Origin: a virus
Virus genome (UHGV): UHGV-0236300
Length of the DNA stretch: 64,000 nt
Strand: one strand, 5' to 3'
In this document: piece after piece, positions 1-64,000 of the stretch
Numbering within the stretch: position 1 is the first letter of the stretch
How the letters are laid out: the number at the start of each line of letters is the position of its first letter
Program-made: the position numbers and the translations under genes
The notes under the pieces: model-generated
What the model was told of the DNA's origin: nothing
What the model saw: only the letters and a program-made list of their open reading frames with translations
Databases searched by the model: none

Positions 1-763
1 TAACAAATATCTATTAAACCCAGATGACCATTATAAAAGTTGGACGTGGTGCGGTATTGCCGATGCGTTTGCAAAGGCCAATGGCTATAAAGATACAAAA
101 GAAGCCAAGAAAAAACTGCCTGATACATTTGATGATGAATTAGCACAATTTGCAATTGATAATGCAGAACGTGTATTTCAATCCGTTGCAATTGGCGGTG
201 GTGCCAAAATAAAGAGAAAAGAAACTATCGAGAAGTCAAAGAAAGATAGGGATAAGGTTTATGTACATCCAAATGAGGATGTCGAAGGCTTTTATATCGC
301 AAATGGTAGGCAAATGGTCTTTTATTCCAATAGGCTTTTGGAAATTGACGGCAAGATGCAGCCTGCTGAACTAATAACTGATGTTTGGACTGACATTAGT
401 TGGAATGGAATAGCAAATGAAGGCGGCGTTAGTTTCAAAAATGGAAAAAAGCCCGAAGCGCTTTTGAAGCGAATTTTCGAAATGTGTACGCGAGAAGGAG
501 ATTTAGTCTTGGATTCATTCGGCGGTTCAGGAACTACTGCTGCCGTAGCTCACAAGATGAAAAGACGTTGGATCTCTGTCGAGTTAGGTGATCATTGTCA
601 TACCCATATCATCCCGCGCTTGCAAAAAGTGATCGATGGCAAAGATCAAAGTGGTATTTCTAAATCTGTAAACTGGCAAGGTGGCGGGGGCTTTCGCTAT
701 TACAAACTTGCCCCGAACTTAGTTATGAAAGATAAGCTTGACTCAGAAGAAGATTTAGAGTAA
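1..763 (+). CDS. DNA methyltransferase (beta-class amino-MTase, N6-adenine or N4-cytosine type), C-terminal part; 5' end outside window
   Basis: ORF open from nt 2 to stop at 761-763; AdoMet motif DSFGGSGTT and KKPEALLKRIF segment typical of Mod-like MTases. Confidence 0.75.
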   Translation, partial: NKYLLNPDDHYKSWTWCGIADAFAKANGYKDTKEAKKKLPDTFDDELAQFAIDNAERVFQSVAIGGGAKIKRKETIEKSKKDRDKVYVHPNEDVEGFYIANGRQMVFYSNRLLEIDGKMQPAELITDVWTDISWNGIANEGGVSFKNGKKPEALLKRIFEMCTREGDLVLDSFGGSGTTAAVAHKMKRRWISVELGDHCHTHIIPRLQKVIDGKDQSGISKSVNWQGGGGFRYYKLAPNLVMKDKLDSEEDLE

Positions 764-822
764 TATTTAAAATATCTAAGGGTAGGTCTACTCTTCACAC
801 AAGATAAGGAGAACACCAAACG

Positions 823-1065
823 ATGAAGCGTTATAAACCATACACTTTTGAAATCGATTTCGAACTTGACGATATGCTCACTGTAGAAGCTCAGGCAGTT
901 GTCCAGTTGCCAGATCCGGAGTGCCGTGATTCTGATGTTGATTATTATGGATTTAGACAGATTACTGATGTGCATGTTTACCACACAACGGAGAAGAGGT
1001 GGATTTTCACCAGTTACCAAACGATCTGCGCCACTCGATTTACAAACGTGCAGCACGTGAACTAG
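823..1065 (+). CDS. hypothetical protein
   Basis: 80-aa ORF with AAGGAGA RBS upstream of ATG. Confidence 0.5.
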   Translation: MKRYKPYTFEIDFELDDMLTVEAQAVVQLPDPECRDSDVDYYGFRQITDVHVYHTTEKRWIFTSYQTICATRFTNVQHVN

Positions 1066-1126
1066 AGTCCTATCTGGATGCAGCGACGACAGCGGCAGCA
1101 TTTGCTGAAGAAGTAGGAGGCTTCTA

Positions 1127-1525
1127 ATGATTACAGATGTGAAGATTATCCAATACCACCTAACCAAATTAGAAGATGCTGAAAAAGAGCTTGCAGAAGT
1201 TCTGAACAGTGGGTATACTTTACTGACATGCTCCTGCTCAGACACATACATTGTGTGGACACTTGCTAAGAAGGAAGAGCCTGCATGGATCTTGGTGCCA
1301 AACCCAGAGATCGCTAGTGAAGTTGATGGCTACTCCCAAGATAACGGCTTGCCAGAAGGTTGGGAAGTGTGGGAAGGTGGTGAAAACCCTGCACCAGGTA
1401 AGTGGGTAAAATACAAACTACGTAGCGGTGCACAGTATGCTGACTACTCTGATGACCTAGACTGGAGTCACTCTTCACCAGGATCATCTGCAAGTGCATA
1501 TGATATTGTTGCTTTTCAGGAATAA
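1127..1525 (+). CDS. hypothetical protein
   Basis: 132-aa ORF, RBS GTAGGAGG upstream. Confidence 0.55.
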   Translation: MITDVKIIQYHLTKLEDAEKELAEVLNSGYTLLTCSCSDTYIVWTLAKKEEPAWILVPNPEIASEVDGYSQDNGLPEGWEVWEGGENPAPGKWVKYKLRSGAQYADYSDDLDWSHSSPGSSASAYDIVAFQE

Positions 1526-1537
1526 GGAGAGGGTGTT

Positions 1538-2020
1538 ATGTCAGATTTTATGTGGAAGGTAGGTTATGCCTCTCCTGAAATGTGTGAGGCTTGTTTTGTG
1601 AAAATAGGCCGCGAGGATATTGACAAAGTGATCCTTAAGTTTCGTGATGTGTCTGTAATCGGCAACCGAGTTCTTAAGCACTTAAAGAATCTGAAGCTCA
1701 CCAAGAAGAAGTTCTTCGGACTTTTCGAAGAGAAAGTTGATGCTTGGACCCATTGCATTCAGGAAGCTAAATCTCACTACAGTGCTATCGTTACTCCGGA
1801 ACGGGTAGCCAAGATGGAAGGATTCATCAACAGCACGGAGTTTGAGTGCCTAAAGGCTGCCCTTGATAGCTATCCAAAGTGCCTCAAACACCTTGACAAG
1901 TATGTAGAAAAGGATGGTGAAATGTATCTCACCCTGGACGCATACTATGAGATGCAAGAAATTTTAAATTTAGATTTGACATTGGTATCCACCGAGTATA
2001 CAATAGGTATCCGGGTTTAA
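1538..2020 (+). CDS. hypothetical protein
   Basis: 160-aa ORF, RBS AAGGAGAGGG upstream. Confidence 0.55.
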   Translation: MSDFMWKVGYASPEMCEACFVKIGREDIDKVILKFRDVSVIGNRVLKHLKNLKLTKKKFFGLFEEKVDAWTHCIQEAKSHYSAIVTPERVAKMEGFINSTEFECLKAALDSYPKCLKHLDKYVEKDGEMYLTLDAYYEMQEILNLDLTLVSTEYTIGIRV

Positions 2021-2027
2021 CACTATG

Positions 2028-2053
2028 CCCTGCCCGAAAGGGTGGGGCTTTTT
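2028..2053 (+). terminator. rho-independent terminator
   Basis: 8-bp stem CCCTGCCC/GGGTGGGG (G-U wobbles), GAAA loop, then CTTTTT; near-identical copy at 13029-13056. Confidence 0.6.
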
Positions 2054-2071
2054 GCATTAGGAGACAGCAAA

Positions 2072-2836
2072 TTGAAATTTATCTACAAAGAACACTACCA
2101 CAAAGGTGTCGTGTGGAGTCTATTTGACGGGTCTGGTGGTGCAGTTATTGACTGGGCAAAAGCTGGGTACCTGTGCCTGTGCTTTAATGCAGAAGGTGCT
2201 GACCACGGTAGTTATGCAGAGGTGATAACCGATCATCCTAACATTCACTATGTGGATTATTGGATTGATCCATGGTTCCCTCAAGAAACTTTTTGCATGT
2301 ATCCAGCTCCAGACTTTATTCTTGCATTTCCTCCGTGCACGCATTTAGCAGTATCCGGAGCTGCACACTTTAAGAAAAAGCTGGCTAAGGACCCACTGAT
2401 CCAAATTAATGCTGTGAAAGATGCTCGGGTTGCAGAAGAGTTGGGAGAGATTTATGATTGCCCGTGGCATGTAGAGAACCCTGTAGGAGTTATGTCAACA
2501 CTGTGGCGAAAACCTGATTACCGTTTTCATCCTTCGGATTATGGTGGGTATCTACCAGAGGACGATGTAAACCCATGGTTTCCTGAATTTATAGCTCCAC
2601 GTGATGCCTACCCAAAAATAACTTGCGGTTGGATAGGCAATGGATTTATAATCCCCGCCACAAAACCTGTCCCGCAAATAGTTGATGTGGTTAGTGGTTA
2701 TTCCATGCAACACGCTAAGCTAGGTGGAAAGAGTGCAAGGACGAAGATGATTCGAAGCCTTACACCACGTGGCTGGGCAAGAGCTGTATTCTTAGCAAAC
2801 GAGCCTGCAGTAAGGAGAAGAATTAATGGGCAGTAA
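2072..2836 (+). CDS. C5-cytosine methyltransferase-like protein (divergent, small)
   Basis: Motif I-like LFDGSGG, motif IV-like FPPCTHLAVSGA (PC dipeptide), motif VI-like HVENP; start taken as TTG 2072 after AGGAG, since GTG 2042 lies inside the terminator stem. Confidence 0.45.
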   Translation: MKFIYKEHYHKGVVWSLFDGSGGAVIDWAKAGYLCLCFNAEGADHGSYAEVITDHPNIHYVDYWIDPWFPQETFCMYPAPDFILAFPPCTHLAVSGAAHFKKKLAKDPLIQINAVKDARVAEELGEIYDCPWHVENPVGVMSTLWRKPDYRFHPSDYGGYLPEDDVNPWFPEFIAPRDAYPKITCGWIGNGFIIPATKPVPQIVDVVSGYSMQHAKLGGKSARTKMIRSLTPRGWARAVFLANEPAVRRRINGQ

Positions 2837-4904
2837 ATTCATGGCATCTGCATACAACCGTTTCGGTGAGCCAAACCCGAAAGCAACTAAGTATAAAAGT
2901 GGGGGAAGTGTGAAACGAGACTATCGTGATGAAAAAGAAGTTGAAACTGTAGAGACTGTTTTAGAAAATACTAAAATTGTCCCTGTTCCACAACAAAATA
3001 TTGGACTGATGGCTGCACAATATTTTGGTGTACGATCATCGCTATCCCAAGAGGATGGTGTAACTGTTACTGCCACCTACTTTCCGTATTATGACCGCTA
3101 CGGTAATCTATCTGGCTTTAAAAAGCGGGACTGGACAATCCCTAAAGAGCAAAGGGGCCATTTCTCGGTTGTTGGCATAGTAAAGGCCAACTCCCAGATG
3201 TTTGGTCAAAAGCTGTGTGCATCCTCCAACAACCGCAAGCAGATTAACGTTTGTGAGGGGGAAGGAGATGTTATTGCAGCGTGGCAGGCTGCATATCAGG
3301 TACAAGTAAAAGGAATTCTCACCAATACTAAAGCCCCGGCGAAGGTGAAGCAGTGGGCTAAAGAAGTCCAGGATGGGATTGATGCAGTTATCAACGGCGG
3401 TGATCTGGCAGGAAAACCATGCCTGCCTTTTGTCGGAATTAACTGCGGGTGTGCAAACGCCGTAGACACTTTTGCGAACAATGAGAAATTTATCCGTAGC
3501 TACGGAACAGTAGTCCTTGCAATGGACAACGATGCAGCTAACGAGGTAGAGAAGCAAAAACACGTTATCAAAGGTGTTGAAGCTACGCATAATATCGCAG
3601 CATTTTTGATGGCTGACAACGTTTACCACGTGGAATACCCAGGTGAGGTAAACGACCCTGATGGTGTAAAAGATATTCGTGACATGCTGAAGGCTAAAAA
3701 GCTGGAAGATATTGTCAACATGTTCCGTCACCCAGTCAAATATGTGCCTGATGCTGTATCTGATTTAGAAGACTTCTCCATTGAATCTCTTCGTAAGAAG
3801 ACTTCCAATGGCGTGGATATCAGTGCAGAGTTCCCTAAACTGCAGAAGATGCTGAAAGGACTCCACAAAGGCACCTTGATGATGCTGACAGGCCCGTCTG
3901 GCGGTGGTAAAACAACTGTAGCCAAGAAGCTGGAACATTGCATTGCAAGATACTTGATGGACCCAACATGCCCTAAAGCTGATGATTATGAAGAGGATGA
4001 TCGCCTGTGCCTGATTCACCTTGAAGAGGATCCTGAGGAAGCAATCAACTCTCTGTACGCTAACCAGCTGGGGTTTGATGTTAAAGAGTTTGTTGAAGAC
4101 CCCAGTCAGTTCCTGACCGATCAGGAGCACGCTGAGATTCATCAATCTTGGGCCAAGGCCGGAAAAATCAAAGTGTTCAAGCATTTCGGCTCCATCCCTG
4201 TAGATGAGCTGATCACTAAGCTTAAACAAATGGTGTGCCTGTATCACTGCCGTTACATTGTGCTGGATCACTTGTCTATGGTGATTTCAGGGCTTAATGT
4301 TAAGGATGAGCGTAAAGAGCTTGACATGGCTATGACTCAACTAGCCGCGTTCTGTAAGCAGTTTAATGTGTTTATCTTGGTGATTGCTCACCTGAAGCGC
4401 ACAGAGATTGTACCTCCGAAGGATAAGGATGGAAATCCGTTACCTTTCTGGTACCCTGTACGAAAAGAGAACCTTCGCGGTAGTGCCGGATTGGAGCAAC
4501 TTAGCTGGGTGGTTGTCGGGGTAGAGGCAGAGGAGATGGTGGATCGTTCCCGTGGGCGTGTCCGGCTGGTAGGTCTTAAAAACCGCCCAGCAAAAACCTT
4601 AGGTATTGCGGACACTCTAGTTATGGATCCCCACACAGGCAAGTTCCACGATGCCAGCAATTGGTATTGGGATAAAGAGATGCAGATGTTTACAGACGGG
4701 GAAGGTGGAGAGGTTGTTTGGAGACCTCAAGCTATGTTTGAGGATCAGGAGCATGCAGTTGTAGAAACACCTGTGGGCAAGGTTGTGGCTGATAAGGTTA
4801 TAACTCCTGCTGTTAACCCTGTTGACACACAGGAAGATCTTCAGTATGATGATCCGTCCTCTAACCACGTTCCTGGTTTTGAAGACGACGAAACACCTTT
4901 TTAA
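2826..4904 (+). CDS. DNA primase-helicase (T7 gp4-like)
   Basis: TOPRIM-like CEGEGDVIAAW; Walker A GPSGGGKTT; Walker B-like FILVIAHL; acidic C-terminus ending EDDETPF; RBS AAGGAGA. Confidence 0.85.
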   Translation: MGSKFMASAYNRFGEPNPKATKYKSGGSVKRDYRDEKEVETVETVLENTKIVPVPQQNIGLMAAQYFGVRSSLSQEDGVTVTATYFPYYDRYGNLSGFKKRDWTIPKEQRGHFSVVGIVKANSQMFGQKLCASSNNRKQINVCEGEGDVIAAWQAAYQVQVKGILTNTKAPAKVKQWAKEVQDGIDAVINGGDLAGKPCLPFVGINCGCANAVDTFANNEKFIRSYGTVVLAMDNDAANEVEKQKHVIKGVEATHNIAAFLMADNVYHVEYPGEVNDPDGVKDIRDMLKAKKLEDIVNMFRHPVKYVPDAVSDLEDFSIESLRKKTSNGVDISAEFPKLQKMLKGLHKGTLMMLTGPSGGGKTTVAKKLEHCIARYLMDPTCPKADDYEEDDRLCLIHLEEDPEEAINSLYANQLGFDVKEFVEDPSQFLTDQEHAEIHQSWAKAGKIKVFKHFGSIPVDELITKLKQMVCLYHCRYIVLDHLSMVISGLNVKDERKELDMAMTQLAAFCKQFNVFILVIAHLKRTEIVPPKDKDGNPLPFWYPVRKENLRGSAGLEQLSWVVVGVEAEEMVDRSRGRVRLVGLKNRPAKTLGIADTLVMDPHTGKFHDASNWYWDKEMQMFTDGEGGEVVWRPQAMFEDQEHAVVETPVGKVVADKVITPAVNPVDTQEDLQYDDPSSNHVPGFEDDETPF

Positions 4905-4962
4905 TGTTTAACCAAGAGTGGGAGGGGTAGTACAACCGCCTCCCCTTTAAGGAGAACTGTAT

Positions 4963-7386
4963 ATGAGCATGTGGTCGTTCGATTTTGAGGCCTCTGGCTT
5001 GCTGGAAGACCCAGATCTTTATTATCACTGCGGTTTGTTTAAAGAGCTGAATAAGAACCGTTTTATGCTGTTCCTTCCCCTAAATGACCGCACACACTAC
5101 TCTGAAGAGGATGTGGAGAAAGCTAAGAACTTCATTCTGGCAAAGAAGACCCTTTATACAGATTTTGAGGCTCGCATAGCAGATTTTTCAGAGTTGGAAG
5201 GCTGGCTTACAGGCAATTCAGACTGGTCACCTACGGCTTTGAACTGTCATAACTGCTACAGTTACGACTTTATGCTGATGGAAAGATTATCCGGTATTCA
5301 TTTTGATATGTTCCGTGATCCTAAATGCATGGGAACTATCAACGACCACCAGGTTAATCTGTTTGATACGTTAGCGATGAGTCGAATCTTGTGGCCTGAC
5401 CGCCCTTTGCCAAAAGGTTGTCCAGACGCAGTATTCAATCCAGTTACCAAGAAAATGCAGCCTGTTGGACCTCATGGTCTTATGGCATGGGGCTATGCCC
5501 TTGGTAACCAGAAAGTTCAAATCGATGACTGGCGGGAGCTTCCGCTGTGGAAGTATGTGGATCGTGTGTTCGAGGACGTTATCATTCAGGAGTTGCTCTG
5601 GAAGGAGTTGGTAGCGGAATCAAAAGGTGTATTCTACGGCAAATCTGACATGCAGAACTTTATGTACGATCCTGCCAAAGAGAAGCCGAAAGGCTTCAAG
5701 AAGATCACCTGGAAGAACGCATTACGCCGAGGCATGTTACAGCACTTCCTGATGGAGCTGCAGGCTCGACAGGGGGTGTATTTCGACATAGATGGGGCTA
5801 TTGCTTTACGTGATCGTTGCGATGCGTGGATGAAAGAGATCGCTGATCGTGTTGAACCACAGCTTCCTTTAAAAGAGTTATCAATGTCTCAGCGGCCTAA
5901 GTTCCCTGAAAAGCCGTTTAACCAGGATGGGACAATCTCCAATAATGGTTGGAAATGGTTAAAAGACAAGCTTGGCTATCCTGTGGACATGAGTGCTTTA
6001 GAATTTAAAGCCCCTCCTAAGCGAGCATTTACCTCCACAGGGGATGTAAGTAAGATGGGGATAAAATGGTGTGAAGAGATGGGCTGTAAAGACCCCGATA
6101 AGATGGCTGATTTCTTGAGGGGGTATATCAAAGGAACTTCTACACCACACCCTTTACCTAAAGAGCTGATGGATCAGGCGATAAGTGACCTACAGCAGAA
6201 GCGAATGCCTGACTGCAAGATACCCATGAAAATCAGCAATCAGGACGACATCAAGCGATACCTGATCAGTGCTGGTTGGCTCCCAACAATGTGGAGAACT
6301 AAGGATGTAACTAAGGATAGCAAGAAGAAAGCTTTACCTGATGCAGATGTTGATGCACGAGTATATGCATATATGGACGAGCTTTTGGAGTCAGAGTATT
6401 GTGACCTAATTATCAACTTCTGGAACAAAACTGATGCTAAGTTCCAGACAACTGTACATAAGTTCAGAAGCTTCCCTAACTCTGAAAGAATTAAAAAGGA
6501 AGTGTTCGGGAAAATACGTAGAAAAGCCAGAGCGCTTATTACTTCTCCGCAACTGAAAGATACGTTTGGGCACCTGTGCCCGAATCTTGAAAAATTGAAC
6601 GGAGAGATGGCTAAAGATATCGTTTTGTGGTTATCATTGCGAAACCGTAGATCGGTCCTTGATCCAATCAAGGAAGATAAGGTTGATACTGGTCTTCTTA
6701 ATCATCCACGTTTGAAGATTGACCACAAACTTCCTGCTAAAAGTTCTGGATTAACAAACACTTCCAGACAGAAACATAGTATTTGTGCAAACATGCCTAA
6801 ACCATCTCCTAAAGTGGTTATGGGTAAAGAGATGCGTAGTCTGTGGGGTGTTCCTCCGGGATACTTTGAGATCGGTATTGACGGGTCCAACTTAGAGCAG
6901 CTCATCGGGGCCTGGGGTGCCTTTGAGTTTGACAACGGTCTGTATTATGATGTTGTAAGTAACGGGGACGCGCACCAAAACAATGCTGAGGCATATACAA
7001 AAGTAGCAGGTAGAGAGGTGTCCCGTAACGATGGTAAACCTATCACGTATGGGGTTATGTATGGGGCACAAAAAGATAAAGTTGCAGATATGCTGGATAT
7101 CTCTCCCGAACTGGGGCAGAGAGTAATCGATGCTCTCTGGGATGCCAACCCAGGTCTTAAGGGGCGCAAAGAGGATCTGGAGAAATTCTGGGAAGCAACA
7201 GGTAAGAAATTTATCTACTCTTTTGACGGGCATGCTATTTGGACACGCTCTAAACACTCTTTGCTTAATGCATATCAGCAAAATGGCGGTGCATCACTGT
7301 GTGACCTAGTTGGGATACTCATGCACCACCAGATGGTGAAGCGTGGATGGTATGATGAGGGTGTTCGTCGTATTATTTATTACCAT
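4963..7386 (+). CDS. DNA polymerase, family A, exon 1 (proofreading domain, motifs A and B)
   Basis: Exo I FDFEASG; motif B RxxxKxxxYGVMYG; QQNGGASLCD segment like T7 QSAGALICK; frame hits stop at 7390-7392 just before the expected motif C. Confidence 0.85.
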
Positions 7387-8228
7387 AAATAACATTGTGG
7401 CTTCGTGCAGTGATGCACGTCGAAAACCTCTTTAATTGACGGGAAGGCTAAGTTGACTTTTACGCCTAAACATGGTAAAAGCTCAATATGCTAATCCGCA
7501 GCGAAGACTAAAGGGGTGTAGTTAAAATGGCTAGATCAGTTGATTATCACGGATATACCGTGTTTGATGATGGAACAATACCTTTATCGAAACGTGATCA
7601 TACAACAATGTTTTGTTTTGATAATGGTAGAGGTTACCTTTGCGTAACCATGCTCATCGAGGGGAAGCAGTGCACAAAAGGTGTCCACCACTTGGTTGCT
7701 GAATGCTTTGTACCGAACCCTGATCCTGAAAAGCTCACATGGGTGAACCATAAGGATGGAAATAAGTACAACAATGCATACTGGAACTTGGAATGGACTA
7801 CCCCTGGCGGAAATATCAAACACGCCTACGATAATGAACTCAGAGTAAGGCCAGTCGGTGAGTATAATGCCAACGCTGTACTGACCGAGGATGAGGTAAC
7901 GGAGATTTGTGAACTGTTGCAGAGTGGTCTACGACAATGCGAGATTAGGGATCTTGGGTATCCTTATGAGACGGTTAGGGCCATAAAGCAAAGAAGACAG
8001 TGGAAACATATCTCTAAAAACTACACCTGGTAGTAACGTTCAGAGACTATCGAAAGCATAGCTCCAACATAGTTTGGTGTGAAGAAGCGAGTAGAGTAGG
8101 CCAGCAAGTGCGGTCGAAATGAGAGGTGCCTTGGTGACAAGGCAGTGAGATAGTCCGATCCATACAGGAAACCGTATGGCTGTGCACGTAATGGTGCGGG
8201 GTAGCTTAACGACCTACCTGAACTATTG
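7387..8228 (+). mobile_element. group I self-splicing intron with HNH endonuclease ORF, interrupting the DNA polymerase gene
   Basis: Core elements P AATTGACGGGAAGG (7434-7447), Q AATCCGCAGC (7493-7502), R GTTCAGAGACTA (8038-8049), S AGATAGTCC (8148-8156); upstream exon ends in U (7386), intron ends in G (8228); candidate P1 between exon CCAU and intron GUGG (7397-7400). Confidence 0.8.
7527..8033 (+). CDS. HNH homing endonuclease (intron-encoded)
   Basis: HNH motif HHLVAEC...NHKDGNKYNNAYWNLEW; ORF sits between intron elements Q and R. Confidence 0.8.
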   Translation: MARSVDYHGYTVFDDGTIPLSKRDHTTMFCFDNGRGYLCVTMLIEGKQCTKGVHHLVAECFVPNPDPEKLTWVNHKDGNKYNNAYWNLEWTTPGGNIKHAYDNELRVRPVGEYNANAVLTEDEVTEICELLQSGLRQCEIRDLGYPYETVRAIKQRRQWKHISKNYTW

Positions 8229-8582
8229 GATGAGTACCAACTTCAAGTGCCTGACACACCTAAGTATAAAACTGTATACACCTTCGACACAATTGAAGAG
8301 CTGGAAACATTTAAAGCCCAACAAGAGGCTAAACTTCATGTGTTCGACGGTCATAAGTACAAAAAGGCACGCAAAGATGAGGACGGAAACGAAGTGGTTG
8401 ACAAGGACGGAAATACGGTATACGATCCTATCTTGAACGATGACGGAAAGCTTGAACTTATCTGGAGCCCTGTGGGCGAAATGGTGGTGCATTGCTTCTG
8501 GCAGGCTTCTAAAATGATGGGCGTTCCGTTCCAGATCACAGGTGAATACTTGTGCGGTCGTAACTGGGGCGATTGTCACTAA
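8229..8582 (+). CDS. DNA polymerase, family A, exon 2 (motif C and C-terminus)
   Basis: Begins GAT GAG directly after intron 3' G; with exon 1 gives YYH|DEYQ (motif C HDE); ends GRNWGDCH with terminal His as in T7 gp5. Confidence 0.7.
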   Translation, partial: DEYQLQVPDTPKYKTVYTFDTIEELETFKAQQEAKLHVFDGHKYKKARKDEDGNEVVDKDGNTVYDPILNDDGKLELIWSPVGEMVVHCFWQASKMMGVPFQITGEYLCGRNWGDCH

Positions 8583-8633
8583 TGTAAACTATCAACACAC
8601 GGAAGTGTTGTTAGACAAAGAGAGGAGACTTTT

Positions 8634-8918
8634 ATGGTAGTAGAACCAACAAAAACATTTACCTCCATGACTATCCCTGTCATTATGCAGGTAGAGTGCG
8701 TTCAGGTGTCCCAAGTGTGGCCCGGTACTAAAATTCCAACAGGGCCTGATTTCTTTCAGGTCGGCAAAGTGTATAATGTCTGGAAGGCACCGGATTGTTA
8801 CCCTTTCATTAAAGATGACCGTGGAATGTTATGGTATCTGGGGAATGATTTGACACTGCATCTTGGAAATGCTATTATTGCAGTGTTCCGGCTCAACAAG
8901 AAGGAGACAGATCAATGA
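8634..8918 (+). CDS. hypothetical protein, tandem paralog family member 1 (KDD-G-W motif)
   Basis: RBS GAGAGGAG; shares GKVY...KDDRG.LWYL with the next two ORFs. Confidence 0.5.
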   Translation: MVVEPTKTFTSMTIPVIMQVECVQVSQVWPGTKIPTGPDFFQVGKVYNVWKAPDCYPFIKDDRGMLWYLGNDLTLHLGNAIIAVFRLNKKETDQ

Positions 8919-9142
8919 CAACTTTGGTTAAAGCTACGTTTGTAGAAGAAAAGATGACAGACCTGTCATTCTTTGAAGAAGGTAAGGTCTACAAGGTTTA
9001 TTACGATAAGGATCGCAGGAACAATATGATCGAAGACGAGGACGGTATCTCCTGGTATATCTCCCATCTGTCAAATGGTGAGTATCATATCTATGGGACC
9101 ACCCTACTTGCCAAGTTTGCAGTTGTTGAAGAGGATCTATGA
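8915..9142 (+). CDS. hypothetical protein, tandem paralog family member 2
   Basis: ATGA-coupled start; GKVYKVY...EDEDGISWYI motif. Confidence 0.5.
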   Translation: MTTLVKATFVEEKMTDLSFFEEGKVYKVYYDKDRRNNMIEDEDGISWYISHLSNGEYHIYGTTLLAKFAVVEEDL

Positions 9143-9333
9143 AAGTAAAGTATCTGGCTGAAGGTATGAGTAGGTATTTTACCCTTGGGGAAGAGTATTG
9201 GCCCTTCACGGAAAATGGAGATGTATACGTGAAGGATGACCAAGGTGTGCCGTGGTTTCTGCACCCTAATGGGTTGGGATATTCCATCTACTGCGGTGCG
9301 GTGAACAACACAACCCTTGCAGAGTTTGTATAG
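9139..9333 (+). CDS. hypothetical protein, tandem paralog family member 3
   Basis: ATGA-coupled start; VKDDQGVPWFL motif. Confidence 0.5.
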   Translation: MKVKYLAEGMSRYFTLGEEYWPFTENGDVYVKDDQGVPWFLHPNGLGYSIYCGAVNNTTLAEFV

Positions 9334-9343
9334 AGGAGGTAGA

Positions 9344-9715
9344 ATGTTAGTAAAAGGTACCCACACAGTCAAGCAACGTATTGAAGTTGAGATTGATGAT
9401 TGTGAGCTGAAGCATATTTTACGGTCATGCTCCAACGTTTTGCTCCTTAGTATTCTTCAGGAGCGAGCGGAGAACGAGTTCTTAAATGCACTGGCAGGCC
9501 GTCCTGGGGACTTCTGTGTGCGTAAGCGTGAAGATCGTAAGTCATGGTTGTGGGAAATCGATGCCGACTGGGATTACCACAAAAATGAGGGTATAGATGA
9601 GCCTATTCGTGAATTGACAGACAAAGAGATTCAGATGTACAATGAAGTTTGTCATTGGGCAAAACGCCAACAAATTTACCTCGACCCTGTGTGGATGATT
9701 GAAAATAGTCATTGA
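9344..9715 (+). CDS. hypothetical protein
   Basis: ORF; ATG 9344 preceded by GAGGAGG. Confidence 0.5.
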   Translation: MLVKGTHTVKQRIEVEIDDCELKHILRSCSNVLLLSILQERAENEFLNALAGRPGDFCVRKREDRKSWLWEIDADWDYHKNEGIDEPIRELTDKEIQMYNEVCHWAKRQQIYLDPVWMIENSH

Positions 9716-9740
9716 CAAGAGGTAAGATTGGATATAAGAT
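9712..9740 (+). promoter_or_regulatory. sigma70-like promoter (candidate)
   Basis: TTGACA at 9712-9717, -10-like TAAGAT 17 nt downstream. Confidence 0.35.
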
Positions 9741-9791
9741 TCTTCACACAAACAGAGATTTGATTTTTAAATAATTGAGGAGACTGCTAAG

Positions 9792-10046
9792 ATGCAAATC
9801 ACTTTGAAGCCAGAATGCGTTGCAAATGACCGAGCTTTTAAAGATTGCACACTCGGTGCAATTTATGAAGCAGAATTTTGTGAGAACCCTCTGGTAAAAG
9901 CCCTTCTGGAAGAAGGAACCTATTTATCACAAGAAGAGCTTGATGAGTTGGAAAACTCGGCCCAGTGTCTTACCTTTAAAGATGATGAAGGGGATTCTGT
10001 CTGGTGCACTGTTAACGAAGTAGTTTTTGTAAAACCTGAGCATTAA
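9792..10046 (+). CDS. hypothetical acidic protein, paralog of 10110-10382
   Basis: RBS GAGGAG; RAFKDCT and KDDEGDSVWCT motifs shared with next gene. Confidence 0.55.
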   Translation: MQITLKPECVANDRAFKDCTLGAIYEAEFCENPLVKALLEEGTYLSQEELDELENSAQCLTFKDDEGDSVWCTVNEVVFVKPEH

Positions 10047-10049
10047 TAC

Positions 10050-10078
10050 TTGACAATAGAGATGGGGTCTAATATAAT
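10050..10078 (+). promoter_or_regulatory. sigma70 consensus promoter
   Basis: TTGACA, 17-nt spacer, TATAAT (perfect consensus). Confidence 0.6.
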
Positions 10079-10109
10079 GGCCCTATCAAAACGAAAGGAG
10101 ACCACAGCA

Positions 10110-10382
10110 ATGACCAAACAATATCAACGAATTAAAGCCAAGGTTAAGCCAGACTATCTGGAGAAGGACTCTGCTTTTCGGGACTGCACAGCAGACAAAA
10201 TTTACACAGGGGCCGTCCTGCTAAACGATGAATTTGAAGTGGATGTGCTAGGTAAGGAGGCTACTATCAAGGATGACCAGGGGGATTATGTTTGTTGCAC
10301 CACCAGAGAGCTGGAGGTATTAGAATACTTCGGTGAAATCTTCACCTCTCTTGATGATTACTTAGATGACGAGGAAGCGTGA
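10110..10382 (+). CDS. hypothetical acidic protein, paralog of 9792-10046
   Basis: ATG 10110 after AAAGGAGA; SAFRDCT and KDDQGDYVCCT motifs. Confidence 0.55.
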   Translation: MTKQYQRIKAKVKPDYLEKDSAFRDCTADKIYTGAVLLNDEFEVDVLGKEATIKDDQGDYVCCTTRELEVLEYFGEIFTSLDDYLDDEEA

Positions 10383-10783
10383 TGAAAAACATTTGGGATA
10401 TTAATATCTTTGAAGCCTCTGAGCTTGACGGTGCCGATGGAGTTATTATAGTCTCTGATGGAAAGGTAACATTGACCTCTGGACTGACCTATGAGGACAC
10501 TACCTACGCACTGGGAGATCTTGCCTTGTTGAAATCAACAGGTGACTCTCTGGAAGAACGTCTGCAAGGATTTGCCTTTAAAGAAGGCACAAGCACCACA
10601 CTGATGTGCACTACACGCACTGTTCAGTTGGGCAACGGGGTCTATATGGTCATTGCAGTGTGCCCCAAATTCAGCAACATCAATAAAGATGATGCTGACG
10701 CTGTCAACGACGTGGTTGTCCTCTTCGTTGGTGACGCTATGGCAGATCTGATGAATGCAGGAGAAGCAGCAAATGAAGACTGA
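10379..10783 (+). CDS. hypothetical acidic protein
   Basis: ATGA-coupled ORF, RBS GAGGAAG. Confidence 0.5.
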   Translation: MMKNIWDINIFEASELDGADGVIIVSDGKVTLTSGLTYEDTTYALGDLALLKSTGDSLEERLQGFAFKEGTSTTLMCTTRTVQLGNGVYMVIAVCPKFSNINKDDADAVNDVVVLFVGDAMADLMNAGEAANED

Positions 10784-11075
10784 AAACATCAACCCAACAG
10801 GATTCTTGAAAGTATACCGTGAACTGCTATATACTACAGAGGACAGTGTTCTAGAGTACCCAGAATACCTTTTGCTGTATAAGTATCTACAAGAAGCTGG
10901 TGAAAATCTACCAGTTAGTGCAGAAGGCGGTCCGAACTGGATATACAGCGCATGGAGAAAGGTTGACATTCTCCCAGATCCAGGAAAAGATATGGTAGTT
11001 TGGCAGCTTATCAACAACATCGGGATTCCAATCTTTGATGAAGCTGTTAAAATCTATTTTGAACTTGACGATTAA
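10773..11075 (+). CDS. hypothetical protein
   Basis: ATG 10773 after AGGAGAAG. Confidence 0.45.
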   Translation: MKTENINPTGFLKVYRELLYTTEDSVLEYPEYLLLYKYLQEAGENLPVSAEGGPNWIYSAWRKVDILPDPGKDMVVWQLINNIGIPIFDEAVKIYFELDD

Positions 11076-11092
11076 TATCAGGAGACCTTAAG

Positions 11093-11338
11093 ATGGCTGG
11101 AGTAGTTGCTCGCGCAGGACAGAAAGTACGTTGTGTTGAAGTTGGTTTCGGCGGCAAAGGTTGCCAGAACCTAACACAAGGTAAGGAATACGCTGTTATT
11201 TCTGGTGGTGGAGATAAGAGCATTGTGTTCGATGATCATATTCTGGATGCTGAAAACTTTGAAATATTTGACGATGATGGCGATCCGATCACCTGCCTGC
11301 TGAACGGAAGCTGGGGCACTTTCGAAGTAATTGGCTAA
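11093..11338 (+). CDS. hypothetical protein
   Basis: 81-aa ORF, RBS CAGGAGA. Confidence 0.5.
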   Translation: MAGVVARAGQKVRCVEVGFGGKGCQNLTQGKEYAVISGGGDKSIVFDDHILDAENFEIFDDDGDPITCLLNGSWGTFEVIG

Positions 11339-11375
11339 CAAATAGCTGTTGTAATTTACAGAAGGAGATGCTAAA

Positions 11376-11786
11376 ATGGTGTCTCCTTTATGTTGTTCAA
11401 ATAAAATCGGAGATTCCACAATGGAACAAATGAACGATCAAGCGTCGGTTGCGATGAACGAGCAAGAACAACCTCAAGAATTTTTCTTAGGGTTAAGCAA
11501 AGATCAAGTGTCTCTTCTGCTGGTACTTTCTTCTTTCATGGGGAGACTTCAGGAGCTCACACAACAACCAGAGGCTGAACAGTTATTCCAGGCTCTGCGA
11601 GAAGAAGAGAAATATCGTCGTTTGGATTATGCCTTAGGTTGGGTAGCTCAACAACGAGATATGCTAATGGCCCTTTCTGGGACGACGAGTTTTGCAATGG
11701 GCCTGTTAGCTCAAGTCCAGGACAAATTAATTCAAGCAGGGTTTGCACATACATCAACCACTAACGAAGAACAAGGAGATAAATAA
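11376..11786 (+). CDS. hypothetical protein
   Basis: 136-aa ORF, RBS GAAGGAGA. Confidence 0.5.
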   Translation: MVSPLCCSNKIGDSTMEQMNDQASVAMNEQEQPQEFFLGLSKDQVSLLLVLSSFMGRLQELTQQPEAEQLFQALREEEKYRRLDYALGWVAQQRDMLMALSGTTSFAMGLLAQVQDKLIQAGFAHTSTTNEEQGDK

Positions 11787-13012
11787 TGAGCGTTATCCAA
11801 CAATTTGCTAACCCGATGAATCCGCGTGAAACTGTTTTACTGGCTCACGGTATGATTAAACGTGTCAGCATCAAGCCCATTAAAGGTGCTGATCCTACAA
11901 CAGGTATTAAAACCACTGTGTGGCAAGGTAAGAAAATTGAATCCAGCCACACCATCTCTTTACTGATTTCTGAACTGGACTCCTCTGATAACCTGCTCCA
12001 AGGTGGTGAAGAAGTTTGGATCAGCATGGGTGATAAGCTGCTTAAGCCTGGTCATCAAGACTCCGTCTCTGTTAAAATTGATGACAAGTGGGAAACAGTA
12101 ACGCCAGGATGGATCGTAAATATCCCTTTAAAGGCAAATGAGCATAACGGTAAGACCTACTACAAAGGCTCACTGGCTAAAATGGTTAAGTTGGGGGCAG
12201 GAGAGGCTCCATCAGCTCCACAGCAACAAAAACAGCAACAAGGCACACAATCACAAGGCCAGAAGCAGAAACCTCAGCAGAATGCCAATCAGGACGTTTT
12301 ACGCATCTATGGTGATGTGACTCAGATTGTTGGTAACGTGGTTACTGTCAATGACCACAAGATTGGCGAAGGTGCTATGGTTGTCTCCGATGAGCAGCTT
12401 AAAGACCTGGTGGTTGGCGGTCGTGTTGCAGCTATTGTTGACAAAGACACCGGGAATATTATCAGCGGCTTCAAGGCCTACCCGCCTAAAGCAGAGAACG
12501 GTACACAAGGTTCTGGTGGTAAGCGTAAATCCTCTTACGACCCCATCGGTGTAGAGACAGGGCACAGTATCAATGCATTGCAGATCATCCTGGATCGCGG
12601 GTTTAAGATTGACAGCCCTTTAGATGTGGCTAAAACACTGCACGTGGTCACCATCGAGCTTAAGAAAGAGTACGCTCAAGCCACTAACCGAACTGAAGAT
12701 GAAGTAGGTGCCAGTGTTGGTAATGCGGTATTGAACGCTTGTCGCCGTATTGACAAGAAAACGAAAGTTGATGATTTTGCAGTAGCAATTACTGCAGAGG
12801 CAAAAGATGTCTTGACTAATCTTGCTGAACCGTTGTATGATTGGATCAAGAACGGTGCTGGAGCCACTGACCATCAAGAGCCTCAAGCTGCCAAACAGGA
12901 AGCCGCCCCACAGCAAAACACTGTAGACGCTCCTCCTGTAGATGATGCGGAAGACGACCCGATGGATCAGAATCCGGCACAGTACGCCTTTGATGATGAC
13001 ATACCTTTTTAA
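11786..13012 (+). CDS. putative ssDNA-binding protein with SSB-like acidic C-terminal tail
   Basis: Q-rich linker (PQQQKQQQGTQSQGQKQKPQQ) and C-terminal ...AFDDDIPF, identical to the E. coli SSB C-terminal hexapeptide; sits in the replication module. Confidence 0.5.
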   Translation: MSVIQQFANPMNPRETVLLAHGMIKRVSIKPIKGADPTTGIKTTVWQGKKIESSHTISLLISELDSSDNLLQGGEEVWISMGDKLLKPGHQDSVSVKIDDKWETVTPGWIVNIPLKANEHNGKTYYKGSLAKMVKLGAGEAPSAPQQQKQQQGTQSQGQKQKPQQNANQDVLRIYGDVTQIVGNVVTVNDHKIGEGAMVVSDEQLKDLVVGGRVAAIVDKDTGNIISGFKAYPPKAENGTQGSGGKRKSSYDPIGVETGHSINALQIILDRGFKIDSPLDVAKTLHVVTIELKKEYAQATNRTEDEVGASVGNAVLNACRRIDKKTKVDDFAVAITAEAKDVLTNLAEPLYDWIKNGAGATDHQEPQAAKQEAAPQQNTVDAPPVDDAEDDPMDQNPAQYAFDDDIPF

Positions 13013-13028
13013 CATCTAGTTAACATAG

Positions 13029-13056
13029 CCCTACCCGAAAGGGTGGGGCATTTTTG
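13029..13056 (+). terminator. rho-independent terminator
   Basis: Stem CCCTACCC/GGGTGGGG, GAAA loop, then CATTTTTG. Confidence 0.6.
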
Positions 13057-13074
13057 TATAGAGAGGACTGAAAA

Positions 13075-13491
13075 ATGACATTAGAAGATATCATTGTTAA
13101 ACCTGAGAACTATGACCAATACAATCTATCAACCCAATCTGTGGACCTTGGATGCGCCACTGTCAGTGCGTGGCTGGTTAACGGAAAAGAGTTGGATAAA
13201 TGCTTAGAAGCTCACATGACTGTGAACAAGTTCCTTGATGAAAATACTCACTGGCTGGAAGGTGCAGGTGTATACGCTTCGTGGCTAGAGAGTATGGGAT
13301 TTGACTACCAATCTGAAGAGGGGTGGTGGAGCTATCTGGCTATCTGTCCAGAGACATTGCAATGCTTCATGAAATATTCTGAAGATTTGGAGTACCGGGC
13401 GGTGGTTGACAGTGCTATTGCTCGTTATAGCCGTAAACCTTTTTCCCACGACATTAAAACTGTGGAAGAATTTGTTGAAGTTTTCTGTTGA
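13075..13491 (+). CDS. hypothetical protein
   Basis: 138-aa ORF, RBS GAGAGGA. Confidence 0.5.
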   Translation: MTLEDIIVKPENYDQYNLSTQSVDLGCATVSAWLVNGKELDKCLEAHMTVNKFLDENTHWLEGAGVYASWLESMGFDYQSEEGWWSYLAICPETLQCFMKYSEDLEYRAVVDSAIARYSRKPFSHDIKTVEEFVEVFC

Positions 13492-13587
13492 CACAGGTTG
13501 TAAGGTGTGCAATTATAACCTTGTAGAGCTGGAGGATGTGATGAACGAAGAAAACTGGGATGTGTAACTAACAGGAGGCCACTGCCC

Positions 13588-13785
13588 ATGATTTATCGAA
13601 TCCGTGTGAGAGAAGATGCACCAGGTTGTTACTTTGACTGGCGTGGGTGGTGGTTTCTCCACCCAATGGATGGACTCACAGATAGAATGCTGGATGCTGC
13701 CCTTTACACAGATACCGACATAGAGTATAATCTTTACTTGAAAGATGGTATCGATAACGGCCTGTTTGAAGCAATTCCTGCGTAA
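13588..13785 (+). CDS. hypothetical protein
   Basis: 65-aa ORF, RBS CAGGAGG. Confidence 0.45.
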   Translation: MIYRIRVREDAPGCYFDWRGWWFLHPMDGLTDRMLDAALYTDTDIEYNLYLKDGIDNGLFEAIPA

Positions 13786-13850
13786 GAGAATGTGATCGCC
13801 ATGTTTTATGATCTTCCTGTAGCACCACCTATTGATCCTGGAGAACTACG

Positions 13851-14276
13851 ATGATTTATGAAATGCCAAAACTGATTCGTGACGATGCACGAAACGCCCA
13901 CACCTTTATTATGGGCAAGCGCATGGATATTATTTGTCACAAAGACTTCTGGGAAGGGAGCTACTTCACAGAATATTTTGGAAAAATGGATGATGGCCTA
14001 CTGATCCAGTTTTACACCGATGCGGAAAACAACATTAGTTGGGAGTTCGAGACCGAAGATATCCATAAACTTTTCACCTTCCTTGGTATTAAGATTAAGG
14101 CCAAGTTTGAAGAGGGAGAGTGCGACGATTGTGGATTTTATGAGGTAACAGATTTCTATCTTCCGAGCGGTAAAAACCTTTACTATGAAAGCCACTTCGG
14201 TAACTCCAATATGCCACAGTGCTGGACTGAGTTTTTTGAAATTGTGGAAGAGGAGCTGGAATATCGTGATTATTGA
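13851..14276 (+). CDS. hypothetical protein
   Basis: 141-aa ORF, RBS CTGGAGA. Confidence 0.5.
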   Translation: MIYEMPKLIRDDARNAHTFIMGKRMDIICHKDFWEGSYFTEYFGKMDDGLLIQFYTDAENNISWEFETEDIHKLFTFLGIKIKAKFEEGECDDCGFYEVTDFYLPSGKNLYYESHFGNSNMPQCWTEFFEIVEEELEYRDY

Positions 14277-14724
14277 TACTGTAGAGGGAGATTTAATCTC
14301 CCTTTTTAAGAGCGGTGCTGGTCACCTGATCCACGGTTGTAACTGCTTCCACACAATGGGTAAGGGTGTAGCAAAACAGATTGCCCGTGAGTTCCCTCAA
14401 GCATTGGAAGCTGATAAAATGACTATGCACGGTTGCCTAAGTAAACTGGGCGCGTTCTCCCGCTGGGAGCACTTATCTCCGAGAGGTATTGTCTACGGAA
14501 TAAATCTGTATACTCAGTTCTACCCAGGGCCTAATGCTGAATATTTCTCAATACTGAAAGGATTTGAGCGAGTCAATGAAGTATTTGAGGGGTCGATTTT
14601 ACCATTCTACATCCCTAAGATCGGGTGCGGCATAGGCGGTTTGAAGTGGGAACATGTAGAGGACATTATTAACCTTGCCACTTTTGATATAGATATTATC
14701 GTGGTGGAGTACAAAGAGTGTTGA
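14266..14724 (+). CDS. macro-domain protein (ADP-ribose binding/hydrolase family)
   Basis: LIHGCNCFHTMGKGVAKQIAREF resembles the macro-domain Gly-rich ADP-ribose site; IPKIGCGIGGL resembles the second macro motif; GTG start 14266 after AGGAG, overlapping upstream stop. Confidence 0.6.
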   Translation: MIIDTVEGDLISLFKSGAGHLIHGCNCFHTMGKGVAKQIAREFPQALEADKMTMHGCLSKLGAFSRWEHLSPRGIVYGINLYTQFYPGPNAEYFSILKGFERVNEVFEGSILPFYIPKIGCGIGGLKWEHVEDIINLATFDIDIIVVEYKEC

Positions 14725-14749
14725 CAGCTATATTTTAAGGTGGTATAGT
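14721..14749 (+). promoter_or_regulatory. sigma70-like promoter
   Basis: TTGACA, 17-nt spacer, TATAGT. Confidence 0.55.
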
Positions 14750-14778
14750 CACCACAACGATTAAGACAGGGGAGCACT

Positions 14779-14973
14779 ATGGAGACTAAAATCTTAATTC
14801 TAGCTGTGATAGATACAACAGAAGGAGCCATGTTTGAATCTGCAGGAGGGTATTTCTACCTGCCCTACGGAAAAAGAACTTCCGAGCCGAGTAAAGATTC
14901 AATCCTCAAAGTGTTCCCGTGTGCTTTCTGGCTGGAGATTCTGGTAGAAGATTGCAGAGGCTTGGGGAGATAA
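14779..14973 (+). CDS. hypothetical protein
   Basis: 64-aa ORF, RBS AGGGGAG. Confidence 0.45.
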   Translation: METKILILAVIDTTEGAMFESAGGYFYLPYGKRTSEPSKDSILKVFPCAFWLEILVEDCRGLGR

Positions 14974-14975
14974 TT

Positions 14976-15170
14976 ATGAGAAACAAGAAAGAGCTTTACT
15001 CTGGCGAGTGGATAAACGATCAACAGGTAGGAGAGGTAACCTGCTTCCGTTGCTTTACTCGGTACAATCTTAAAACTGCACCAAAAAGTGTTCCAAAGAC
15101 TGACGGTTATTACATAAAAGAACCTCATTGCCCGAAGTGTAAATGCCGAGTATACTGGAGTAACCTGTAA
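14976..15170 (+). CDS. hypothetical zinc-ribbon protein
   Basis: ATG after GGGGAGA; CFRCF...CPKCKC cysteine pairs. Confidence 0.5.
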   Translation: MRNKKELYSGEWINDQQVGEVTCFRCFTRYNLKTAPKSVPKTDGYYIKEPHCPKCKCRVYWSNL

Positions 15171-15174
15171 AAGG

Positions 15175-15202
15175 TTGACATCTGAAAACTGCGGTATATA
15201 AT
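15175..15202 (+). promoter_or_regulatory. sigma70-like promoter
   Basis: TTGACA, 16-nt spacer, TATAAT. Confidence 0.55.
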
Positions 15203-15233
15203 ATAAACATAAACTAGCAGAGAGGGATAAATT

Positions 15234-15425
15234 ATGGTAATTTTTAATCGAGACGGTATCATAGTTAGACAGCACCCATTCCTTGAATACTATCAGGTTG
15301 AGCAATGGTGTTACGGTGATTGCAGTCATTCCTATGGGCAAAGTTGGGGATATCGCACAGTTTTTGAATCAACAGATCTTGATAAAGTAAAACAGAAAGT
15401 CTTAGAACTTCTTAACAACAAGTGA
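15234..15425 (+). CDS. hypothetical protein
   Basis: 63-aa ORF, RBS GAGAGGGA. Confidence 0.5.
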   Translation: MVIFNRDGIIVRQHPFLEYYQVEQWCYGDCSHSYGQSWGYRTVFESTDLDKVKQKVLELLNNK

Positions 15426-15435
15426 GTATTATACT

Positions 15436-15768
15436 ATGGTAACATTAGAAAGACGTAAAGCTATCGCCGCCACACTGGCAGACATCTTTTGGGATTGCAA
15501 TTTAAAAGATACCCGATATTGCGGCGCATCTGTAGATGTATTATTCCCACGGCCCACCATTGTTGCAATGGGTAGCCTGCTGGGTGTAGTTGCAGGTGCA
15601 TGGGATAAGGAAGGTGGTTTCTATATCTGGCAGCCTGACTACGGGACCTGGAAAGAAGTAAGGGGTGCTGATGACTTTGGGCCTGCAGTTGCTAAGATGG
15701 ATGGCTGGGAAATTTATGTTGGAAACGACATGAAGCTGAAAGGTGAGATTGTTTACTGGTTACCTTAA
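15436..15768 (+). CDS. hypothetical protein
   Basis: 110-aa ORF in co-oriented array. Confidence 0.45.
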   Translation: MVTLERRKAIAATLADIFWDCNLKDTRYCGASVDVLFPRPTIVAMGSLLGVVAGAWDKEGGFYIWQPDYGTWKEVRGADDFGPAVAKMDGWEIYVGNDMKLKGEIVYWLP

Positions 15769-15788
15769 TAAAACGCAGGAGATAAAGT

Positions 15789-16034
15789 ATGAACAAAGGG
15801 TGGACATTTGTAGACGGCGTTAAAAACATGCCTCTAGGAAAGTATATTGTAGCCATGGCAGATGAGAATGGCAAGGTGGATTTCGGAGTTTGCGAGATTG
15901 TTCTTGCAGGATCTGGTGACTATGCCCACAAAACTGGGATAATTAACGGTCATTTCTACTTTGATTACAACCCTGTTGTGGCGTATATGGCTATGCCAGA
16001 GTTAGAGCTCCCAAAGGAGGGTGCAGATGTTTAA
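15789..16034 (+). CDS. hypothetical protein
   Basis: 81-aa ORF, RBS CAGGAGA. Confidence 0.5.
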   Translation: MNKGWTFVDGVKNMPLGKYIVAMADENGKVDFGVCEIVLAGSGDYAHKTGIINGHFYFDYNPVVAYMAMPELELPKEGADV

Positions 16035-16224
16035 GCTTAAATCTGCATGGAACATTGCTGTGGGTGATGAGATCCGCATCCCTGGTGGGAAGACCGTTAT
16101 GAAGATATCTCGTATTGAATACGAAGGCGACCGTGTATTCCACATCTTTGCAGAAGATGGTCGGGAAATTTATGTACAAGCGGGCTCTCACATCTATATC
16201 CGTAAGAAAGGGGATGACAAATGA
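16027..16224 (+). CDS. hypothetical protein
   Basis: ATG 16027 after AAGGAGGG. Confidence 0.45.
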   Translation: MFKLKSAWNIAVGDEIRIPGGKTVMKISRIEYEGDRVFHIFAEDGREIYVQAGSHIYIRKKGDDK

Positions 16225-16550
16225 CAGAGATCATTATTTCAACTGCAGGGTATGTATTCCTGACAATCATTGCTCTGACCATTTTGGTGGCGGTATATGG
16301 ATTTGTTATTCTACCTATTCTTGAGACAATTAGTTTGTGTCGGTGTTGGAGAAAGGCTTACGGTCCACAGCCGTGGAGGGACTGGCCCCACCTGGTTCGC
16401 ATAGCGTTCTCTTATGCTTATGATCACGCCAGCAGTGCATGCATAACCGGGTATCACGCTCACAATTGGAACTGGGAGGGGTTGGGTAGATGGAATGTTA
16501 TAAAGACCATACCTCTACGTATGCACAAGCCTAAAAACAAAGACAGTTGA
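16221..16550 (+). CDS. hypothetical membrane protein
   Basis: ATGA-coupled; N-terminal hydrophobic helix YVFLTIIALTILVAVYGFVILPIL. Confidence 0.5.
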   Translation: MTEIIISTAGYVFLTIIALTILVAVYGFVILPILETISLCRCWRKAYGPQPWRDWPHLVRIAFSYAYDHASSACITGYHAHNWNWEGLGRWNVIKTIPLRMHKPKNKDS

Positions 16551-16599
16551 TACTTGAAAATCCCTGGCACATCAAGTATAAGGAGGATTTCTAAAATGG

Positions 16600-17050
16600 A
16601 CTTCCTCCTTTTGATATTTTACCTGGCCGGATATTTTAAAATTCTTAGAAAATCAGAAAATGGATCGAAAACTAAAATGGATTTTTCAAGACAGGCGCGA
16701 TAAGATGTGCTGCTCATTCTATCGTTCGCACCGTACTTTAAGTTACTATTCCAGATTTTCCGCACATACTCTCACCCTTCTACCAGAACTTTCCCAGCTT
16801 ACCTTTGACCCTTTATAACAATAAACCCATTATTCTCAGTAGGTTTTGATACATCTCTCTCAGTACTCGATCTGTTTTTCGTTTCAAAGATTGAATTTTC
16901 TGAAAATTTTTCTCGATAAATTTCTTAGTACTCGATCTGTTTTTCGTTTTCTGAATCAGATTTTCTGGAAATCGTTCCGGAGCTCGACCTGAAATTTTTG
17001 GGGACGAAATCGATTTTTCGTTTTCGGAAATGGATTTTTAAAATTTGTAT
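16600..17050. repeat. AT-rich non-coding region with short direct repeats
   Basis: AGTACTCGATCTGTTTTTCGTTT at 16861 and 16929; AAAATGGAT repeats near 16650; TTTTTCGTTTTC motifs. Confidence 0.5.
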
Positions 17051-17157
17051 ATGGAAATACTTAAGGAGGTATTATTTTATATAGAATTGTCACGGTAGGT
17101 AATTAGCATGCTAACTAAATTTATGAAATGCGAAAAGTTCTCATTTAGAATTTTGAA

Positions 17158-17350
17158 TGATAATCATTCTCGTTTGCAGAATAACGGGCACCCCCGGTGA
17201 TTGTCTCCCGGCCCCTGTTGCCCCGGCTTGTTATTATAGTATCACACAGGACAAAGAAAGCAAGGATTTTTTGCATAAATTTTTAAATGATAATGATAAC
17301 CGTTCTCATTTTATGCAGCGCCCATCCCCGGTGGTTGTCTCCCCCGTCAC
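17158..17350. repeat. duplicated ~65-nt element (two diverged copies)
   Basis: Both copies contain AATGATAAT...TTCTC...GCAG...CCCCGGTG.TTGTCTCCC; downstream CCTGGCGGGGCC repeats at 17389 and 17449. Confidence 0.5.
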
Positions 17351-17773
17351 CGGTGCCTGCCGTCCTTTCGATAGGTATATTGTGCCACCTGGCGGGGCCG
17401 CTGTCAACACTTTTCAAAAAAATTCTAACCTGATGCGCTAACCGTTGCAACCTGGCGGGGCCAGCCTGGCAGGGCTATGCTATAGGGTAGGCAACAACTG
17501 AAGAGGAGGTACAAAAATAAAAGGTAATATGATCCCTGGAAATGTAGCGATTAATGACGCTGAGGCTATCGCCCTGGTTGAAAAGGCTATGGCGGGAGCG
17601 TTGGAACATAAAGAAGAGTACGAAAAAATGATGGTTAACCTGGCAGGGGCGGCGGCTGGAGAATTCTGCCCAAAAAATAATTCTAACTAATGGTTGACAG
17701 CTCGGATAGTTCTGTTATTCTTATCCTCGCAAGGTGAACAACACCACACTAATTAACAGAGAGGATAAAAATC

Positions 17774-17971
17774 ATGAACGCCTACGGAATTAAAGTACGT
17801 CGCAACACTCGCCAGGCCGTCACCGATCAAATGATTTGCCAGGTGGACGTAACCATCAACAACGGGCAAGGCCTTTATAAATTCCGTCGCGGTCAGAGCT
17901 ACACCCGGCAACAGCTTAATCGTTGCGCCCTGACAAAAGGCCAGATCAACCACTGGTTTAATAAAAAATAA
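17774..17971 (+). CDS. hypothetical early protein
   Basis: 65-aa ORF, RBS GAGAGGA. Confidence 0.5.
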   Translation: MNAYGIKVRRNTRQAVTDQMICQVDVTINNGQGLYKFRRGQSYTRQQLNRCALTKGQINHWFNKK

Positions 17972-17974
17972 GTA

Positions 17975-18003
17975 TTGACATACAGTCTGACACCAAATAC
18001 ACT
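17975..18003 (+). promoter_or_regulatory. sigma70-like promoter
   Basis: TTGACA, 17-nt spacer, TACACT. Confidence 0.5.
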
Positions 18004-18035
18004 AAAAGCACAAAAGACACTAAGAGGATAAAATC

Positions 18036-18434
18036 ATGAAAACCACTACCTTTAATTTTGATAATGCGGACTTTTCTTTTTCTGATGTCAAGAACTGCCG
18101 CCGTGATCGTGGATTTTACAAGGCCTATAATCTGGTGGGCCTGGACGATGACAATAATTTGCACGAAGTAGCTGAGATCCGGTATTATGCCGCCGCCAGC
18201 GGGAACACTCAATACTGCGTTTTTTGGATTCACGACAACAAGAACAATAAGTACGGTTATACTGGCGGGAAGGCGAGCGGTCACGGTTACGATAAAGCTA
18301 ATGCAGCACTTGAGAGCGCATTAAATGCTATGGGGATCACTGCCAACGGCTGGATCTATGAAGAAGAGTTTTTGTCGGCACTTGCTAACCACCTGGGCTA
18401 TAAAAAGCACATTGTAACATGCGCCCACGAATAA
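18036..18434 (+). CDS. hypothetical early protein
   Basis: 132-aa ORF, RBS TAAGAGGA. Confidence 0.55.
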   Translation: MKTTTFNFDNADFSFSDVKNCRRDRGFYKAYNLVGLDDDNNLHEVAEIRYYAAASGNTQYCVFWIHDNKNNKYGYTGGKASGHGYDKANAALESALNAMGITANGWIYEEEFLSALANHLGYKKHIVTCAHE

Positions 18435-18440
18435 AAATTG

Positions 18441-18468
18441 TTGACACGCTGCAAAATTCAAGTAAACT
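18441..18468 (+). promoter_or_regulatory. sigma70-like promoter (weak -10) with conserved 5'UTR hairpin downstream
   Basis: TTGACA then TAAACT; hairpin GGCGGGAATGTTTCCCGCC at 18479-18497. Confidence 0.4.
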
Positions 18469-18516
18469 AATCACAAAAGGCGGGAATGTTTCCCGCCAAC
18501 ACAAAGGAAAAAGATC

Positions 18517-18921
18517 ATGAATAAGAACGTACGCCGCATCATGAATGAACTGGCAAACGATGAAAAAATTATTGATATGCATTTGGTGAACATTTGCCGC
18601 CGTTGTGTAACATATAACAACCGCGCCGCAAAAGCGCGTGAGATGAACGCAAAAGGCACCTTAAAGCCCTTCCAGGTGGTGGTAAAGGCCATCAAAGATG
18701 TAACTAATACGGCAAACCAGGTACAGGGGAACACCAACGAGAGTACCGATATTGATCCGGCTTACATCATGAAACGGATCCGGACCTGCAAGAACAAAGA
18801 GCAAGTGTATAACGTCATAGACTGGTTGGATTCTATGGGCGACGTGGTGTACAATAGGTTTTCTGCAGCTATCGAGATCCAGCTTGACAGGTTGGACGGG
18901 AAAGTACTGAAAACTTATTAA
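18517..18921 (+). CDS. hypothetical early protein
   Basis: 134-aa ORF, RBS AAAGGAAA. Confidence 0.55.
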   Translation: MNKNVRRIMNELANDEKIIDMHLVNICRRCVTYNNRAAKAREMNAKGTLKPFQVVVKAIKDVTNTANQVQGNTNESTDIDPAYIMKRIRTCKNKEQVYNVIDWLDSMGDVVYNRFSAAIEIQLDRLDGKVLKTY

Positions 18922-18924
18922 GTT

Positions 18925-18970
18925 TATTTTTAGATGGCCTTGACTCCAGGGCCATCAATAAAGTAAACTA
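18925..18970. repeat. conserved stem-loop element, copy 1 (possible terminator or RNA processing site)
   Basis: TTTATTTTTAGATGGCCTTGACTCCAGGGCCATCAATAAAGTAAACT, stem GATGGCC/GGCCATC; identical copy at 19544-19589. Confidence 0.5.
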
Positions 18971-19001
18971 GTCTCAACTAAGCGAAAAAGGGGGCTTTAA
19001 G

Positions 19002-19121
19002 ATGAGCACTACACGCCAATACACAAAGGTAACTATTATCGTTTGCGTTGTCGGTTACATCCTGGCGCAAATGTTAATGAGTAGCGCCAACAGTTTTGCA
19101 AAATTTTTCTTAAATTTTTAA
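19002..19121 (+). CDS. small hydrophobic peptide (39 aa)
   Basis: RBS AAAAGGGGG; MSTTRQYTKVTIIVCVVGYILAQMLMSS... predicted transmembrane. Confidence 0.35.
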   Translation: MSTTRQYTKVTIIVCVVGYILAQMLMSSANSFAKFFLNF

Positions 19122-19122
19122 T

Positions 19123-19176
19123 TGACAAGCTAACCCAAATCAGTATACTTAAGCACGTAAACGGGAAAACTTCCCA
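19123..19176 (+). promoter_or_regulatory. sigma70-like promoter plus conserved 5'UTR element
   Basis: TTGACA ... TATACT, then CACGTAAACGGGAAAACTTCCC (identical 22-mer also at 21013-21034). Confidence 0.5.
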
Positions 19177-19200
19177 GAACACACAAAAGGAGAAAACACC

Positions 19201-19533
19201 ATGACTACTATGACCGCCGCAGAAAAAGCTATTCAGGTTGCCGCACTGAAAAAACAGATCGCAGACCTTGAGAACAAGATCGATAACTTTGAAATCGACG
19301 AGGACAAGTACGACGAAAACTATGATGAATGGTTAGACGAGGTCTACGGCGAAATCATGATCGGAAACATTTCTTTTCTTCCGTCGCGTATCCTCAAGGA
19401 GCTAGATCCTATCGCTTACCGCTGCGGATTTAGCGACTACATCGACAGCCTGGATATTGAGGACGATGAAGAGTACCAAGAATTGCAAACAGAGTTGGAA
19501 GAAGCAAAAGAAGAGCTTGCAGAACTGGAATAA
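19201..19533 (+). CDS. hypothetical highly acidic early protein
   Basis: 110-aa ORF, RBS AAAGGAGAAA; D/E-rich. Confidence 0.55.
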   Translation: MTTMTAAEKAIQVAALKKQIADLENKIDNFEIDEDKYDENYDEWLDEVYGEIMIGNISFLPSRILKELDPIAYRCGFSDYIDSLDIEDDEEYQELQTELEEAKEELAELE

Positions 19534-19543
19534 AACGAGTAAA

Positions 19544-19589
19544 TTTATTTTTAGATGGCCTTGACTCCAGGGCCATCAATAAAGTAAAC
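19544..19589. repeat. conserved stem-loop element, copy 2
   Basis: Same 46-nt sequence as 18925-18970. Confidence 0.5.
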
Positions 19590-19628
19590 TTTACACTGTT
19601 AACACTGAACTAATGAGGAGTTAAAACC

Positions 19629-19874
19629 ATGGCAGCACTAATCACCAAATATTATGCGCCTACCAACACCAAAAGCGCCCGTATCATGGTAAAAGGCTTC
19701 GGACGTAAAAAGGTCTACACCTGGGATTATGCCTTAGATATGGAAGACAACTACACCAACGCAATGACCGATTTTATTAATGATCTGAATAAACAGATCT
19801 TAACCGACTACAAAGTGACCGATATTGCCTACGTCGGGGAAGGCGGGATCTGTTTTGTGGGCATTGTGAAATAG
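19629..19874 (+). CDS. hypothetical early protein
   Basis: 81-aa ORF, RBS TGAGGAG. Confidence 0.5.
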   Translation: MAALITKYYAPTNTKSARIMVKGFGRKKVYTWDYALDMEDNYTNAMTDFINDLNKQILTDYKVTDIAYVGEGGICFVGIVK

Positions 19875-19949
19875 TTATTTTTTCGGTGGTCCTGGCTGCA
19901 GGGCCATCTATAAAGATAATTTATTAACACCATGAAAGGAGAAAGTAAC

Positions 19950-20303
19950 ATGATCAGCGGTGCAAGTTTTATCATTGGCGCTATTGCTACGGCTTTAATT
20001 GTAAACAAGATCCAGGATAAAAAGGAAAGAGGAAGCACCGCCCTTGCAGAATATCCATTTTGGGCATTCAACGATAACGAAGATTATATTATAAAGTATA
20101 AAAATAAAGAAGGTGACCAAGTAACACCGCGACCGATCCCGGCTTACAAGATGCAGGAAACACTATACCGCCTGGAGGCGGGGGGCGCAAAAATTGTGGA
20201 CTTTTGGGGATACGATCACACAGATCAGGAAGTTATAAAGCGCCGTATCCGGGCTATTCAGGCCAATATTGAAGTTAGCAAGGGGGGAATATATGAAGAT
20301 TAA
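19950..20303 (+). CDS. hypothetical membrane-anchored protein
   Basis: ATG 19950 after AAAGGAGAAAG; N-terminal hydrophobic segment. Confidence 0.5.
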   Translation: MISGASFIIGAIATALIVNKIQDKKERGSTALAEYPFWAFNDNEDYIIKYKNKEGDQVTPRPIPAYKMQETLYRLEAGGAKIVDFWGYDHTDQEVIKRRIRAIQANIEVSKGGIYED

Positions 20304-20490
20304 TTTTGAGAAGATTGTAAAGCGATCTCATGATTCCGAAGAGTTGCCGGAACGCCGCCAGCGTAACAATAAACTGAATAAGCCAAAAAGATTTGGAAAG
20401 ATCTGGCGAAATCATTATGATCGTAAATTGCCTGGCCTACTTTTGGAACGTGAACGACAGGCAGAACGATACCGCCATAAAGACAAATAA
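20293..20490 (+). CDS. hypothetical basic protein
   Basis: ATG after AAGGGGGG; K/R-rich. Confidence 0.4.
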   Translation: MKINFEKIVKRSHDSEELPERRQRNNKLNKPKRFGKIWRNHYDRKLPGLLLERERQAERYRHKDK

Positions 20491-20498
20491 CAACCAAC

Positions 20499-20527
20499 GC
20501 CCCGCCATTGTGCGGGGCTTTTTATTT
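20499..20527 (+). terminator. rho-independent terminator
   Basis: Stem CCCCGC/GCGGGG, loop CATTGT, then TTTTTATTT. Confidence 0.6.
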
Positions 20528-20670
20528 CTATTCTACGAATAGCGCCCCTGGTTGGCCCTGTAAGCGCCAAAAAGGCCCCCACCTATGCAATCGCCCCTTT
20601 AACCTGAAAACATCGCCCAGGGCCGTTTTATGGCGTTAAAAATATTATTGGCAGTGATTTTATTTAAAGC

Positions 20671-20698
20671 TTGACATCTTAAACAGGTTAGCTATACT
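20671..20698 (+). promoter_or_regulatory. sigma70-like promoter
   Basis: TTGACA, 16-nt spacer, TATACT. Confidence 0.55.
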
Positions 20699-20730
20699 AA
20701 CCACATCAAAGAGAGAAAGGAGTAAACGCC

Positions 20731-20991
20731 ATGCGTAAATTAAAAAATTTTGATAAAGTTGATGTTATCCTGAATAATTTTTACTACTGCAACAACAAGG
20801 CCATTTGGTGGCGTGATAGTTCCACCGATAAAGTCAAGGCGCGCTTTCTCCAGGGGCACTGGCAAGGCCGTCCAGTGATTAAAATCATGGGGCAATTGGT
20901 AGCGTTTAAAAATTGCCGCCGTGTTGATGACGTTGAAGAGATTTTAAACATTTTGCGCCACAATAATTTAAAAAATAGTGTTGACAAGTAA
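20731..20991 (+). CDS. hypothetical early protein
   Basis: 86-aa ORF, RBS GAAAGGAG. Confidence 0.55.
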   Translation: MRKLKNFDKVDVILNNFYYCNNKAIWWRDSSTDKVKARFLQGHWQGRPVIKIMGQLVAFKNCRRVDDVEEILNILRHNNLKNSVDK

Positions 20992-21035
20992 ATCTCGATA
21001 AGTATACTTAAACACGTAAACGGGAAAACTTCCCG
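20981..21035 (+). promoter_or_regulatory. sigma70-like promoter plus conserved 5'UTR hairpin
   Basis: TTGACA, 16-nt spacer, TATACT, then CACGTAAACGGGAAAACTTCCCG. Confidence 0.55.
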
Positions 21036-21065
21036 CCACTAACAAAGAAAATAGGAGAAAATATC

Positions 21066-21689
21066 ATGACCACCGTTAACATTACCACAGGTTGCAATTT
21101 ATCTTTCGACGTGCTGACCGACGAACAAAAAGAAAAAGCTATTGAAATGGTCCGCGAAAGAGAAGAACACAGCGGAGAGGATTTTTTCGCAGAAAGTGTA
21201 ATTGAATATTATAAAGAACAAGTTTTTCCAGAGTACGGCCTTGAAGATACCGAAGTACATTGGTCCGGCTTTTGGTGCCAGGGTGACGGCGCGTCAATCA
21301 GTGCTGAAAACGTGGATTTAGAAAAATTCTTGCGTAAAGTAAAGGCCCTGACCAAGTTCCGATCAATTCGTCACTTGTTCGGCACAATGCACGATGGCGA
21401 GTTATCAGCCAGTATTGAACGCGACAAGTACAGCCATTACAGCCATGAAAACACTGTAAGCGGATACATTGATACCACCTGGCTAGATCTGACCGCCAAA
21501 CAAGAAAACAAAGTGGAAGACCTGGAAGAGCTGATCACCGAGACGGTACGGGAGCTATCCCGCAAGGTTTATGTAGACCTGGAGGAGTCCTATCTTGAAC
21601 AGTTTACTACCGAAAACCTGATCGGCCTTATTGAAGCCAATGATTGGCGGTTTGATGTGGATGAATATGGTGAGATGAGTTTTTCATAA
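21066..21689 (+). CDS. hypothetical early protein
   Basis: 207-aa ORF, RBS ATAGGAGAAA. Confidence 0.55.
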   Translation: MTTVNITTGCNLSFDVLTDEQKEKAIEMVREREEHSGEDFFAESVIEYYKEQVFPEYGLEDTEVHWSGFWCQGDGASISAENVDLEKFLRKVKALTKFRSIRHLFGTMHDGELSASIERDKYSHYSHENTVSGYIDTTWLDLTAKQENKVEDLEELITETVRELSRKVYVDLEESYLEQFTTENLIGLIEANDWRFDVDEYGEMSFS

Positions 21690-21780
21690 ATAAAGTGTTG
21701 CAATAATCTAAAAACCTGCTATATTTAAAACTCAAGGGGGTGAGATGACTTGCCTCCCACAAAACAAAGAGGAAAACATC

Positions 21781-22044
21781 ATGAAACGTCTTGACCAGCT
21801 CAAACTAGTTCAGTACATGGCTTACAGAATTCTTGAAGTCCAAAAAGGTAGCAAAAAAGAAGTTTGCGAGAAAGCGTACAAGATCTTTACTCGCAAAAAA
21901 GACGATTGGATGTTACGCCAGACCAAAAAAGCCGATATCTTGGGGTACCTGGAAGAAGAGATCCGGCTTGAAGAACAAGAAGAGATCCGCCGTAGTGAGG
22001 CAGATTATCAGGCAGCTTGGGAAAACTGGATGAGCAACAAATAA
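21781..22044 (+). CDS. hypothetical protein
   Basis: ATG 21781 after AAGAGGAAA. Confidence 0.5.
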   Translation: MKRLDQLKLVQYMAYRILEVQKGSKKEVCEKAYKIFTRKKDDWMLRQTKKADILGYLEEEIRLEEQEEIRRSEADYQAAWENWMSNK

Positions 22045-22110
22045 TACAACAGGTTGCATGGTCAGGGGCGATAAAGCCCCTTGATCACATAAAAATTATG
22101 CTATCCCTTG

Positions 22111-22139
22111 TTGACAGGGATCGGCAGTTTTGCTATATT
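22111..22139 (+). promoter_or_regulatory. sigma70-like promoter
   Basis: TTGACA, 17-nt spacer, TATATT. Confidence 0.55.
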
Positions 22140-22188
22140 CTTTTTTGAAGGGAAGTTGTAAGAAAATTAACTAAGAGGTAAAAACACC

Positions 22189-22608
22189 ATGAACATTAAA
22201 TCTGATAATCCGGCATATAGCTTTGATAACGCTTTTTGTCACGGTCCGGCGGCGAAAGGATTCGAAATCGATGGTAAACTAATTATTGTCAATGTTGACG
22301 GGGAAGAGGTTGCAGTATATCCGGTGGCAGACGTTAAAAGCCGTCTACAATGCCGCATAGATGTTACCGCCTATCAGCTTGATCCGGTCCGGGTAGTTGC
22401 CCTGGTCCTGGAAGAAGAAATTAAAGCAATGCACCACAGCAACAAGTTTATTGGTGACGCTCAAGATAATATGCAGGTATGCCGCTATAAAGTTAATGAA
22501 GTGCTTAAAGAGTACGGCTATAAGGATTTAATGATCAAGCGCGATGAAAAATTCCGCTACCGTAACGACCTGGCAAATCGGATTTTTGAAATATACGAAT
22601 CATTATAA
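22189..22608 (+). CDS. hypothetical early protein
   Basis: 139-aa ORF, RBS TAAGAGGT. Confidence 0.55.
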   Translation: MNIKSDNPAYSFDNAFCHGPAAKGFEIDGKLIIVNVDGEEVAVYPVADVKSRLQCRIDVTAYQLDPVRVVALVLEEEIKAMHHSNKFIGDAQDNMQVCRYKVNEVLKEYGYKDLMIKRDEKFRYRNDLANRIFEIYESL

Positions 22609-22626
22609 TTTCTTAACTGAATTATC

Positions 22627-22652
22627 AAGGGGCTTAAAGGCCCCTTTCTTTT
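22627..22652 (+). terminator. rho-independent terminator
   Basis: Stem GGGGC/GCCCC with TAAA loop, then TTTCTTTTT. Confidence 0.6.
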
Positions 22653-23263
22653 TGTCTGCTCTTCTCCTACCATAAACGGCCCTACCTGGCAAGTGGAATA
22701 ATTGACTAGCCATCAATCCCACATACTGTACAAATATACATGGAAAATAACTATTGCATAATCTTTCATTGTGTGGTAGCAGGGCCATTTTTACCCGTTT
22801 TCTCTCCCAAAAGTGCACGTAATGCCGCTATTGCACAAATTTTAACCTGATGCACATCTCCAATATCTTGTCAACAACTAAAAATCTTTATAAGTCATAC
22901 ACTTACACAGCATCGAAAGCGTGTTCTACGCGAAAAATCGAGTATAACTATAGCCGCCAGATCTCAGAATTCACGTACGCACGCCATTCTATAGTCTGCA
23001 AAGTATTTATTCCAACCACAGAATAACGGAATAGTCAATACCTGCATAAAATAATTATTCGTGTAAACTGCATAACATAAATCAGCTCAGGTGTCAACAT
23101 TTTTCGTAAACAGTTCGAAATTGTCACGATAAGTTATTATACACAGAGAAATCTTTAGTCGTCTAATGTTTACTGTACATTACTATACTGACTGGAATCA
23201 TTAGATGACTAAGAGAAAGATAAGAAATAATTAATAATGTAATTGTTTTACCTGTAACAATAA

Positions 23264-23440
23264 GGCAACTATGCAAACGAATGGCATGGCGCGACGGAGT
23301 CGCGACATAATATAAAAGCAGTAACAATCACCCCCGTGATAGTTTTTCTGCAATCTATTATTCAGATCATAGTTGCCTTGTATTTAGTTAATCATGACAT
23401 AACAAGCAAGGCAACTATAGATCTTCTAATAGTTGCCCTG
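23264..23440. repeat. CATAGTTGCC direct and inverted repeats
   Basis: Motif at 23264 (rev), 23368 (fwd), 23410 (rev), 23429 (fwd); 23368-23420 is a 13-bp-arm imperfect palindrome. Confidence 0.5.
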
Positions 23441-23529
23441 CTTTTATATTATGTCATAGATTGTTATCTTGTTAATTGTTTTCATGCAAACGAATGTCAT
23501 GGCTTATCATCTCTGTGTAAACAATTTGG

Positions 23530-23585
23530 GCGTAAACTATTCAGATGAAAACTATTCAGGCGTAAACAGTCTATGCGTAAACAGT
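23530..23585. repeat. CGTAAAC(AG) motif cluster
   Basis: GCGTAAAC at 23530, 23560, 23575; also 23897 and 23105; the same core occurs in the early 5'UTR 22-mer. Confidence 0.5.
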
Positions 23586-23610
23586 GAGATATGGAATAGT
23601 AACAGCCGTT

Positions 23611-23682
23611 ATTGTGTCATATTGTGTCATTGTGTCAAAGGTAAAAGTGTCAAAAGTGACAATTTTGTCACATTGTGTCAGA
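23611..23682. repeat. TGTGTCA / TGACA iteron-like repeats
   Basis: ATTGTGTCAT x2, TGTGTCAAA, GTGTCAAAAGTGACAA, TTGTCACATTGTGTCAGAC. Confidence 0.5.
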
Positions 23683-24204
23683 CAAGTTTTTCTCCTCTTT
23701 GTCAAGTGCCGCATGAAAAATTTACAAACTGGTATGGTAGCATTTTTGCGGCCCTGTTTACATTCAGGAATGTATGTATAATCCTTGCTGTGTGGGCGTT
23801 TAGACGTCTGGACGGTCAGAAGTCAGCAGGTCAATATCTAATCTATTGGTTGCTAACTATATCCCACACAAATAGTAAGAAATATAATTGTTATGTGCGT
23901 AAACAGTAACTCATGTTATCAATCCCTGTATGTATCGCCAGTGGTGCGCATAATGGGTATTATGTTAAATTGCCCGTAATGATAACCATTCTCACAATGA
24001 TAGGTATTCTCATTCATCCCCACAAGATAGATTGCAAATGTTGTGCCACTGTGTGAACGGCCTCACCTATTAATTTGCCTCACTGCCTCGATATTTGAGA
24101 ATTATTATAAAAAATGAGAAGTATTCCCATTCCGTCCGCCTGGCAGCACTCCTGTAGGACAAGCACAACATCGGGGTATAACTGGACCTGTTCAGATATT
24201 TCTG

Positions 24205-24345
24205 GCTGACTCTTCAGGCCTGTGTGGGAAAAGCCAACCTCTCCGGCGGCGGGGAGGGGGGTCAATTAAAAAATTTACGTGGTGTATGAAGCGCTCTTCA
24301 GGCAAGGTGTGTATTATGGGATGAAACCCTCTTCAGGTGATGATA
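24205..24345. repeat. CTCTTCAGG repeats and G-rich repeats
   Basis: CTCTTCAGG at about 24211, 24296, 24330 (and 24739); CCGGCGGGGA(G/T)GGGG at 24244 and 24388. Confidence 0.4.
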
Positions 24346-25113
24346 TTTGTGGGGGGATATTTGCTGGAAAGCCAGATATGACGGGGCTCCCGGCGGGGAT
24401 GGGGTAGTACAGACAGGGAAAATGTGGGGATGTGGTGGGAGTAAATTGATCAAGTAGGTAGGATATGGAATATGTTACAAGTATGTTAAATATAGAGGTA
24501 GGATATTTGTGAGATTTGTGTGTAAAATCAAAGACTTAGGTGGTGTTGTGGTATTTTCTATAAATAATTCAAGTTTAATAGGTGATATTTGTCTCCATCC
24601 ACTTTGTGTGGTAAACAGCTCCTAATTGAATTGGTTTACAAGTGTATATAAAGTATACAAATTAAAGATATAAGAAACCCCCCTCCCCCTTCGGCTACCA
24701 TTCACCTTTTCCTCTGACTGGTACTTAAACACTTATTCAGACTCTTCAGGTTATCACCCCTATACTATATGGCAGTGACTGGTGTCCTCCGGCCCCTCTT
24801 TCGCCACCCGTCCGCTTCGCCATGCTAATGCCATAGCCAAAGGTTCGGTTGTTCACCCTGTTCACTCAGGTGTATCTCCATACCCCTTCAAACCGAAGAG
24901 AACAGAAAACCCGAATTACTCGGTAAAAGAAAAGAGAAGAACTTAATTTTATCAAGATAGGCAAGAATGTCAAGGGATGACTGCTCACTAAACAAGCAAA
25001 CAGTCATGTGTGGTAGGTAAGTAACTGGGTTGGTAGGAAATTTAGTTGGAAGATGTTATAGGTGCCTCCAGAACCTTAGCTGGGCAGCTAAACCTGCAAA
25101 GCAGACTTGTGTG

Positions 25114-25329
25114 TCAGTCCAAAGGTTCATCTACTACTTCACTGAAATCAATGTTCAGGGTCTCTTCCCAACCATCAATCTCAGCACCAGAGTAGAGATC
25201 TTTAGGGTCTACATCAAGGGCTTCCGCAACAGCATCTATATTTAACACTTCTGGCAGGTAAGATTCATCGAATTCAAGGTAAATCAGGCCACGAGTGTTG
25301 TCAGTCCCACCAAATATTTCTATTTTCAT
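25114..25329 (-). CDS. hypothetical acidic protein
   Basis: ATG preceded by AGAGGAG. Confidence 0.45.
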   Translation of the reverse strand: MKIEIFGGTDNTRGLIYLEFDESYLPEVLNIDAVAEALDVDPKDLYSGAEIDGWEETLNIDFSEVVDEPLD

Positions 25330-26133
25330 GAAATCTCCTCTGGAAATGAGAGTGTGAACAGGGTTTATACGTTCCAATACGCTGGAATTATGCACGTTTG
25401 CCTCTTCAGGCCATGCTTTAGCATGATAAACTTATGTGGGCTCGGTGCTTCATAGTCTCCCACCTCTGAACTCTTCGTGCTCGGGCATAATAGAGAACCA
25501 GATGGCTATGATATCTTCCCACGTTAGGTCATCAGCCTCAGGATCCACCTGGGACGGAGATAGAGAATCCTCAGAATTGAAGTTTTCCTCTATCACTCCT
25601 TCAGATGTCTCTGTAGATGCATGTGTGTTGGTCATGTTCCACCCGTGAGTATTCCGGCAACATGTTTAAAAAATAAGACTTTATCAACATATGGCCGGAA
25701 CGTGTCGATGCCATAAGCATATTCCTGCAACAGCCGCTATGGACGTAATGATCATCAGGATCACCACTAAAACCTCTGACAATGTTTTCATTGTGTATTC
25801 CATATTATCCAAACAATGTGTGGATACTATCACAGGGGCGGTAATGTGTCAACAGAAGCGCCGCGAGGGTTTGGTTAAAATCCGAGCGTATGGTGATTTG
25901 GGTCAAAACGGGCGTGCGTTCTCGCTACGCTCGAAATAGAGAGTTGTTTGTAGGATGACTTTAAACGCTCTGTAAGGAGATTAATTGTCTAAGGTATGGA
26001 ATCGTGCACCAGATAAAGAAAAGGACGCCACAGAGCGTCCTAGGTGCCTTAAATTTGATATTTTGCTATACCCATGAGGGCTTGTCTAGGTTGGAGTAAC
26101 TGAAGGGGGTCAAAAGGTGACTGTCAAAATCTT

Positions 26134-26364
26134 TCAAACTGTCCAAGTCTTTTCCTCGTCCTGACACCATCTGTGCCTGCATTTATTGTTGTAGTGCATG
26201 GAATGCATAGCGTTCTGCAACTTAATAGGTACAAGTGATTCAGGAGTAGATAGAATTGTTGGGTATGCCAGGACTATCTCGAACAATGGAAACACATCGA
26301 AACTGAAGTCTATTTCTGCTGAGGTTGCTGGCATATAGGAGTATTTAGCTGTCGTTGTAGACAT
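26134..26364 (-). CDS. hypothetical protein
   Basis: ATG after GAGGTGG; coupled to upstream gene. Confidence 0.4.
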   Translation of the reverse strand: MSTTTAKYSYMPATSAEIDFSFDVFPLFEIVLAYPTILSTPESLVPIKLQNAMHSMHYNNKCRHRWCQDEEKTWTV

Positions 26365-26372
26365 AATCCACC

Positions 26373-26699
26373 TCACACAGGCTTGATAATACCTTCACCG
26401 AATAACTCTTCATATTTAATCTTATCAGGATCCCACTCCTGGATAATTTCGAAGACAATATCCAGCCCAGGGATAATCACTTCTCCGGTATCAAGTCTGG
26501 CAAGAACAAAACCGGAAGGTTGAATGGTTTCCCAGTTGCGACGATTAGAATAGAGAACTTCGAAAATATCGCCAACCGCAATCTGCTGATCAAGGTGCTC
26601 AAGATTCTCTTTCATATAAACGCAGCGTATTTTCCGTGCAGGCCACAGGCCCCCTGCATCACGTTCATTTAGCTCTTTTACAGTAATCGGCATTAGCAT
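26373..26699 (-). CDS. hypothetical protein
   Basis: 108-aa ORF, RBS GGAGAAG. Confidence 0.5.
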   Translation of the reverse strand: MLMPITVKELNERDAGGLWPARKIRCVYMKENLEHLDQQIAVGDIFEVLYSNRRNWETIQPSGFVLARLDTGEVIIPGLDIVFEIIQEWDPDKIKYEELFGEGIIKPV

Positions 26700-26752
26700 T
26701 TCTGATCTTCTCCATAGATAGTAAAAAGAGGGGCCAAGACCCCTCCTCGTTG

Positions 26753-27058
26753 TTATTCTGCAGAGCGTTTGAACAGAATGTCTGCTTCAGACATGTGCTC
26801 AACCTCTTCTTCGATTTTAGCTCGACGTTTTTCAGCTTCGTAGCGGATATCGAATTCGGTAGCCACCAATGACTTGATAAACTTAGGAGAATACAGGTGA
26901 TCCTGTTTCTCGACAAGAATAATATCCTTGATAGCGTCTTTCAGATCTTTAATCTGAAGCTGAAGTTCCACCAGCTCTTCAATTGTTTTACGGAGGCGAT
27001 CACGCTCTGCAGTGTCAGAAGGCAGAGAGGTGAACAGTTCAACTTTAGATTTAGCCAT
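26753..27058 (-). CDS. hypothetical coiled-coil protein
   Basis: 101-aa ORF, RBS AAGGAGA. Confidence 0.5.
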   Translation of the reverse strand: MAKSKVELFTSLPSDTAERDRLRKTIEELVELQLQIKDLKDAIKDIILVEKQDHLYSPKFIKSLVATEFDIRYEAEKRRAKIEEEVEHMSEADILFKRSAE

Positions 27059-27086
27059 AGTAAGAGTCTCCTTATATTGTTTTAAA

Positions 27087-27338
27087 TTAACGTTCTACAA
27101 AAATACCGTTCAGTTCAATAACCAGGAATTTCTGGTCTTCACTATCGTCACGTGCCAGCACCTCACAGACGTAACGGTCATCTCCGTCATCATCACAGTC
27201 AAACACAAGGCTGAGGACTTTATCATGATAAACCTTCGCCACTACCGCCTCGTAAGTGTTGCCGATTGTGAATCCAAGATAATCCCCGATGCATTTGACA
27301 ACAACATGGTCGCCAGCATTTAAGTCAATCTTCGTCAT
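27087..27338 (-). CDS. hypothetical protein
   Basis: ATG after AAGGAGC. Confidence 0.45.
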   Translation of the reverse strand: MTKIDLNAGDHVVVKCIGDYLGFTIGNTYEAVVAKVYHDKVLSLVFDCDDDGDDRYVCEVLARDDSEDQKFLVIELNGIFVER

Positions 27339-27493
27339 TACTGTGCTCCTTGGGTGATAATACGGTATGTAAAACTCTAACCAGAGATGTGAATAACGCC
27401 CCAAAACACACCGATAGCGCTAAAACAGATAAGGCCATCATTAAAGCTTCAGTAAAATCAGTCATTCCTCACCTCTTGTTAGTCACTATACTA

Positions 27494-27757
27494 TTATTTA
27501 TCTTTGCCGTCAAGAACTTTTTTAAATCTCTCAGGAATATCTCCTGTTCTTAGATAGTTCATGACCTCACAAGGTTCCCACTTAAACTTCTTGCACAGCA
27601 GAGCGGCTGAGATTGTCTCATTGCGAAAAGAAAGGATATCAATATCCCACTCTGAGAACCCTAATTTCCGAAGAGTGGCTATAGAAATCCTCACAGCAAC
27701 CCAACAAGAGAGGCACGCAACAAACGCCACTGCCACAACCCACACCAAGATGTTCAT
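27494..27757 (-). CDS. hypothetical membrane protein
   Basis: ATG after AAGGGG; N-terminal hydrophobic helix. Confidence 0.4.
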   Translation of the reverse strand: MNILVWVVAVAFVACLSCWVAVRISIATLRKLGFSEWDIDILSFRNETISAALLCKKFKWEPCEVMNYLRTGDIPERFKKVLDGKDK

Positions 27758-27845
27758 ACAGCCCCTTAATGAAATACAAGACATAGTGCCAAGGTCACTA
27801 TTCAGCAAATAATTAACAGTGCCGTTGCAACCTTGGCAAGATTTA

Positions 27846-28133
27846 TCATAGCGTCTCTAAAATTTCATACCCTTCGGGTCGGAAAACAAGCCACTCAGGT
27901 GCTCCATTTGGTCGATACGCTTTATACAGAACAACCTGATCTCGGCACATACACATTGCTACATAGTTTTCATCCACACCTGCAGCCTGCATTGCATCTT
28001 CTTCTCCGGCAACCGCTTTGCTTACAACTTCCTTGGTAGGCAGGTGGGCGATCAGCTCGTCACCATCGTTAATTCCAAAATGGCTGAGTTCTCCATTGGT
28101 GTCTTTAATCTTGATCTTAACCAAATCTTTCAT
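27846..28133 (-). CDS. hypothetical small acidic protein
   Basis: RBS GGGGGAAG; coupled array. Confidence 0.5.
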   Translation of the reverse strand: MKDLVKIKIKDTNGELSHFGINDGDELIAHLPTKEVVSKAVAGEEDAMQAAGVDENYVAMCMCRDQVVLYKAYRPNGAPEWLVFRPEGYEILETL

Positions 28134-28462
28134 TAGTCTTCCCCCAAGTTCAAAGGTCCTAAGATTTCATATGCCAGATTAGAAGTTACCAGGGGATCTT
28201 CTGCATCTTTAGTATTATACCACCCGTGAATAACCAGAGTCCCACTTTTCTTCATGTCTAACTGGAACTGTTCTGCCGTTTCCTCATCCACCTCCAAGAT
28301 CTCCATGAGGTATTTGATGTTAGGAAGGTATGCAGCTGTTACAGTCCCCTCTACCCGGCCTTCAGGCCAACCTACATCCGGATGACAAGTAGGGACCAGA
28401 GAGGTCAGCTTGATAGTGTATGCTTTTTCTGCACGAGCCTTCAGTAACGGATCAATCTTCAT
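28133..28462 (-). CDS. hypothetical protein
   Basis: RBS GAGGAGGAAG; ATGA-coupled. Confidence 0.5.
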   Translation of the reverse strand: MKIDPLLKARAEKAYTIKLTSLVPTCHPDVGWPEGRVEGTVTAAYLPNIKYLMEILEVDEETAEQFQLDMKKSGTLVIHGWYNTKDAEDPLVTSNLAYEILGPLNLGED

Positions 28463-28812
28463 TATTCTTCCTCCTCTTCGGTGCCTGCTTCCAGTAGTAA
28501 GTTAAGAACATCTTCAGCAGAAGGTTCGTAGAACTCTTGGCCTTCGTTGTCGATGATGCGATAGTCATCACCACGAATAATCAGAGGATCGTCATCAAAA
28601 CCTTCAAGACCTTTAACAACGACAACACGGTCGATTGCCATCATTGTAAGAACTTTATCGACATCTTCCTCTGCTACACCATACTGCAGCAGAATGTCTT
28701 TGGTAGGAGGGACAGCATCCACCACAACACCGTTACTAAAACCTTCCGGAAGTTTAGCTAAAATATCTTCCGGAACCACATTCATATCAAAACCTGTGAT
28801 CTCTACTTTCAT
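28462..28812 (-). CDS. hypothetical small acidic protein (MKV... / acidic-tail family)
   Basis: RBS GAGGTG; C-terminus TEEEEE. Confidence 0.5.
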   Translation of the reverse strand: MKVEITGFDMNVVPEDILAKLPEGFSNGVVVDAVPPTKDILLQYGVAEEDVDKVLTMMAIDRVVVVKGLEGFDDDPLIIRGDDYRIIDNEGQEFYEPSAEDVLNLLLEAGTEEEEE

Positions 28813-29073
28813 TTACAGCACCTCTTCGTCAACTACTTCATAAAAATGGCTAGGGATTGCAATAGCGTTCTCACCTTCACCTACAAACACAGTCCCGTCA
28901 AGGATCAACATCATAAGAATGTCTGTAATATCCTCCTCCGGAACGTTGCCAAAACCTTTAATCAACTTATATGTCGGGACATTCGCCTCTAGGATGTCGC
29001 CATCTTTAGAACGGAAATCCACACCTTCCTGAATCTCTGCCATTTCAAGGTTTTTCAATCTAATCTTCATCAA
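28813..29073 (-). CDS. hypothetical small acidic protein (family member)
   Basis: RBS CAGGAGA; C-terminus YEVVDEEVL. Confidence 0.5.
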   Translation of the reverse strand: MMKIRLKNLEMAEIQEGVDFRSKDGDILEANVPTYKLIKGFGNVPEEDITDILMMLILDGTVFVGEGENAIAIPSHFYEVVDEEVL

Positions 29074-29102
29074 TCAGTCTCCTGTCTTGTTAAGATGAAG
29101 GT

Positions 29103-29131
29103 ATTATTGCACACAGGGTTGGTGTTGTCAA
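29103..29131 (-). promoter_or_regulatory. sigma70-like promoter (candidate)
   Basis: Minus-strand TTGACA (29131-29126), 17-nt spacer, AATAAT. Confidence 0.35.
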
Positions 29132-29149
29132 CACCTGTGTGGCATAAAA

Positions 29150-29545
29150 TTACTGAAACAGTGCAGATAAATTACCTTCTGGTGGGAACTTATCTGCCAG
29201 GAATGGGGTTAGAACAGTGGCCTTCTGAAGATCTGGGGTCCACTCGTTGTTCAGAACATCCCAGTAATACGCAATGTTGCTATGTGGGTGCCGCATTACG
29301 AACTTTTTCCCTTCGTAGTCAGTTGAAACCTCTACAGAAGAAATAACAACAGAATCTTCAAGGGTTTCTTCATAGAAAGATCCACCCTCAAATTTCCAAC
29401 GAGATGCAAGAGCTCCTGCCTTGAACGCTGCAGATAACGGACTGTCTGCAAGAACATACATTTCTTGCACTCTGTCACTGCGATCTTTGCTTCTTACGTT
29501 GTATACAGTATCCGAGCTATACTCAACACGGTATAGACTTACCAT
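29150..29545 (-). CDS. hypothetical protein, paralog of 31353-31751
   Basis: RBS GAGGAGG; shared HP.S...YW.....WTP motif. Confidence 0.5.
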   Translation of the reverse strand: MVSLYRVEYSSDTVYNVRSKDRSDRVQEMYVLADSPLSAAFKAGALASRWKFEGGSFYEETLEDSVVISSVEVSTDYEGKKFVMRHPHSNIAYYWDVLNNEWTPDLQKATVLTPFLADKFPPEGNLSALFQ

Positions 29546-29877
29546 TACCGAGCCTCCTCAATAACTTCCACATCTGAACCCACCACAAATGCAAAAGGGC
29601 AGGTTTCATGAAAGATATCCGGATCTCCACCAAGCTTGCTAACTATCTCTCCACCACTAATAAACACAAGCTCACCAATATTCATCAGATTGCTAAAATA
29701 GTAGCCATAATGATTGAAGAATGCAGCTGGGTCAGGTAGACTGGTGGCCTCAAGCTCTACATTGCTTGAGATCACTTTCTTATCATACCCTCTCGCCTTT
29801 TGAGATGCAAGATCTGCAGAGTCTTCAGGAGACCGGAGATGCACAGGAATTGTTTCACCAATAAAGCGTACTTTCAT
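29545..29877 (-). CDS. hypothetical small acidic protein
   Basis: ATG 29877 just after upstream stop; C-terminus VEVIEEAR. Confidence 0.45.
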   Translation of the reverse strand: MKVRFIGETIPVHLRSPEDSADLASQKARGYDKKVISSNVELEATSLPDPAAFFNHYGYYFSNLMNIGELVFISGGEIVSKLGGDPDIFHETCPFAFVVGSDVEVIEEAR

Positions 29878-29881
29878 ATTC

Positions 29882-30145
29882 TTACCCCACAACCATAGCT
29901 TCAAAAGGTGTCATAAACGAATAAACAGCATCATCATCTGCTTCAGGGAATGCCCCCAAAGACTTTATGTCTGATCCCTTGACAAATACAAGGTTTTGAT
30001 CAAAAGCTTCTTGTGGATCAATCCGATACATATCTCGTAGGATACCACTTACCTCCTCATCAAGAGGCGAGTATGCTGTGCACGTTTTTCCAATCAAGCT
30101 TTGAGAATCAGGGTATCCACCTGAAGTTTTAAAATAAACAATCAT
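29882..30145 (-). CDS. hypothetical protein (GSD-I/L-xx-GA motif family)
   Basis: RBS GAGGTGA; KGSDIKSLGAFPE. Confidence 0.5.
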   Translation of the reverse strand: MIVYFKTSGGYPDSQSLIGKTCTAYSPLDEEVSGILRDMYRIDPQEAFDQNLVFVKGSDIKSLGAFPEADDDAVYSFMTPFEAMVVG

Positions 30146-30237
30146 ATAGTATCACCTCTGGTAAGAGATGGGGATTCCTTTCCCACAAATAATTACAAAC
30201 CTTTCTTGTCGAGGAAAGTATGCTAACCCAAGTAGGA

Positions 30238-30507
30238 TTACTCTTCTACAACCTCATACACATCCGGAGTTACAATCAACTCTTCTCCGTTACCTGGTGC
30301 AACAAACACTACCAAACCTTCCGGTGTGTGCTTTTTAGCCATCTCGATGACATCTTCTCGCAGAGCTGGCTCCATCAGATCAAAACCTTCACCCAGAGCA
30401 TCACGAACCACCTTCATGTAGTCAACTGGTTGTGCTTCAACGATCATGCCTTCAACCAGTCCACAGTTTTTGTCTGCCAGCTCAGTTTGGAATAATTTAA
30501 TTTTCAT
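30238..30507 (-). CDS. hypothetical small acidic protein (family member)
   Basis: RBS GAGGAGA; C-terminus YEVVEE. Confidence 0.5.
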   Translation of the reverse strand: MKIKLFQTELADKNCGLVEGMIVEAQPVDYMKVVRDALGEGFDLMEPALREDVIEMAKKHTPEGLVVFVAPGNGEELIVTPDVYEVVEE

Positions 30508-30533
30508 TTAGAGGTCTCCTCAATTATTTGATA

Positions 30534-30635
30534 TTAATAGCCGTAACCTAACACATTAACTACAACTGCGATTGCAAACATAATTTCAAAGCATGCAATC
30601 TCTACATTTGGGACTAATTTCTTAATCATGCCCAT
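30534..30635 (-). CDS. small hydrophobic peptide (33 aa)
   Basis: RBS GAGGTG then ATG; MGMIKKLVPNVEIACFEIMFAIAVVVNVLGYGY. Confidence 0.3.
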   Translation of the reverse strand: MGMIKKLVPNVEIACFEIMFAIAVVVNVLGYGY

Positions 30636-30650
30636 TGTAGCACCTCAATC

Positions 30651-30962
30651 TCAAAAGTCAATCTTTACTTTACCTTTTCCCTTACCTTTCTTTCCACCGC
30701 ATTTAGCCAACTGGCGTGCTGCAACATCCACCATACGGTCAGTTGCCTCGTAAGCATCGCTACCTTTAGCTTTGGCGATAACTTCTTTCCCAGAATTGTC
30801 AAAAATGAAAGCCATAACTTCCTGGTGATCATTTTCAACTTTTACACTCACACGTGCATAGTTGGCAGAGGGGTGCAAACGCTCCAGCTTGGACATTTTG
30901 TGGGAAATGAAAGACACCATACCTTCAGTGATCTCTACGTTGCCAGTGATTTCAATCTGCAT
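30651..30962 (-). CDS. hpf: ribosome hibernation-promoting factor homolog (HPF/RaiA, S30AE family)
   Basis: MQIEITGNVEITEG...KLE...VKVE...GKEVIAKAKGSDAYEATDRMVDVAARQLAK matches E. coli HPF along its length (recalled from memory); RBS AAAGGAGC. Confidence 0.75.
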   Translation of the reverse strand: MQIEITGNVEITEGMVSFISHKMSKLERLHPSANYARVSVKVENDHQEVMAFIFDNSGKEVIAKAKGSDAYEATDRMVDVAARQLAKCGGKKGKGKGKVKIDF

Positions 30963-31009
30963 AACGTGCTCCTTTTAAAGAAGAGGGAACCAAACCCTCT
31001 TTGAAAATA

Positions 31010-31038
31010 ATGATACTAAAGATCAAATGTTGTGTCAA
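31010..31038 (-). promoter_or_regulatory. sigma70-like promoter upstream of hpf
   Basis: Minus-strand TTGACA, 17-nt spacer, TATCAT; hairpin AGAGGG/CCCTCT in the 5'UTR. Confidence 0.45.
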
Positions 31039-31044
31039 CAGTTT

Positions 31045-31335
31045 TTACAGCTTGTCGTCGATAGTTTTTAAAATATCCACTGCAAGATCTGCCATTTTAC
31101 GAACATACTCTGCAAACTCAACAGGATCCTTGATCAATGAGTTCACAGGGTCATACCCTAAAGCGTTTAAAATGGCTACAGCATCCACAACCTTCTCATC
31201 ATTTGCGAAGATCTCACCGTCAAACTTGTAAGTCCATTTTGAGTCAATCTTGGCATGGCAGGATTGGTCCATGCTTATTACACCATCTTTTTTAAACGAT
31301 TCGGTGTTATCAGTATCCAAAACTAAATCCATCAT
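31045..31335 (-). CDS. hypothetical protein
   Basis: 96-aa ORF in coupled array. Confidence 0.45.
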   Translation of the reverse strand: MMDLVLDTDNTESFKKDGVISMDQSCHAKIDSKWTYKFDGEIFANDEKVVDAVAILNALGYDPVNSLIKDPVEFAEYVRKMADLAVDILKTIDDKL

Positions 31336-31352
31336 GTAAGTACCCCACTATT

Positions 31353-31751
31353 TCAGCTTATCTTTTCTTCAACAACCCCGTAGCTCGGGGCAGAGTCAAG
31401 AGCTTTCTGGTTTAAAAGTGGTGTAGCAGAATCTGCAAACGGTGTCCAGGTTTTTGTTCTGGCATTCCAGTAATGCTTTACTCTGGAATCTGGATGCACT
31501 ATAACAAAAACTTTTTCACTTGTCAACACATTAATTTCTTCTACACCCTTGCTGATAATCTCTCCGTCATAGCCACCAGTCTGGTATCCTTCGTACCAGG
31601 TTCTTGCATAGGCATAGCCAGCCTGCCAGCATGCAGCCTCCTCCGAGGTGGAGACTACGTAGAAGTCTTTCTCAAATTCGGGGATACGCCCTTGCTTTAC
31701 GCTCCAAGCTCCGCGAATTTTCATTGTAACTTTGAACAGTTTATTTTTCAC
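31353..31751 (-). CDS. hypothetical protein, paralog of 29150-29545
   Basis: GTG start after GGGGAA; HPDSRVKHYWNARTKTWTP motif. Confidence 0.5.
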   Translation of the reverse strand: MKNKLFKVTMKIRGAWSVKQGRIPEFEKDFYVVSTSEEAACWQAGYAYARTWYEGYQTGGYDGEIISKGVEEINVLTSEKVFVIVHPDSRVKHYWNARTKTWTPFADSATPLLNQKALDSAPSYGVVEEKIS

Positions 31752-31763
31752 AACAGTTCCCCA

Positions 31764-32018
31764 TCACAGCTCTAAAATATCTGCATCTGACCCTGTCCCA
31801 AAGGCATAATACGAGTCCTCTCCGAAATAATATTCCGGGGCACCAGCCGCGATCAGGTCTGATCCCAAGATGAACACCACATTGTGGCCTACATGGCTGT
31901 GATTTTGCCGCACAGGATCGTCCCACGGCAACCCTTCGAAGTATACAGCAGGTACTACCTTTCCTTTCAGGAAGGATTGTCCCAAGTAGACGTTAGAGTC
32001 AAGAATTTTAACCTTCAT
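31764..32018 (-). CDS. hypothetical protein (MKVK / DLIAAGA family)
   Basis: RBS GGAGGA; MKVKILDS... SDLIAAGAPE. Confidence 0.5.
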   Translation of the reverse strand: MKVKILDSNVYLGQSFLKGKVVPAVYFEGLPWDDPVRQNHSHVGHNVVFILGSDLIAAGAPEYYFGEDSYYAFGTGSDADILEL

Positions 32019-32232
32019 GATCGTCCTCCACTATCTCCACATCCTCTCCTAGGGCAAAGTTGTAGGTCCACTGACTGTCAAAGCATTCCTGGGATGCACC
32101 AGCGGCAATAAGATCTGCACCTTTTATTTTTAAAAGGTCAGGATAATCTTCGTTAGGGATAGCGGTAAACACTTTCCCCACTAAGGGCTCCTGACCAATA
32201 TAGAAGCTTGAATCTAAAACTTTAACTTTCAT
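32008..32232 (-). CDS. hypothetical protein (MKVK / DLIAAGA family)
   Basis: RBS GGAGAC; MKVKVLDS... ADLIAAGASQ. Confidence 0.5.
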   Translation of the reverse strand: MKVKVLDSSFYIGQEPLVGKVFTAIPNEDYPDLLKIKGADLIAAGASQECFDSQWTYNFALGEDVEIVEDDHEG

Positions 32233-32516
32233 CAGCGGTCTCCATCGGGCGGTTGTGGAACGTAAACACTGTTACGAATCTCGTCAGCAGTATAGTAACA
32301 AGTTTTCCCCTCTCTGTCTCTGGCAGCAATGTATTCAGCTATACCAATAAGTGCCATAGCCTTGGTTGCGTATCTCTTAAGCTCGTTAGCTCCCCAGCAA
32401 AATCTCTGCCAAAACGGTATGAAACCGAATAGGTACACTTTCTGTTTCACTATCCAATAAGTTCCTTTACAGATCACTTTAAACTCTGCAGCACTATTGC
32501 TAACACCATTGCTCAT
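32232..32516 (-). CDS. hypothetical protein
   Basis: RBS AAGGAGAAG; ATGA-coupled. Confidence 0.5.
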   Translation of the reverse strand: MSNGVSNSAAEFKVICKGTYWIVKQKVYLFGFIPFWQRFCWGANELKRYATKAMALIGIAEYIAARDREGKTCYYTADEIRNSVYVPQPPDGDR

Positions 32517-32528
32517 TATCTTCTCCTT

Positions 32529-32813
32529 TTATTTTTCTGGATTTGGCAGATATTGCACATTGGCAGGAGGAACACCGGATAGCTCCCAAACAACCATAGT
32601 GCTGTACCCTGGCACACTTCTAACATTTAAAAGAGTAGGAGCACCAACACATTTAAACTTCCTTTTCCCAAATCCGTTCTCCATCATAACCCAGTATCCG
32701 GTATCCTGATCACCGGGAATTTGTGTTCCATCATCGTCCACCCAGCGGACGGTCCATTTCGATACAGCAACAGCCTGGTATTTAAACTTTTTAAACCACT
32801 CGAACAGTTTCAT
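32529..32813 (-). CDS. hypothetical protein
   Basis: RBS GAGGCTG. Confidence 0.5.
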   Translation of the reverse strand: MKLFEWFKKFKYQAVAVSKWTVRWVDDDGTQIPGDQDTGYWVMMENGFGKRKFKCVGAPTLLNVRSVPGYSTMVVWELSGVPPANVQYLPNPEK

Positions 32814-32816
32814 AAT

Positions 32817-32906
32817 TCAGCCTCGCATAGCCATAATAACTATAAACAGACAAAGAATGAATCCGAATGCCACGCCACCCATAAACGTTAATATTGATGC
32901 GACCAT
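32817..32906 (-). CDS. small hydrophobic peptide (29 aa)
   Basis: RBS GAGGCTG; MVASILTFMGGVAFGFILCLFIVIMAMRG. Confidence 0.3.
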   Translation of the reverse strand: MVASILTFMGGVAFGFILCLFIVIMAMRG

Positions 32907-32908
32907 AA

Positions 32909-33094
32909 TCAATCAGCCTCGTTTGGCAGCTCTTCCATTTTGACATACCGGAAAGTGTTGCCGTAATAGTTGATCCATGACATCAGCTCACTTTCTTGCT
33001 CTTCCTCTGGGATGGACTCTCGAACGCTGACAAGTTTTAAGAAAACCCAATCACAATCCACCCCCATCCTACCAGACAGACAATAGTGCTTCAT
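32909..33094 (-). CDS. hypothetical protein
   Basis: RBS GGGAGGG. Confidence 0.45.
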   Translation of the reverse strand: MKHYCLSGRMGVDCDWVFLKLVSVRESIPEEEQESELMSWINYYGNTFRYVKMEELPNEAD

Positions 33095-33112
33095 AAAACC
33101 CTCCCGCCTGGT

Positions 33113-33307
33113 TTAGAATACTGCTTCTTCCATTGCACCTGAGAGCAACAAAGAGGTAATCTGGCTAACATTCATCTCAGACTCCACTTCCTCCCCTTTG
33201 AAAGGTTCGCGGCAGAATAGGACTGTTTCAGGATTTTTACTTCGAACAATATAATACAAATCATTCAAAGTGTTGTAGTAATAAGTGTTAAAACGTAAGT
33301 TTTTCAT
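33113..33307 (-). CDS. hypothetical protein
   Basis: RBS AAAGGGGA. Confidence 0.45.
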   Translation of the reverse strand: MKNLRFNTYYYNTLNDLYYIVRSKNPETVLFCREPFKGEEVESEMNVSQITSLLLSGAMEEAVF

Positions 33308-33591
33308 TTTCTAGTCCCCTTTTTAGATTTTTGTGCAGAAACGCTTTCTGCAATACGAGACAGGCGTTCTTCTGAAGCTTTACCTACTCCAGGTTTCTTG
33401 AGCGGGCTATCTTTATGACCGCAATCCAATTGGATGCTAGATACATCCCCAACCTTGTAAGTCAATTCTAGCAAAAGGTTGTCGTCCTTGTCAAATGTTT
33501 TTACGATAAATTTTTTATCGTCCTCCTTAACTTCATATCTAGTACCTGCAGTGTACAGCATGGTGCCATCAGCGTAGGATATCCAGATCAT
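33304..33591 (-). CDS. hypothetical protein
   Basis: RBS GAAGGAGG; ATGA-coupled. Confidence 0.5.
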   Translation of the reverse strand: MIWISYADGTMLYTAGTRYEVKEDDKKFIVKTFDKDDNLLLELTYKVGDVSSIQLDCGHKDSPLKKPGVGKASEERLSRIAESVSAQKSKKGTRK

Positions 33592-33908
33592 TGCACCTCC
33601 TTCTGCTGCAACAGCATCAACTCTTTGTTGGAAATCTTTACTGCTGTCTTTATTGTCCCATCTTCACGGAACCACGACCAGAATTCTACAGTGTCACCAC
33701 TATCAAGCAAGGCATGACCATGGTAAAAATCTTTGTCCTTAGACAGTTTCTCATCTATATCTGCATCGACACATTCGTGATCCATAGCATTCTGCCTGAA
33801 TGCATCGGTTATGCCAATGCACGCCTTACTCTCAAGGCTGGTATACCCAATATCTTTTAATTCAGTTCCCAAGTCCAGTATCCTACAAAAGCTACAACAG
33901 CCACCCAC
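33588..33908 (-). CDS. hypothetical protein (start uncertain)
   Basis: ORF beginning with GTG; overlaps a better-initiated 25-aa hydrophobic ORF (33857-33934) in another frame. Confidence 0.35.
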   Translation of the reverse strand: MGGCCSFCRILDLGTELKDIGYTSLESKACIGITDAFRQNAMDHECVDADIDEKLSKDKDFYHGHALLDSGDTVEFWSWFREDGTIKTAVKISNKELMLLQQKEVQ

Positions 33909-33994
33909 ATTAATATCGATTTAATCTTTGACATTCTCTCTACCTCTTTCTTAGTTTATTTAATTATGGCACATCCTTTGTGCCATAATGCACA

Positions 33995-34456
33995 TTACTT
34001 AAACAACAGTTCAAAATAGTGCAAAATTAACAGAAGTTGAATTACGCCTAGCACAACGGCGAGTATGTTGATCTTAGAATCAAAAAACTTCTTAACTTTT
34101 ACCCTAAAAGGCTCCTTAATGTCCTTTACGATCCTATTTATAGATGATTTCATATCCCTGATTACCATCCTAAACATTAGGGACGGATCTTCCTTCTCTG
34201 TAACGGAATCGAAAACATACTCTCTTCGGTCATAAGGACCTCCAGATCTGCGTATTAACCTCTCCACAGATACCTCGTACGACACACCTGTAACGTAATC
34301 ATCTATGACAAGTAGTGACGGATCTTTATCGTCCAAAGGTATTAAAGTTATCTTTCCAGATTTTGTTAAAATTTCTCCTTTTTCAAGCAGTGTGTACCAA
34401 TGCTCTCTACCAAGGTTGTTGAGGCACGTTTTTACATATTTAACAAACATCGTCAC
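33995..34456 (-). CDS. hypothetical protein with C-terminal transmembrane segment
   Basis: RBS GAGGGGTG; C-terminal ILAVVLGVIQLLLILHYF. Confidence 0.5.
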   Translation of the reverse strand: MTMFVKYVKTCLNNLGREHWYTLLEKGEILTKSGKITLIPLDDKDPSLLVIDDYVTGVSYEVSVERLIRRSGGPYDRREYVFDSVTEKEDPSLMFRMVIRDMKSSINRIVKDIKEPFRVKVKKFFDSKINILAVVLGVIQLLLILHYFELLFK

Positions 34457-34638
34457 CCCTCATCGCACGTCTGATATAGCCATTCTATGAAATCTTGATA
34501 CCACTCTCCCTCTGAGCGCTCCGTAGGCCAATAATCTTCCCCCTCTCTTGCATTAAAATCTGAGTATTCAACTTTCCACTCCTTTACCAGCTCGTGGAGA
34601 AGGTTTTCAGCCTGTTCTAAGGATTTATTTTTTGTCAT
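34453..34638 (-). CDS. hypothetical protein
   Basis: ATG after AAAAGGGGA; TAATG coupling with upstream small ORF. Confidence 0.45.
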   Translation of the reverse strand: MTKNKSLEQAENLLHELVKEWKVEYSDFNAREGEDYWPTERSEGEWYQDFIEWLYQTCDEG

Positions 34639-34744
34639 TACTGTCCCCTTTTTCAAGATAATTATACATCAGCGCCGCACCACCCAAAATGGCTACCAGC
34701 AGTAATACCCCAGAGAGCATTTCAATAAACATGGCTTGAAACAT
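34625..34744 (-). CDS. small hydrophobic peptide (39 aa)
   Basis: RBS AGAGGGGG; MFQAMFIEMLSGVLLLVAILGGAALMYNYLEKGDSNDKK. Confidence 0.3.
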   Translation of the reverse strand: MFQAMFIEMLSGVLLLVAILGGAALMYNYLEKGDSNDKK

Positions 34745-34875
34745 TAGAAGGCCCCCTCTAATTTCACGCACCATTTTAAATACATATTCTTTTCCCATAA
34801 AGGTGCCCGGCTAAGATCTGTGTAGAACGCAATCTCTTTAAGAACAGTATAAACAGTTTTAGGTGCGGTATCCAT
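34744..34875 (-). CDS. small protein (43 aa)
   Basis: RBS AAGGAGAG; TAATG overlap with next ORF. Confidence 0.3.
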   Translation of the reverse strand: MDTAPKTVYTVLKEIAFYTDLSRAPLWEKNMYLKWCVKLEGAF

Positions 34876-35095
34876 CCCTACTCTCCTTTTTCTCCTTACG
34901 GGTATTCTTGTAGTAATCAACCAGACACATTATTACGATGAAGACAACCACAGGCCAAAAAGGTGCAGCAGTGATGATGGTGATAAAATCATCAAACTTC
35001 ACCCTTCGTGTAGACACGATGCATATACCTGTCAAGATTACTGCTGTTATAACAGCTACTACTAGGTAACCTATTAGCACAGCATTTATACTCAT
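34859..35095 (-). CDS. small membrane protein with two TM helices and charged C-terminus (holin-like topology)
   Basis: RBS GAAGGAGG; two hydrophobic segments then KNTRKEKKESRDGYRT. Confidence 0.5.
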   Translation of the reverse strand: MSINAVLIGYLVVAVITAVILTGICIVSTRRVKFDDFITIITAAPFWPVVVFIVIMCLVDYYKNTRKEKKESRDGYRT

Positions 35096-35113
35096 TGGCT
35101 CCTCCTTCGTAGG

Positions 35114-35650
35114 TTAAATTGTGCACTTCAGGTGGTTGTCGATGGTGTCAAGAAAATTATCCCGTTCTTTCTCAGAGTTTTCACGGATGTAGCTGAAAAA
35201 CATATCTAGAATAACCTTATTGATATATTCCAACTCCTCTGTGTTCAAGTACTTAGCAGGATCTACAATGACATCCCAAGTATCATACAGACCGCACTCA
35301 TGATACCCCCAACGCCGCTCAATTGTCAAACTGATCGGCAAATCTTTACCGTCACAAACAACCCTCCATCTACAGATACTGGTATCTGGGCGTACCTGTG
35401 CACGGTATACCTGTACAAAATCCAATTTGAATTTGAGGTACTCGTCATACAATTTAAGCACAAAGCTCTCGATTTGTGGAGACACTTTTGCAGCAAACTG
35501 TGCGTATTTGTACTTGCACTGGATGATCTTTCTGCGTTTTGCAGTTAAATTTTTTGCAGCCAGTTGTTCTTCAGTGTACCTCCACCTACGATCAACAAAC
35601 GCAACAGGGTCTTTGTCCCCATAGAGGTCTTCCCAGTTAATCAGAAGCAT
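35114..35650 (-). CDS. hypothetical protein
   Basis: ATG after GGAGGAG. Confidence 0.5.
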   Translation of the reverse strand: MLLINWEDLYGDKDPVAFVDRRWRYTEEQLAAKNLTAKRRKIIQCKYKYAQFAAKVSPQIESFVLKLYDEYLKFKLDFVQVYRAQVRPDTSICRWRVVCDGKDLPISLTIERRWGYHECGLYDTWDVIVDPAKYLNTEELEYINKVILDMFFSYIRENSEKERDNFLDTIDNHLKCTI

Positions 35651-35655
35651 ACCTG

Positions 35656-35889
35656 TCACTCCTCCACAACTTCAAGGCCTTTACCGCCTCGCTCTGGCAG
35701 ATTGCCTAAAGATAGGTAATACGTATAATCAGGAGAGATCCTACCAGACTCTGCACCTGCAGCTAGTAAATATTTTCCCTTAACCATGACAACATTATCG
35801 TTTGCAGATAGCCGTTTTGCTTCCACAATTTTACCAACGCAGTCAACCAAGGAAGGGTACCCTAAATCTGTAAGAAATTTAACTTTCAT
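35656..35889 (-). CDS. hypothetical protein (MKVK / LAAGA family)
   Basis: RBS GTAGGAGG; MKVKFLTD... KYLLAAGAES ... LEVVEE. Confidence 0.5.
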   Translation of the reverse strand: MKVKFLTDLGYPSLVDCVGKIVEAKRLSANDNVVMVKGKYLLAAGAESGRISPDYTYYLSLGNLPERGGKGLEVVEE

Positions 35890-35928
35890 GCTACCTCCTA
35901 CTTCTACCGTCCCTGGTAAGATAAATTA

Positions 35929-36327
35929 TTACTGAACAGAGCGCGGAGCTGGGAAGGATAACTCTTCTAAAGAGAATATTTCATTTCCCACAATCCATGT
36001 TGCCGGATCATCCGGGTTGACTGGATAGATAATCATCACCTCATCAGTGTTACATACCCGCTTTTTACCTGTGGAGTTATCAGCAACTAGCATGCGAGGC
36101 TCTTCAGAGATACACAGGTATCCGCCACGTCCAACTGTCCCTTCTACAGGGTCCTGACCTTTTATTACGATGAATATCTTCTCTCCTGAGGTGATATTAC
36201 CTTGCACACTTACCGTTTGACCAACCTTGGATGTACCAATCTTAGTGACTTCGAACATTACATCACGGATAACTGTTGCATAGTTACCAGAGACTTTCTT
36301 ACCTTCTTCAGTAATCTCAATCTTCAT
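35929..36327 (-). CDS. hypothetical protein
   Basis: RBS TAAGGAGC. Confidence 0.5.
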   Translation of the reverse strand: MKIEITEEGKKVSGNYATVIRDVMFEVTKIGTSKVGQTVSVQGNITSGEKIFIVIKGQDPVEGTVGRGGYLCISEEPRMLVADNSTGKKRVCNTDEVMIIYPVNPDDPATWIVGNEIFSLEELSFPAPRSVQ

Positions 36328-36563
36328 AATCTAGGCTCCTTAAATGAATCTATATAGTCAATTAAATCCCAAGCATCCCTATGACCTGTCAGAGGGTATA
36401 CTTCTCCAAGAGGGATCATAGCAATAAGCCTATCAAAAACCCAGTCTGGACGCAACATTTTATGATGATATTCCCACTCACCTTCCACAGATTTTTTCTG
36501 AGTGATCAGAATCTCTGTGTAGTGTTTTGCCTGTCTTGAGTAAATTGAAAATGACTTATACAT
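36324..36563 (-). CDS. hypothetical protein
   Basis: RBS AGAGGGGGGG; ATGA-coupled. Confidence 0.5.
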   Translation of the reverse strand: MYKSFSIYSRQAKHYTEILITQKKSVEGEWEYHHKMLRPDWVFDRLIAMIPLGEVYPLTGHRDAWDLIDYIDSFKEPRL

Positions 36564-36600
36564 AGATGACCCCCCCTCTTGTTGAAAACAAAATACACTA

Positions 36601-36885
36601 CTACCAGGTCACTGTCAAGTAGGCAACTGTGTTATTTTTCTCCGGGGAGATGCCAACAACATCCACCCGCAGACCTCCTGCCCTCAAATCCCCAACGATG
36701 TGTGGGAAGTAGTCTGAGAGGTGTGATGGAAGATTTATCGAAAATCCGCATCCCAGAAAGCCTGCTAACGCCTTATTTTGTATCTCCCCTACAATCGCAT
36801 CATAAATGGAGTTAAGCTCGTCAGGGAGAGTTACAGGACGTTTTAGCGCTAACTGGTGCAACTTGTCCTTAGCACTCATTTTCAT
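36601..36885 (-). CDS. hypothetical protein
   Basis: ATG overlapping stop of upstream MTase gene. Confidence 0.45.
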   Translation of the reverse strand: MKMSAKDKLHQLALKRPVTLPDELNSIYDAIVGEIQNKALAGFLGCGFSINLPSHLSDYFPHIVGDLRAGGLRVDVVGISPEKNNTVAYLTVTW

Positions 36886-37415
36886 TTCAAGTCTGCCTCC
36901 GGAGGTGCCAACCACATAAATGGTGGTAGGTCTAAACGGTTCTTCTTGTCCCACACAAAATATGCATATGCTTGCCCGTCAGTTCTGCCATTAGATTGGA
37001 ATGATGGACGCTTAGATATTGTGATCACAGTGGTAGGGGCATTATCAAGCCACCATTCAAATCTGGCCTTGCTTTCCAGAAAATTAAGACGCAAAAGCAT
37101 AATAACTACGTCAGCATCTTTCAACGCCTTGTCCACAAACTCACGAGCCAGGCTGTACGGCGGGTTGGTGATAATACAGTCAACATGGTTGTATTCCGTA
37201 TTCAGATAGTCAACACCTTCTTGGATTTCTCCCCATGCAGATCCTAACGGCATACGGGAGTAGAATACACCTGAGGCGCTATTCCTGCAAGGCTCCAAAT
37301 AGGTCCAATCTTCTGGGAACGGAATGAGGTTATACAACCCTTCTGCACACCACTCTGGTGTCACATATTCATCATAGGCGTTACGTTGTTCGTCAGGTTT
37401 TCTAGCACAAGTCAT
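36882..37415 (-). CDS. DNA methyltransferase (NPPY-type, N6-adenine or N4-cytosine)
   Basis: Catalytic motif IV IITNPPYS; RBS TGGAGAT. Confidence 0.65.
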   Translation of the reverse strand: MTCARKPDEQRNAYDEYVTPEWCAEGLYNLIPFPEDWTYLEPCRNSASGVFYSRMPLGSAWGEIQEGVDYLNTEYNHVDCIITNPPYSLAREFVDKALKDADVVIMLLRLNFLESKARFEWWLDNAPTTVITISKRPSFQSNGRTDGQAYAYFVWDKKNRLDLPPFMWLAPPEADLK

Positions 37416-37426
37416 GCAAATCTCCA

Positions 37427-37454
37427 GATCATAAAAGCCCTCCGAAGAGGGCTT
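37427..37454 (-). terminator. rho-independent terminator
   Basis: Minus-strand hairpin AAGCCCTC/GAGGGCTT followed by TTTTAT. Confidence 0.55.
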
Positions 37455-37466
37455 TAAGATTAATGT

Positions 37467-38516
37467 TTAAGCTTCTTCGACAATTCCTGCGCCCAGGATT
37501 TTTTCATTGAGCTCTTTTGCTGTTTTAATAATATTGTCAACCAGACGCTTGCGGGTCTTATCTTTAACCTGAACTTCTTCACCTCCGTTCAGGGTGGTTT
37601 TCAATTGGGACAAAATGTCCTGAAGCTCTACCACAGAGAATCGCTGCAGATCTTCCGAGGTAATCTCACCCAGTGCAATCTTAACGGTCTCACCACTCTC
37701 CATCTGCAGATTCAGGAACACAGTGTGAACATCACCTTTCATACCATTTGCTTTTGCAGACTCAACAGCATGAACCAGCTCGTCCAGAGATGTGCATTGG
37801 TGAATCTCTGGCAAACCTGCTTCACCTAGCACACCTTCTTCATCACTTTTTGCCAAAAGCTTTTTCGGTTTCTGTCCATTCTGAATGTGCTGAATGTTTT
37901 CATCGTCCAGAATGATAGCACCAGTTCGAGATGCCAGCTCTTCTCCATCCAACCACACTTCGCCACCAGCTGTGATGGATGCGATCTCATCTTCTGTCAG
38001 AACCCCACCGTAGTATTTTTCAATCAGGCGTTCAAAACGTTTCTTCCAGTAGTTAACCTGGGTATTCATGTTCACACCGTTGCCATAGGTGCCACCTTGA
38101 TAGTAGTGGAACATAAACTCTGTGTCCGGAGCCACAGTTCGTTCTTTGCACCCCAGCCATAAGATTGTTCCTGCTGAGCAGCACATCCCTTCAGCGTGTA
38201 CAACAACGCTTGCCTGAGACTCGCGAAATGCCTGCAAATACGCCATAGCAATGTGAACGCAACCACCAGGGCTGTTAATGATTACACGGATACTTTCTTC
38301 TGGCTGTGCCATACGAATTGTTTGCAAACGTGACATATGATCCTGCAAGTCTTCAAGATCGTCAATATAAAGGACGTGGTCAACAACTGGCGTTGGGTAG
38401 CTATATGTTTCCATAATACCACCAGGCATACCGAACATTTTATTACTCATCGGTTCGAAGCCGTTCTGTTTTTCTTTCATACCGTGTACCATGGTGCTAC
38501 GAGGTGTTAAATTCAT
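37467..38516 (-). CDS. ClpP-like serine protease with N- and C-terminal extensions
   Basis: VIINSPGG, catalytic-Ser context GMCCSAGT, His context MFHYYQGG, Asp context VWLDGEEL in ClpP order; C-terminal ~130 aa helical extension. Confidence 0.6.
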   Translation of the reverse strand: MNLTPRSTMVHGMKEKQNGFEPMSNKMFGMPGGIMETYSYPTPVVDHVLYIDDLEDLQDHMSRLQTIRMAQPEESIRVIINSPGGCVHIAMAYLQAFRESQASVVVHAEGMCCSAGTILWLGCKERTVAPDTEFMFHYYQGGTYGNGVNMNTQVNYWKKRFERLIEKYYGGVLTEDEIASITAGGEVWLDGEELASRTGAIILDDENIQHIQNGQKPKKLLAKSDEEGVLGEAGLPEIHQCTSLDELVHAVESAKANGMKGDVHTVFLNLQMESGETVKIALGEITSEDLQRFSVVELQDILSQLKTTLNGGEEVQVKDKTRKRLVDNIIKTAKELNEKILGAGIVEEA

Positions 38517-38577
38517 GTGAGGTCCTTAATGTTGGAAAGTTAAAAGCGATCTATTTAAACCTGATTATCATTTACCT

Positions 38578-38889
38578 TTATTTAGCAATTACCATGGAAT
38601 ACTTACAATTGTCAGAAGCATCACAGGTCAACGATTGCCAGTCTACAACATACCACGTATCATTGTCAACAATTACTTTATCGCCTGTTCTGTAAAAGGT
38701 GTTGCTTTCAATAACACGAGACTCAGTGAAGAATCGGTGTCTCCGCTCACGCAGTAGTGCTAAGTTGATTATATTACCACCGCTGTCCTTAATCCACACA
38801 TTCTTGTATCCTTTGTTTGCCAAAATTGTCTCGCCGTTATAGACAAATAGGCAGTATATTTTATTCAGTCTCTCTTGTATTGTAGCCAT
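38578..38889 (-). CDS. hypothetical protein
   Basis: RBS AAGGAGAATG. Confidence 0.5.
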   Translation of the reverse strand: MATIQERLNKIYCLFVYNGETILANKGYKNVWIKDSGGNIINLALLRERRHRFFTESRVIESNTFYRTGDKVIVDNDTWYVVDWQSLTCDASDNCKYSMVIAK

Positions 38890-38914
38890 ACTGTCATTCT
38901 CCTTGCCTTGTTCG

Positions 38915-38943
38915 ATAATATCTAAAACTTATCCGTTTGTCAA
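38915..38943 (-). promoter_or_regulatory. sigma70-like promoter
   Basis: Minus-strand TTGACA, 17-nt spacer, TATTAT. Confidence 0.5.
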
Positions 38944-38988
38944 CAATTGTTTTAGGTATTTAAGGGTGGAATAAACCACCCTTTTGTA

Positions 38989-39777
38989 TTACTCGGAAAC
39001 AGGGGTCCAAATATGATTTGCACGATCCTCAATGAGATTGAGTGCAATCTGACGACCCAACCCGGAACGAACAACATCGTCTGGACTATCAAAGCTGATC
39101 ATTCCGACCTCAGGATCTGGATGGCGAGTAAAGAAATCCGTAACCCACGCAAGGCCAGATTTACCAGGAATGTCACGTTGGCTGTTATCGCCCATAATTA
39201 CAAGGGTTGCCTGATCAGAGATCCTTGTGATGATTGACAACATCTCTTCAGGGTTGGTTTGCTGTGCTTCATCAATAAGGACAAAGCATCGTTCATCAAA
39301 ACTACGACCACGAATGCTTTCAACCTCACAAATCTCGATACGGCTGTTCTGACCATCCCCAAGCATTGCTGCAAAAGCACCTTTGCCGACACGTTTGCAA
39401 ATCGTGTCCATCATACTGCGAAGGTAAGGCCACAGTTTCTGCATTGCATTTCCAGGTTTAAATCCTGAAGTCTTTCCTGTTTGAACGTAAGGGCGTGCAA
39501 CAATGATCTTATCAATCTCGTTCTTACGCAAAAGATCACCTGCATATGCGGATGCCATGAATGTCTTACCGGATCCAAACACACCGTTTACAATAATAAT
39601 CTTACGCGATCCTAGATAATCAAGATACTTTTGCTGCTTTTTGTTCATTGGTCTAAGAGCTGGAGCTGTGTGCTCTCGTTCGTCAGCAAATTTCTCAGCA
39701 GCCTTACGCAGGCGATCAGATTTGCGAGCCTCTCTGGCTTCATCACGCATGCGTTTTGTTTCTTTAGCTCGACCCAT
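38989..39777 (-). CDS. phoH: PhoH-like ATPase
   Basis: Walker A GVFGSGKTF; VLIDEAQQ; GDNSQRD; RBS AAAGGAG. Confidence 0.8.
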   Translation of the reverse strand: MGRAKETKRMRDEAREARKSDRLRKAAEKFADEREHTAPALRPMNKKQQKYLDYLGSRKIIIVNGVFGSGKTFMASAYAGDLLRKNEIDKIIVARPYVQTGKTSGFKPGNAMQKLWPYLRSMMDTICKRVGKGAFAAMLGDGQNSRIEICEVESIRGRSFDERCFVLIDEAQQTNPEEMLSIITRISDQATLVIMGDNSQRDIPGKSGLAWVTDFFTRHPDPEVGMISFDSPDDVVRSGLGRQIALNLIEDRANHIWTPVSE

Positions 39778-39815
39778 GTTGGGACTCCTTTCAGATTGAG
39801 ATGTGTCAAGGACTT

Positions 39816-40166
39816 TTACTGCAACAGTTTTTCAATAGCCGCTTCCATGCTGCTTGCAACAGCCTGAACTCGGATATTCATCTCTTCTTGGCGGATCAGC
39901 TCCTTAAGCTCTTTAACGGTAAATTCTTTAGAGAAACCTTCCACCATAATCTTGTGCAAGGCTTCTTGCGTGTCTACTTGCAAGAACTTTTCCAGTTTGT
40001 TGGCAGAGGCCTCTAAATCGGCCCGAATACGTGGGTCATCTGTTCGGTTCAGCATTAGGCGTAAGCCATCAAGATTGGTAGAAATAGCGTCTGCATGTTG
40101 AGTAACCAACCGTGGCAAAATGAGATCTACAAACTTACTGGCTAAATCAATACGCTCTTGTGTCAC
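39816..40166 (-). CDS. hypothetical protein
   Basis: GTG start overlapping stop of upstream small basic ORF. Confidence 0.45.
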   Translation of the reverse strand: MTQERIDLASKFVDLILPRLVTQHADAISTNLDGLRLMLNRTDDPRIRADLEASANKLEKFLQVDTQEALHKIMVEGFSKEFTVKELKELIRQEEMNIRVQAVASSMEAAIEKLLQ

Positions 40167-40276
40167 TGTTGCACCCCCTCTTCATCTTCATGATATTTCT
40201 TTTCACGCTTGTGTTTTTTCTTAAGCTCAAGCGCAATCTCTTTCTTGTACGCCTTCTTCAAGGCTTTTTTAGCCAT
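40163..40276 (-). CDS. small lysine-rich basic protein (37 aa)
   Basis: RBS GGAGGTG; MAKKALKKAYKKEIALELKKKHKREKKYHEDEEGVQQ. Confidence 0.35.
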   Translation of the reverse strand: MAKKALKKAYKKEIALELKKKHKREKKYHEDEEGVQQ

Positions 40277-40338
40277 TTGGCACCTCCTCTGCTTTCATTA
40301 TGATAATTATAACCAACTTATCAAAGCTTTGTCAACGA

Positions 40339-40812
40339 TTAGTCAACCTGAACCCAACCGCCTGCTACCTTTTTAAACATTCTTTGGTTATCGCTGCCTC
40401 GGAATGGTTTCTTTGTTGGTAAATCTTTTACATACTTTCCATCAATGACGATATCAGCCAGTTTAAGAACATCACTAGAGATATGCTCAAATGTGAACCC
40501 AGTATACACAAGAATAGTTTTCTTGTCACCAAACTTTTCCTTAATTCTCCTCATAAGGTCTATAATACCTGGCTCATTATAAGGAGCCAAAGGCTCTCCA
40601 CCAAGTAAAGAAATACCGCATACAGATTCATTGTCTAAATCCGACAAAATTTTCTGCAAATCTTCTTCGGTGAACTCCCTTCCTTTATCTTTTGACCAAA
40701 ATGCTTGATTAAAGCAACCAGGACAAGCGTGTGGGCACCCAGATACCCACAAAGCTGTCCTAATGCCTGGCCCCTCGGTGTAAGATATCTCTGTATACCC
40801 GACAATATTCAT
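40339..40812 (-). CDS. nrdG: anaerobic ribonucleotide reductase activating protein (radical SAM)
   Basis: CPHACPGC cysteine cluster; T4 NrdG-like length; start taken at MNIVGY. Confidence 0.8.
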   Translation of the reverse strand: MNIVGYTEISYTEGPGIRTALWVSGCPHACPGCFNQAFWSKDKGREFTEEDLQKILSDLDNESVCGISLLGGEPLAPYNEPGIIDLMRRIKEKFGDKKTILVYTGFTFEHISSDVLKLADIVIDGKYVKDLPTKKPFRGSDNQRMFKKVAGGWVQVD

Positions 40813-40925
40813 ACGTACTCCGCATCGCATTTAGGACAATGCCAAATAAAATCGTCCAGTGCCTTACACCAACGAAGATTGCAATGACAACCACACTTGC
40901 AAATTTTATAAATACCTGTAGACAT
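40809..40925 (-). CDS. small Cys-rich zinc-ribbon protein (38 aa) between nrdD and nrdG
   Basis: RBS AGGAGG 6 nt before ATG; MSTGIYKICKCGCHCNLRWCKALDDFIWHCPKCDAEYV; stop overlaps nrdG start (ATGA). Confidence 0.5.
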   Translation of the reverse strand: MSTGIYKICKCGCHCNLRWCKALDDFIWHCPKCDAEYV

Positions 40926-40988
40926 ATTGCACCTCCTAGTTTACTGTGTGACAACAATATGCCACATCCTTGTGACTTTTGTCAAGTA

Positions 40989-43109
40989 TCAGCAACCACA
41001 ACTTCCGTAGTGCTTAACCCGTTCTATAACCTCAGCCTGCTTACCCTTATTGTAAGGGCGGGAGTTTGGACTAGACAGATACCCGGATACGCGTCTGATC
41101 ACACTGATCGTTCCTTCTTCATGGTTTCCACACTCTGGGCATACAAAGCCTTTAGCTGTTGCACTGAACTCGCCAGAGAATCCACACTTAAGACATTTAT
41201 CCACAGGCTGGTTAATACCAAAATACATAATGTGTTTATACCCGAAATCGACAAGAGCTTCTAAAGCATCTAAGTTGTTTTTCAGGTTAGGTGTTTCTAT
41301 GTATCCAATGTTGCCGCCAGAAGAGATCATAGCAAAACCTTCCTCATACTTCCACTTGTCAAAAGGTGAGCTATTGATCCACACGGGTTGGTGGAAACTG
41401 TTGGTAAGGTATTCGTGCTCGTGCTTCAACACTTCAGGATATTCACGATCTAGACATGTTGCAGCCTTATAGCACAAGCTCTCTGAAGGAGTGCCGTACA
41501 AGCTGAATGCCAGACCACTTTCTTTTTTGTACCGATCACAAGCATCTTTCATGTGTTGAAGGATCCCAAGAGCTAAGGACTTGTCTCCCTCTCTGCCTAA
41601 AATCTGGCAGGTTTCATACACACCAATATACCCAATACTTATGGAAGCATACCCGTCATAGAAGAGTTTATCAATACTCTCTTCAGGATCCAGGCGAGCA
41701 AGGGCCCCTTCACACCACATGATGGGGTTCTGCCCTGCCTTTGTTCCTTTTAGACGGTTAACTCTTACAAGGTGAGCCTCGTATGCCAGATCCAAGTACT
41801 CGTCAAGAACTGCAAAGAAATCAACACCTTCCGTTTTAGCTTTTGCCGCAATCATTGGTAGGTTAAGGCTAACAACACCCAAGTTGAATCTGCCAAGGTA
41901 TTTTTCATCACCCTCCGAGGTAACGTATTTGCCAAGGAACGACCTACATCCCATGCTTGTTACTTTGCCATCTGTTGAACCTGTCACTTTACGATTTAGC
42001 GGAACAGAAACAAAGTCAGGATAAATCCGCTCTGCAGAGCATTCTAGGGCCAATCGTTTCAAATCATAGTTAGGATCCCCAGGGTTCATGTTGACACCAT
42101 CTTCTAAGAAGAACAGCACTTTAGGGAACACAGGCGTGATCCGTTCTTCACCAAGACCCATTTTGTGGACTTTCAAGTAGTTTTTGGTAATCATTCTACC
42201 AAAGACCGAAGTATCCAGCCCTAAACTTAATGTGATGAATGGGGTTTGCCCGTTGACAGAAGTTAACGTATTGATTTGGTAGAGCAAAGTTTGCATACTA
42301 TCAAACACGTCTTTATCGGTCATTTGCATTGCAACAGTCTCAGCATCTGGCAACCAATGTTCCTGACAAAATTTAAGGTTCTTCTCATAAGTTGCTTCAG
42401 CATATTGTGCCAGATAATGATCAATATGGCTCATAGTTTGACCACCATATTGAGCACTAGCTACTGCACTAGAGATTTGACTAAGGATTGTTGTTGCAAC
42501 CCCTATTGACTTCGGCTTACTGACATGGGCGTTGCCAATGTTGAATCCGTTTTCCAGCATATCCGGATAATTTACCAAACAACAGTTTGTTAACGGACTG
42601 ATCAGGTAGTCAAGATCATGCACATGGATGAAGCCCTTGTTGTGCTCTTCTGAGACACGATCTGGCAGGATCTGTGTTGATGCAAGGTGTTTGCTAAGGA
42701 TGCCTGCAAGCAGGTCACGATGAGTGTGTACATGATTAGTAGGCTTATTTGCGTTTTCTTTTGTAAATTCATCACAAGTACGATCCAAAAAGCCACTAAT
42801 ATCTGCAAGCAGTTTTCCACCTGCCTCTCTGTTATTATCTCTTGTCTGTCTATACTGGATGTATTCTCTGGCTGCACATTTTAAACCCATATCCATAAGA
42901 GCATCTTCAACAAGGATATGGATATTTTTTACAGAGATCGTGCACTGGTCGGTTGGCAGATTGTTGGCAACAACTTCATTAACCGCGCAGGCAATCCGGT
43001 AAGCTTCTTCTTCAGTATGCCCAGACTCAAGTAAGGCGGACTCTGCCGCCTTGATCACCTTAATTCCGTTATAAAACTCTTCTCTACCGTCCCGTTTTAC
43101 AACTTTCAC
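40989..43109 (-). CDS. nrdD: anaerobic ribonucleoside-triphosphate reductase
   Basis: Collinear with T4 NrdD as recalled; C-terminal Cys cluster and glycyl-radical-like RRVSGYL; GTG start overlapping upstream stop. Confidence 0.85.
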   Translation of the reverse strand: MKVVKRDGREEFYNGIKVIKAAESALLESGHTEEEAYRIACAVNEVVANNLPTDQCTISVKNIHILVEDALMDMGLKCAAREYIQYRQTRDNNREAGGKLLADISGFLDRTCDEFTKENANKPTNHVHTHRDLLAGILSKHLASTQILPDRVSEEHNKGFIHVHDLDYLISPLTNCCLVNYPDMLENGFNIGNAHVSKPKSIGVATTILSQISSAVASAQYGGQTMSHIDHYLAQYAEATYEKNLKFCQEHWLPDAETVAMQMTDKDVFDSMQTLLYQINTLTSVNGQTPFITLSLGLDTSVFGRMITKNYLKVHKMGLGEERITPVFPKVLFFLEDGVNMNPGDPNYDLKRLALECSAERIYPDFVSVPLNRKVTGSTDGKVTSMGCRSFLGKYVTSEGDEKYLGRFNLGVVSLNLPMIAAKAKTEGVDFFAVLDEYLDLAYEAHLVRVNRLKGTKAGQNPIMWCEGALARLDPEESIDKLFYDGYASISIGYIGVYETCQILGREGDKSLALGILQHMKDACDRYKKESGLAFSLYGTPSESLCYKAATCLDREYPEVLKHEHEYLTNSFHQPVWINSSPFDKWKYEEGFAMISSGGNIGYIETPNLKNNLDALEALVDFGYKHIMYFGINQPVDKCLKCGFSGEFSATAKGFVCPECGNHEEGTISVIRRVSGYLSSPNSRPYNKGKQAEVIERVKHYGSCGC

Positions 43110-43384
43110 TTTTTCTCTCCAAAACCATTCTTAACAAAAGAGATGAAATCGTCAGCACCACCTATGTGGAGACTGTCAAGGTTGCTTTCCAAGAAGATCT
43201 GAGGCAACGTTCTAGGAACAAATGGGCTACACTTCTCGATAAGCTCTTCTTTTGTGTATCCTTCACCCAGCGTCTTGTATACGAAAGGTATGCCTTTGCT
43301 GACTGCAAATTCTTTTGCTCTTACACAATGTGGGCAGTTATCCTTGCCGTAAATGATGATGAAAAAAGATTTTTCGCAGCTCAT
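43106..43384 (-). CDS. glutaredoxin/thioredoxin-like protein (T4 NrdC-like)
   Basis: Redox motif CPHC; HIGGADDF segment. Confidence 0.75.
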   Translation of the reverse strand: MSCEKSFFIIIYGKDNCPHCVRAKEFAVSKGIPFVYKTLGEGYTKEELIEKCSPFVPRTLPQIFLESNLDSLHIGGADDFISFVKNGFGEKK

Positions 43385-43387
43385 ATA

Positions 43388-44476
43388 TTAAAACTCCCAA
43401 ATTTCTTCTTCAGCGTCGTTAACAGTTGTGTTGACGCGGTAGTCAGTGTTAGACATTTCCTGGTTAGCCGTCTGTTGCAGTGAAGGTTTCATCCACACCT
43501 GCATAAACGGTAGCGGGTCTTTTGTTGGCGGCACAAAGTCTTTGTCGATATTGTAGTAATCATAAATCGGTGAGCAGTTATAGTCAACCCATTCTTTAAG
43601 TAATGGTGAGTTAAGACCTATAATTGCTCTTCCTTCGCTGAAAATATAGTCACTCCAACCGTACTCCTTGATTCGCACTTCGTCAAGAATTTCTTTTAAC
43701 TCACCCTTAATCTCAAGAAAGCTTTGCTCCCATGCAGGGTCATCAAGCAGGATATCGATGATAGCAAAATCACCTTTCGAATGCAGCATTTCATCAAGCA
43801 TAATTTTTTGAACGAGTTGTGCAACTTGAACAAAAATACCTTGCTCAGCTACTGCGAACGTACATGCAAAACTTGCAATAAACTCAATACTCTCTAGAGC
43901 TAAAAGTGCAAAAAGTGCTCTAAGGATACATTTCCGTACAACATCTTCTTCAACACTGGAAGGATCCAGTCGGTATTTTGCACCAATAACCTCAAGCTCT
44001 TGCATATATTTGACAATAACTCCAGACCTGCTCAGCACGTTCTGGTTTTCCTGAATCTCTTCTATAATCTCACGAGCATTAGGAAGGCATTGTCTAACAA
44101 TCTCTGAGTAAGTTAGTGCATGAAGAACCTCAATCTCAGACTGCTTCATCAACAAGGTGAAAAGTTCACTATTGGTGATAAATGGTGAAAACAGACAAAT
44201 GATAGATCTTGCTGCAACACTGTCTGCCTCCCATTGCCACATCAGTGTCTGCACCATCACATCGTAAGTTGACTTTGAGCATGTTACGAAATCCGAAATA
44301 GACTGTGACAGATCTACTTCGTCCTCTGCCCAATCTTGTTCTTTTTGTTTTTTGTATAGTTCAAACAGCTGTGGGTACTTTTTGTTAATAGAGTCGTACA
44401 TCCCCATCTGCTGTCCTAAAAACAGTGGATAATCACCAGTTTTATGAGCAGTGTTCTCAGTATTAAATACAGCCAT
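43388..44476 (-). CDS. nrdB: ribonucleotide reductase class I beta subunit
   Basis: Ferritin-like E..H pairs (EIEVLHALTYSE, DEMLH); start at MAVFNTEN after AGAGGTAG. Confidence 0.8.
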   Translation of the reverse strand: MAVFNTENTAHKTGDYPLFLGQQMGMYDSINKKYPQLFELYKKQKEQDWAEDEVDLSQSISDFVTCSKSTYDVMVQTLMWQWEADSVAARSIICLFSPFITNSELFTLLMKQSEIEVLHALTYSEIVRQCLPNAREIIEEIQENQNVLSRSGVIVKYMQELEVIGAKYRLDPSSVEEDVVRKCILRALFALLALESIEFIASFACTFAVAEQGIFVQVAQLVQKIMLDEMLHSKGDFAIIDILLDDPAWEQSFLEIKGELKEILDEVRIKEYGWSDYIFSEGRAIIGLNSPLLKEWVDYNCSPIYDYYNIDKDFVPPTKDPLPFMQVWMKPSLQQTANQEMSNTDYRVNTTVNDAEEEIWEF

Positions 44477-44488
44477 TATTCTACCTCT

Positions 44489-44510
44489 AAAATGGGGCCG
44501 AAGCCCCTTT
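44489..44510 (-). terminator. intergenic hairpin between nrdA and nrdB (partial terminator or stability element)
   Basis: GGGGC TTCG GCCCC flanked by A-run and T-run. Confidence 0.4.
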
Positions 44511-44516
44511 TTTAAA

Positions 44517-46832
44517 TTACAGTGCACAACTTTCGCAATATGGATCTTCAACTGAACTATCTGCAATCAAAGGATAGTTCTTTCTGGTTTCATCTTCAGC
44601 CTGTTTCTTCGCGTGAAGCTCCTCTGTCAAAGAGTCACCAGCACCAACCCGAGAGTTTAAGTAATACCATGTCTTCATCCCGAATTTAGTAGCACGGATA
44701 AGATACCCCAGCTGCTCCTTCATTGAAATTTTACCATCTTTCAACTTGGTGTAATCAATATATAGGTCAGCACTGATTGCCTGTCCTGTGAATTTTTGAA
44801 TCACAGCATACATATCAATCATGTCGTTAGTATCAACGTCCCAAGCCGAGGTATAATACTCTTTCAGTTCATCATATTCAGGAACGATAAACAGCACCTG
44901 TCCTTGTGGCGACTTTTTAAAGATAATGTGCTCACGGACAGGATAAACCCCGTTAGTGGTGTTTGTTGCCAGCGAAGAGCTTTCATTAGGCATATATGCT
45001 TCAAGAACGCTATTACGTAGCCCACCATTTTCAATGATTTCTTTACGTAACCCTTCCCAATCCTGCTTAAGAGAAGGATCTTTCACCACACTATCGACCT
45101 CTTTGTTATAGGTGTCGATTGGTAACCAACCATCCGGGTATTTTGTTTTATGCATCCACTCACAGACACCACGCTCTTTTGCCAATCGTAAACTTGCCTT
45201 ATGCAAGCTGTAGCTGTGGAGCTCTGCAAGATCGTGAACAAGCTGTTTACTTTCAGGAGACCCGTAAGCAACCTTGTGGCTGGCAATAAAATGTGCAACA
45301 TTGGTAAGGCCAACCCCGATGGATCTGCGTTTTTTAACAGTGCTCTCCATATTTTCATACGGATATGTCATGATTTCCATAACATTGTCAATCATAAGCA
45401 CAGTGTAGTATGCAACATCCTCATACTCCTCTGGGGTAACCCTTCCAGCTACAAGAGATGACAGGAAGCACAATGCAACTTCGCCATCATCAACATCGTA
45501 CTTGAAGATATTACGCATATCTGAATAGCCTTTTGTCGGGAGGGCTATTTCTGCACACAGGTTACTTGAATAGATCACATCTTTAAAAGGTGTATGTCTA
45601 TTCATCTCATCTGTCCAGTATACGTACAGCCTGCCAACCTCGGTACGCTGCGTGATCAGTTCAACAGCAAGGTCTCTAGCACGGATCCATGTTTTAGGAA
45701 TGCTGTCATCTTTAGCAATACGATCAACCTCTGCATCAAACTCCTCCATAGACATGGTGAAGATACCCTCATGCAGTTGAGGCGCGTGCTTATAAGAAAC
45801 AAGCATCCAATCTAAATTCTTAGCCACACGGTTGATAAACGACCTATTAATACCTATAGAGTAATCCATGGTGTTGATTCTTTTTGAAGCAACAGTCATA
45901 GGGTTTCTCAAACGGATTAGCTCATCAATCTGCGGGTCCAGTGCAAGGAATGATACTGTTGCAGAACCGCCACGTGATTGTTGTCTGTTCTCCTTAACCC
46001 CAGCATCAATACCTCGATAATATGGAATCTTGCCCATATGTTTAATAGTGTTACCACGAACACCATCACCTGCAGATCTTGATGATAAATAGTATCCAAT
46101 ACCTGCTTGGTTAACCGTCATTGTGTATGCAACTTCACGTGCCACACCAATAGATTTTGCTGTATCGTCAGCTTTTATTACACAACAAGATGCATACCCT
46201 GTCTTGCCTGTGCGTAGACCGTTTAAGTACGGTGTCGGGGCATTGATCTTTAAGTCTGACAGATAAGTGTATAATTTTACAACATCGTCAATACGGCGTT
46301 CTTTCGGCATATTTTTCATGACAGCCATCGCTATCCCCATAAACATCATCTGTGGAGATTCGAACAGGGTGTCTTTAAGAGTATCCTTGATCCCGTATTT
46401 GTCTCGAAACTGTTTAAGGACTGCATAGCCATAACCAAGGTCTTTACTGTGATCAATAACAGTGTCTAAAGTGTTTAACTCGGTAAAGCTATAACCCATA
46501 TCCTCCCAATACCCTTTATCAACCATGGTATTGTAAAATGATGGTAAGGAAGGGATCTTTGTGAATCCTCCAAAAGCCTCTTTATAAATCTGACCGATAA
46601 GAACACGACCAGCCATACGAGAATGTGCTTCGTCCTTACGGCTAACACAGGAGTCTATAATAGCTTGGTTAACTTCTTTGGTTGTGCATCCATCATACAG
46701 CCGTTTGTATGCATCAAGTGCAATATGTGACCAATTGCCGTTACCGTCGTCACCGAAAATAGCTGCCTTATTTAAACGTTCCGGATCGAATGCCACTTCA
46801 CATCCGTTGCTTTTAATTACCTTAGTGATCAA
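44517..46832 (-). CDS. nrdA: ribonucleotide reductase class I alpha subunit
   Basis: Active-site NLCAEIALPT; C-terminal CESCAL; TTG start after GGAGGA, overlapping upstream stop. Confidence 0.85.
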   Translation of the reverse strand: MITKVIKSNGCEVAFDPERLNKAAIFGDDGNGNWSHIALDAYKRLYDGCTTKEVNQAIIDSCVSRKDEAHSRMAGRVLIGQIYKEAFGGFTKIPSLPSFYNTMVDKGYWEDMGYSFTELNTLDTVIDHSKDLGYGYAVLKQFRDKYGIKDTLKDTLFESPQMMFMGIAMAVMKNMPKERRIDDVVKLYTYLSDLKINAPTPYLNGLRTGKTGYASCCVIKADDTAKSIGVAREVAYTMTVNQAGIGYYLSSRSAGDGVRGNTIKHMGKIPYYRGIDAGVKENRQQSRGGSATVSFLALDPQIDELIRLRNPMTVASKRINTMDYSIGINRSFINRVAKNLDWMLVSYKHAPQLHEGIFTMSMEEFDAEVDRIAKDDSIPKTWIRARDLAVELITQRTEVGRLYVYWTDEMNRHTPFKDVIYSSNLCAEIALPTKGYSDMRNIFKYDVDDGEVALCFLSSLVAGRVTPEEYEDVAYYTVLMIDNVMEIMTYPYENMESTVKKRRSIGVGLTNVAHFIASHKVAYGSPESKQLVHDLAELHSYSLHKASLRLAKERGVCEWMHKTKYPDGWLPIDTYNKEVDSVVKDPSLKQDWEGLRKEIIENGGLRNSVLEAYMPNESSSLATNTTNGVYPVREHIIFKKSPQGQVLFIVPEYDELKEYYTSAWDVDTNDMIDMYAVIQKFTGQAISADLYIDYTKLKDGKISMKEQLGYLIRATKFGMKTWYYLNSRVGAGDSLTEELHAKKQAEDETRKNYPLIADSSVEDPYCESCAL

Positions 46833-47059
46833 TTTGCTTCCTCCACTTCATCAACGTATTTATCAAGGCAGGTATCAGTATCTTGTTGGGTAAAGGTATC
46901 CTCTTCTACAGAGATATTTATAATTTTACCTGTATACTCGTCATAATAAACATCATCATACATTTTAATATCGTTTGTCAGGCCATTGAACCAAAGCCAA
47001 CCAACATATTCTGCCCGACTTGCAAAACCAAGATCCTTCCACTTGGAGTTATGACTCAT
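46829..47059 (-). CDS. hypothetical protein
   Basis: ATG after AAGGTGG. Confidence 0.45.
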   Translation of the reverse strand: MSHNSKWKDLGFASRAEYVGWLWFNGLTNDIKMYDDVYYDEYTGKIINISVEEDTFTQQDTDTCLDKYVDEVEEAN

Positions 47060-47069
47060 CTTCACCACC

Positions 47070-47531
47070 TTAGCTTTCAATACCGAATAATTTTTCCAGG
47101 AGATGCAGATCTTCAAAATTGAAAGGTTCATCAACAATATGAATATCTTCAGCCTTTTCAGATTGTTTTGTATACTTTCTTACATTAACACGATCTTCTA
47201 CAGGGATATCATATGGAAGATCTTGAACAAGCATTGTCTCACCGGGTGCTTTATCTACATCGAGAATATCTACACCATTATACATTTGTGGGTATCTAAA
47301 GTCTGCACGCATGACACCAGCAAATACATCGGCCTTTCGATAATGAGTTGGTTTATTTTTGCATCTAACGTTTTTTCCACGAAGAACATCAATATTTTTT
47401 AAATCAAACCCTACGGCAAAGAGTGCAGCTCGAAGACCGTTTCGTGTGCGAACGTTAAACCCGGGAACGGTAGATAGGAAATCTAAAGTAACTGAAATAA
47501 ATGTCTTTTTAGGAATCATAACATCACTCAT
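47070..47531 (-). CDS. hypothetical protein in nucleotide-metabolism cluster
   Basis: ATG after AAGGGAGA; no confident motif match. Confidence 0.45.
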   Translation of the reverse strand: MSDVMIPKKTFISVTLDFLSTVPGFNVRTRNGLRAALFAVGFDLKNIDVLRGKNVRCKNKPTHYRKADVFAGVMRADFRYPQMYNGVDILDVDKAPGETMLVQDLPYDIPVEDRVNVRKYTKQSEKAEDIHIVDEPFNFEDLHLLEKLFGIES

Positions 47532-47629
47532 ATCTGTCTCCCTTTCTGGCTCACCAACAAAGTGAGCCACTATTATAGATTATCTAATGCTATTAGTCAA
47601 CACAAAAGTTACCTATCGCTGTGATAGGC

Positions 47630-48613
47630 TTACCCTTTCATGAAGTGGTTATTAAGCAACTGTCTGTGCTGAACCCACCCACAAAAGTTGGCAGACCAGA
47701 ATTTACCATCGCGGTCTTGATGGGTTACACCTTCCTGCCAAACACAACTATCTTGTGTGATTTCACATGAAGACAGGTAGTAGTTTAAACGTTCCATTGC
47801 ATTGTCGTGATCCATAGGTGTCGCCTGGTGCTCGTAAGGGCTTGCATGAATACGATCCCCACCAATCAATTTTTTAGCCACACTATCTGCTTTTTCAAAC
47901 GTGCTGTCAATATTGCGATAAGATACTTGTGCACAGCAGCTCGCACTAATAGATAGAGCTTCTCCAGTATCGAGAATGCATAGCTTCCCTTCTGTGTCAC
48001 GCACAGCATAGTTAAACTCACCGTCCAAATAAACGTGTTCTACATATGGGGTGTGCCATTGACCTGGTTTAAGGACTTCAGGAGTGCTATTCACAAGAGC
48101 CTCCCACATACAATTAGCCAACATCTGAATCGTAGGATCCGCATCGTGCCAGCAACGGAGGTGGAAAAAATTATTCCACTCGGTGCTTGTTACAACTGTT
48201 TTCATGCGTTGAAAAGGTTCCACTAAGCGGTTACATACTTGCTTATGGTAACCAGCAAGGGCGAACTTCTCTGCATGCCAAGCGGCGTTTTTTGCAGCTT
48301 CTTTCCAAAACTCTTCAGGAGTCAGCTCCATGTCAGTGTATTCTACACGGATCTTTTGATCGTGTTCCCCACCATCTTCCATCCCTCGCTTATTTACACC
48401 GAAGCGAACTGGCATTGCCGGATTCTCCACGATCTGCTGCAGCATCTTGCTGACAGGTACTGCACGAGAAGACATAGCGTTTCGGCTGAACACTCGATGT
48501 GTCATAAGCTCTGAGTGAATAATTCGAGGATATTCTAGCTCAAAAGTGGTGATACGCTTACCTTTCTCGGAAATGCTGTCGGCAATAATCTTTGCAGTGC
48601 ACAGTTTTAGCAT
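47630..48613 (-). CDS. thyX: ThyX-like flavin-dependent thymidylate synthase (divergent)
   Basis: ThyX-type signature THR-x7-SSR (ELMTHRVFSRNAMSSRAV); RBS CAAGGAGAG. Confidence 0.55.
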   Translation of the reverse strand: MLKLCTAKIIADSISEKGKRITTFELEYPRIIHSELMTHRVFSRNAMSSRAVPVSKMLQQIVENPAMPVRFGVNKRGMEDGGEHDQKIRVEYTDMELTPEEFWKEAAKNAAWHAEKFALAGYHKQVCNRLVEPFQRMKTVVTSTEWNNFFHLRCWHDADPTIQMLANCMWEALVNSTPEVLKPGQWHTPYVEHVYLDGEFNYAVRDTEGKLCILDTGEALSISASCCAQVSYRNIDSTFEKADSVAKKLIGGDRIHASPYEHQATPMDHDNAMERLNYYLSSCEITQDSCVWQEGVTHQDRDGKFWSANFCGWVQHRQLLNNHFMKG

Positions 48614-48813
48614 TATTTAGCTCTCCTTGTTTTAATTTTGGAAATTTCGTCTGGGTTTATGTTGGCCTTAAATGCAAGGTATCTGTTGAACATATCGGAG
48701 CACATATCTTGGGTGATCCTAGAGGCATACACCAGCTTACCACCCAGATCATACACCTCTAGCCAGTCACCGTATCTGACTACAGGATCGCCACCCTTAG
48801 AACATCTGCCCAT
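48613..48813 (-). CDS. hypothetical protein
   Basis: RBS GAAGGTA; ATGA-coupled. Confidence 0.45.
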   Translation of the reverse strand: MGRCSKGGDPVVRYGDWLEVYDLGGKLVYASRITQDMCSDMFNRYLAFKANINPDEISKIKTRRAK

Positions 48814-48814
48814 T

Positions 48815-49408
48815 TCAAATACCTTCTAAAAACTTCCCTATTTTATACCAGCTGTTAGCGGTATAGTCAACACTAACCTTCAACTCCTCGAATTGCTCAT
48901 AAGGAGTGTCTTTTAAGATTTTAATAACTTCAGGGCGTGAAGCGAATTGGTTCAGGTATTCATGCCTGTCGTCAATTATAACATCTACAGCCACATTACC
49001 TTTGAAATGTGTGGCGTAGAAGCCGTGACCCTGGGTGTGATCGTCCAGATCCATAAAATCGCTGGTCCAACGCTTTAAGAACCTTGATTTAGATGCAAGG
49101 TGACCTTTCTTGCATACAGAGATAAATGCAAGCTTGTGACCACGAGCCACCAAATCTTTCATAACCTCAATAGCCCCCTCTTCAGGCTTAAGAAAGTCGT
49201 AGAGGAACGGGTCACTCCAGAAATCAAAAGGTCCTATGATGTTTTCTTTGGGGCGATCAGGCCAATACTTTGACAGATCGTAATACATCAGCCCGTTAGA
49301 AGGTTTAGCAACTGTCTTGCTGGCTGGACCATATAAACGCTCTAGCCACTCCCACCATGCTGTTCCTGAGTCTACCAGTGTTAAATCTACATCAATTCCG
49401 ATCAGCAT
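48815..49408 (-). CDS. HAD-family hydrolase, likely 5'(3')-deoxyribonucleotidase
   Basis: HAD motif I GIDVDLTLVD (DxDxT); later IIDD; RBS AGAGGT. Confidence 0.6.
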   Translation of the reverse strand: MLIGIDVDLTLVDSGTAWWEWLERLYGPASKTVAKPSNGLMYYDLSKYWPDRPKENIIGPFDFWSDPFLYDFLKPEEGAIEVMKDLVARGHKLAFISVCKKGHLASKSRFLKRWTSDFMDLDDHTQGHGFYATHFKGNVAVDVIIDDRHEYLNQFASRPEVIKILKDTPYEQFEELKVSVDYTANSWYKIGKFLEGI

Positions 49409-49413
49409 TGTTC

Positions 49414-50016
49414 TCAGACCTCTTTAGCATCAATATACTTGCACACAATCTCAGATGCGCACTCCCAAGGAGACCCCTCAGGGTTAACAACATCAAACTC
49501 GATACCTTTTATCCCGTTCTTCTCTAGGCTAAGGTAAGTTCTGGAATCATTCCCCCAATCATACCCTGCACGGTGGATACGGAACAGTAGAAGATCACCA
49601 CCTGTGCTGTATGCGTACTCGCCAAGGCATGCCAGCTCCTCTTTGAAGCCACCATCGGAGTAAACAACAACCCCTTTACCTTCAGGGAAATCTTTCTTCA
49701 AGGATGCTACTGCGGCCTTACCGAAAGCGTCTTCACCAAAGATAGGTTTAATCAGATTTTCACTACAATGGATCATCCATTCTCGCGGAGAAACATGCTT
49801 GCCGTCTATCATTAAGAACGGGCACGGTTCTTCTTTGTAGCGGCGATCATAGAGTGCATTCCACAACTGTGGTGAAATACCAGCTGCCTTAATTGCCACA
49901 CTGAATAGCATTTCCTTTACCTCGCGGTGATGCGAGTTTGGAATGGCTTCCAACAAAAGATCTGCGATATGGTCTTTTCCAGAACTTGGTGGAGCATTAA
50001 GAACAATAATATCCAT
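49414..50016 (-). CDS. deoxynucleoside monophosphate kinase-like protein
   Basis: P-loop variant SSGKDHIAD as in T4 gp1 (RSGKDTTAD); RBS GGAGG. Confidence 0.5.
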   Translation of the reverse strand: MDIIVLNAPPSSGKDHIADLLLEAIPNSHHREVKEMLFSVAIKAAGISPQLWNALYDRRYKEEPCPFLMIDGKHVSPREWMIHCSENLIKPIFGEDAFGKAAVASLKKDFPEGKGVVVYSDGGFKEELACLGEYAYSTGGDLLLFRIHRAGYDWGNDSRTYLSLEKNGIKGIEFDVVNPEGSPWECASEIVCKYIDAKEV

Positions 50017-50207
50017 TAAAAACCTCCGTGGTATTCTTCAACTGCATCAATAATACTTTTACACTTATCTACCAGCTCGTTAGCCACTACAGCATCGTCT
50101 TCCCAAACAGCCTCCTCAATCTGGTCAAGCAGTGATCGCATCTTTCCCATCATTTCTGGAATAAAGCTTTCTGAAAAGCTGTCTGGGATTGTTAACTCTG
50201 GTGTCAT
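50016..50207 (-). CDS. hypothetical acidic protein
   Basis: ATG after GGAGAC. Confidence 0.45.
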   Translation of the reverse strand: MTPELTIPDSFSESFIPEMMGKMRSLLDQIEEAVWEDDAVVANELVDKCKSIIDAVEEYHGGF

Positions 50208-50234
50208 TGCGGTCTCCAATCATACTGTGCGTTA

Positions 50235-50675
50235 TTAGAAGTTTGTTTTTACACGTCCCTTTTCATCTACTTCGTTGTTAGCTAAAAGCGTTACAAAGTC
50301 TGTAAAACGAACATGAAGAACTCTTTTCTTATCTAGGTATCCTAAAGCCACACCTGAGAAATTTACCATCAAAGGGGCTAAAGAAGCTCTGGCACTGAGA
50401 TGTTGCTGTTCCACTCTTCCAACACCTTTAGTATAAGAAGGGTTGAGATTGTAAGTTCTGAATCCAAGTTTTGTTGGAGCTTTAGAATTAAAAACAACTT
50501 TATAACGTTTCTTACTCAGCTTATGTTCCAGAATAAGCATCCCCTTTTCACCACGGATAAGCTGAAAATCTGTAAAATGCTCTTTTAAGACAAAAGGTAG
50601 TGCCAGGCCCATAGCCTGCCCCCTTTGCACAGCTGTCTCACCAAAAGCTTTTGCATCAGTAAGCTCTTTAGTCAA
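50235..50675 (-). CDS. hypothetical protein (start uncertain; alternative ATG at 50612)
   Basis: ORF with TTG start at 50675; internal ATG at 50612 has AAAGGGGG RBS. Confidence 0.45.
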   Translation of the reverse strand: MTKELTDAKAFGETAVQRGQAMGLALPFVLKEHFTDFQLIRGEKGMLILEHKLSKKRYKVVFNSKAPTKLGFRTYNLNPSYTKGVGRVEQQHLSARASLAPLMVNFSGVALGYLDKKRVLHVRFTDFVTLLANNEVDEKGRVKTNF

Positions 50676-50677
50676 GT

Positions 50678-51469
50678 CTATAGATCATACCTGGTCTCCA
50701 AAATGTATTGTAGTTCTTTCTTGCCTATACTCTTCATTCCAGCAGTCTTACCTGCTTCTTCTTGAAAAGAAGAATAGCATTCAGCAAACACTCTGTCAAC
50801 ACCGTCAACTAAAGATTTTATGAAATATGTTGATTCTTCAGATTTTGGGTCATCATCCCCCAATACTTTTCCAGCATTATACCCAACACGTCTTATGCAG
50901 AAGTCGTAGTCATCTGGTGTACTAAAAGAAAATAGCTTATTCTCCCCAATCTCTACAGGATCCCTATTGCACACCTTTTTCTCCCAAATTTGGAAAACAC
51001 ATGGCACGTCATAAGGTTTGCCGTTGAGTAAAAACGAGTTCTTGGGGCACCTTTCACTGTAAATAAGGTGCATCGACATGTCCAGTTTGTTTGCAAAAAA
51101 TATTTTTTCAAATGTCCGTGGCAAGATGAAGGCTATAGCCCCACCAGGCTCTAGCAATGATGCGCAGTGGTTAAAAAACTTGCAAGCTAAAGACGAATTT
51201 TTGCCGAATGGGGGATTACCTATGAAGACATCAGCCTTAGGGTACACCTCTAAGAAGTCTGCCTTAATACACGGTGTTGGGCCTTCAAATTCAGGATCTG
51301 GTACCAAATCGTACGACAGTATCTCTGAAAATAGTTTTGAAAAAGAACCCTTTCCAGCAGAAGGCTCAACGTATGCACAACTCCCATACTTACCTTTTAC
51401 TTTACCAACAAGATATTCTGCATACTCAGGGTCTGTGTAATATTTGTCGTTGGACTCTTTCTTGCTCAA
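50678..51469 (-). CDS. DNA N6-adenine methyltransferase (NPPF-type)
   Basis: Motif I VEPSAGKGSF; motif IV IGNPPFG. Confidence 0.7.
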   Translation of the reverse strand: MSKKESNDKYYTDPEYAEYLVGKVKGKYGSCAYVEPSAGKGSFSKLFSEILSYDLVPDPEFEGPTPCIKADFLEVYPKADVFIGNPPFGKNSSLACKFFNHCASLLEPGGAIAFILPRTFEKIFFANKLDMSMHLIYSERCPKNSFLLNGKPYDVPCVFQIWEKKVCNRDPVEIGENKLFSFSTPDDYDFCIRRVGYNAGKVLGDDDPKSEESTYFIKSLVDGVDRVFAECYSSFQEEAGKTAGMKSIGKKELQYILETRYDL

Positions 51470-51477
51470 AGTGCCTC

Positions 51478-51510
51478 CAAAAATGAAAAGGGAGGCGCAA
51501 GCCTCCCTCT
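51478..51510 (-). terminator. rho-independent terminator
   Basis: Minus-strand hairpin GGGAGGC/GCCTCCC then TTTTCATTTTT. Confidence 0.6.
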
Positions 51511-51515
51511 ACTTG

Positions 51516-52499
51516 TCAGATTATCTGAATCAGGGTGTTTTTCATCTCTTCTCTGGTACGGATGTTGTTACGATCACGAACAACAGATCCACAACCTTCG
51601 CAGCGGTATGTTTTAAATGCACTCAGCTGAGTATACGCCAAAGCTTCTTCCTCGTGAAGGTGTTCTCCACCACAACGTGGGCAACGAACTTTTGACTCCT
51701 CATCTTGGTAGTACAATGACATGTTAGGGTGCTGCTTGGCAAACGGACGCGCCAGCAAATACAGGCCTTCCAGAGACAAGATGTCCCCAACATTATACTC
51801 CCGCATCTGTTTAAACGCCTCAAGATCACCATGAACACACTTGATCCACATTTCAAATGTGTGGTCAATCAGCTTCTGTCGGGCCAGTTGGAAGTATTTA
51901 CATGCATACTCTAACGTGTTTGCATTCAAACGGAATGCCTTTTTAATCATCTTGAGGGTGTCAACCTCTTTGTATGGACTTGTTGGCGGCAAACCGTGAA
52001 ATGCAAATCGTTGGTTGGCCCACCCACAGTCAAAACCAGAGTTGTGCGCTACTGCGACATCACATTTATCCAGATAATACCACAAATCTTGAATCAGTTC
52101 AAGATCGTTGTGGATATCCTCGCCCCACATTTTGTAATCGGGAAGAGCACAGTCAACCACGCTAGGGCTGTCTAACCATTTACCTGCGAAAGTTAGCATA
52201 TAAGGCATAATTTCAATACCGCAGGTTTGAATGTTGGTCTTATAGTGCCCAAAGAACCAGCCGTTTGTTGGGGATGTCTCTGTATCATACACCCAAACTT
52301 TAGCGCCCTTGTGTTCTTCAAGGAAGCGCTCCGTTGCCTCCCCTACAATCTCTGACATATTCTCTTGTGCACGTTTAAGCTGTAGCCGGATCCAGCTCTC
52401 ACGTGACTCACGACCTAAAAATTCACGAGCAATCTGTCTATTAGTGTATCCCTGTTGCTTTAGTGTTAAAATTTGCTCAAGAGTTAACTTTGTCATCAT
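51516..52499 (-). CDS. DnaQ-like 3'-5' exonuclease (DEDDh) with C-terminal zinc ribbon
   Basis: Exo I VWVYDTETS; HNSGFD; C-terminal CPRCG...CEGCG; RBS AAGGAA. Confidence 0.6.
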   Translation of the reverse strand: MMTKLTLEQILTLKQQGYTNRQIAREFLGRESRESWIRLQLKRAQENMSEIVGEATERFLEEHKGAKVWVYDTETSPTNGWFFGHYKTNIQTCGIEIMPYMLTFAGKWLDSPSVVDCALPDYKMWGEDIHNDLELIQDLWYYLDKCDVAVAHNSGFDCGWANQRFAFHGLPPTSPYKEVDTLKMIKKAFRLNANTLEYACKYFQLARQKLIDHTFEMWIKCVHGDLEAFKQMREYNVGDILSLEGLYLLARPFAKQHPNMSLYYQDEESKVRCPRCGGEHLHEEEALAYTQLSAFKTYRCEGCGSVVRDRNNIRTREEMKNTLIQII

Positions 52500-52511
52500 C
52501 GTTAAGATTCC

Positions 52512-52733
52512 TTAGTAAAACTGAAGAATGTCTTTTAAAGCGAAGTCACGATATTCGCCCTTGTCTACATCAAATGCATGCATCAACCACTGATCTTCTT
52601 TATGATAATCTGTAGAGCCAAACCATAAACTAGGCTCAGTAACGCAGCGATCTGCAACAACACCTTTCCAGTTACGGTATTTCATCCTGATCAGAACTGA
52701 ATCGCAAGGATTGAATACCTTTTTCATCTCCAT
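52512..52733 (-). CDS. hypothetical protein
   Basis: 73-aa ORF. Confidence 0.4.
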   Translation of the reverse strand: MEMKKVFNPCDSVLIRMKYRNWKGVVADRCVTEPSLWFGSTDYHKEDQWLMHAFDVDKGEYRDFALKDILQFY

Positions 52734-53277
52734 AGAAATCTCTCTCCTCAGTTTTCTTTATAAACTCCTGCATGTAGGCCTCAATAGCCTCATGCTTGGT
52801 ATACTCTGAATTAATGACAAGATCTAGATCCGATTCTGCCCGTGCAATAATCGTAGCTTTAGAGCATCTCCTCAAGAACTTTGTCATATCGTCCCTGTAG
52901 TTTTTGTGGAGCGGGAAGTCGCTGTAGTCTTTCTCCAGATAGTCAGCCATCCGGCGCAACGCCTCTGATAAACTGCAATCTGTATACTCGTTACAGTATT
53001 TCATCCAGTATTTAAGCACATACCCCTCAAAGGTATTAGTGCATTGGGACAAAACACCCCTGCAACGACCAGTCAGATGATCATGATCTAAACAAGGCTT
53101 ACGAAGTGGTTCGCACAAGATCGGATCAAGACCATCCTGCTCTTCTGACAATTCTTTCCGAAAGTTAGCTATGTCCTTAGAATCTTTTAGCCACCCGCTA
53201 TGAACGGGGGCTTTGACAGCTTTCTTTCTTATTTTACGCTTTGCGATAATCCCTCCAGATGCGCCCTGCCTATCCAA
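52672..53277 (-). CDS. endonuclease VII-like (His-Me finger) nuclease
   Basis: CLDHDHLTGRCRGVLSQCTN matches T4 endo VII catalytic core (HDH...GxxRGxLCxxCN). Confidence 0.6.
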   Translation of the reverse strand: MDRQGASGGIIAKRKIRKKAVKAPVHSGWLKDSKDIANFRKELSEEQDGLDPILCEPLRKPCLDHDHLTGRCRGVLSQCTNTFEGYVLKYWMKYCNEYTDCSLSEALRRMADYLEKDYSDFPLHKNYRDDMTKFLRRCSKATIIARAESDLDLVINSEYTKHEAIEAYMQEFIKKTEERDFYGDEKGIQSLRFSSDQDEIP

Positions 53278-53858
53278 TAAGCATCTGCGAGATCGGCCTT
53301 ACCTTGTACCAAATTGATCCCATCTAGGAACCCCGGTTCAGATACTTCGCAGGCCTTAACCATCAACTTTTTATCCATCGTAACAGGTTTCTTCACAGTA
53401 AGCTCCTTACCTGTCCTTTTGTCAAGCTTTTTCTTCTCCTCAAAAGCAAGTTCTTCAGGAAGATGACTACGAGCAAACTTTTTGGCAGTTGTTGGTGTCA
53501 CTGTGTGAACCTTAAACAGGCCGTCATTTTCACAATCTGCTAAAGCATCCCAAAGCATAACTTCAAGACCGTAAAACAACCCAGCCAGTTCACGTGTGGC
53601 ATCTCCTCGCGATCCGAAGGAGAGCCCTTCCATAACCACGGTGTCAACGCCGTGCGTGTGGATATAATATCTAACCTGTTTGCAGATCCAGTCAATACGC
53701 TCAGCAGCTGTTGCAAAAGAAACCGTCCCTGGTTTCTTCTCTTTTGCAGACGAGCTTTGGGTTCGTAACACAACCTTATGAACAGGCCTACCATCGTCCC
53801 ATACAACGCAGGCAGTGTGGGTAAGAGACTGGTCTATAGACAGCAGTCTTTCTCTCAT
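53229..53858 (-). CDS. RuvC-like Holliday junction resolvase
   Basis: N-terminal SIDQSLTHTACVVWDDG and MEGLSFGS segments typical of RuvC fold; RBS AGAGGA. Confidence 0.5.
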   Translation of the reverse strand: MRERLLSIDQSLTHTACVVWDDGRPVHKVVLRTQSSSAKEKKPGTVSFATAAERIDWICKQVRYYIHTHGVDTVVMEGLSFGSRGDATRELAGLFYGLEVMLWDALADCENDGLFKVHTVTPTTAKKFARSHLPEELAFEEKKKLDKRTGKELTVKKPVTMDKKLMVKACEVSEPGFLDGINLVQGKADLADAYWIGRAHLEGLSQSVK

Positions 53859-54181
53859 GCTGTTTCCTCTTCATCTGGGGCATAAGCTTTGTCTTTGAAC
53901 AACACAAGGGAGCAAAGCTTAACATCTGTTTCCACACTGGTAAACATGCATAACCGCTCGCCCTCGATCAGCTCACAGTCCTCTTTTAAAACAGCAGACC
54001 ATACACGATCATCTGCGTAATCATCAGTATACAAGATGTATGCAATAGTATCATCTTCATACAATCGCCACATACCTGTGGCAACAATAAATGTATTTTT
54101 TGTTTTAATGGTGCCTGTTGTATGATCATCCTCAAAAACAGCTTCCATAATTGCATTATCTACAGAATTTTTAGTCATCAA
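53855..54181 (-). CDS. hypothetical protein
   Basis: 108-aa ATGA-coupled ORF. Confidence 0.45.
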   Translation of the reverse strand: MMTKNSVDNAIMEAVFEDDHTTGTIKTKNTFIVATGMWRLYEDDTIAYILYTDDYADDRVWSAVLKEDCELIEGERLCMFTSVETDVKLCSLVLFKDKAYAPDEEETA

Positions 54182-55317
54182 ATTGCTCCAACATTTCTAA
54201 GAACGTTAACAAGTTTTGTTTGATCATTGAATGTTCGCTTCATATACAAACAGTCAAAAATTATACTCATCCACTGGCCTACGGAAATCCTACGGTCGAT
54301 ACCATTGAAATCAGTATACTTAACGGCACCTTTCGGAAACCATTTTTTATACTGATCAATAATTGCTAACCACATCTCTTTCGGTGTGCTGCACTGAGAC
54401 AGTAAGGAGAATGCAGATGCATCTCCAAACTTTCCTTTACCAATAAGCCCTTGGTAAGGCTTAATATTGTCAGCCGAGTCACCACACAGCATTTGATAAC
54501 CGAAGAACAACATTCCATACCCACCAACATCGCCGTTTGGTTTCATGAATATGTTACCCATACCGTTATCAATGAGCATAGGTGTCTCTCTTACAAAATC
54601 ACCTTTATCGTTCCTCATCGGATCGAATACAAGCCCAGGAAGTGTTCGCTGGTCCTTATCTATAGAGATAATAAACTTGTTGAACTTTCCTGTTTTCTGG
54701 TAGTGGTTCCAACCTTCAAATTGCTGGATAGCTAACCAGTCGTCAGCTTCAATACCGTTGATCACTTGAGCGTTATATTGCTTTTGTAGATACTGTCTTG
54801 CATCTTCAAGCAACAGTGGTCGAAGAGTATTGTTACGGTTGGCTTTATATCGTTCCGGCATGGGAAGATCTAGTCTGAAATTGCCTGTTCCTCCAAGCAC
54901 CCCTACGCACCGATCTTCAGGAATACCGAGATAGTTAAGGACTGCATTAGCTTTACACTTAATTGTGTGCAAGCAGTTCTCTACAGGATCAGGGGTTTGG
55001 ATATCCAAGACATCAAAATCTTCGCGTGTCCACGGAATAAACTCCTTGCCAGCTTTTTTACATGCAGCTTCACGGTTGGTGTTCTCAGCCTTTAACCAAC
55101 CGCCAACTGCGTTCTTCTGCCTCCCCCAAAATTCTGTTCGTGTTTTAAACACCTTCTTACGTCCGGAGGCTTTATGTGTTACCTCAATTGTCCTTTTTTC
55201 ACAACTTGCTGCAGCTTGATATGCAACCTGATCGAAGTCATAATAAACTATAGCGTCAGGTTCAAGAAGATCAGCTAGACAATCTATAGACTCAATAAGT
55301 GGATATTCTCTACTCAA
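54178..55317 (-). CDS. 5'-3' exonuclease / flap endonuclease (FEN family)
   Basis: INGIEADDWLA and GDSADNI motifs; TTG start after AGGAGGG. Confidence 0.75.
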   Translation of the reverse strand: MSREYPLIESIDCLADLLEPDAIVYYDFDQVAYQAAASCEKRTIEVTHKASGRKKVFKTRTEFWGRQKNAVGGWLKAENTNREAACKKAGKEFIPWTREDFDVLDIQTPDPVENCLHTIKCKANAVLNYLGIPEDRCVGVLGGTGNFRLDLPMPERYKANRNNTLRPLLLEDARQYLQKQYNAQVINGIEADDWLAIQQFEGWNHYQKTGKFNKFIISIDKDQRTLPGLVFDPMRNDKGDFVRETPMLIDNGMGNIFMKPNGDVGGYGMLFFGYQMLCGDSADNIKPYQGLIGKGKFGDASAFSLLSQCSTPKEMWLAIIDQYKKWFPKGAVKYTDFNGIDRRISVGQWMSIIFDCLYMKRTFNDQTKLVNVLRNVGAI

Positions 55318-55618
55318 AGACCCTCCTGTTAGTTACTCTGCAAGATGGTTGGATGCTGTAATGGAATGCATCATCACTCTCTGCAATAAGAGACTCAACA
55401 TCCCAATATTTTTCAAAAAGGAACGGATTAGACCCCCAGTGGTGGGTTATTTTCATCAAGGAGTCTGGTATCAGATAGCCACAAATCTTAATTACATCAC
55501 CAGGTTGAATGGTGTTTTCATGAAGGTTGCTTGCCTTCTTCAGGATCATACCTTTATGATTCTCGTTTGCATACAACTGGACAATATCTTTATCTTCAAC
55601 AATAAAAATTTTAAGCAT
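55310..55618 (-). CDS. hypothetical protein
   Basis: RBS TAGGAGAA. Confidence 0.5.
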   Translation of the reverse strand: MLKIFIVEDKDIVQLYANENHKGMILKKASNLHENTIQPGDVIKICGYLIPDSLMKITHHWGSNPFLFEKYWDVESLIAESDDAFHYSIQPSCRVTNRRVFE

Positions 55619-55677
55619 GTCTAGTTCTCCTAGTTTATAAATATCTGACTGATAATATCAGATTAATAGAACTTTTG

Positions 55678-55968
55678 TCAAGACTTTTTAGTCTTTCTTG
55701 GAGAGCCTTTTGTTGATCTTTTCCTTTTGTGGTAGATTCCAAGTGCGGCGTTTTCTTGGGCGCACGTTTTAACAGTTCTCAGACAAGAACTTTCAGCTTT
55801 AGGCAGGTTTAACTCCCACCAACCAAGCCAGTAAAGTTCTGATTCAGACAATTGCTCAGATTCAGCCTTCCGATACAATGATTGCATACCTCTGATAATG
55901 TCGTCCAGAGGCGTATCAAATACAAAAGCTGTCTTATCGAATTTCTCTTTTACAGGTTTCTTAGCCAT
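55678..55968 (-). CDS. hypothetical basic protein
   Basis: RBS GAGGGT. Confidence 0.45.
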   Translation of the reverse strand: MAKKPVKEKFDKTAFVFDTPLDDIIRGMQSLYRKAESEQLSESELYWLGWWELNLPKAESSCLRTVKTCAQENAALGIYHKRKRSTKGSPRKTKKS

Positions 55969-56425
55969 CAAGGTAACCCTCTATCCACGAAAAGTCAGTC
56001 TTCCATTCCGGAACTTTACTAAGCTCACGCCACTCTGCAAAGCAGTCTCGGTAATACGCCTCTGCCATACCCTTGGTGATCTTATTCACCTTAGCCAACT
56101 GATTAACTGCCTGAGCATACTTTCCACGGATATTTGCTAACCCAGGATGCACCGATGTGTGACAATCTGGGCACAACGCTATCAGTCCGACAAGCCGGAT
56201 CACTCCCTCTTCGAAAGTGTAAAGTTCATGACACTCCACCGGATGTTTGCTGCCTTTACCGCCGCACACCTCACAAGTATAGTTGGCTTCTCTGTAGCAC
56301 TTCTTACGGATCTTATCCCACTCACTCTTCTTCACAGCGTTTCGGAGATTATTATACCAAGCTGTCTCTGGGATCAGCTGTACAATAAGCCTGCGTTCAG
56401 ACTTCATTAAACGTCCGTCTTCCAC
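55961..56425 (-). CDS. HNH-family endonuclease (free-standing)
   Basis: CEVCGGKGSKHPVECHELY ... LCPDCH (paired Cys plus His/Asn). Confidence 0.55.
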   Translation of the reverse strand: MEDGRLMKSERRLIVQLIPETAWYNNLRNAVKKSEWDKIRKKCYREANYTCEVCGGKGSKHPVECHELYTFEEGVIRLVGLIALCPDCHTSVHPGLANIRGKYAQAVNQLAKVNKITKGMAEAYYRDCFAEWRELSKVPEWKTDFSWIEGYLDG

Positions 56426-56434
56426 GTATCCTCC

Positions 56435-56641
56435 TCATTCAAAGAAATGGGTGCGAGGGCAGGAACCTGCCTCGCCTTGTTTCACAAGCTCGTAGAGCTC
56501 ACCTTGGCTTGTCTCATAAAGGCAAATACGTTTACCATTGTCCCGATATACATCCACAAGATACGCTGTTTCACCTGCAAACACGACACCACAGGCAAGG
56601 CATGCTGCCATGAACAAAATTGCCAACAGAAAATCTTTCAT
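56435..56641 (-). CDS. small lipoprotein (signal peptide plus lipobox)
   Basis: MKDFLLAILFMAACLACG with L-A-C lipobox; RBS AGAGGGT. Confidence 0.55.
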   Translation of the reverse strand: MKDFLLAILFMAACLACGVVFAGETAYLVDVYRDNGKRICLYETSQGELYELVKQGEAGSCPRTHFFE

Positions 56642-56704
56642 GGTTAAACCCTCTTGAGTACTTTATGAGGTAACAATACCACATCCATGTGGTCATGTCA
56701 ATGA

Positions 56705-57175
56705 CTAATCTAGGACAACACCGCCTGACTTTTTAAACACCTCGATCAACTTTTCGATCTTCTGTTCGTGCTGACCATACCCTGCACCAGGAAGGCTTGC
56801 CCATCGGGATCTGCAAAGATGGATGGCCTGATGAATACGACCTTCATCAATATCATCGAGCGCCTTGCACTCACGGATCAATTGTAGTGCGATCTTATCC
56901 TGACTGGCAGGGCCAAAATCTGGTAATCCTAACTGTTTCATATAGTGTTTAGCAAACTTCTCCAAAACTTGGTAGCGACCCGCAGCAGAGGAGGTAAGTT
57001 TAGCATTTAGCTTAACGTACACACCTGGATGCTTACTGTAATCGCTAAACAGCTTGCCACCGACTATGACATCATAGCCACGATCCTTGGTAGGTTGTCT
57101 ACCATTATCTGTGCCTTCTGAATATGCGATCATATCCAAGAAAGCTTTTCGTTGAACATTTTTATCAAGTTTCAT
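56705..57175 (-). CDS. endolysin, lambda R-type lytic transglycosylase
   Basis: RKAFLDM.A.SEGTDNGRQ...GYDVIVGG...WASLPGAGYGQ, estimated ~65% identical to lambda R from memory; RBS GGAGAG. Confidence 0.9.
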   Translation of the reverse strand: MKLDKNVQRKAFLDMIAYSEGTDNGRQPTKDRGYDVIVGGKLFSDYSKHPGVYVKLNAKLTSSAAGRYQVLEKFAKHYMKQLGLPDFGPASQDKIALQLIRECKALDDIDEGRIHQAIHLCRSRWASLPGAGYGQHEQKIEKLIEVFKKSGGVVLD

Positions 57176-57299
57176 TTTTCATACTCTCCAGTTTACTCAT
57201 AACTAACCAGATCAACAACACTGCATAATGTGGTTATGCAGGGGCCAATTGAAAAACCATCATTCAATTGGCTACCGTTATCTACTGAACATCCCTACA

Positions 57300-58583
57300 T
57301 TATTCCAGCACCTCCCAAGTGTCTGGGTTAACATTTCGGACACAGATGCCGACAGGGAATTGGTAGTTGTTGTCTTCTGTCCTTGCTTGATATTTGAAGG
57401 TGACAAACTTGCCGATCATTTCCTGCATCCTGTCATAGCTGCGCTCCTCGTGCGTACCTTTCATCTTCATTTTAACAACGATACCTTCCTTGTCAACACA
57501 GATAAGAACACCTTCATCATTCTTATCTTTCTCAACGTCAATAACTTTCACCTCAGCATCGTTGAACTTTTTCCATTTCAATGCTTCGGATGTTCGCTGA
57601 CCGTATTCGTATTTACCACAGAAGTTACGCATGATAGTACCTTCATATCCTTCGGACATGAATACACCAACAGATTCTTCGCAATGATCAACTGTGTACG
57701 CAAGCTCTGCGTCAACAACCTTGATATTGTCAAGCATCAGAGTGGCAATGGTATCTTCTGCATCCATGAGATCCTTGCATCGTCCAGATTCTGTTTCCGG
57801 ATCCCACCATACCTTGTCACTAGGGATGTCGAAAATATGATACTCTAAGTCATAGCTACAGTACCCTCCGTAACGCAAATCATCACGAACAGGCTCAACA
57901 TCAACAGGAATATCTACCTTATTGAAGTTTTTGTATGTTGATAAGCCTGCCTTAATTGCGGCATGACGGCGTTTTTTATCTGCCTCGTAGTCTTTATCGA
58001 TCTCGGCCTGAATCTCTTCCTGTGTGCGCCACCGTTTAGCAAGAGACACTATTTTCTGCAGAGGCAGACCATGAATATAGATCTCTCCGTCGAGCTGTTT
58101 AATCCCGGTGGTGAAGTGGAAAGAACGAAGTTGCTCCAGAAGCTTTCCTTGAATAGGGTAGGACTTATTACCACGGGAAATAAATTTAGGCTCACCGTTT
58201 TGGAAAACAACCAGTAGACGAAGGCCATCTAACTTACGCAAGATCCAGCAAGGCAATTTAAGTGCCTTTCCACGCTTCAGGTAGTCATGCACCAGCATGG
58301 GTAAAAGGTCAACACCCTGCTCGCAATCTTCCATATTTTCAACATACCCCAGACGGACTTGTTTTTCCCACTTACTGATCGCTTCCAGCTCAGCCTGTTG
58401 CTCAGCTGTAGTTTCATTGGCACGACCCACGTTCTTAGGTGTGCAGATCGTCTCTTTGTATTGCAGTTTACCATCAAGCTTGCCAAACTCTACGATAACC
58501 TTATCACCATCCGTGAATACTTTCCACTGTTGGTAGCTGCCATCTTTGTTCAGTGCGTACAGTGTTGTTTTAATCTGATGCAT
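57300..58583 (-). CDS. ATP-dependent DNA ligase
   Basis: Adenylation motif I KLDGLR; RBS AGGAAGAGG. Confidence 0.6.
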   Translation of the reverse strand: MHQIKTTLYALNKDGSYQQWKVFTDGDKVIVEFGKLDGKLQYKETICTPKNVGRANETTAEQQAELEAISKWEKQVRLGYVENMEDCEQGVDLLPMLVHDYLKRGKALKLPCWILRKLDGLRLLVVFQNGEPKFISRGNKSYPIQGKLLEQLRSFHFTTGIKQLDGEIYIHGLPLQKIVSLAKRWRTQEEIQAEIDKDYEADKKRRHAAIKAGLSTYKNFNKVDIPVDVEPVRDDLRYGGYCSYDLEYHIFDIPSDKVWWDPETESGRCKDLMDAEDTIATLMLDNIKVVDAELAYTVDHCEESVGVFMSEGYEGTIMRNFCGKYEYGQRTSEALKWKKFNDAEVKVIDVEKDKNDEGVLICVDKEGIVVKMKMKGTHEERSYDRMQEMIGKFVTFKYQARTEDNNYQFPVGICVRNVNPDTWEVLE

Positions 58584-58852
58584 TACTCAGCCTCTTCCTT
58601 AAAAATTTTAAACATCTCTTCTTTGCTCATTACCAACCAGTCTCCCATAAAGTCAACTAACCAATCCCCTTGGTACAAGACCAGGTTACCAAACGGCTCG
58701 ACAAGCTCACACATGCGGAGAATATCTCTGGTCCGAACAGGTGACGGTGTAAACACACCTGTATCAATCCACCGTTGCAGATCAGATACTGATGAAGAGC
58801 TTCCGTCAAACTGGTGTGCTTCTACAGGTTTAGCAAGATTAAATAACGGCAT
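58583..58852 (-). CDS. hypothetical protein
   Basis: RBS GAAGGAGG; ATGA-coupled. Confidence 0.5.
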   Translation of the reverse strand: MPLFNLAKPVEAHQFDGSSSSVSDLQRWIDTGVFTPSPVRTRDILRMCELVEPFGNLVLYQGDWLVDFMGDWLVMSKEEMFKIFKEEAE

Positions 58853-59147
58853 TGCAGTCCTCCTTCTCTAATAGGTCTTTTATCGGGTAAACAAGTAGGT
58901 GTGGATCGTAATAATTTATAGTTTTATTCTGCCACACTATGAACTTAATTACAACTAAATTTACCACATCTTTATCTCCATGCAGTCCAACACACAGATT
59001 TGTCCATACTTTGTGGTTGAATACTTTGCTGTCGATATAGATCTTAGTGTCAAACTTATCCTCTATCCTACCTATAAGTTTAACCAATTCTTTCATCTGA
59101 TCCCCAAACACATCATCGTTTTCAAGATCTCTGGAGTGCTTGTACAT
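58839..59147 (-). CDS. hypothetical protein
   Basis: RBS GAGGTAG. Confidence 0.5.
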   Translation of the reverse strand: MYKHSRDLENDDVFGDQMKELVKLIGRIEDKFDTKIYIDSKVFNHKVWTNLCVGLHGDKDVVNLVVIKFIVWQNKTINYYDPHLLVYPIKDLLEKEDCNAVI

Positions 59148-59169
59148 AACTTTCTACCTCACTTGCATA

Positions 59170-59204
59170 CTTTCCGAAACAAGTAAAGCCGGGATCGCCC
59201 CGGC
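59170..59204 (-). terminator. rho-independent terminator
   Basis: Minus-strand hairpin GCCGGG/CCCGGC then U-rich CTTTACTTGTTT. Confidence 0.55.
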
Positions 59205-59211
59205 TATGTTA

Positions 59212-59925
59212 TTAAATATATTCTGTTACATCCTTGAAGCTTGAAGGCTTCATAATCTTACCTTTACTGTCGAGGAATATGATAACTTTATTTCCGTTGT
59301 AGAATTCTTCTTTAGCAACAAAACCTTCATAGCGACCATCAAAGCGTCGCTCAAGATCTTTAATCTCCAACTCGATGAGTTGTTCAGCAGGCATATCTGC
59401 ACTGGCACCGTGTGAATGCCGCAGATGGTTGACACGTGCAAACTTGCTGTCATTAGATTTTAGAACCTTCCGCATCATCCCGCACACATCACCGCGAAGC
59501 TGGAACAGTAAAGCCGTTGACAGCTCTGCTAAGCGGTAAGCAGACGCTCTTTGCTTAGAGGTATTTTTCGCAGCGATCAGTGTATCATAAAATTCACCGA
59601 TCTTAAACTTAAGACCTCGCGGATTATCAAACAGGTTTGACCACTTTTCATGGTTATCGTTAACAAGATAAGCGGCATAACTTGTGACAACGTGAAGATC
59701 GCAGGCCTCTTTTAGGAGATGATCCCCACCATCACCTTTCTCCAACTCTTCCAAAACTTCATTGAACTCTTCCTCAATGAAACTCAGCTGAAGTTCGAAT
59801 GGTGTGTATGATTTTTTCACTTTAGCTGCTACACGGTTCCAATTTTCCACCCAGTTGGCAGACCAAAGGTAGTTTTCAGGCTGAGACAGTTTTTCCAGGT
59901 TGTCGATCAGTTTAGTATTCAGCAT
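59212..59925 (-). CDS. MazG-like nucleotide pyrophosphohydrolase domain protein
   Basis: IEEEFNEVLEELEKGD...LLKEACDLHVV matches the MazG EExxE...D...E..D core; RBS GGAGG. Confidence 0.55.
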   Translation of the reverse strand: MLNTKLIDNLEKLSQPENYLWSANWVENWNRVAAKVKKSYTPFELQLSFIEEEFNEVLEELEKGDGGDHLLKEACDLHVVTSYAAYLVNDNHEKWSNLFDNPRGLKFKIGEFYDTLIAAKNTSKQRASAYRLAELSTALLFQLRGDVCGMMRKVLKSNDSKFARVNHLRHSHGASADMPAEQLIELEIKDLERRFDGRYEGFVAKEEFYNGNKVIIFLDSKGKIMKPSSFKDVTEYI

Positions 59926-59939
59926 TAAAAGGCCTCCGC

Positions 59940-60701
59940 TTACAGTTCCATAAAGTTTTCTACGATGTCAATAAATGTTTTATCAGAGAAAGCGTCAACC
60001 GCCCCGTTAAACCAAACTGGGATGCCGCGATCCTCATACTGGTAAATGTCACTACGTGAAATGCCATTCTCCCCTAAATGCTGTGAGTCGTATTTGTTGA
60101 CGATCAGCAGTTTGGTTCCCTTATTACAGGCAGGGAATAGCTCCCAGTTAAAATTGATAACTGTGTTGGAGCACCCTACAAGGATAACCATATCATTGCT
60201 CGTCAGAGAAGTCAACAGGTCATACATGTCTGTATACTTTGGAGCTACTTCTCCGAAAAACACTACATTAGGCTTAACCCAAGTATACTTGCTTGCGTCT
60301 ACCTCAGAGTATCCAATGTCTTTAATGACGTCACTCCCTTCATCATCCTCGTAGACTATTTCTGGCAAATATCCGTGGACATGTAAAATATCTTCATGTT
60401 TTACACCAGCACGCTCCAGCAAATCATCTACATTGGTTGTCAGGTTGATCACACGACCAGACCAGCGTGAATACCACTCAGCGATCCGGAGATGTGCAAG
60501 GTTAGGATCAACACTGCCCAAAGCTACACGCCGTGCATTGTAAAAGTCATGCACCTTATAGTAGTTCTTGGCAAAGGTGTGGATGTTACACACCTCATCG
60601 ATGCTGAAATTCTCCCACATTGCAGTGCCACCAGATCGGAAAGTGGGGATACCAGATTCAGCGCTCAAACCAGCACCGGAGATAATGATCAGTCGTCGCA
60701 T
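59940..60701 (-). CDS. Sir2-family (sirtuin) NAD-dependent deacylase / ADP-ribosyltransferase
   Basis: GAGLSAESGIPTFR, TTNVDDLLERAG, catalytic His in LHVHGY, VVFFGE, ILVGCSNTV; no obvious Zn-ribbon cysteines; RBS GAGGA. Confidence 0.8.
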   Translation of the reverse strand: MRRLIIISGAGLSAESGIPTFRSGGTAMWENFSIDEVCNIHTFAKNYYKVHDFYNARRVALGSVDPNLAHLRIAEWYSRWSGRVINLTTNVDDLLERAGVKHEDILHVHGYLPEIVYEDDEGSDVIKDIGYSEVDASKYTWVKPNVVFFGEVAPKYTDMYDLLTSLTSNDMVILVGCSNTVINFNWELFPACNKGTKLLIVNKYDSQHLGENGISRSDIYQYEDRGIPVWFNGAVDAFSDKTFIDIVENFMEL

Positions 60702-60709
60702 AAGTGTCC

Positions 60710-61060
60710 TCAGTAGATGTTTTGTTTAATCTCTATTCCAAACTTTTTAAACGAGTCAGCAGCAAGCATGAATTTACGAGCCGCTGATGGGTTAGAAGTA
60801 TGCACGAAAATCTTCACGTTGTCAACTACAGGAGGCTTACCAAATACAAATTTTTCCTCCAGCATAGATAGGCAATCGTACCCTTCAAATACCTCTCCAA
60901 GGTCGTTGTCCATGTGCCACTCAGAAACGCGCCTGTAGAGCTTTCTCTTATCGTTAATAAAATCCATAAACTCAGAGGAATTCTTTAGCCAAATAGCATC
61001 TGGGAGCCCATAATTTGACGGATCTCTCAAGTCATCCAGCCACACAATCAACTTCTTCAT
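60710..61060 (-). CDS. hypothetical protein upstream of the sirtuin gene
   Basis: 116-aa ORF, RBS GAGGA; N-terminus MKKLIVWLDD. Confidence 0.5.
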   Translation of the reverse strand: MKKLIVWLDDLRDPSNYGLPDAIWLKNSSEFMDFINDKRKLYRRVSEWHMDNDLGEVFEGYDCLSMLEEKFVFGKPPVVDNVKIFVHTSNPSAARKFMLAADSFKKFGIEIKQNIY

Positions 61061-61992
61061 TGCATATAGTCCTCGTTGTGGAAATAGCAGTCAAGTATCT
61101 CACTGCGTTCCTGCTCTAGGAGGCAGTTCCACACATCTTCTGTGTAATTGTTACGAATGAAGTTTACCATGCCGTAAAACTCTTCGTCAATACGTTTAAA
61201 GATATCATCATCCCAAATCTTCCAAGCTTTACCCCTCATTACGGCCTTCCGTGCCAAATAGTATGGAGACTTGATCTTCAGCTGCAGATCATAAGGGTAG
61301 TAAGGCTTACGAATCATATACCCTTCACCTCTTGTTTCTGCAGCTAATTCTTTTGCATAGCTGAACGGAATTTCACGCACAGTGTGAGGACGTTTTGCAC
61401 CAAGGTATTTGGCAATCCCATCTAAAGCTGCTTCTGGTAGCATTATTCCAGAATCATTATATCTGCAACCTATCAAATATGCGCCATGATCTTCCTGAAC
61501 AATATGCGGATCTGAAGGGTGACAAATTTCAAACATGAATGTCATGTTTTCATGGCCCATAACCCTCTTGATAAGATCTAAATTACCACATTGCTCCTGG
61601 ATTGTTTCCTTTGCGAGGTTACAATATGGAGAATCAAGAGACCCGGTTGTTGAGAACAATAGTTCACCTTTATGAGATGATACCACACCAAGGAATCCGT
61701 TCTTTTTCTCTACCGCCGTCACAAGTTTATTGTCAGGCAGGTTGGTGGAATTTTCTCCCAAGTTAAACACTTTTGTGAAGGGCCATGCCACAACATTTCC
61801 TTCATTACCGACAACAATGCCTCGGCACTCCAGCAAACGAGGAGACAAATGCCATAAATTGTTGTAGAATACTTTTCTGGCATATTTATAGATCTTTAAC
61901 CCAAGATCCGGGTAATATCTGCTGGTTACAAGACCTTTGTCAACTAGGTCGTCTGCATTAAAATACTTCATTATACATTCCTCATTTGTCAT
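61057..61992 (-). CDS. RNA ligase 1 (T4 Rnl1-like)
   Basis: LECRGIVV, KVFNLGEN and KKNGFLGVVS match T4 Rnl1 LECRGIMF, KFFNLNEN, KEDGSLVS (recalled from memory). Confidence 0.75.
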   Translation of the reverse strand: MTNEECIMKYFNADDLVDKGLVTSRYYPDLGLKIYKYARKVFYNNLWHLSPRLLECRGIVVGNEGNVVAWPFTKVFNLGENSTNLPDNKLVTAVEKKNGFLGVVSSHKGELLFSTTGSLDSPYCNLAKETIQEQCGNLDLIKRVMGHENMTFMFEICHPSDPHIVQEDHGAYLIGCRYNDSGIMLPEAALDGIAKYLGAKRPHTVREIPFSYAKELAAETRGEGYMIRKPYYPYDLQLKIKSPYYLARKAVMRGKAWKIWDDDIFKRIDEEFYGMVNFIRNNYTEDVWNCLLEQERSEILDCYFHNEDYMQ

Positions 61993-62046
61993 TTTGTCCC
62001 TTTATCCTGCCACACAAATAACTTGGTGTCAACACTTGAAATTAAC

Positions 62047-62075
62047 AAAACAGTTAGGTATACTATCATTAAAAT
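62047..62075 (+). promoter_or_regulatory. sigma70-like promoter
   Basis: TTGAAA, 17-nt spacer, TATACT. Confidence 0.5.
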
Positions 62076-62092
62076 TAAAACGGAGAGTTACT

Positions 62093-62503
62093 ATGTCTAA
62101 AATGCTATATATCGTGCGTGGTCTACCAGGGTCTGGCAAATCAACACTGGCAAATGCGCTATCTTTAGAAGGTCTGTATCCACATTTTGAGAACGATATG
62201 TTCTGGTACGACGATGACGGCAATTACAATTGGGATGCAAGTAAAGTAACACTTGCAGCAAAATGGTGCAAAGATAACGTAGAAGATATGATGCGTATGG
62301 GCTACGACCGTATCGTGGTAAGTAATACGTTTACAAAAGAAAAATATGTGCAAGAATATATTGACATGGCGATCAGTCATGGATATAGTTATACCGTGAT
62401 CGTGGTTGAAAACCGCCATGGTAATAAAAGCATTCATGATGTTCCAGACAGGGTTGTGGATCGTATGGAACGCCAGCTTAAAAACTGCATTAAACTTAAA
62501 TGA
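62093..62503 (+). CDS. polynucleotide 5'-kinase (T4 Pnk kinase-domain-like)
   Basis: Walker A GLPGSGKST; C-terminal ENRHGNKSIHDVPDRVVDRM resembles T4 Pnk RNSKRGTKAVPIDVLRSM; RBS GGAGAG. Confidence 0.7.
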   Translation: MSKMLYIVRGLPGSGKSTLANALSLEGLYPHFENDMFWYDDDGNYNWDASKVTLAAKWCKDNVEDMMRMGYDRIVVSNTFTKEKYVQEYIDMAISHGYSYTVIVVENRHGNKSIHDVPDRVVDRMERQLKNCIKLK

Positions 62504-62510
62504 GGAATGT

Positions 62511-63065
62511 ATGAAATACTTTGTAACAAGCGACACACACTTTCTCCACCAGCGGGTAATGGAGTTCGACTCATGTCAAAAACACAGATCTCAGTATGAT
62601 CACAATCTTGACAGTATGAATGCGGGAATCATCACCAAGTGGAACTCTGTTGTGTCACCTGCAGACACTGTGTTTCACTTGGGGGATATTGCGTGCACTA
62701 ATGATAAGAATATCAACAAATTGCTTCCAGATGTTCTAAATATGTTGAACGGACATATTATTCTTGTTCGTGGTAACCATGACACAAAGACGACTGTCAG
62801 AATTATGAAAGAGTTCGGTCATGAGGTTGTAGATTATTACGAGCTTCGCCACAACAAGAATTTGATCTGTATGAGCCATTACCAGTTTGCAAAGTGGAAC
62901 AGAAAGCCTCACGGATCAGTCCAACTGTTCGGTCATGCTCACGGAACCACACAGCAGTTGTTTGGCAGGCAGTTTGATGTCGGTTGGGATGTGTGGGGGA
63001 GACTCTTACCATTAGAAGAGGCATACCGTATTGCAATGAGTCTTGCTATTGACAGCGGGGAGTAA
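62511..63065 (+). CDS. calcineurin-like metallophosphoesterase (candidate 2',3'/3'-phosphatase)
   Basis: DTHF, GDIAC and GNHD metal-binding motifs; RBS GAGGA. Confidence 0.65.
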   Translation: MKYFVTSDTHFLHQRVMEFDSCQKHRSQYDHNLDSMNAGIITKWNSVVSPADTVFHLGDIACTNDKNINKLLPDVLNMLNGHIILVRGNHDTKTTVRIMKEFGHEVVDYYELRHNKNLICMSHYQFAKWNRKPHGSVQLFGHAHGTTQQLFGRQFDVGWDVWGRLLPLEEAYRIAMSLAIDSGE

Positions 63066-63112
63066 TCCCTGCTATTTTAAAGAAAATTGCCACACAAGGA
63101 GAATCAGGAGAT

Positions 63113-63463
63113 ATGAAAGATGGGGATAAGCTGCTATATCTTAAAGTCCCCCTTGAAATACTGTCTATGTCAAAAGTTTTGAATGACACAACTGGGGAGG
63201 TTGTTGTTCTTGACTTATATGACAAGATCGTATACTGCTACCTGCACAACTGGTATAAGCTTGGAGAAAATTCACGCTTCACACCCAGCACAAGGAAAAT
63301 TGCAGCAGATGTTGGGATAAAGAAAACAAAAGCAGCAGCGTGCGTTAAAACTTTAGAATGTGCAGGAGTGGTTGAAATATCCACACAAGGGAGAGGTAAA
63401 AGATGCACATTTTCCAAAGTTTTGCCACCAGAAGAAGTTATTCGAATGTCAACAACTGGTTAG
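63113..63463 (+). CDS. putative DNA-binding (HTH / winged-helix) protein
   Basis: STRKIAADVGIKKTKAAACVKTLECAGVVEI resembles an HTH; followed by operator-like repeats; RBS AAGGAGAATCAGGAGA. Confidence 0.5.
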   Translation: MKDGDKLLYLKVPLEILSMSKVLNDTTGEVVVLDLYDKIVYCYLHNWYKLGENSRFTPSTRKIAADVGIKKTKAAACVKTLECAGVVEISTQGRGKRCTFSKVLPPEEVIRMSTTG

Positions 63464-63545
63464 ACCAGTAAAAACTTAAACATCTGTACTATAAGGATTT
63501 GTATGTTTTATGTTCACTATGGAACAGAGGTTAGTAACTGTCCGT

Positions 63546-63632
63546 GATACGGACACTACTGTCCGTCACGCGGACACATCTGCCCGTAATACGGACACTA
63601 ACTGTCCGTGATACGGACACATAAAGAATATA
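63546..63632. repeat. four tandem palindromic sites (operator/iteron array)
   Basis: ACTGTCCGTGATACGGACAC-type units at 63546, 63567, 63590, 63610 (about 21-22 bp spacing), each an inverted repeat GTCCG-N5-CGGAC. Confidence 0.7.
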
Positions 63633-63660
63633 ACTAAAATAACTAAATAATAAAAAATAA

Positions 63661-63725
63661 AAGATCTAGTACTTATGGTACTAAAGTACATATACTTAAC
63701 TTATGTAGAATATACTAGATCCTAA
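63661..63725. repeat. AT-rich segment bounded by a 9-10 bp inverted repeat
   Basis: AGATCTAGTA ... TACTAGATC with internal GTACTAAAGTAC palindrome. Confidence 0.45.
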
Positions 63726-64000
63726 GCACCATGTTTTAAATTTATTACTTATTATGGGTAGTGTCGGCCCTTCATTGGCACTCGCCTACGAGGGGCGAGA
63801 TGCCGGGCCTCCATAGTGCACACAATAACAGAAGTGCATACATGCAGGACTGTTAACATGTGTGGGAGCGAAGCGATAGCGCAGGCCAAAGGCCGAGCAC
63901 TAATGTGGACCACCGACGAAAGCTTGCCAGCGCCGGAAGGAGTCGGTTGAGAGCCTCCCGCGCGAGTTCGGATAAAGTTTATGTGTGGAAACTGACAAGA

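Follow-up and report, generated by a model that had tools for sequence, protein, structure and literature searches.

The window analysed here, a 64,000-nucleotide stretch of DNA, belongs to a Vequintavirus, an rV5-like E. coli myophage. It contains a gene-free gap of about 2.5 kb (22650-25113), which we call the hub, between two convergent transcription units; the coordinates and the convergent arrangement given in the original prediction were correct. The plus-strand unit stops at 22608 and is closed by a strong intrinsic terminator (22627-22646, plus strand; an 8-bp stem followed by a T-run). This terminator closes the early-gene unit, forms the left border of the hub and is annotated at the equivalent site in phages Murica, HdK5, Alma and Gotham. 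The right border is the first minus-strand gene, which ends at 25114 (25114-25329, 71 aa, function unknown, phrog_12108). The gene is annotated in relatives and intact in 11 of the 12 that we compared; a search across GenBank phages found its protein confined to Vequintavirus. When the four proteins flanking the hub were compared with Pfam and PHROGs, the matches were of unknown function only. The hub is 97% identical to phage ECP32 and corresponds to the "non-coding" box that separates genes 163 and 164 on the 2013 map of rV5, where it is drawn without explanation (PMC3606486).

The view that this region holds no convincing ORF was borne out by a comparison with 12 Vequintavirus relatives. 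Of the 15 ORFs that encode 40 aa or more, 14 are interrupted by stops or frameshifts in at least two of these relatives. The remaining one (24782-24946) is open in every relative, and its substitutions between clades are distributed over the codon positions as 18/25/27, i.e. with no third-codon bias. The broken ORFs and the missing codon-position bias led us to reject coding potential, and no tRNA or tmRNA genes were found in the window. The poor conservation that had been named as an argument against a function was not seen; in the 12 relatives the hub is as conserved as its flanking genes. A scan of metagenomes with a conserved 18-base pattern gave 51 loci, 11 of which were true relatives, all from the two clades that the comparison already covered.

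The hub is dense in repeats. All of the families that had been described for it exist and occur far above chance, as judged by shuffles or by the rest of the window. Its repeat density is the highest of any 2.46-kb segment (447 positions in repeated 8-mers vs 276 +/- 47), and only the adjacent early-gene region approaches this value. The motif CGTAAACAG is present four times (23105, 23561, 23576 and 23898; 0.39 expected), and the wider family GTAAACAG has six copies in the hub against one in the other 61.5 kb. Four copies of ATAGTTGCC alternate in orientation (23264 minus, 23369 plus, 23410 minus and 23429 plus; 0.47 expected); in this family, 15-nt arms (93%) spaced 10 nt apart form a palindrome, and perfect 12-nt arms also occur. 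CTCTTCAGG occurs four times in the hub and once more at 25402, while the other four copies in the window encode Pro-Glu-Glu; the motif was considered as a promoter of the phage or as the loop of a hairpin and rejected, since the sequences that flank and follow it show no consistency among the copies. Four copies of TGTGTCA lie inside 68 bp. Window-wide this 7-mer is not enriched (17 vs 11.8 expected); the 9-mer ATTGTGTCA has four copies in the hub and none elsewhere in the window. The G-rich repeats CGGCGGGGAGGGGG and CGGCGGGGATGGGG were also found, together with two families that the original prediction did not include, namely five copies of GATATTTG and the half-site TGAGAAT. A further proposal, that CGTAAAC downstream of two early promoters (19156 and 21015) reveals a regulator shared with the hub, turned out to be weak. 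The overlap with the iterons is limited to this 7-mer, the two sites are one duplicated promoter-plus-leader cassette (CACGTAAACGGGAAAACTTCCC), and outside the hub CGTAAAC has 5 copies against about 7.5 expected by chance (an estimate for 61.5 kb and both strands).

The core of the hub is a 460-bp direct terminal repeat (DTR) at 23681-24140, an assignment strongly supported by the 93-98% identity of this segment to the repeats reported for Vequintavirus relatives with mapped ends. The window contains the DTR in a single copy, the end copies having been collapsed by assembly. In the records of HdK5 and Gotham exact 459-bp repeats are present at both ends and map to 23681-24140; for the window the same repeat at both ends is deduced from the sequence identity. 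The Gotham record annotates both copies (repeat_region). The HdK5 record begins at window position 24140 and ends at 23681; that of bov10K2 begins at 24140 and that of Pr121LW at 23681. The repeat occupies positions 1-459 in 8 of 60 sampled records and three further records break at an edge; in total, the same two nucleotides form the start or end of 11 records, which come from several laboratories.

These boundaries agree with published data. A redundancy of 458 bp was described in HdK5 and EdH4, in which PacBio reads "ended abruptly" at distinct points (PMC6563267), and the Gotham repeat was given as 459 bp (PMC7471380); both are the same element as 23681-24140. Twofold coverage or pile-ups of read starts at the repeat were reported for Gotham, KPP-1 and HdK5/EdH4 (PMC7471380, PMC9862379, PMC6563267). 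KPP-1, a Mydovirus, has twofold coverage across 514 bp and was classified by PhageTerm as T7-type (PMC9862379). Two PhageTerm papers class Vequintavirus genomes as circularly permuted or headful (PMC8407724; PMC13211470); the revised records from the former nonetheless start at the DTR edge. A headful (pac) packaging region was rejected, since both edges are fixed and the exact repeat keeps a constant length of 459-460 bp.

Several landmarks define the edges of the DTR. The left edge reads TGTGTCA^GACAAG (the caret marks the edge), so that the cut follows the last TGTGTCA iteron. The landmark TTGTCAAG (23699-23706, plus strand) is located 18 nt inside this edge, compared with 17 nt in KPP-1, and is followed by the conserved AAATTTACAAA. 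Towards the other end lies GATATTTGAGAAT (24090-24110, plus strand); the start of GATATTT is 51 nt before the right edge in the window and 50 nt in KPP-1. The right edge is CCGTCCGCC^TGGCAGCAC, and in both the window and KPP-1 it reads C^T(G/A)GCA. Just beyond it we find the conserved TGGCAGCACTCCTG (24141-24154, plus strand), a candidate cleavage or recognition site, which is followed by an indel hot spot (24155-24180); AGCACTCCTG also occurs at the predicted right edge of lineage L016. The edges fall at the same sequence landmarks, within 1 nt, in two independently mapped genera, Vequintavirus and Mydovirus. The architecture is retained with other iteron sequences in the divergent L014 clade, in L016 and in KPP-1, whose 514-bp repeat shares the edge landmarks with the window. 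Conservation is 0.90-0.99 within the DTR, and indel-rich hypervariable arrays lie directly beyond both edges.

The DTR also contains palindromes that resemble Fur boxes. Two adjacent 7-1-7 palindromes, TGATAACCATTCTCA and TGATAGGTATTCTCA, are located at 23980-24012 with the half-site TGAGAAT/ATTCTCA, and a third site overlaps the GATATTTGAGAAT landmark. Three such sites compare with 0.08 in shuffles. Window-wide TGAGAAT is rarer than expected (7 vs 14.5), yet three copies are found in a 115-bp stretch of the DTR, and L014, L016 and KPP-1 have comparable sites. The consensus of the E. coli Fur box is GATAATGATAATCATTATC or, in the 7-1-7 form, TGATAATnATTATCA. The three sites of the DTR match it at 11-12 of 14 positions, those of the related lineages at 12-13 of 14. 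The half-site conserved among the lineages is TGAGAAT, whereas that of the Fur consensus is TGATAAT; the fact that every lineage deviates at the same position points to a protein other than Fur.

To the left of the DTR the hub contains a deeply conserved island (22848-22958) with the succession GATGCACAT, TGTCAACAACTAAAAATCTTTATAAG and GTATAACTATAGCCGC. Only three segments of the hub can still be aligned to the L014 clade by blastn, and the island is one of them; both of its long motifs are unique in the window. A conserved 25-nt part of it (22868-22893) was considered as a repeated type of promoter and discarded, since it is unique in the window and its 15-nt hexamer spacing is poor for sigma-70. 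Next comes an inverted-repeat module (23255-23457) composed of a GC hairpin (CGCGAC-gga-GTCGCG, 23290-23304), perfect 18-nt arms (23304-23321 and 23438-23455) and the four ATAGTTGCC half-sites, among which the 15-nt-arm palindrome is located (23404-23443). The module is invariant in 11 of the 12 Vequintavirus relatives and is wholly deleted in the viable phage FV3; the viability of FV3 implies that packaging does not depend on every repeat family of the hub. The same architecture with other arm sequences was found in L014 (17-nt arms), L016 and KPP-1 (21-nt arms).

The module is followed by two iteron arrays on the plus strand. The GTAAAC(A/T) array (23516-23585) consists of TGTAAACA, GCGTAAACT and two copies of GCGTAAACAG; its copy number differs among relatives, and conservation falls to 0.30-0.53 with 30-48% gaps. 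The TGTGTCA/TGTCA array (23611-23680) abuts the left edge of the DTR, its final copy ending at the cut. In the L014 clade a different iteron, GTATGCCT, occupies the same position and ends at the predicted left edge. On the right of the DTR we find arrays at 24194-24445 (plus strand) that comprise CTCTTCAGG (24210, 24294 and 24329), G-runs (24247-24260 and 24391-24404) and GATATTTG (24342 and 24356); within them the block 24321-24416 can still be aligned to the L014 clade. L014, L016 and KPP-1 likewise have GATATTT and G-runs on this side of the DTR. A second set of repeats (24497-24620, plus strand) contains GATATTTG (24502 and 24584), TGTGTGGTA (24605) and GTAAACAG (24611).

Between these repeats and the last minus-strand gene lies a putative transcription unit that faces the DTR. 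A sigma-70 promoter with an extended -10 (24946-24973, minus strand; TTGACA-16-TGaTAAAAT, an 11/12 match) would fire leftward in the direction of the DTR. Its hexamers are retained while the spacer varies: it measures 18 nt in L015, the L014 clade has TTGCAA-17-TGcTATAAT, and in KPP-1 we read TTGACC-17-TGcTATTCT at a similar place directly from the sequence. A conserved hairpin (ATGACTG...CAGTCAT, 24977-25008, minus strand) separates the promoter from the last minus-strand gene; in the L014 clade it is exchanged for ATACCTAC..GTAGGTAT, with both arms changed together. Downstream of the promoter follows an ultra-conserved non-coding block (24678-24940, minus strand), a candidate for an RNA or for a signal that acts through transcription of the junction. 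With a conservation of 0.93-1.00 in the 12 relatives it is the most conserved DNA in the hub; conservation falls sharply past the G-run at about 24678. The block includes a 5' hairpin (24923-24911, minus strand), which the L014 clade retains via different sequences, and a copy of CTCTTCAGG at 24742. The description of the locus as a regulatory hub is supported in part, by the conserved promoter, by this block and by the operator-like palindromes.

The data show what the terminal repeat is and where it lies, that its edges are fixed, that genes are absent and how conservation is distributed. With good confidence, the hub is the terminal region of a linear phage genome that carries short direct repeats at its ends, and corresponds to the concatemer junction. 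This identity is already documented for the genus, and the element belongs to a well-known kind. The suggestion of a genome terminus or packaging site, one of several in the original prediction, is strongly supported, as the DTR sits in the middle of the hub and repeat arrays flank both of its edges. The most likely mechanism is a T7-type site-specific cutting of concatemers in which the flanking arrays serve as packaging signals. Virion DNA would then carry 23681-24140 at both ends, while replicating concatemers, like the assembly, would contain it once. The terminase would cut at two fixed sites, the left and the right edge of the DTR, and the second copy would be regenerated through DNA synthesis by analogy with T7-type phages. 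The single collapsed copy, here and in most assemblies, is compatible with one copy per concatemer unit but is not proof of it. It is most likely the arrays just outside and inside the edges that the packaging machinery recognises and by which it is positioned; on the left these would be the lineage-specific iterons TGTGTCA and GTAAACAG, on the right GATATTT, the G-runs and CTCTTCAGG, which are conserved across genera. The host-type promoter (24973-24946) would transcribe through the ultra-conserved block toward the DTR, and this may either yield a small or medium-sized RNA or drive RNA polymerase into the junction.

The T7/T3 junction resembles the hub in having a short exact repeat at both fixed ends of the virion DNA, within non-coding DNA and with short-repeat arrays on both sides. 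The terminal repeat of T7 measures 160 bp, compared with 460 bp here, and the short-repeat arrays around it consist of a single heptamer family. These arrays are said to have been described by Dunn and Studier in 1983. In the hub, unlike in T7, the left and right arrays belong to different motif families, which counts against a T7-type explanation. The present phage is furthermore a 135-140-kb myovirus; its repeat lies where two gene units converge, flanked to the left and right by about 1 kb of non-coding DNA, and the promoter that faces the repeat is of the host sigma-70 type and not of a phage RNA polymerase type. The likeness would extend to function, in that packaging specificity resides near the T7 termini and transcription into the T7 junction is part of maturation (PMC3276506; PMC10438801). 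Specifically, concatemers of T7 hold a single repeat copy and the second is made by synthesis (PMC10438801); mapping has placed packaging specificity in the terminal 5% of the genome, and maturation starts when RNA polymerase pauses at the concatemer junction (PMC3276506).

Two other readings are compatible with a terminus. It is possible, though we would not call it probable, that the hub is chiefly a non-coding RNA or regulatory locus, in which the promoter produces an RNA of about 260 nt, possibly a longer one with the repeated CCUGAAGAG motifs, and in which the palindromes are repressor operators. The block has its own promoter in two clades, with hexamers conserved despite the change in spacer, and it combines the highest conservation of the hub with the lack of a coding signature. 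The 5' hairpin is kept via different sequences in the second clade and includes a G-U pair that is valid only on the minus strand; the positions of CTCTTCAGG are held between clades, and a perfect 12-nt pair of a G-run and a C-run (24251-24262 and 24677-24688) could close a long helix. However, the fold energy of the block is ordinary (z = -1.56, single sequence), and two long-range helices that were picked by eye have a predicted probability of zero. The "compensatory" pairs from RNAalifold fall in pyrimidine/purine runs where the alignment is uncertain, and two clades provide no power for covariation; a covariation-supported structure was not obtained for 24678-24940. Rfam gave no relevant match, either in the whole window at the gathering score or in the hub at E <= 5, and there is no clear terminator. 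That the hub, or its left flank, is a replication origin seems unlikely. In such a scheme the iterons would bind an initiator beside an easily melted region, or replication would be primed from the promoter, as happens in T7. The left flank, at 31-37% GC, is AT-rich and carries iteron arrays and nested inverted repeats; iterons and base composition also fit packaging signals. The predicted DTR of the L014 clade contains three perfect DnaA boxes, but the window has no DnaA-box cluster and the hub one exact box. The cumulative GC skew turns at the hub, and the authors of rV5, who sought an origin by skew, listed the hub site; by their own conclusion, the turn falls where the direction of transcription changes (PMC3606486). 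Furthermore, FV3 is viable despite the deletion of the module that looks most like an origin, the inverted repeats with ATAGTTGCC, and none of the four flanking proteins is a recognisable initiator.

It is very unlikely that the hub controls DNA entry in the manner of the T5 injection stop signal, with repeats and boxes for host proteins that pause or anchor the incoming DNA. No two-step injection is known from these contractile-tailed phages. The signal in T5 is likewise a large untranslated region near the genome end, rich in repeats, palindromes and DnaA boxes (bioRxiv 10.1101/866236), with a structure that is conserved among relatives. It is located, however, inside a terminal repeat of about 10 kb and is defined by eight DnaA boxes, whereas here most arrays are outside the 460-bp repeat and a set of DnaA boxes, the three mentioned above, occurs in one related clade only; no series of about eight ordered boxes within a long terminal repeat was found in the window. 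In favour of this reading are the three boxes of the L014 clade and the significant clustering of Fur-box-like palindromes in the DTR, seen in every lineage examined, but the constant deviation of the palindromes from the Fur half-site suggests another protein. Finally, decayed DNA with functionless repeats that arose from low complexity or slippage is barely credible. Close relatives do differ freely in how many GTAAAC and TGTGTCA iterons they carry, and one module is dispensable in FV3. Conservation already contradicts such an origin of the repeats: over most of the hub it equals or exceeds that of the flanking genes, the architecture is retained across four lineages including another genus, and the motifs are specific 8-9-mers rather than simple sequence.

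Within the terminus reading we tentatively propose two undescribed functions, a combination that is rather unlikely in full: the promoter may yield an early transcript, either a new phage RNA or a signal for transcription into the junction that is required for maturing the ends, and the TGAGAAT palindromes may bind a dimeric protein. Such a junction signal would be analogous to the pausing of T7 RNA polymerase, but with the host polymerase; the dimeric protein, of host or phage, would protect, anchor or regulate the DNA ends. The link to the rV5 box, the flanking arrays and the cross-genus geometry of the edges are new here; on these PMC3606486, PMC6563267, PMC9862379 and PMC7471380 are silent, and the reports on the repeat give its length only. 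Together, these results explain a feature that was left blank on the reference map of widely used E. coli phages (rV5, the Vequintavirinae of the BASEL collection and several therapy candidates). They also reconcile conflicting database records, given that most deposited genomes are cut arbitrarily and have no second copy of the repeat, and that two papers describe the DNA as permuted. Rebooting or engineering these phages from synthetic DNA, annotating them consistently and interpreting coverage all require that the ends be known exactly, along with the probable packaging signals. The edge geometry shared across genera, the iterons that sit at the cut but differ from lineage to lineage, and the promoter directed at the repeat provide a testable map of cis-elements for these phages.

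The hub, a gene-free region of about 2.5 kb at 22650-25113, lies between two transcription units that run towards each other, as originally predicted. On the + strand the unit runs to 22608, with a strong terminator behind it at 22627-22646; on the - strand the first gene at the right border ends at 25114. The claim that the hub holds no convincing ORF also proved correct. Fourteen of its 15 ORFs of at least 40 aa are disrupted in at least two of 12 relatives, and the sole frame that is always open (24782-24946) differs between clades by 18, 25 and 27 substitutions at codon positions 1, 2 and 3 and therefore lacks a coding signature. The adjoining 139-aa gene (22189-22608, phrog_12277) is absent from three of the 12 close relatives; its protein is 89-93% identical in the divergent loci L014 and L016, where the surrounding DNA no longer aligns, a pattern that points to horizontal exchange or to constraint of unusual strength.

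A total of 122 phage records match the 2.55 kb around the hub. Almost all of these come from Escherichia Vequintavirus, the rV5-like myophages, with ECP32 as the top match (97%); a search of the phage collection, sensitive mode included, found no DNA similarity outside this genus. The hub is the grey box between rV5 genes 163 and 164, where two transcription units converge. This box was labeled 'non-coding' and 'contained no ORFs'; it was given no function, and the skew change there was ascribed to the switch in transcription direction (PMC3606486). The matches include 18 or 19 GenBank records titled 'Campylobacter phage', which over the hub are ~85-95% identical to rV5-like phages of E. coli. 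The two that we inspected are both UNVERIFIED, and the host label is probably wrong.

Every repeat family named in the original prediction was found in the hub. CGTAAACAG occurs four times (0.39 expected) and ATAGTTGCC four times in alternating orientation (0.47 expected); TGTGTCA is present four times within 68 bp, its 9-mer ATTGTGTCA is unique to the hub within the window, and G-rich repeats are also present. CTCTTCAGG has four copies in the hub and a fifth at 25402, while the remaining four copies in the window are coding (Pro-Glu-Glu). The fifth copy (25402-25410) lies ~70 nt upstream of the start of a 71-aa gene, a position that is kept in the divergent clade (L014 9226-9234); one inverted copy is located left of the L014 repeat, at 6373. 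Comparing k-mers in the hub with those elsewhere in the window added GATATTTG (five copies) and broadened the CGTAAACAG family to GTAAACAG (six copies). With 447 positions in repeated 8-mers versus 276 ± 47, the hub has the highest repeat density of all 2.46-kb stretches. Only the adjacent early-gene region (16000-21000) comes near, because of its duplicated promoter cassettes. These form two near-identical pairs with common leaders (18940/19561 and 19122/20981; for example TTGACA-16-TATACT, then CACGTAAACGGGAAAACTTCCC). The proposed tie between the hub and two early promoters is weak: it comes down to one duplicated promoter-leader cassette that has a 7-mer in common with the iterons.

Of the functions initially considered for the hub, the genome terminus is borne out by a 460-bp direct terminal repeat (DTR) at 23681-24140, the edges of which are the record ends of relatives. 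In several GenBank relatives the record starts or ends within the hub, in each case at one of the same two nucleotides. The HdK5 record starts at window position 24140 and ends at 23681, bov10K2 starts at 24140 and Pr121LW at 23681. When the 460-bp interval was used as a query, it was found at record positions 1-459 in 8 of 60 sampled records, and three further records break at a DTR edge. Furthermore, HdK5 and Gotham carry exact 459-bp repeats with these borders at both record ends, and both Gotham copies are annotated as repeat_region. Read-end and coverage analyses described Vequintavirus termini as a 458/459-bp direct terminal repeat (PMC6563267, PMC7471380). In KPP-1 (Mydovirus, same subfamily) coverage was twofold over 514 bp and PhageTerm called a T7-type end (PMC9862379). 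The record ends, the exact end repeats and the published end data together identify 23681-24140 as the DTR; the window holds a single copy, the two at the ends having been merged in the assembly. From the end-mapped relatives, we are highly confident that the core of the hub is the DTR and terminal region. Two PhageTerm-based reports of circularly permuted or headful Vequintavirus DNA (PMC8407724, PMC13211470) conflict with the record ends and with three end-mapping reports; the revised bov10K2 record begins exactly at the repeat edge.

Comparison of 12 Vequintavirus genomes shows conservation in the hub equal to that of its coding flanks, and locally higher, with values of 0.90-0.99 in the DTR windows. 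The exceptions are indel-rich stretches directly outside both edges, namely 23460-23680, which contains the iteron arrays of GTAAAC (23516-23585) and TGTGTCA (23611-23680) and falls to 0.30-0.74, and 24155-24180 on the right. Variable sequence gives way to invariant sequence no more than a few bases from each mapped edge. The edges lie at the same landmarks in KPP-1, from a genus with independently mapped ends: TTGTCAAG, then AAATTTACAAA, is 18 nt inside the left edge (17 nt in KPP-1), and GATATTT starts 51 nt before the right edge (50 nt in KPP-1). The right edge falls between CCGTCCGCC and TGGCAGCAC in the window and between CTGTCCGTC and TAGCACCGC in KPP-1. The same landmarks predict a 671-bp repeat in the divergent metagenomic clade (L014 6573-7243) and a right edge near 6700 in L016, a third lineage; immediately beyond this edge L016 has AGCACTCCTG, as does the window. 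All four lineages have GATATTT with G-runs on the same (right) flank of the repeat. The left cut directly follows the last TGTGTCA iteron; in L014 the iteron is a different one, GTATGCCT, and the predicted cut comes right after its final copy. Such a pattern, with a new iteron sequence at an unchanged place by the cut, is expected if a recognition array co-evolves with the protein that binds it.

Farther left are a deeply conserved island (22848-22958) and an inverted-repeat module (23255-23457), in which 116 nt separate two perfect 18-nt arms and which also holds a GC hairpin and four ATAGTTGCC half-sites. At position 23457, five of 12 relatives (loci L001, L002 and L019-L021) have an insert of ~50 nt with three small hairpins (AGAAACACCCGAAGGGGTGACCAAAGGTCACCTGGCATAGCCAGCGAA), which is truncated in a sixth (L023) and absent from the window. 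A related copy sits in the inverted-repeat loop of the divergent L028; the insert may be a small element, either mobile or ancestral. The right flank consists, in order, of the conserved TGGCAGCACTCCTG, the indel hot spot and arrays of CTCTTCAGG, G-runs and GATATTTG. In L014 this flank contains an HNH endonuclease ORF (7716-8486, ATG 7776; Pfam HNH_3, E = 1.3e-18) that resembles a homing endonuclease gene inserted into the non-coding terminal DNA.

Conservation in the region peaks at 24678-24940, a block downstream of a - strand sigma-70 promoter with an extended -10 (24946-24973; TTGACA-16-TGaTAAAAT, 11/12 match) that is directed toward the DTR; a conserved hairpin is at 24977-25008. The promoter hexamers persist, but the spacer between them is not fixed in length or in sequence (it is 18 nt in L015; TTGCAA-17-TGcTATAAT in the L014 clade), and TTGACC-17-TGcTATTCT is similarly placed in KPP-1, as read directly from its sequence. 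Sequence hardly varies within each clade over the ~260 nt downstream, and this conservation breaks off abruptly after a G-run near 24678. The first hairpin of this block is kept despite different sequences. However, the evidence for RNA structure is poor: the fold has z = -1.56, Rfam gave no match, hand-picked helices had zero predicted probability, and the apparent compensatory pairs, from two clades only, sit in pyrimidine/purine runs. We therefore term the block a candidate transcript only. Alternatively, transcription into the junction itself may be the function, by analogy with T7, whose polymerase, paused at the concatemer junction, recruits packaging proteins (PMC3276506).

The DTR also contains three Fur-box-like 7-1-7 palindromes (0.08 in shuffles). 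Their half-site TGAGAAT is depleted window-wide (7 versus 14.5 expected), yet has three copies within 115 bp here. Such sites occur in all four lineages, clustered in or near the terminal repeat (window 23980-24110; L016 5671, 6450 and 6628-6634; L024 3416-4161). All of the lineages depart from the Fur consensus in the same way (G in place of T), which suggests a protein other than Fur.

The conservation of the hub contradicts the view that it is junk DNA. The hub may also, at low probability, be a replication origin: the left flank is AT-rich and one related clade has DnaA boxes, but nothing in the window points specifically to an origin, and the most origin-like module is dispensable. The inverted-repeat architecture recurs with other arm sequences in L014, L016 and KPP-1, and the whole inverted-repeat/ATAGTTGCC module is deleted in the viable phage FV3 (L018, equivalent to window 23291-23490), which shows that it can be lost. 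Three perfect DnaA boxes (TGTGGATAA) form a direct array in the predicted L014-clade repeat (L014 6845-6884; also L028 1004-1043), and this array is absent from the window and KPP-1. It is reminiscent of the set of DnaA boxes in the T5 injection stop region. The hub resembles a T5-like entry-control region in style, but fails on that defining set.

The hub is thus a real, strongly non-random and conserved feature, a non-coding terminal region with fixed ends and conserved geometry, and its main identity is a genome terminus with a short DTR. Such a terminus is of a well-known kind and already documented for the genus; new are its link to the unexplained rV5 box, the edge geometry common across genera, the map of arrays flanking the DTR and the promoter-driven ultra-conserved block. 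By analogy with T7-type phages (PMC10438801), concatemers would carry one repeat per unit, terminase would cut at both DTR edges and synthesis would make the second copy. From their position, enrichment and conservation, the arrays may be packaging signals, a reading that we propose tentatively. The GATATTT landmark and arrays found across genera, with the right-edge sequence, would be recognized by a conserved component of the packaging machinery, and the lineage-specific iterons adjoining the left cut would be specificity determinants.

Follow-up and report, generated by a model that had tools for sequence, protein, structure and literature searches.

Introduction

Phage genes whose products touch the ribosome directly are rare, and those of the hibernation promoting factor (HPF) type are without a demonstrated role. 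The closest described system to the one analyzed here is ORF 144 of the coliphage rV5, a gene located in a long run of 88 mostly small ORFs (Kropinski et al. 2013), which the rV5 record DQ832317 annotates along with a sigma-70 promoter, P144, before it. The product (ABI79209) is on the list of virus-encoded ribosomal proteins drawn up by Mizuno et al. (Nat Commun 2019, PMC6375957), who found it to group with the HPFs of gammaproteobacteria. When they expressed it in E. coli, the protein could be detected in the crude extract by mass spectrometry, while its peptides were not found in the 70S/100S fractions after a high-salt wash, and 100S levels showed no discernible change. The authors left three causes open, namely the growth phase, a true loss of binding, and the stringency of the salt wash, and speculated that competition between the viral HPF and that of the cell might prevent dimers from forming. 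A later coliphage survey merely cites this work, and our search of the literature after 2019 found no functional study, transcriptome or knockout for this gene.

The surface that cellular factors of this family use to hold the ribosome is well described. Lysines and arginines of helix 1 overlap the phosphate backbones of the tRNAs (Lys53, Arg56 and Arg59 in M. smegmatis; PMC6133939), Arg33 and Lys93 contact the E-site tRNA while His95 stacks on G693 (Beckert et al., bioRxiv 382572), and positions 80, 83, 87, 89, 91 and 93 of helix 2 form a positive surface, with further contacts provided by Tyr30, Thr53, the His55/Glu60 pair and Asp75 (bioRxiv 10.1101/2025.10.07.680626). We report here on a gene of this family in a virus genome. 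Because rV5 ORF 144 is annotated in GenBank and its product was tested once, by Mizuno et al. in 2019, the gene was already known and its finding is a rediscovery; with annotations in more than 100 genomes, it is not news. What is modestly new is the picture at the level of single residues, namely an eroded ribosome-contact surface and a C-terminal motif that has been exchanged, both in a gene under tight purifying selection.

Results

The gene and its records

The window, by which we mean the entire 64,000-nucleotide stretch of virus genome UHGV-0236300 that was analyzed, belongs to an rV5-like Vequintavirus, as the approximately 3 kb around the HPF gene are 98% identical to Escherichia phage ECP26 and 92–97% identical to about 120 rV5-like myoviruses of this genus. 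The coding sequence, taken from the list of open reading frames, occupies positions 30651..30962 on the minus strand, where 103 codons beginning with ATG are followed by a TGA stop. A Shine-Dalgarno sequence read directly from the DNA, AAGGAG (30969..30974, minus strand), lies 6 nt 5' of the ATG and reads AAGGAA in rV5 and ECP26. The gene is the ortholog of rV5 ORF 144 (ABI79209), and in tblastn searches the protein was 100% identical (103/103 residues) to the rV5 product, with the same 103/103 identity found in more than 60 further records; the gene is intact in approximately 118 rV5-like genomes. The allele in the window is two codons shorter than that of rV5 due to a GGA to TGA change, and hence ends in IDF instead of IDFGE, while relatives carry IDF, IDFGE, IDFLD or IDFE as their last residues. 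The C-terminal sequence of the 103-aa product (...GGKKGKGKGKVKIDF) is the one read in an earlier note made on this DNA from its letters alone.

Database records name this gene in several ways, including "sigma 54 modulation factor", "ribosome hibernation promoting factor", "RaiA" and "hypothetical protein", and some mislabel it as "ATP-dependent protease La type I". The RefSeq name "RaiA" found on some records is a generic label. Among the records retrieved, eighteen "Campylobacter phage" genomes (MG0656xx, host given as C. jejuni) are 95–100% identical to rV5-like coliphages in the HPF region, and are probably mislabelled or contaminant sequences.

Promoter and leader

The earlier note had proposed that the gene has its own promoter, and our analysis agrees. 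A sigma-70-type promoter (TTGACA-17-TATCAT; 31010..31038, minus strand) matches the consensus at 11 of 12 positions, coincides with the P144 annotated in DQ832317, and has both hexamers conserved in relatives. Its -35 hexamer together with the AAACTG immediately upstream is, in fact, invariant in all the aligned relatives, including one with only 64% identity. This extended -35 motif, AACTGTTGACA (AA[C/N]TGTTGACA), was found eight times in the window with one mismatch allowed, versus 2.0 occurrences expected, and none of 100 shuffled sequences reached eight copies. The sites, at 17402, 18436, 23092, 31033, 38664, 38938, 62027 and 63168, are mostly on the minus strand. Such recurrence is probably a signature of the promoters that this phage offers to the host polymerase, which would make P144 one member of a set, in agreement with the 33 sigma-70-like promoters reported for rV5 by Kropinski et al. 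(2013).

The hairpin that the same note had placed in the 5' untranslated region fared less well. A 7-bp stem-loop (AAGAGGG / CCCUCUU; 30981..31001, minus strand; -9.9 kcal/mol) does exist in the predicted leader and its stem is unchanged in rV5 and ECP26, but its folding energy is indistinguishable from that of shuffled sequence (z=-0.7), and the stem is altered or extended in relatives L006 and L007 and missing in L003, the relative with 64% identity. The terminator scan did not call this hairpin and an Rfam scan of the window returned no family; a regulatory role for it is not supported.

Family membership and fold

That the product belongs to the HPF/YfiA family is firm, both by profile and by fold, and the strong homology claimed for it in the first reading of the sequence was confirmed. 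The Ribosomal_S30AE profile of Pfam (PF02482) matched residues 3–88 with an E-value of 1.7e-12 and 48.4 bits, where the gathering score is 23.7, and the family model TIGR00741 of NCBIfam scored 46 bits against a cut-off of 40.9. The domain part of the protein corresponds to positions 30699..30962 on the minus strand. In a phmmer search of PDB sequences the top matches were structures containing E. coli HPF (2rql, 4v8h and 6h4n; E ~5e-12), with residues 1–89 of the phage protein aligned to residues 1–89 of the E. coli one; alignment to E. coli HPF thus holds over the domain and not, as had been stated, over the whole length, given that the last 14 residues, the tail, fall outside it. In a four-way alignment, for which the PDB served to verify the sequence of YfiA, the phage protein had 42% identity with E. 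coli HPF and 23% with YfiA.

The AlphaFold2 model, obtained from an alignment of 95 sequences, has a mean pLDDT of 86 and consists of strands at residues 2–7, 33–43, 46–55 and 60–67, and helices at residues 13–29 and 70–92. When this model was searched with Foldseek, the first 36 matches were all hibernation factors (36/36). Superposition on solved HPFs (4hei, 2rql and 6h4n) gave TM scores of 0.8–0.93 and rmsd values of 1.1–1.9 A overall, with 0.83/0.93 and 1.1 A for V. cholerae HPF (4hei), and an rmsd of 1.3 A for E. coli HPF within the 100S ribosome (6h4n). The dimerisation domain of long HPFs (PF16321), which long forms among the homologs we collected do carry, had no Pfam match in the phage protein, which is single-domain.

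Equivalence to either of the E. coli factors, on the other hand, is not supported by these data. The NCBIfam equivalog model for E. coli-type HPF (PRK10470) scored 55.9 bits, below its cut-off of 125, and the one for RaiA (PRK10324) scored 17.7 bits, below its cut-off of 158. We also considered whether the protein could be a member of the Acb4 family (PF13876), a possibility that was rejected, as there was no PF13876 match at E<=1, and Foldseek aligned the model to Acb4 (9e4w) with TM scores of only 0.39–0.50 and an E-value of about 0.02.

Ribosome-contact residues

To put these differences in context, the phage protein was compared to an alignment of 91 cellular family members, built from exhaustive and profile searches (a word-indexed protein search gave 6 matches), for which it should be kept in mind that the gathering profile leans towards HPF-type sequences. 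Within this frame, the phage protein retains K22, K25 and R28 in helix 1, E60, D75, R83, K87 and K91, as well as the invariant Y71. Three positions that are nearly always basic in the family have, instead, been replaced: position 16 is V (92% K/R in the family), position 80 is V (95% K/R), and position 89 is G (99% K/R). Further replacements are L for Y/H30, S for R33, F for T53, F for H55, and G for K93. Of sixteen contact-type positions, the phage protein keeps eight (8/16) and the protein of its nearest uncultured relatives, the P0004 cluster described below, six (6/16), compared to 9–16, and mostly 12–15, in the 91 cellular homologs. Near-invariant basic positions are kept at 5 of 8, versus 6–8 in the same homologs. 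Each of these (91/91) has K/R at two or all three of positions 16, 80 and 89, and the phage clade has it at none.

Both phage clades have a number of changes in common (V16, L29, F54, A70/T74, and K64/K66 for acidic residues), the last of which places two lysines in beta-strand 4 where the family is mostly acidic. The net charge of the core, at -2, is within the family range (mean -3), and charge has been redistributed, not lost.

The C-terminal tail

At the end of helix 2, where the family has a near-universal K-H-K-x-K, the phage protein reads K-C-G-G-K-K-G-K..., and the His95 of HPF is absent. The Gly/Lys-rich segment that replaces the KHKxK... helix end (residues 89–103, GGKKGKGKGKVKIDF; 30654..30698, minus strand) has a net charge of +5, and is predicted to be disordered, with pLDDT below 50 for residues 91–103. 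It had been described as an added tail, a reading that can be retained in part: it does run 8 residues beyond the end of E. coli HPF and has an odd composition, with 5 glycines among its first 12 residues compared to 0–2 in the 91 homologs, but its length is typical of the family, where the median number of residues after position 88 is 14 (15 in the phage protein). Judged by sequence, the tail is thus unusual by composition and not by length. It is conserved across rV5-like orthologs, with variation confined to the last 0–2 residues.

Selection and origin

Among five rV5-like orthologs, dN/dS ranged between 0.02 and 0.07 with dS up to 0.7, the tail included; pairwise comparisons gave 14–30 synonymous versus 0–6.5 non-synonymous differences (29.5 versus 6.5 in one example). 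The GC content of the gene is 43.6%, compared to 42.9% for the phage background. An HMMER scan of 1.84 billion protein representatives returned a single close cluster, P0004, with 65% identity, which sits on 125–137 kb contigs of uncultured rV5-like phages at the same syntenic position; the next matches in this set were only cellular HPFs, with at most 45% identity and E-values of 2e-7 or weaker. A search of IMG/VR gave two loci. These sequence comparisons indicate that the gene is old, fully domesticated and under strong purifying selection. Because of its phage-like GC and low identity to any cellular HPF, an old acquisition is the better account of its origin, and the recent capture from a host suggested by Mizuno et al. 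was rejected, as the GC content equals that of the phage background, the protein shares only 42% identity with E. coli HPF, and none of the cellular proteins among the 1.84 billion representatives is above 45%. The phage factor would then have derived long ago from a gammaproteobacterial hpf.

Genomic neighborhood

Directly 3' of the HPF gene is a conserved 33-aa hydrophobic mini-ORF (30534..30635, minus strand; MGMIKKLVPNVEIACFEIMFAIAVVVNVLGYGY), which corresponds to rV5 ORF 145. A promoter-like sequence (TTGACT-16-TACAAT with an extended -10 TG; 30661..30634) overlaps both the end of the HPF ORF and the start codon of the mini-ORF; in L003 the mini-ORF is absent, and a promoter-like sequence is found there instead. 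The adjoining 89-aa gene (30238..30507, minus strand), considered as a possible second "sigma 54 modulation factor", was rejected as such, for it has no similarity to HPF and no Pfam match. This erroneous label is spreading, as it is found on the 89-aa gene in ECP26 and in several other GenBank records.

Two paralogous proteins of 131/132 aa (31353..31751 and 29150..29545, both minus strand) flank the HPF gene; they share 28% identity (BLASTP E=2e-9) and the motif HP.S...YW...WTP, and have no Pfam match. One of them is rV5 ORF 142, annotated as similar to a protein of Listeria phage A118. The segment 28462..30507 (minus strand) encodes a series of small proteins that are very acidic and end in Glu-rich stretches (among them ...LLEAGTEEEEE, ...YEVVEE and ...YEVVDEEVL); those scanned within it had no Pfam match, and they might act as mimics of nucleic acids or in host takeover. 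With regard to an anti-defence context for the HPF homolog, ten neighboring small proteins had no Pfam match, and PADLOC returned nothing for the homolog itself, which speaks neither for nor against such a context.

Farther away, positions 22800–24800 of the window comprise approximately 2 kb without a long ORF and with clustered short repeats, among them 22-mers that contain CGTAAAC at 23516, 23546 and 23561, as well as at 23105 and 23576, and an inverted repeat of exactly matching 18-nt arms (23304–23321 / 23438–23455). By offset, this segment corresponds to rV5 positions 104013–106618, for which Kropinski et al. (2013) reported no observable ORFs; neither a tRNA nor an Rfam match was found in it, and it may represent an iteron-containing origin of replication or a region of non-coding RNA.

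Discussion

The question raised by our results is why a virulent coliphage tightly keeps the fold of a hibernation factor minus several of the residues that hold it to the 16S rRNA. The reading that we favor, with a probability that we would put at roughly 0.45, is that the phage HPF is an altered factor that sits in the 30S decoding channel and binds there weakly. According to this scenario, host RNA polymerase would transcribe the gene from its near-consensus sigma-70 promoter, presumably early during infection, as suggested by the promoter type and by the layout of the locus, a long array of small and presumably early genes. The protein would then occupy the decoding channel of vacant ribosomes through the residues retained in helix 1 and helix 2 and through its flexible polycationic tail. 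Because three contact lysines and the KHKxK...His95 end have been lost, with a polycationic tail in their place, binding is probably weaker than that of the cellular factor and salt-labile, and would take place on monomeric 70S or 30S particles, as in the case of YfiA, rather than promote 100S formation; the absence of KHKxK and His95, along with the unchanged 100S levels seen by Mizuno et al., argue against a role in dimer formation. The net effect might be that idle ribosomes are reversibly parked and shielded during takeover, and not locked in hibernation of the host type.

In favor of a weak occupant are the retained helix-1 triad (K22/K25/R28), R83/K87/K91 of helix alpha2, D75 and E60, as well as the strong selection, the fold, the conserved promoter, and retention of the gene in approximately 118 genomes and in the sister clade. 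Against it are the results of Mizuno et al., who did not find rV5 HPF in 70S/100S fractions in spite of its presence in the extract, and the erosion of the contact surface (8/16 positions, with K/R16, K80 and K89 lost). Weak, salt-labile binding would, however, reconcile strong selection with a negative result from a salt-washed preparation. The earlier note had suggested that a phage HPF could silence or protect host ribosomes during infection, which was offered there as inference; this remains its status and, if anything, such a role would appear weaker than was assumed, as the residue replacements point in the same direction as the negative published ribosome result, that is, against the simplest form of this idea.

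Sequence tools cannot separate the functional alternatives for this protein. The broader of these holds that rV5-type HPF has been retooled by the phage and is perhaps no longer a hibernation factor, acting instead as an anti-hibernation or anti-dormancy decoy, or as a binder of some other RNA, nucleotide or protein, which we regard as unlikely in both its forms. In the first, the phage protein would occupy the site of HPF/YfiA, or cover the RMF site with its cationic tail, keeping host RMF and HPF from forming tight 100S particles and leaving ribosomes free to be recruited by phage mRNAs when cells are starved or arrested by defence. The same hypothesis was put forward by Mizuno et al. (PMC6375957), and an HPF fold without the locking residues K80, K89, K93 and His95 is what such a competitor might look like. 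Its tail is, moreover, as long as the ordered part of the YfiA tail, a part which in YfiA runs towards the RMF site (bioRxiv 10.1101/2025.10.07.680626), and at least one defence response, DRT2, is accompanied by a rise in host RMF (reviewed in PMC13434031). Expression in E. coli, however, left the small 100S fraction unchanged (PMC6375957), and a 15-residue tail is normal for the short HPFs of our family set (median 14). Competition alone, in addition, does not restore translation, because any protein in the A/P-site channel still keeps tRNA and mRNA out.

In its second form, to which we give similarly low credence, the fold has acquired a new function off the ribosome, where its ligand could be a different RNA, a small nucleotide or a protein of the host. 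Such a change would fit with the only experiment available, in which ribosome association was not found (PMC6375957), with a contact surface that has eroded while selection stays strong, and with clade-specific changes that are conserved in both phage clades. The gene also lies among dozens of small uncharacterised genes, which is the usual location of anti-defence functions, and Acb4, whose resemblance to HPF is published (PMC11722364), shows that phages can retool a fold of this kind. The phage HPF is not an Acb4, however, given TM scores of 0.4–0.5 to 9e4w compared to 0.8–0.9 to HPFs; furthermore, no tool indicates another ligand, PADLOC finds nothing, and half of the contact positions, including the basic triad of helix 1, are kept.

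A canonical HPF, which together with host RMF would turn 70S ribosomes into 100S particles and shut off host translation, appears improbable. The best sequence and structure matches of the phage protein are indeed the short HPFs of E. coli and V. cholerae, and the HPF equivalog model outscores the RaiA one (55.9 vs 17.7 bits), but 55.9 bits is far below the equivalog cut-off of 125, KHKxK, K93 and His95 are missing, and 100S particles were not raised upon expression (PMC6375957). An early and general block of translation would, in addition, be expected to hit phage mRNAs as well. Lastly, the possibility that the gene was captured from a host and is now decaying, or is a chance ORF that has no function, for which only the negative ribosome-binding result (PMC6375957) could be invoked, is refuted by the selection data (dN/dS 0.02–0.07), and equally disfavored by an ORF intact in approximately 118 genomes, a phage-like GC, a confident fold and stable expression, and can be dismissed.

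Phages for a direct test of these readings are already available, rV5-like ones from the BASEL collection among them. The answer would tell whether a phage protects, parks or un-parks the ribosomes of its host and, more generally, whether phage and host contend over ribosome hibernation during infection.

Comparison with known systems

With rV5 gp144, the product of ORF 144, the identity of the system is complete, as the protein, the promoter, the neighboring genes and the type of genome are the same, and only the extreme C-terminus varies among isolates. The short HPFs of E. coli and V. cholerae (YhbH; 2rql, 6h4n and 4hei) have the same fold, with 42% identity in the case of E. coli. K23, K26, Y71, D75, R83, K87 and K91 are retained in the phage protein, whereas R17, Y30, R33, T53, H55, K80, K89, K93 and H95 are replaced. 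The phage HPF also differs from them in that it ends in a disordered Gly/Lys tail and not in the end of helix 2, and its gene differs from cellular hpf in having a sigma-70 promoter and in lying outside the rpoN operon. YfiA (RaiA, or protein Y; 1n3g and 4v8i) shares the fold as well, and like the phage protein it is without K89, and its tail exceeds that of E. coli HPF in length; by analogy, the mode that we propose, monomeric 70S binding without 100S formation, would be YfiA-like. The two differ in that YfiA, lacking only K89, keeps R17 and K80, while the phage HPF is without all three, and in that the YfiA tail ends in acidic residues (EEVEEE), whereas that of the phage HPF is polycationic.

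Among phage proteins, the Acb4 anti-CBASS sponge (SPO1 gp1.3, 9e4w) is likewise small and has a related alpha/beta fold of the RNA-binding type, and its structural resemblance to V. cholerae HPF (4hei) has been published (PMC11722364). Few other cultivated phages carry proteins with the S30AE fold. Those that do include the jumbo phages GAP32 of Cronobacter (K4F6Q6), PBECO4 of Escherichia (L7TII8) and XaC1 of Xanthomonas, the last with a homolog that is detectable by tblastn, and all of these are phage-encoded HPF folds. In structural alignments, the GAP32 and PBECO4 proteins are 19–23% identical to the phage HPF. The jumbo-phage proteins belong to PHROG 8990, which the phage HPF matches at E=1.4e-6, and rV5-type HPF forms its own group, phrog_12469, labelled "unknown function". 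Because the GAP32 protein stands apart from the gammaproteobacterial clade (Mizuno et al., PMC6375957), separate acquisitions by phages are suggested, with the HPFs of rV5-type and jumbo phages having been obtained independently of each other.

What the first reader, a model, noticed from the sequence alone, without database searches (positions are those of the whole stretch)
37467..38516. ClpP-like serine protease with long terminal extensions, not in a structural gene context
The catalytic triad contexts (CSAG, FHYYQGG, LDGEEL) and INSPGG are present in ClpP order, but the protein is 349 aa with a ~130-aa helical C-terminal extension. It sits between a methyltransferase and phoH rather than among head genes in this window. 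It may be a prohead protease-scaffold fusion displaced from the morphogenesis genes, or a protease acting on host proteins.
Basis: partly seen in the sequence, partly recalled or inferred. Interest (0 to 1): 0.45.

Follow-up and report, generated by a model that had tools for sequence, protein, structure and literature searches.

The report
Second, non-capsid ClpP-like phage protease
This is the well-conserved but functionally uncharacterised "ClpP-like protease" gene of rV5-type E. coli phages: almost certainly an active serine protease, but not the capsid-maturation protease, because these phages carry a separate one next to their head genes.

Summary
The ORF is real: 37467-38516, minus strand, 349 aa, with all four quoted motifs present. 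The window comes from a Vequintavirus (rV5/FV3-like). The gene is rV5 gp122, annotated "ClpP protease" in about 120 phage records.

The core (about residues 45-212) is a ClpP fold by Pfam and Foldseek. Ser114 and His137 are invariant in 40 homologues. The third triad position is Glu186, not the Asp of "LDGEEL", which sits at a helix N-cap position.

The displaced prohead protease-scaffold reading is not supported:
- Relatives carry an XkdF-type (Peptidase_S78_2) protease between portal and scaffold, at least 33 kb away.
- The gene forms a two-gene unit behind a near-consensus sigma-70 promoter and ends at an intrinsic terminator.
- rV5 virion mass spectrometry did not list gp122.
- The ICP1 homologue is transcribed "middle-late" with nrdB and PhoH, while ICP1's capsid protease is a different, late gene.
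- Family members also occur in T4-like, T5-like and N4-like phages, away from head genes.

The "ATP-dependent" label is doubtful, because the ClpX/ClpA docking pocket is not conserved. The C-terminal domain (about 140 aa) has no detectable relatives outside the family. The substrates are unknown. This is a known gene family and an ordinary member of it, with an open functional question.

The parts
37467..38516 (-). CDS of the ClpP-like serine protease (349 aa; rV5 gp122 orthologue)
   Evidence: ORF listing. phrog_5410 'ATP-dependent protease' E=7e-154 over residues 24-345. Pfam CLP_protease E=4e-13. 97% nt identity to annotated vequintavirus genes. AAGGA Shine-Dalgarno-like motif upstream of Met1.
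38391..38516 (-). N-terminal region, residues 1-42. Predicted disordered, with the conserved FGMPG...YSYP motif.
   Evidence: AF2 pLDDT <50 for residues 1-42. F28, G29, P31, Y40 and P41 are invariant or nearly so. About 20 residues are missing in most of the other homologues aligned.
37881..38390 (-). ClpP-fold catalytic core, residues 43-212. Ser114 codon 38175-38177, His137 codon 38106-38108, Glu186 codon 37959-37961.
   Evidence: AF2 pLDDT about 85-94. Foldseek top hits are solved ClpP structures, E=2e-9, TM(target) 0.70. S114 and H137 invariant in 40 homologues. E186 aligns with ClpP D171.
37719..37880 (-). Variable, largely disordered linker (residues 213-266) containing one helix (244-257)
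   Evidence: AF2 segments with pLDDT <50 at 222-240 and 258-263. Length and sequence vary between genera.
37491..37718 (-). Family-specific C-terminal domain (residues 267-342): beta-hairpin plus three helices. Invariant F293, E297 and R322.
38578..38889 (-). 103-aa ORF co-transcribed upstream (rV5 gene 121; phrog_5456, unknown function)
   Evidence: 30% identical to 4MG gp207. Not found outside Vequintavirinae.
38915..38943 (-). Sigma-70-type promoter TTGACA-17-TATTAT (11 of 12 consensus positions), equivalent to rV5 P121
   Evidence: rV5 Table S4 lists P121.
37431..37455 (-). Intrinsic terminator AAAGCCCUC-UUCG-GAGGGCUUUUAU, 12 nt after the stop codon (rV5 t122)
   Evidence: Sequence read. 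RNA fold -15.7 kcal/mol, z=-4.65. rV5 Table S4 lists t122.
38989..39777 (-). PhoH-like ATPase gene. Recurrent upstream neighbour of the ClpP-like gene in 7 of 11 sampled phage lineages.
   Evidence: Pfam PhoH E=2e-47. Synteny seen.
36882..37415 (-). Downstream methyltransferase-like gene (177 aa). Starts a separate unit after the terminator.
   Evidence: phrog_799 E=9e-67. 64% identical to the 4MG gene in the same position.

Best explanation
The gene encodes a cytoplasmic, non-structural serine peptidase with a ClpP fold. It is a core gene of Vequintavirus and belongs to a large phage family (PHROG 5410 and its sister PHROG 1827) found in many unrelated lytic phages that already have their own capsid protease.

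Shown here:
- The fold, the invariant Ser114 and His137, and Glu186 at the ClpP Asp position.
- The gene's position among nucleotide-metabolism and early/middle genes.
- A separate XkdF-type prohead protease in the head module of relatives.
- A sigma-70-type promoter and an intrinsic terminator that frame a two-gene unit (orf103 plus protease).

Inferred:
- It is made before or alongside DNA replication rather than with the late head genes.
- It assembles into ClpP-like rings.
- It cleaves cytoplasmic host or phage proteins or peptides without docking to host ClpX or ClpA, because the hydrophobic IGF/IGL-loop pocket is replaced by conserved polar or charged residues.
- The lineage-specific C-terminal domain, on a flexible linker, most plausibly recruits substrates or localises the enzyme.

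The substrates are not known.
For: - **Identity and fold:** phrog_5410 E=7e-154. Pfam CLP_protease above its gathering score. Foldseek top hits are all solved ClpP structures.
- **Catalytic residues:** S114 and H137 are invariant in 40 homologues. E186 aligns with D171 of E. coli ClpP. That position is D in ICP1 and PWH3a-P1, E in PAK_P1 and Q in Seunavirus.
- **Separate capsid protease:** in DrSchubert, portal 3214-4770, a 139-aa Peptidase_S78_2 protein (E=9e-18), scaffold, decoration protein and Phage_cap_E capsid protein. This protease is >=99% identical in 118 records, and its homologue is annotated 'capsid protease' in ICP1.
- **Transcription unit:** promoter with 11 of 12 consensus positions, terminator at -15.7 kcal/mol, and the same features listed for rV5 as P121 and t122.
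- **Virion content:** rV5 virion mass spectrometry listed 19 proteins without gp122.
- **Expression of a homologue:** ICP1 gene 211 (ClpP) is 'Middle-late', like nrdB and PhoH. ICP1's capsid protease gp125 lies in the late capsid cluster.
- **Context in other phages:** family members sit among early/middle genes in KVP40-like ValKK3 (between DHFR and a recombination protein) and in T5-like My1 and a Klebsiella phage (after dNMP kinase). One also sits in an N4-like vibriophage. All of these are phrog_1827.
- **Docking pocket:** the ClpA/ClpX pocket residues Y60, Y62, F82, I90, M92, F112 and L114, as listed in bioRxiv 10.1101/820209, map to R77, I79, E99, H107, E109, T127 and A129.
- **Host genes:** the Keio screen of LL12 reported only LPS core genes as required, and the paper never mentions clp genes. 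LL12's protease is 97.7% identical to this one.
Against: - No biochemical, genetic or expression data exist for this protein in any vequintavirus.
- Timing rests on predicted promoters and on a homologue that is 36% identical. A late-promoter-like TGGTAATATA (one mismatch) lies inside orf103.
- By profile score the core is nearer to ClpP-related head-maturation proteases (62.8 bits) than to cellular ClpP (33-41 bits).
- The rV5 virion mass spectrometry was shallow. It also missed the head-module protease, and proteases often leave the capsid after maturation.
- The acidic third triad residue is Gln in sister genera, so the catalytic arrangement is not settled.
- The pocket argument rests on a sequence alignment at about 20% identity. 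Model coordinates could not be inspected.
- The oligomeric state is untested.
Confidence: 0.68

Rival explanations
1. It is a prohead protease-scaffold fusion, or an accessory head-maturation protease, whose gene has moved out of the morphogenesis cluster. The C-terminal domain would target it into procapsids.
For: The best curated profile hits are 'head maturation protease, ClpP-related' (NF045542, 62.8 bits) and the ClpP-like prohead protease/capsid fusion (NF045540, 54.8 bits). PHROG head-maturation families 1684, 94, 2976 and 133 match at E=1e-15 to 2e-23. ClpP/S49-type prohead proteases commonly carry C-terminal scaffold-like tails (established knowledge, for example lambda C/Nu3). One protein encoded nearby, the rV5 gp133 homologue at 33995-34456, was reported in virions.
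Against: All curated cut-offs are missed (62.8 against 120; 54.8 against 475). The head module already has an XkdF-type protease and a separate scaffold. The gene has a sigma-70 promoter and is at least 33 kb from the head genes. gp122 was not found in rV5 virions. The ICP1 homologue is co-expressed with nrd/PhoH rather than with the capsid genes. The same family occurs in T4-like and T5-like phages, and phages of those groups have dedicated prohead proteases (established knowledge, not checked in these genomes here). The C-terminal domain shows no similarity to any scaffold.
Confidence: 0.1
2. It is a true 'ATP-dependent' ClpP subunit. It would dock to host ClpX or ClpA, or mix with host ClpP, to redirect or boost host Clp proteolysis during infection.
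For: ClpP fold with Ser and His in place, and a handle region of normal length. This is the database annotation in most records. In ICP1-infected V. cholerae, host clpS and clpA appear in a supplementary expression table with positive values (1.0 and 0.69), apparently log2 changes.
Against: Of seven mappable IGF/IGL-pocket residues, four are charged or His, T127 is polar and A129 is small. Helix B is five residues shorter, which removes the L48/F49 positions. The N-terminal axial-loop region has no similarity to ClpP and is predicted disordered. Identity to host ClpP is only about 20%, so mixed rings are unlikely. The LL12 host-gene screen reports no dependence on clp genes. All ClpP equivalog cut-offs are missed by a wide margin.
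Confidence: 0.1
3. It works together with the neighbouring PhoH-like ATPase as a two-component module, either as a novel ATP-dependent protease or as a shared pathway such as RNA/protein turnover during host takeover.
For: PhoH lies on the same strand within 1.5 kb upstream in 7 of 11 sampled lineages: Vequintavirus, Seunavirus, ICP1, PWH3a-P1, Vibrio phage 249E41-1, Otagovirus and Barbavirus. In Otagovirus the two ORFs overlap by 8 nt. In ICP1 both genes are 'Middle-late'.
Against: Several of these lineages share other neighbouring genes (DNA ligase, dCMP deaminase), so the linkage may be inherited synteny. In the window a hairpin and a promoter separate phoH from the protease unit. PAK_P1 lost PhoH from the same neighbourhood but kept the protease. 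T4-like, T5-like and N4-like members are not next to PhoH. PhoH-family proteins are linked to RNA rather than to protein unfolding (established knowledge).
Confidence: 0.06
4. It is a catalytically weak or inactive ClpP-fold protein used as a structural or regulatory ring, for example as a decoy or inhibitor.
For: The canonical Asp is Glu here and Gln in most sister genera. The positions of E. coli E169 and R170 next to the triad Asp are Gly-Gly. From memory, the equivalent residues act as an inter-ring 'oligomerisation sensor' in S. aureus ClpP.
Against: Ser114, His137 and the surrounding motifs (INSPGG, CSAGT, MFHxYQGG) are invariant across 40 sequences down to 40% identity. That pattern is expected of a working active site.
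Confidence: 0.05

Closest known systems
Phage 'ATP-dependent protease' families PHROG 5410 (Vequintavirinae long form) and PHROG 1827 (ICP1, PAK_P1, KVP40-like, T5-like and N4-like phages); rV5 gp122, FV3 gp114, DrSchubert bas50_0176
   Same: Full-length profile match (E=7e-154). The same gene in the same position in about 120 vequintavirus records. The same ClpP-like core and early/middle genomic context.
   Different: Nothing of note. The window's protein is 99.7% identical to an annotated one. The family itself has no assigned biological role.
Cellular ClpP (MEROPS S14; E. coli ClpP, PDB 1tyf/6wr2)
   Same: The same fold (Foldseek E=2e-9, TM 0.70). The nucleophile Ser and general-base His sit in the same motifs, and the handle region has the same length.
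   Different: - Only 19-24% identical, and far below the ClpP equivalog cut-offs.
- Glu (Gln in sister genera) in place of the triad Asp.
- The ClpX/ClpA docking pocket is not conserved.
- No ClpP-like N-terminal axial loops.
- It carries an extra 140-aa C-terminal region.
ClpP-related phage head-maturation proteases (NCBIfam NF045542/NF045540; PHROG 1684, 94, 133)
   Same: These are the best-scoring curated profiles for the core. Like many of them, this protein carries a C-terminal appendage.
   Different: - Below the family cut-offs.
- Not in the head module.
- The genome has another (XkdF-type) prohead protease and a separate scaffold.
- Sigma-70 promoter.
- Not seen in virions.
- The ICP1 homologue is not co-expressed with the capsid genes.
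Signal peptide peptidase A / lambda gpC (MEROPS S49)
   Same: Distantly related ClpP/crotonase-type fold.
   Different: No S49 profile hit at E<=0.1. S49 enzymes use a Ser-Lys dyad, whereas this protein has an invariant His at the ClpP His position.

Membership tests
Cellular ClpP (S14, ATP-dependent Clp protease proteolytic subunit) | ClpP alpha/beta fold with handle region | tested here: met
   AF2 core pLDDT about 90. Foldseek top 50 hits are all ClpP, E about 2e-9, TM(target) 0.6-0.72.
Cellular ClpP (S14, ATP-dependent Clp protease proteolytic subunit) | Curated sequence-model thresholds (Pfam PF00574; NCBIfam TIGR00493 and the PRK models) | tested here: inconclusive
   Pfam PF00574 passes at 50 bits against 20.2, but covers only profile positions 32-143 of 182. 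TIGR00493 scores 33.4 against a cut-off of 308.6, and the PRK models 21-41 against 228-361.
Cellular ClpP (S14, ATP-dependent Clp protease proteolytic subunit) | Ser-His-Asp catalytic triad | tested here: inconclusive
   Ser114 and His137 are invariant. The Asp position holds Glu186 here, Gln in Seunavirus-type homologues, and Asp in ICP1. Side-chain geometry could not be inspected.
Cellular ClpP (S14, ATP-dependent Clp protease proteolytic subunit) | Hydrophobic pocket that binds the IGF/IGL loops of ClpX/ClpA | tested here: not met
   Y60, Y62, F82, I90, M92, F112 and L114 map to R77, I79, E99, H107, E109, T127 and A129. The L48/F49 positions fall in a deletion. The residue list is from 10.1101/820209. 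This rests on an alignment, not on a structure.
Cellular ClpP (S14, ATP-dependent Clp protease proteolytic subunit) | Heptameric rings stacked into a tetradecamer | not testable with these tools
   No multimer prediction or coordinates were available. The positions of E. coli E169 and R170 are Gly184-Gly185.
ClpP-related phage head-maturation protease (NF045542; PHROG 1684/94) | Profile score above the curated cut-off | tested here: not met
   62.8 bits against a cut-off of 120, and 54.8 against 475 for the capsid-fusion model.
ClpP-related phage head-maturation protease (NF045542; PHROG 1684/94) | Encoded in the head module next to portal, scaffold and capsid genes, as the phage's capsid protease | tested here: not met
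   In DrSchubert the gene lies at 107.2-108.3 kb and the head module at 3.2-7.7 kb. The head module has its own Peptidase_S78_2 protease.
ClpP-related phage head-maturation protease (NF045542; PHROG 1684/94) | Late expression and presence in proheads or virions | tested here: not met
   - Sigma-70-type promoter and its own terminator.
- Absent from the 19 proteins found in rV5 virions.
- The ICP1 homologue is 'Middle-late', together with nrdB and PhoH.
- All of this is indirect: there is no prohead proteomics or expression data for a vequintavirus.
Non-structural phage ClpP-like protease (PHROG 5410/1827) | Full-length profile match | tested here: met
   phrog_5410 E=7e-154 over residues 24-345, profile positions 4-322 of 323. 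phrog_1827 E=1e-39.
Non-structural phage ClpP-like protease (PHROG 5410/1827) | Location among early/middle and nucleotide-metabolism genes, in genomes that have another capsid protease | tested here: met
   Location met in the window and in DrSchubert, FV3, 4MG, ICP1, PWH3a-P1, phiPsa381, PAK_P1, Barba35A, ValKK3 and My1. A second (XkdF-type) capsid protease was shown only for Vequintavirinae genera, ICP1 and P. syringae phages.
S49 SppA / lambda gpC-type protease | S49 profile match and a Ser-Lys dyad | tested here: not met
   No Peptidase_S49 hit at E<=0.1. There is an invariant His at the ClpP general-base position.

The most novel reading that the evidence does not exclude
The ClpP-like peptidase and the PhoH-like ATPase that precedes it in most sampled lineages could form a previously unrecognised phage-encoded ATP-dependent protease or RNA/protein turnover module. 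This module would work independently of the host AAA+ unfoldases and be used for host takeover or counter-defence. The lineage-specific C-terminal domains would choose the targets.
Probability: 0.06. Interest if true: 0.8.

Novelty: already known. Interest (0 to 1): 0.28.

Why it matters
The gene has been annotated since the rV5 genome paper, so its existence is not news. What remains open is why more than a thousand lytic phage genomes from unrelated groups keep a second ClpP-fold protease outside their head genes. These groups include rV5-like, ICP1, PAK_P1-like, KVP40-like, T5-like and N4-like phages.

If the protease degrades host regulators or defence proteins, or supplies amino acids, it would be a widespread host-takeover function. 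That would be relevant to therapeutic phages such as the rV5-like and PAK_P1-like groups.

The practical lessons here are for annotation. 'ATP-dependent' is not justified by the sequence, and 'head maturation protease' would be wrong.

Tried and rejected
- **Homology between C-terminal extensions.** hhalign found none between the Vequintavirinae C-domain and the ICP1-type extensions (probability 0.3%).
- **A conserved small partner protein.** The ORFs between PhoH and the protease are not conserved beyond subfamily level.
- **Defence-system models.** PADLOC gave nothing meaningful.
- **Literature.** Searches for a characterised phage-encoded non-structural ClpP found none.
- **Alternative start codon at Met23.** Considered because sister genera start there. 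It lacks a Shine-Dalgarno motif, while Met1 has AAGGA.
- **Terminator scan.** The scan tool missed the terminator after the gene, so it was read directly and folded.
- **Active-site geometry.** Model coordinates are not exposed, so Ser-His-Glu distances could not be measured.

Full report
**1. Observation**

The ORF at 37467..38516 (minus strand) is real and 349 aa long. Pfam CLP_protease matches above its gathering score (E=4e-13, residues 59-168), and no S49 model appears.

The flanking genes are as described. A methyltransferase-like ORF lies downstream. A 103-aa ORF and then PhoH lie upstream.

**2. Source and prior annotation**

The window is a Vequintavirus (rV5/FV3-like E. coli myovirus). 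The gene is 97% identical in DNA to several annotated phages and is found in 118 records. At protein level it reaches 99.7% identity.

It is rV5 gp122, "ClpP (ATP-dependent) protease subunit". In the BASEL phage DrSchubert it is called "ClpP-like protease". The window covers DNA polymerase/primase, many small early genes and the nrd/phoH/thyA region. It contains no head genes.

**3. Is it the prohead protease?**

In DrSchubert the head module reads portal, a 139-aa "prohead protease", scaffold, decoration protein and major capsid protein. I tested that protease annotation:
- The 139-aa protein matches Pfam Peptidase_S78_2 (XkdF) at E=9e-18, 65 bits against a cut-off of 24.
- It matches head-maturation PHROGs.
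- It is >=99% identical in 118 records, and its ICP1 homologue is annotated "capsid protease".
- In the related Certrevirus CB7, the head-module protease was detected in virions by mass spectrometry.

The genome therefore has a complete, conventional head-maturation set at least 33 kb from the ClpP-like gene.

**4. Transcription context**

- Between phoH and the 103-aa ORF lie a hairpin and a TTGACA-17-TATTAT promoter with 11 of 12 consensus positions.
- Twelve bases after the protease stop codon lies a GC-rich hairpin followed by a T run (-15.7 kcal/mol, z=-4.65).
- The rV5 paper lists the same elements as promoter P121 and terminator t122. It places its "late" promoter motif only in front of structural genes.
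- A one-mismatch copy of that late motif lies inside orf103. Such matches are common in this non-structural window, so it carries little weight.

**5. Experimental hints from relatives**

- rV5 virion mass spectrometry found 19 proteins. The text and tables account for all of them and gp122 is not among them. The experiment was shallow, however.
- In ICP1, whose ClpP-like protein is 36% identical over the core, RNA-seq classifies gene 211 (ClpP) as "Middle-late" together with nrdB (204) and PhoH (208). The predicted capsid protease gp125 belongs to the late capsid cluster.
- A Keio-library screen with LL12 (protease 97.7% identical) reported only LPS core genes as required and does not mention clp genes.

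**6. Family and distribution**

tblastn finds relatives in 1159 phage records. The Vequintavirinae long form is PHROG 5410. The following are all PHROG 1827: ICP1, PWH3a-P1, Vibrio phage 249E41-1, PAK_P1, Otagovirus, Barbavirus, KVP40-like ValKK3, T5-like My1 and an N4-like vibriophage.

In these genomes the gene mostly lies among nucleotide-metabolism, replication or lysis genes. T4-like and T5-like phages have well-known dedicated prohead proteases (established knowledge, not checked in these genomes here). This argues that the family as a whole is not morphogenetic.

PhoH lies just upstream on the same strand in 7 of 11 sampled lineages, and the two ORFs overlap in Otagovirus. Against a functional link:
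- PAK_P1 lost PhoH from the same neighbourhood and kept the protease.
- Other shared neighbours, such as DNA ligase and dCMP deaminase, suggest inherited synteny.

**7. Anatomy**

The AF2 model, built on 40 homologues, gives these regions:
- A confident ClpP core (residues 45-212, pLDDT about 90).
- A disordered N-terminus (1-42).
- Disordered linkers.
- A moderately confident C-terminal domain: beta-hairpin 267-281 and helices 287-342.

Foldseek against the PDB returns only ClpP structures (E about 2e-9, TM 0.70, 19-24% identity). Ser114 and His137 are invariant.

The ClpP Asp171 position aligns with Glu186 ("GGEVW"). It is Gln in Seunavirus-type sequences, Asp in ICP1 and PWH3a-P1, and Glu in PAK_P1.

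The ClpA/ClpX IGL/IGF-loop pocket residues are listed in bioRxiv 10.1101/820209. They map to R77, I79, E99, H107, E109, T127 and A129, most of which are invariant in the family. Helix B is also five residues shorter. This makes canonical docking to host unfoldases unlikely, although it rests on an alignment at low identity.

**8. C-terminal domain**

No relatives were found outside the family by any of these searches:
- phmmer over 1.8 billion representatives.
- Pfam.
- BFVD.

It is also not detectably related to the ICP1-type C-terminal extension. Short-form members such as PAK_P1 and My1 lack any extension. A conserved catalytic core with interchangeable C-terminal appendages fits a role for the appendage in substrate choice or localisation. 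That is inference only.

**9. Comparison with known families**

By curated profiles the core scores highest with ClpP-related phage head-maturation proteases (62.8 bits, cut-off 120). It scores lower with cellular ClpP (33-41 bits, cut-offs 228-361). It is not a member of either family by threshold.

It is a clear member of the uncharacterised phage family PHROG 5410/1827. No functional study of that family turned up in the literature searches.

**10. Verdict**

The "displaced prohead protease-scaffold fusion" reading is not supported. "A protease acting on host (or phage) cytoplasmic proteins" remains the best but untested reading.

The gene is already known and is an ordinary representative of its family. 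The interest lies only in the family's unexplained function.

Noticed in passing
window 33995-34456 (-): This 153-aa ORF has a C-terminal hydrophobic helix. It appears to correspond to FV3_00125 ('similar to rV5 possible structural protein'), presumably rV5 gp133, which was reported as a predominant protein in rV5 virion mass spectrometry although the gene lies in the early/middle region. Correspondence inferred from position and size, not aligned. It could be a true internal or injected protein, or a membrane contaminant.
   Followed up: no
window 38950-38992 (-) / 38962-38983: A stable hairpin (-13.9 kcal/mol, z=-3.6) lies directly after the phoH stop codon. It has no clear T run on the minus strand. 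The scan tool reads it as a terminator on the plus strand. It may act as a bidirectional or partial terminator separating phoH from the orf103-protease unit.
   Followed up: partly
window 40989-43109 (-): The anaerobic ribonucleotide reductase nrdD is one intact 706-aa ORF here. In FV3 the gene is split in two by an HNH homing endonuclease.
   Followed up: no
phage records MG0656xx ('Campylobacter phage C2, C5, A135, ...'): Records labelled as Campylobacter jejuni phages carry rV5-like E. coli phage genes at 90-100% identity, including both proteases. They look mislabelled or contaminated.
   Followed up: no
L012 (Pseudomonas phage PPSC2, NC_073678) 1369-3139: The product labels appear shifted by one gene. 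The 'Clp protease' label sits on a PhoH-sized ORF (orf162), and the real ClpP-like match is the 'hypothetical' orf161.
   Followed up: partly
L006 (PAK_P1) 2642-4058 versus L010 (phiPsa381) 1822-4013: The two ORFs upstream of the PAK_P1 protease are homologous to the two ORFs that precede PhoH in phiPsa381. PAK_P1 has therefore lost PhoH from an otherwise conserved PhoH-protease neighbourhood.
   Followed up: yes
window 36601-36954 (-) and 36882-37415 (-): The mechanically listed 117-aa ORF overlaps the end of the methyltransferase gene by 73 nt. The PHROG match starts at residue 24 and relatives annotate a 94-aa product, so the real start is probably the internal ATG and there is no long overlap.
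   Followed up: partly
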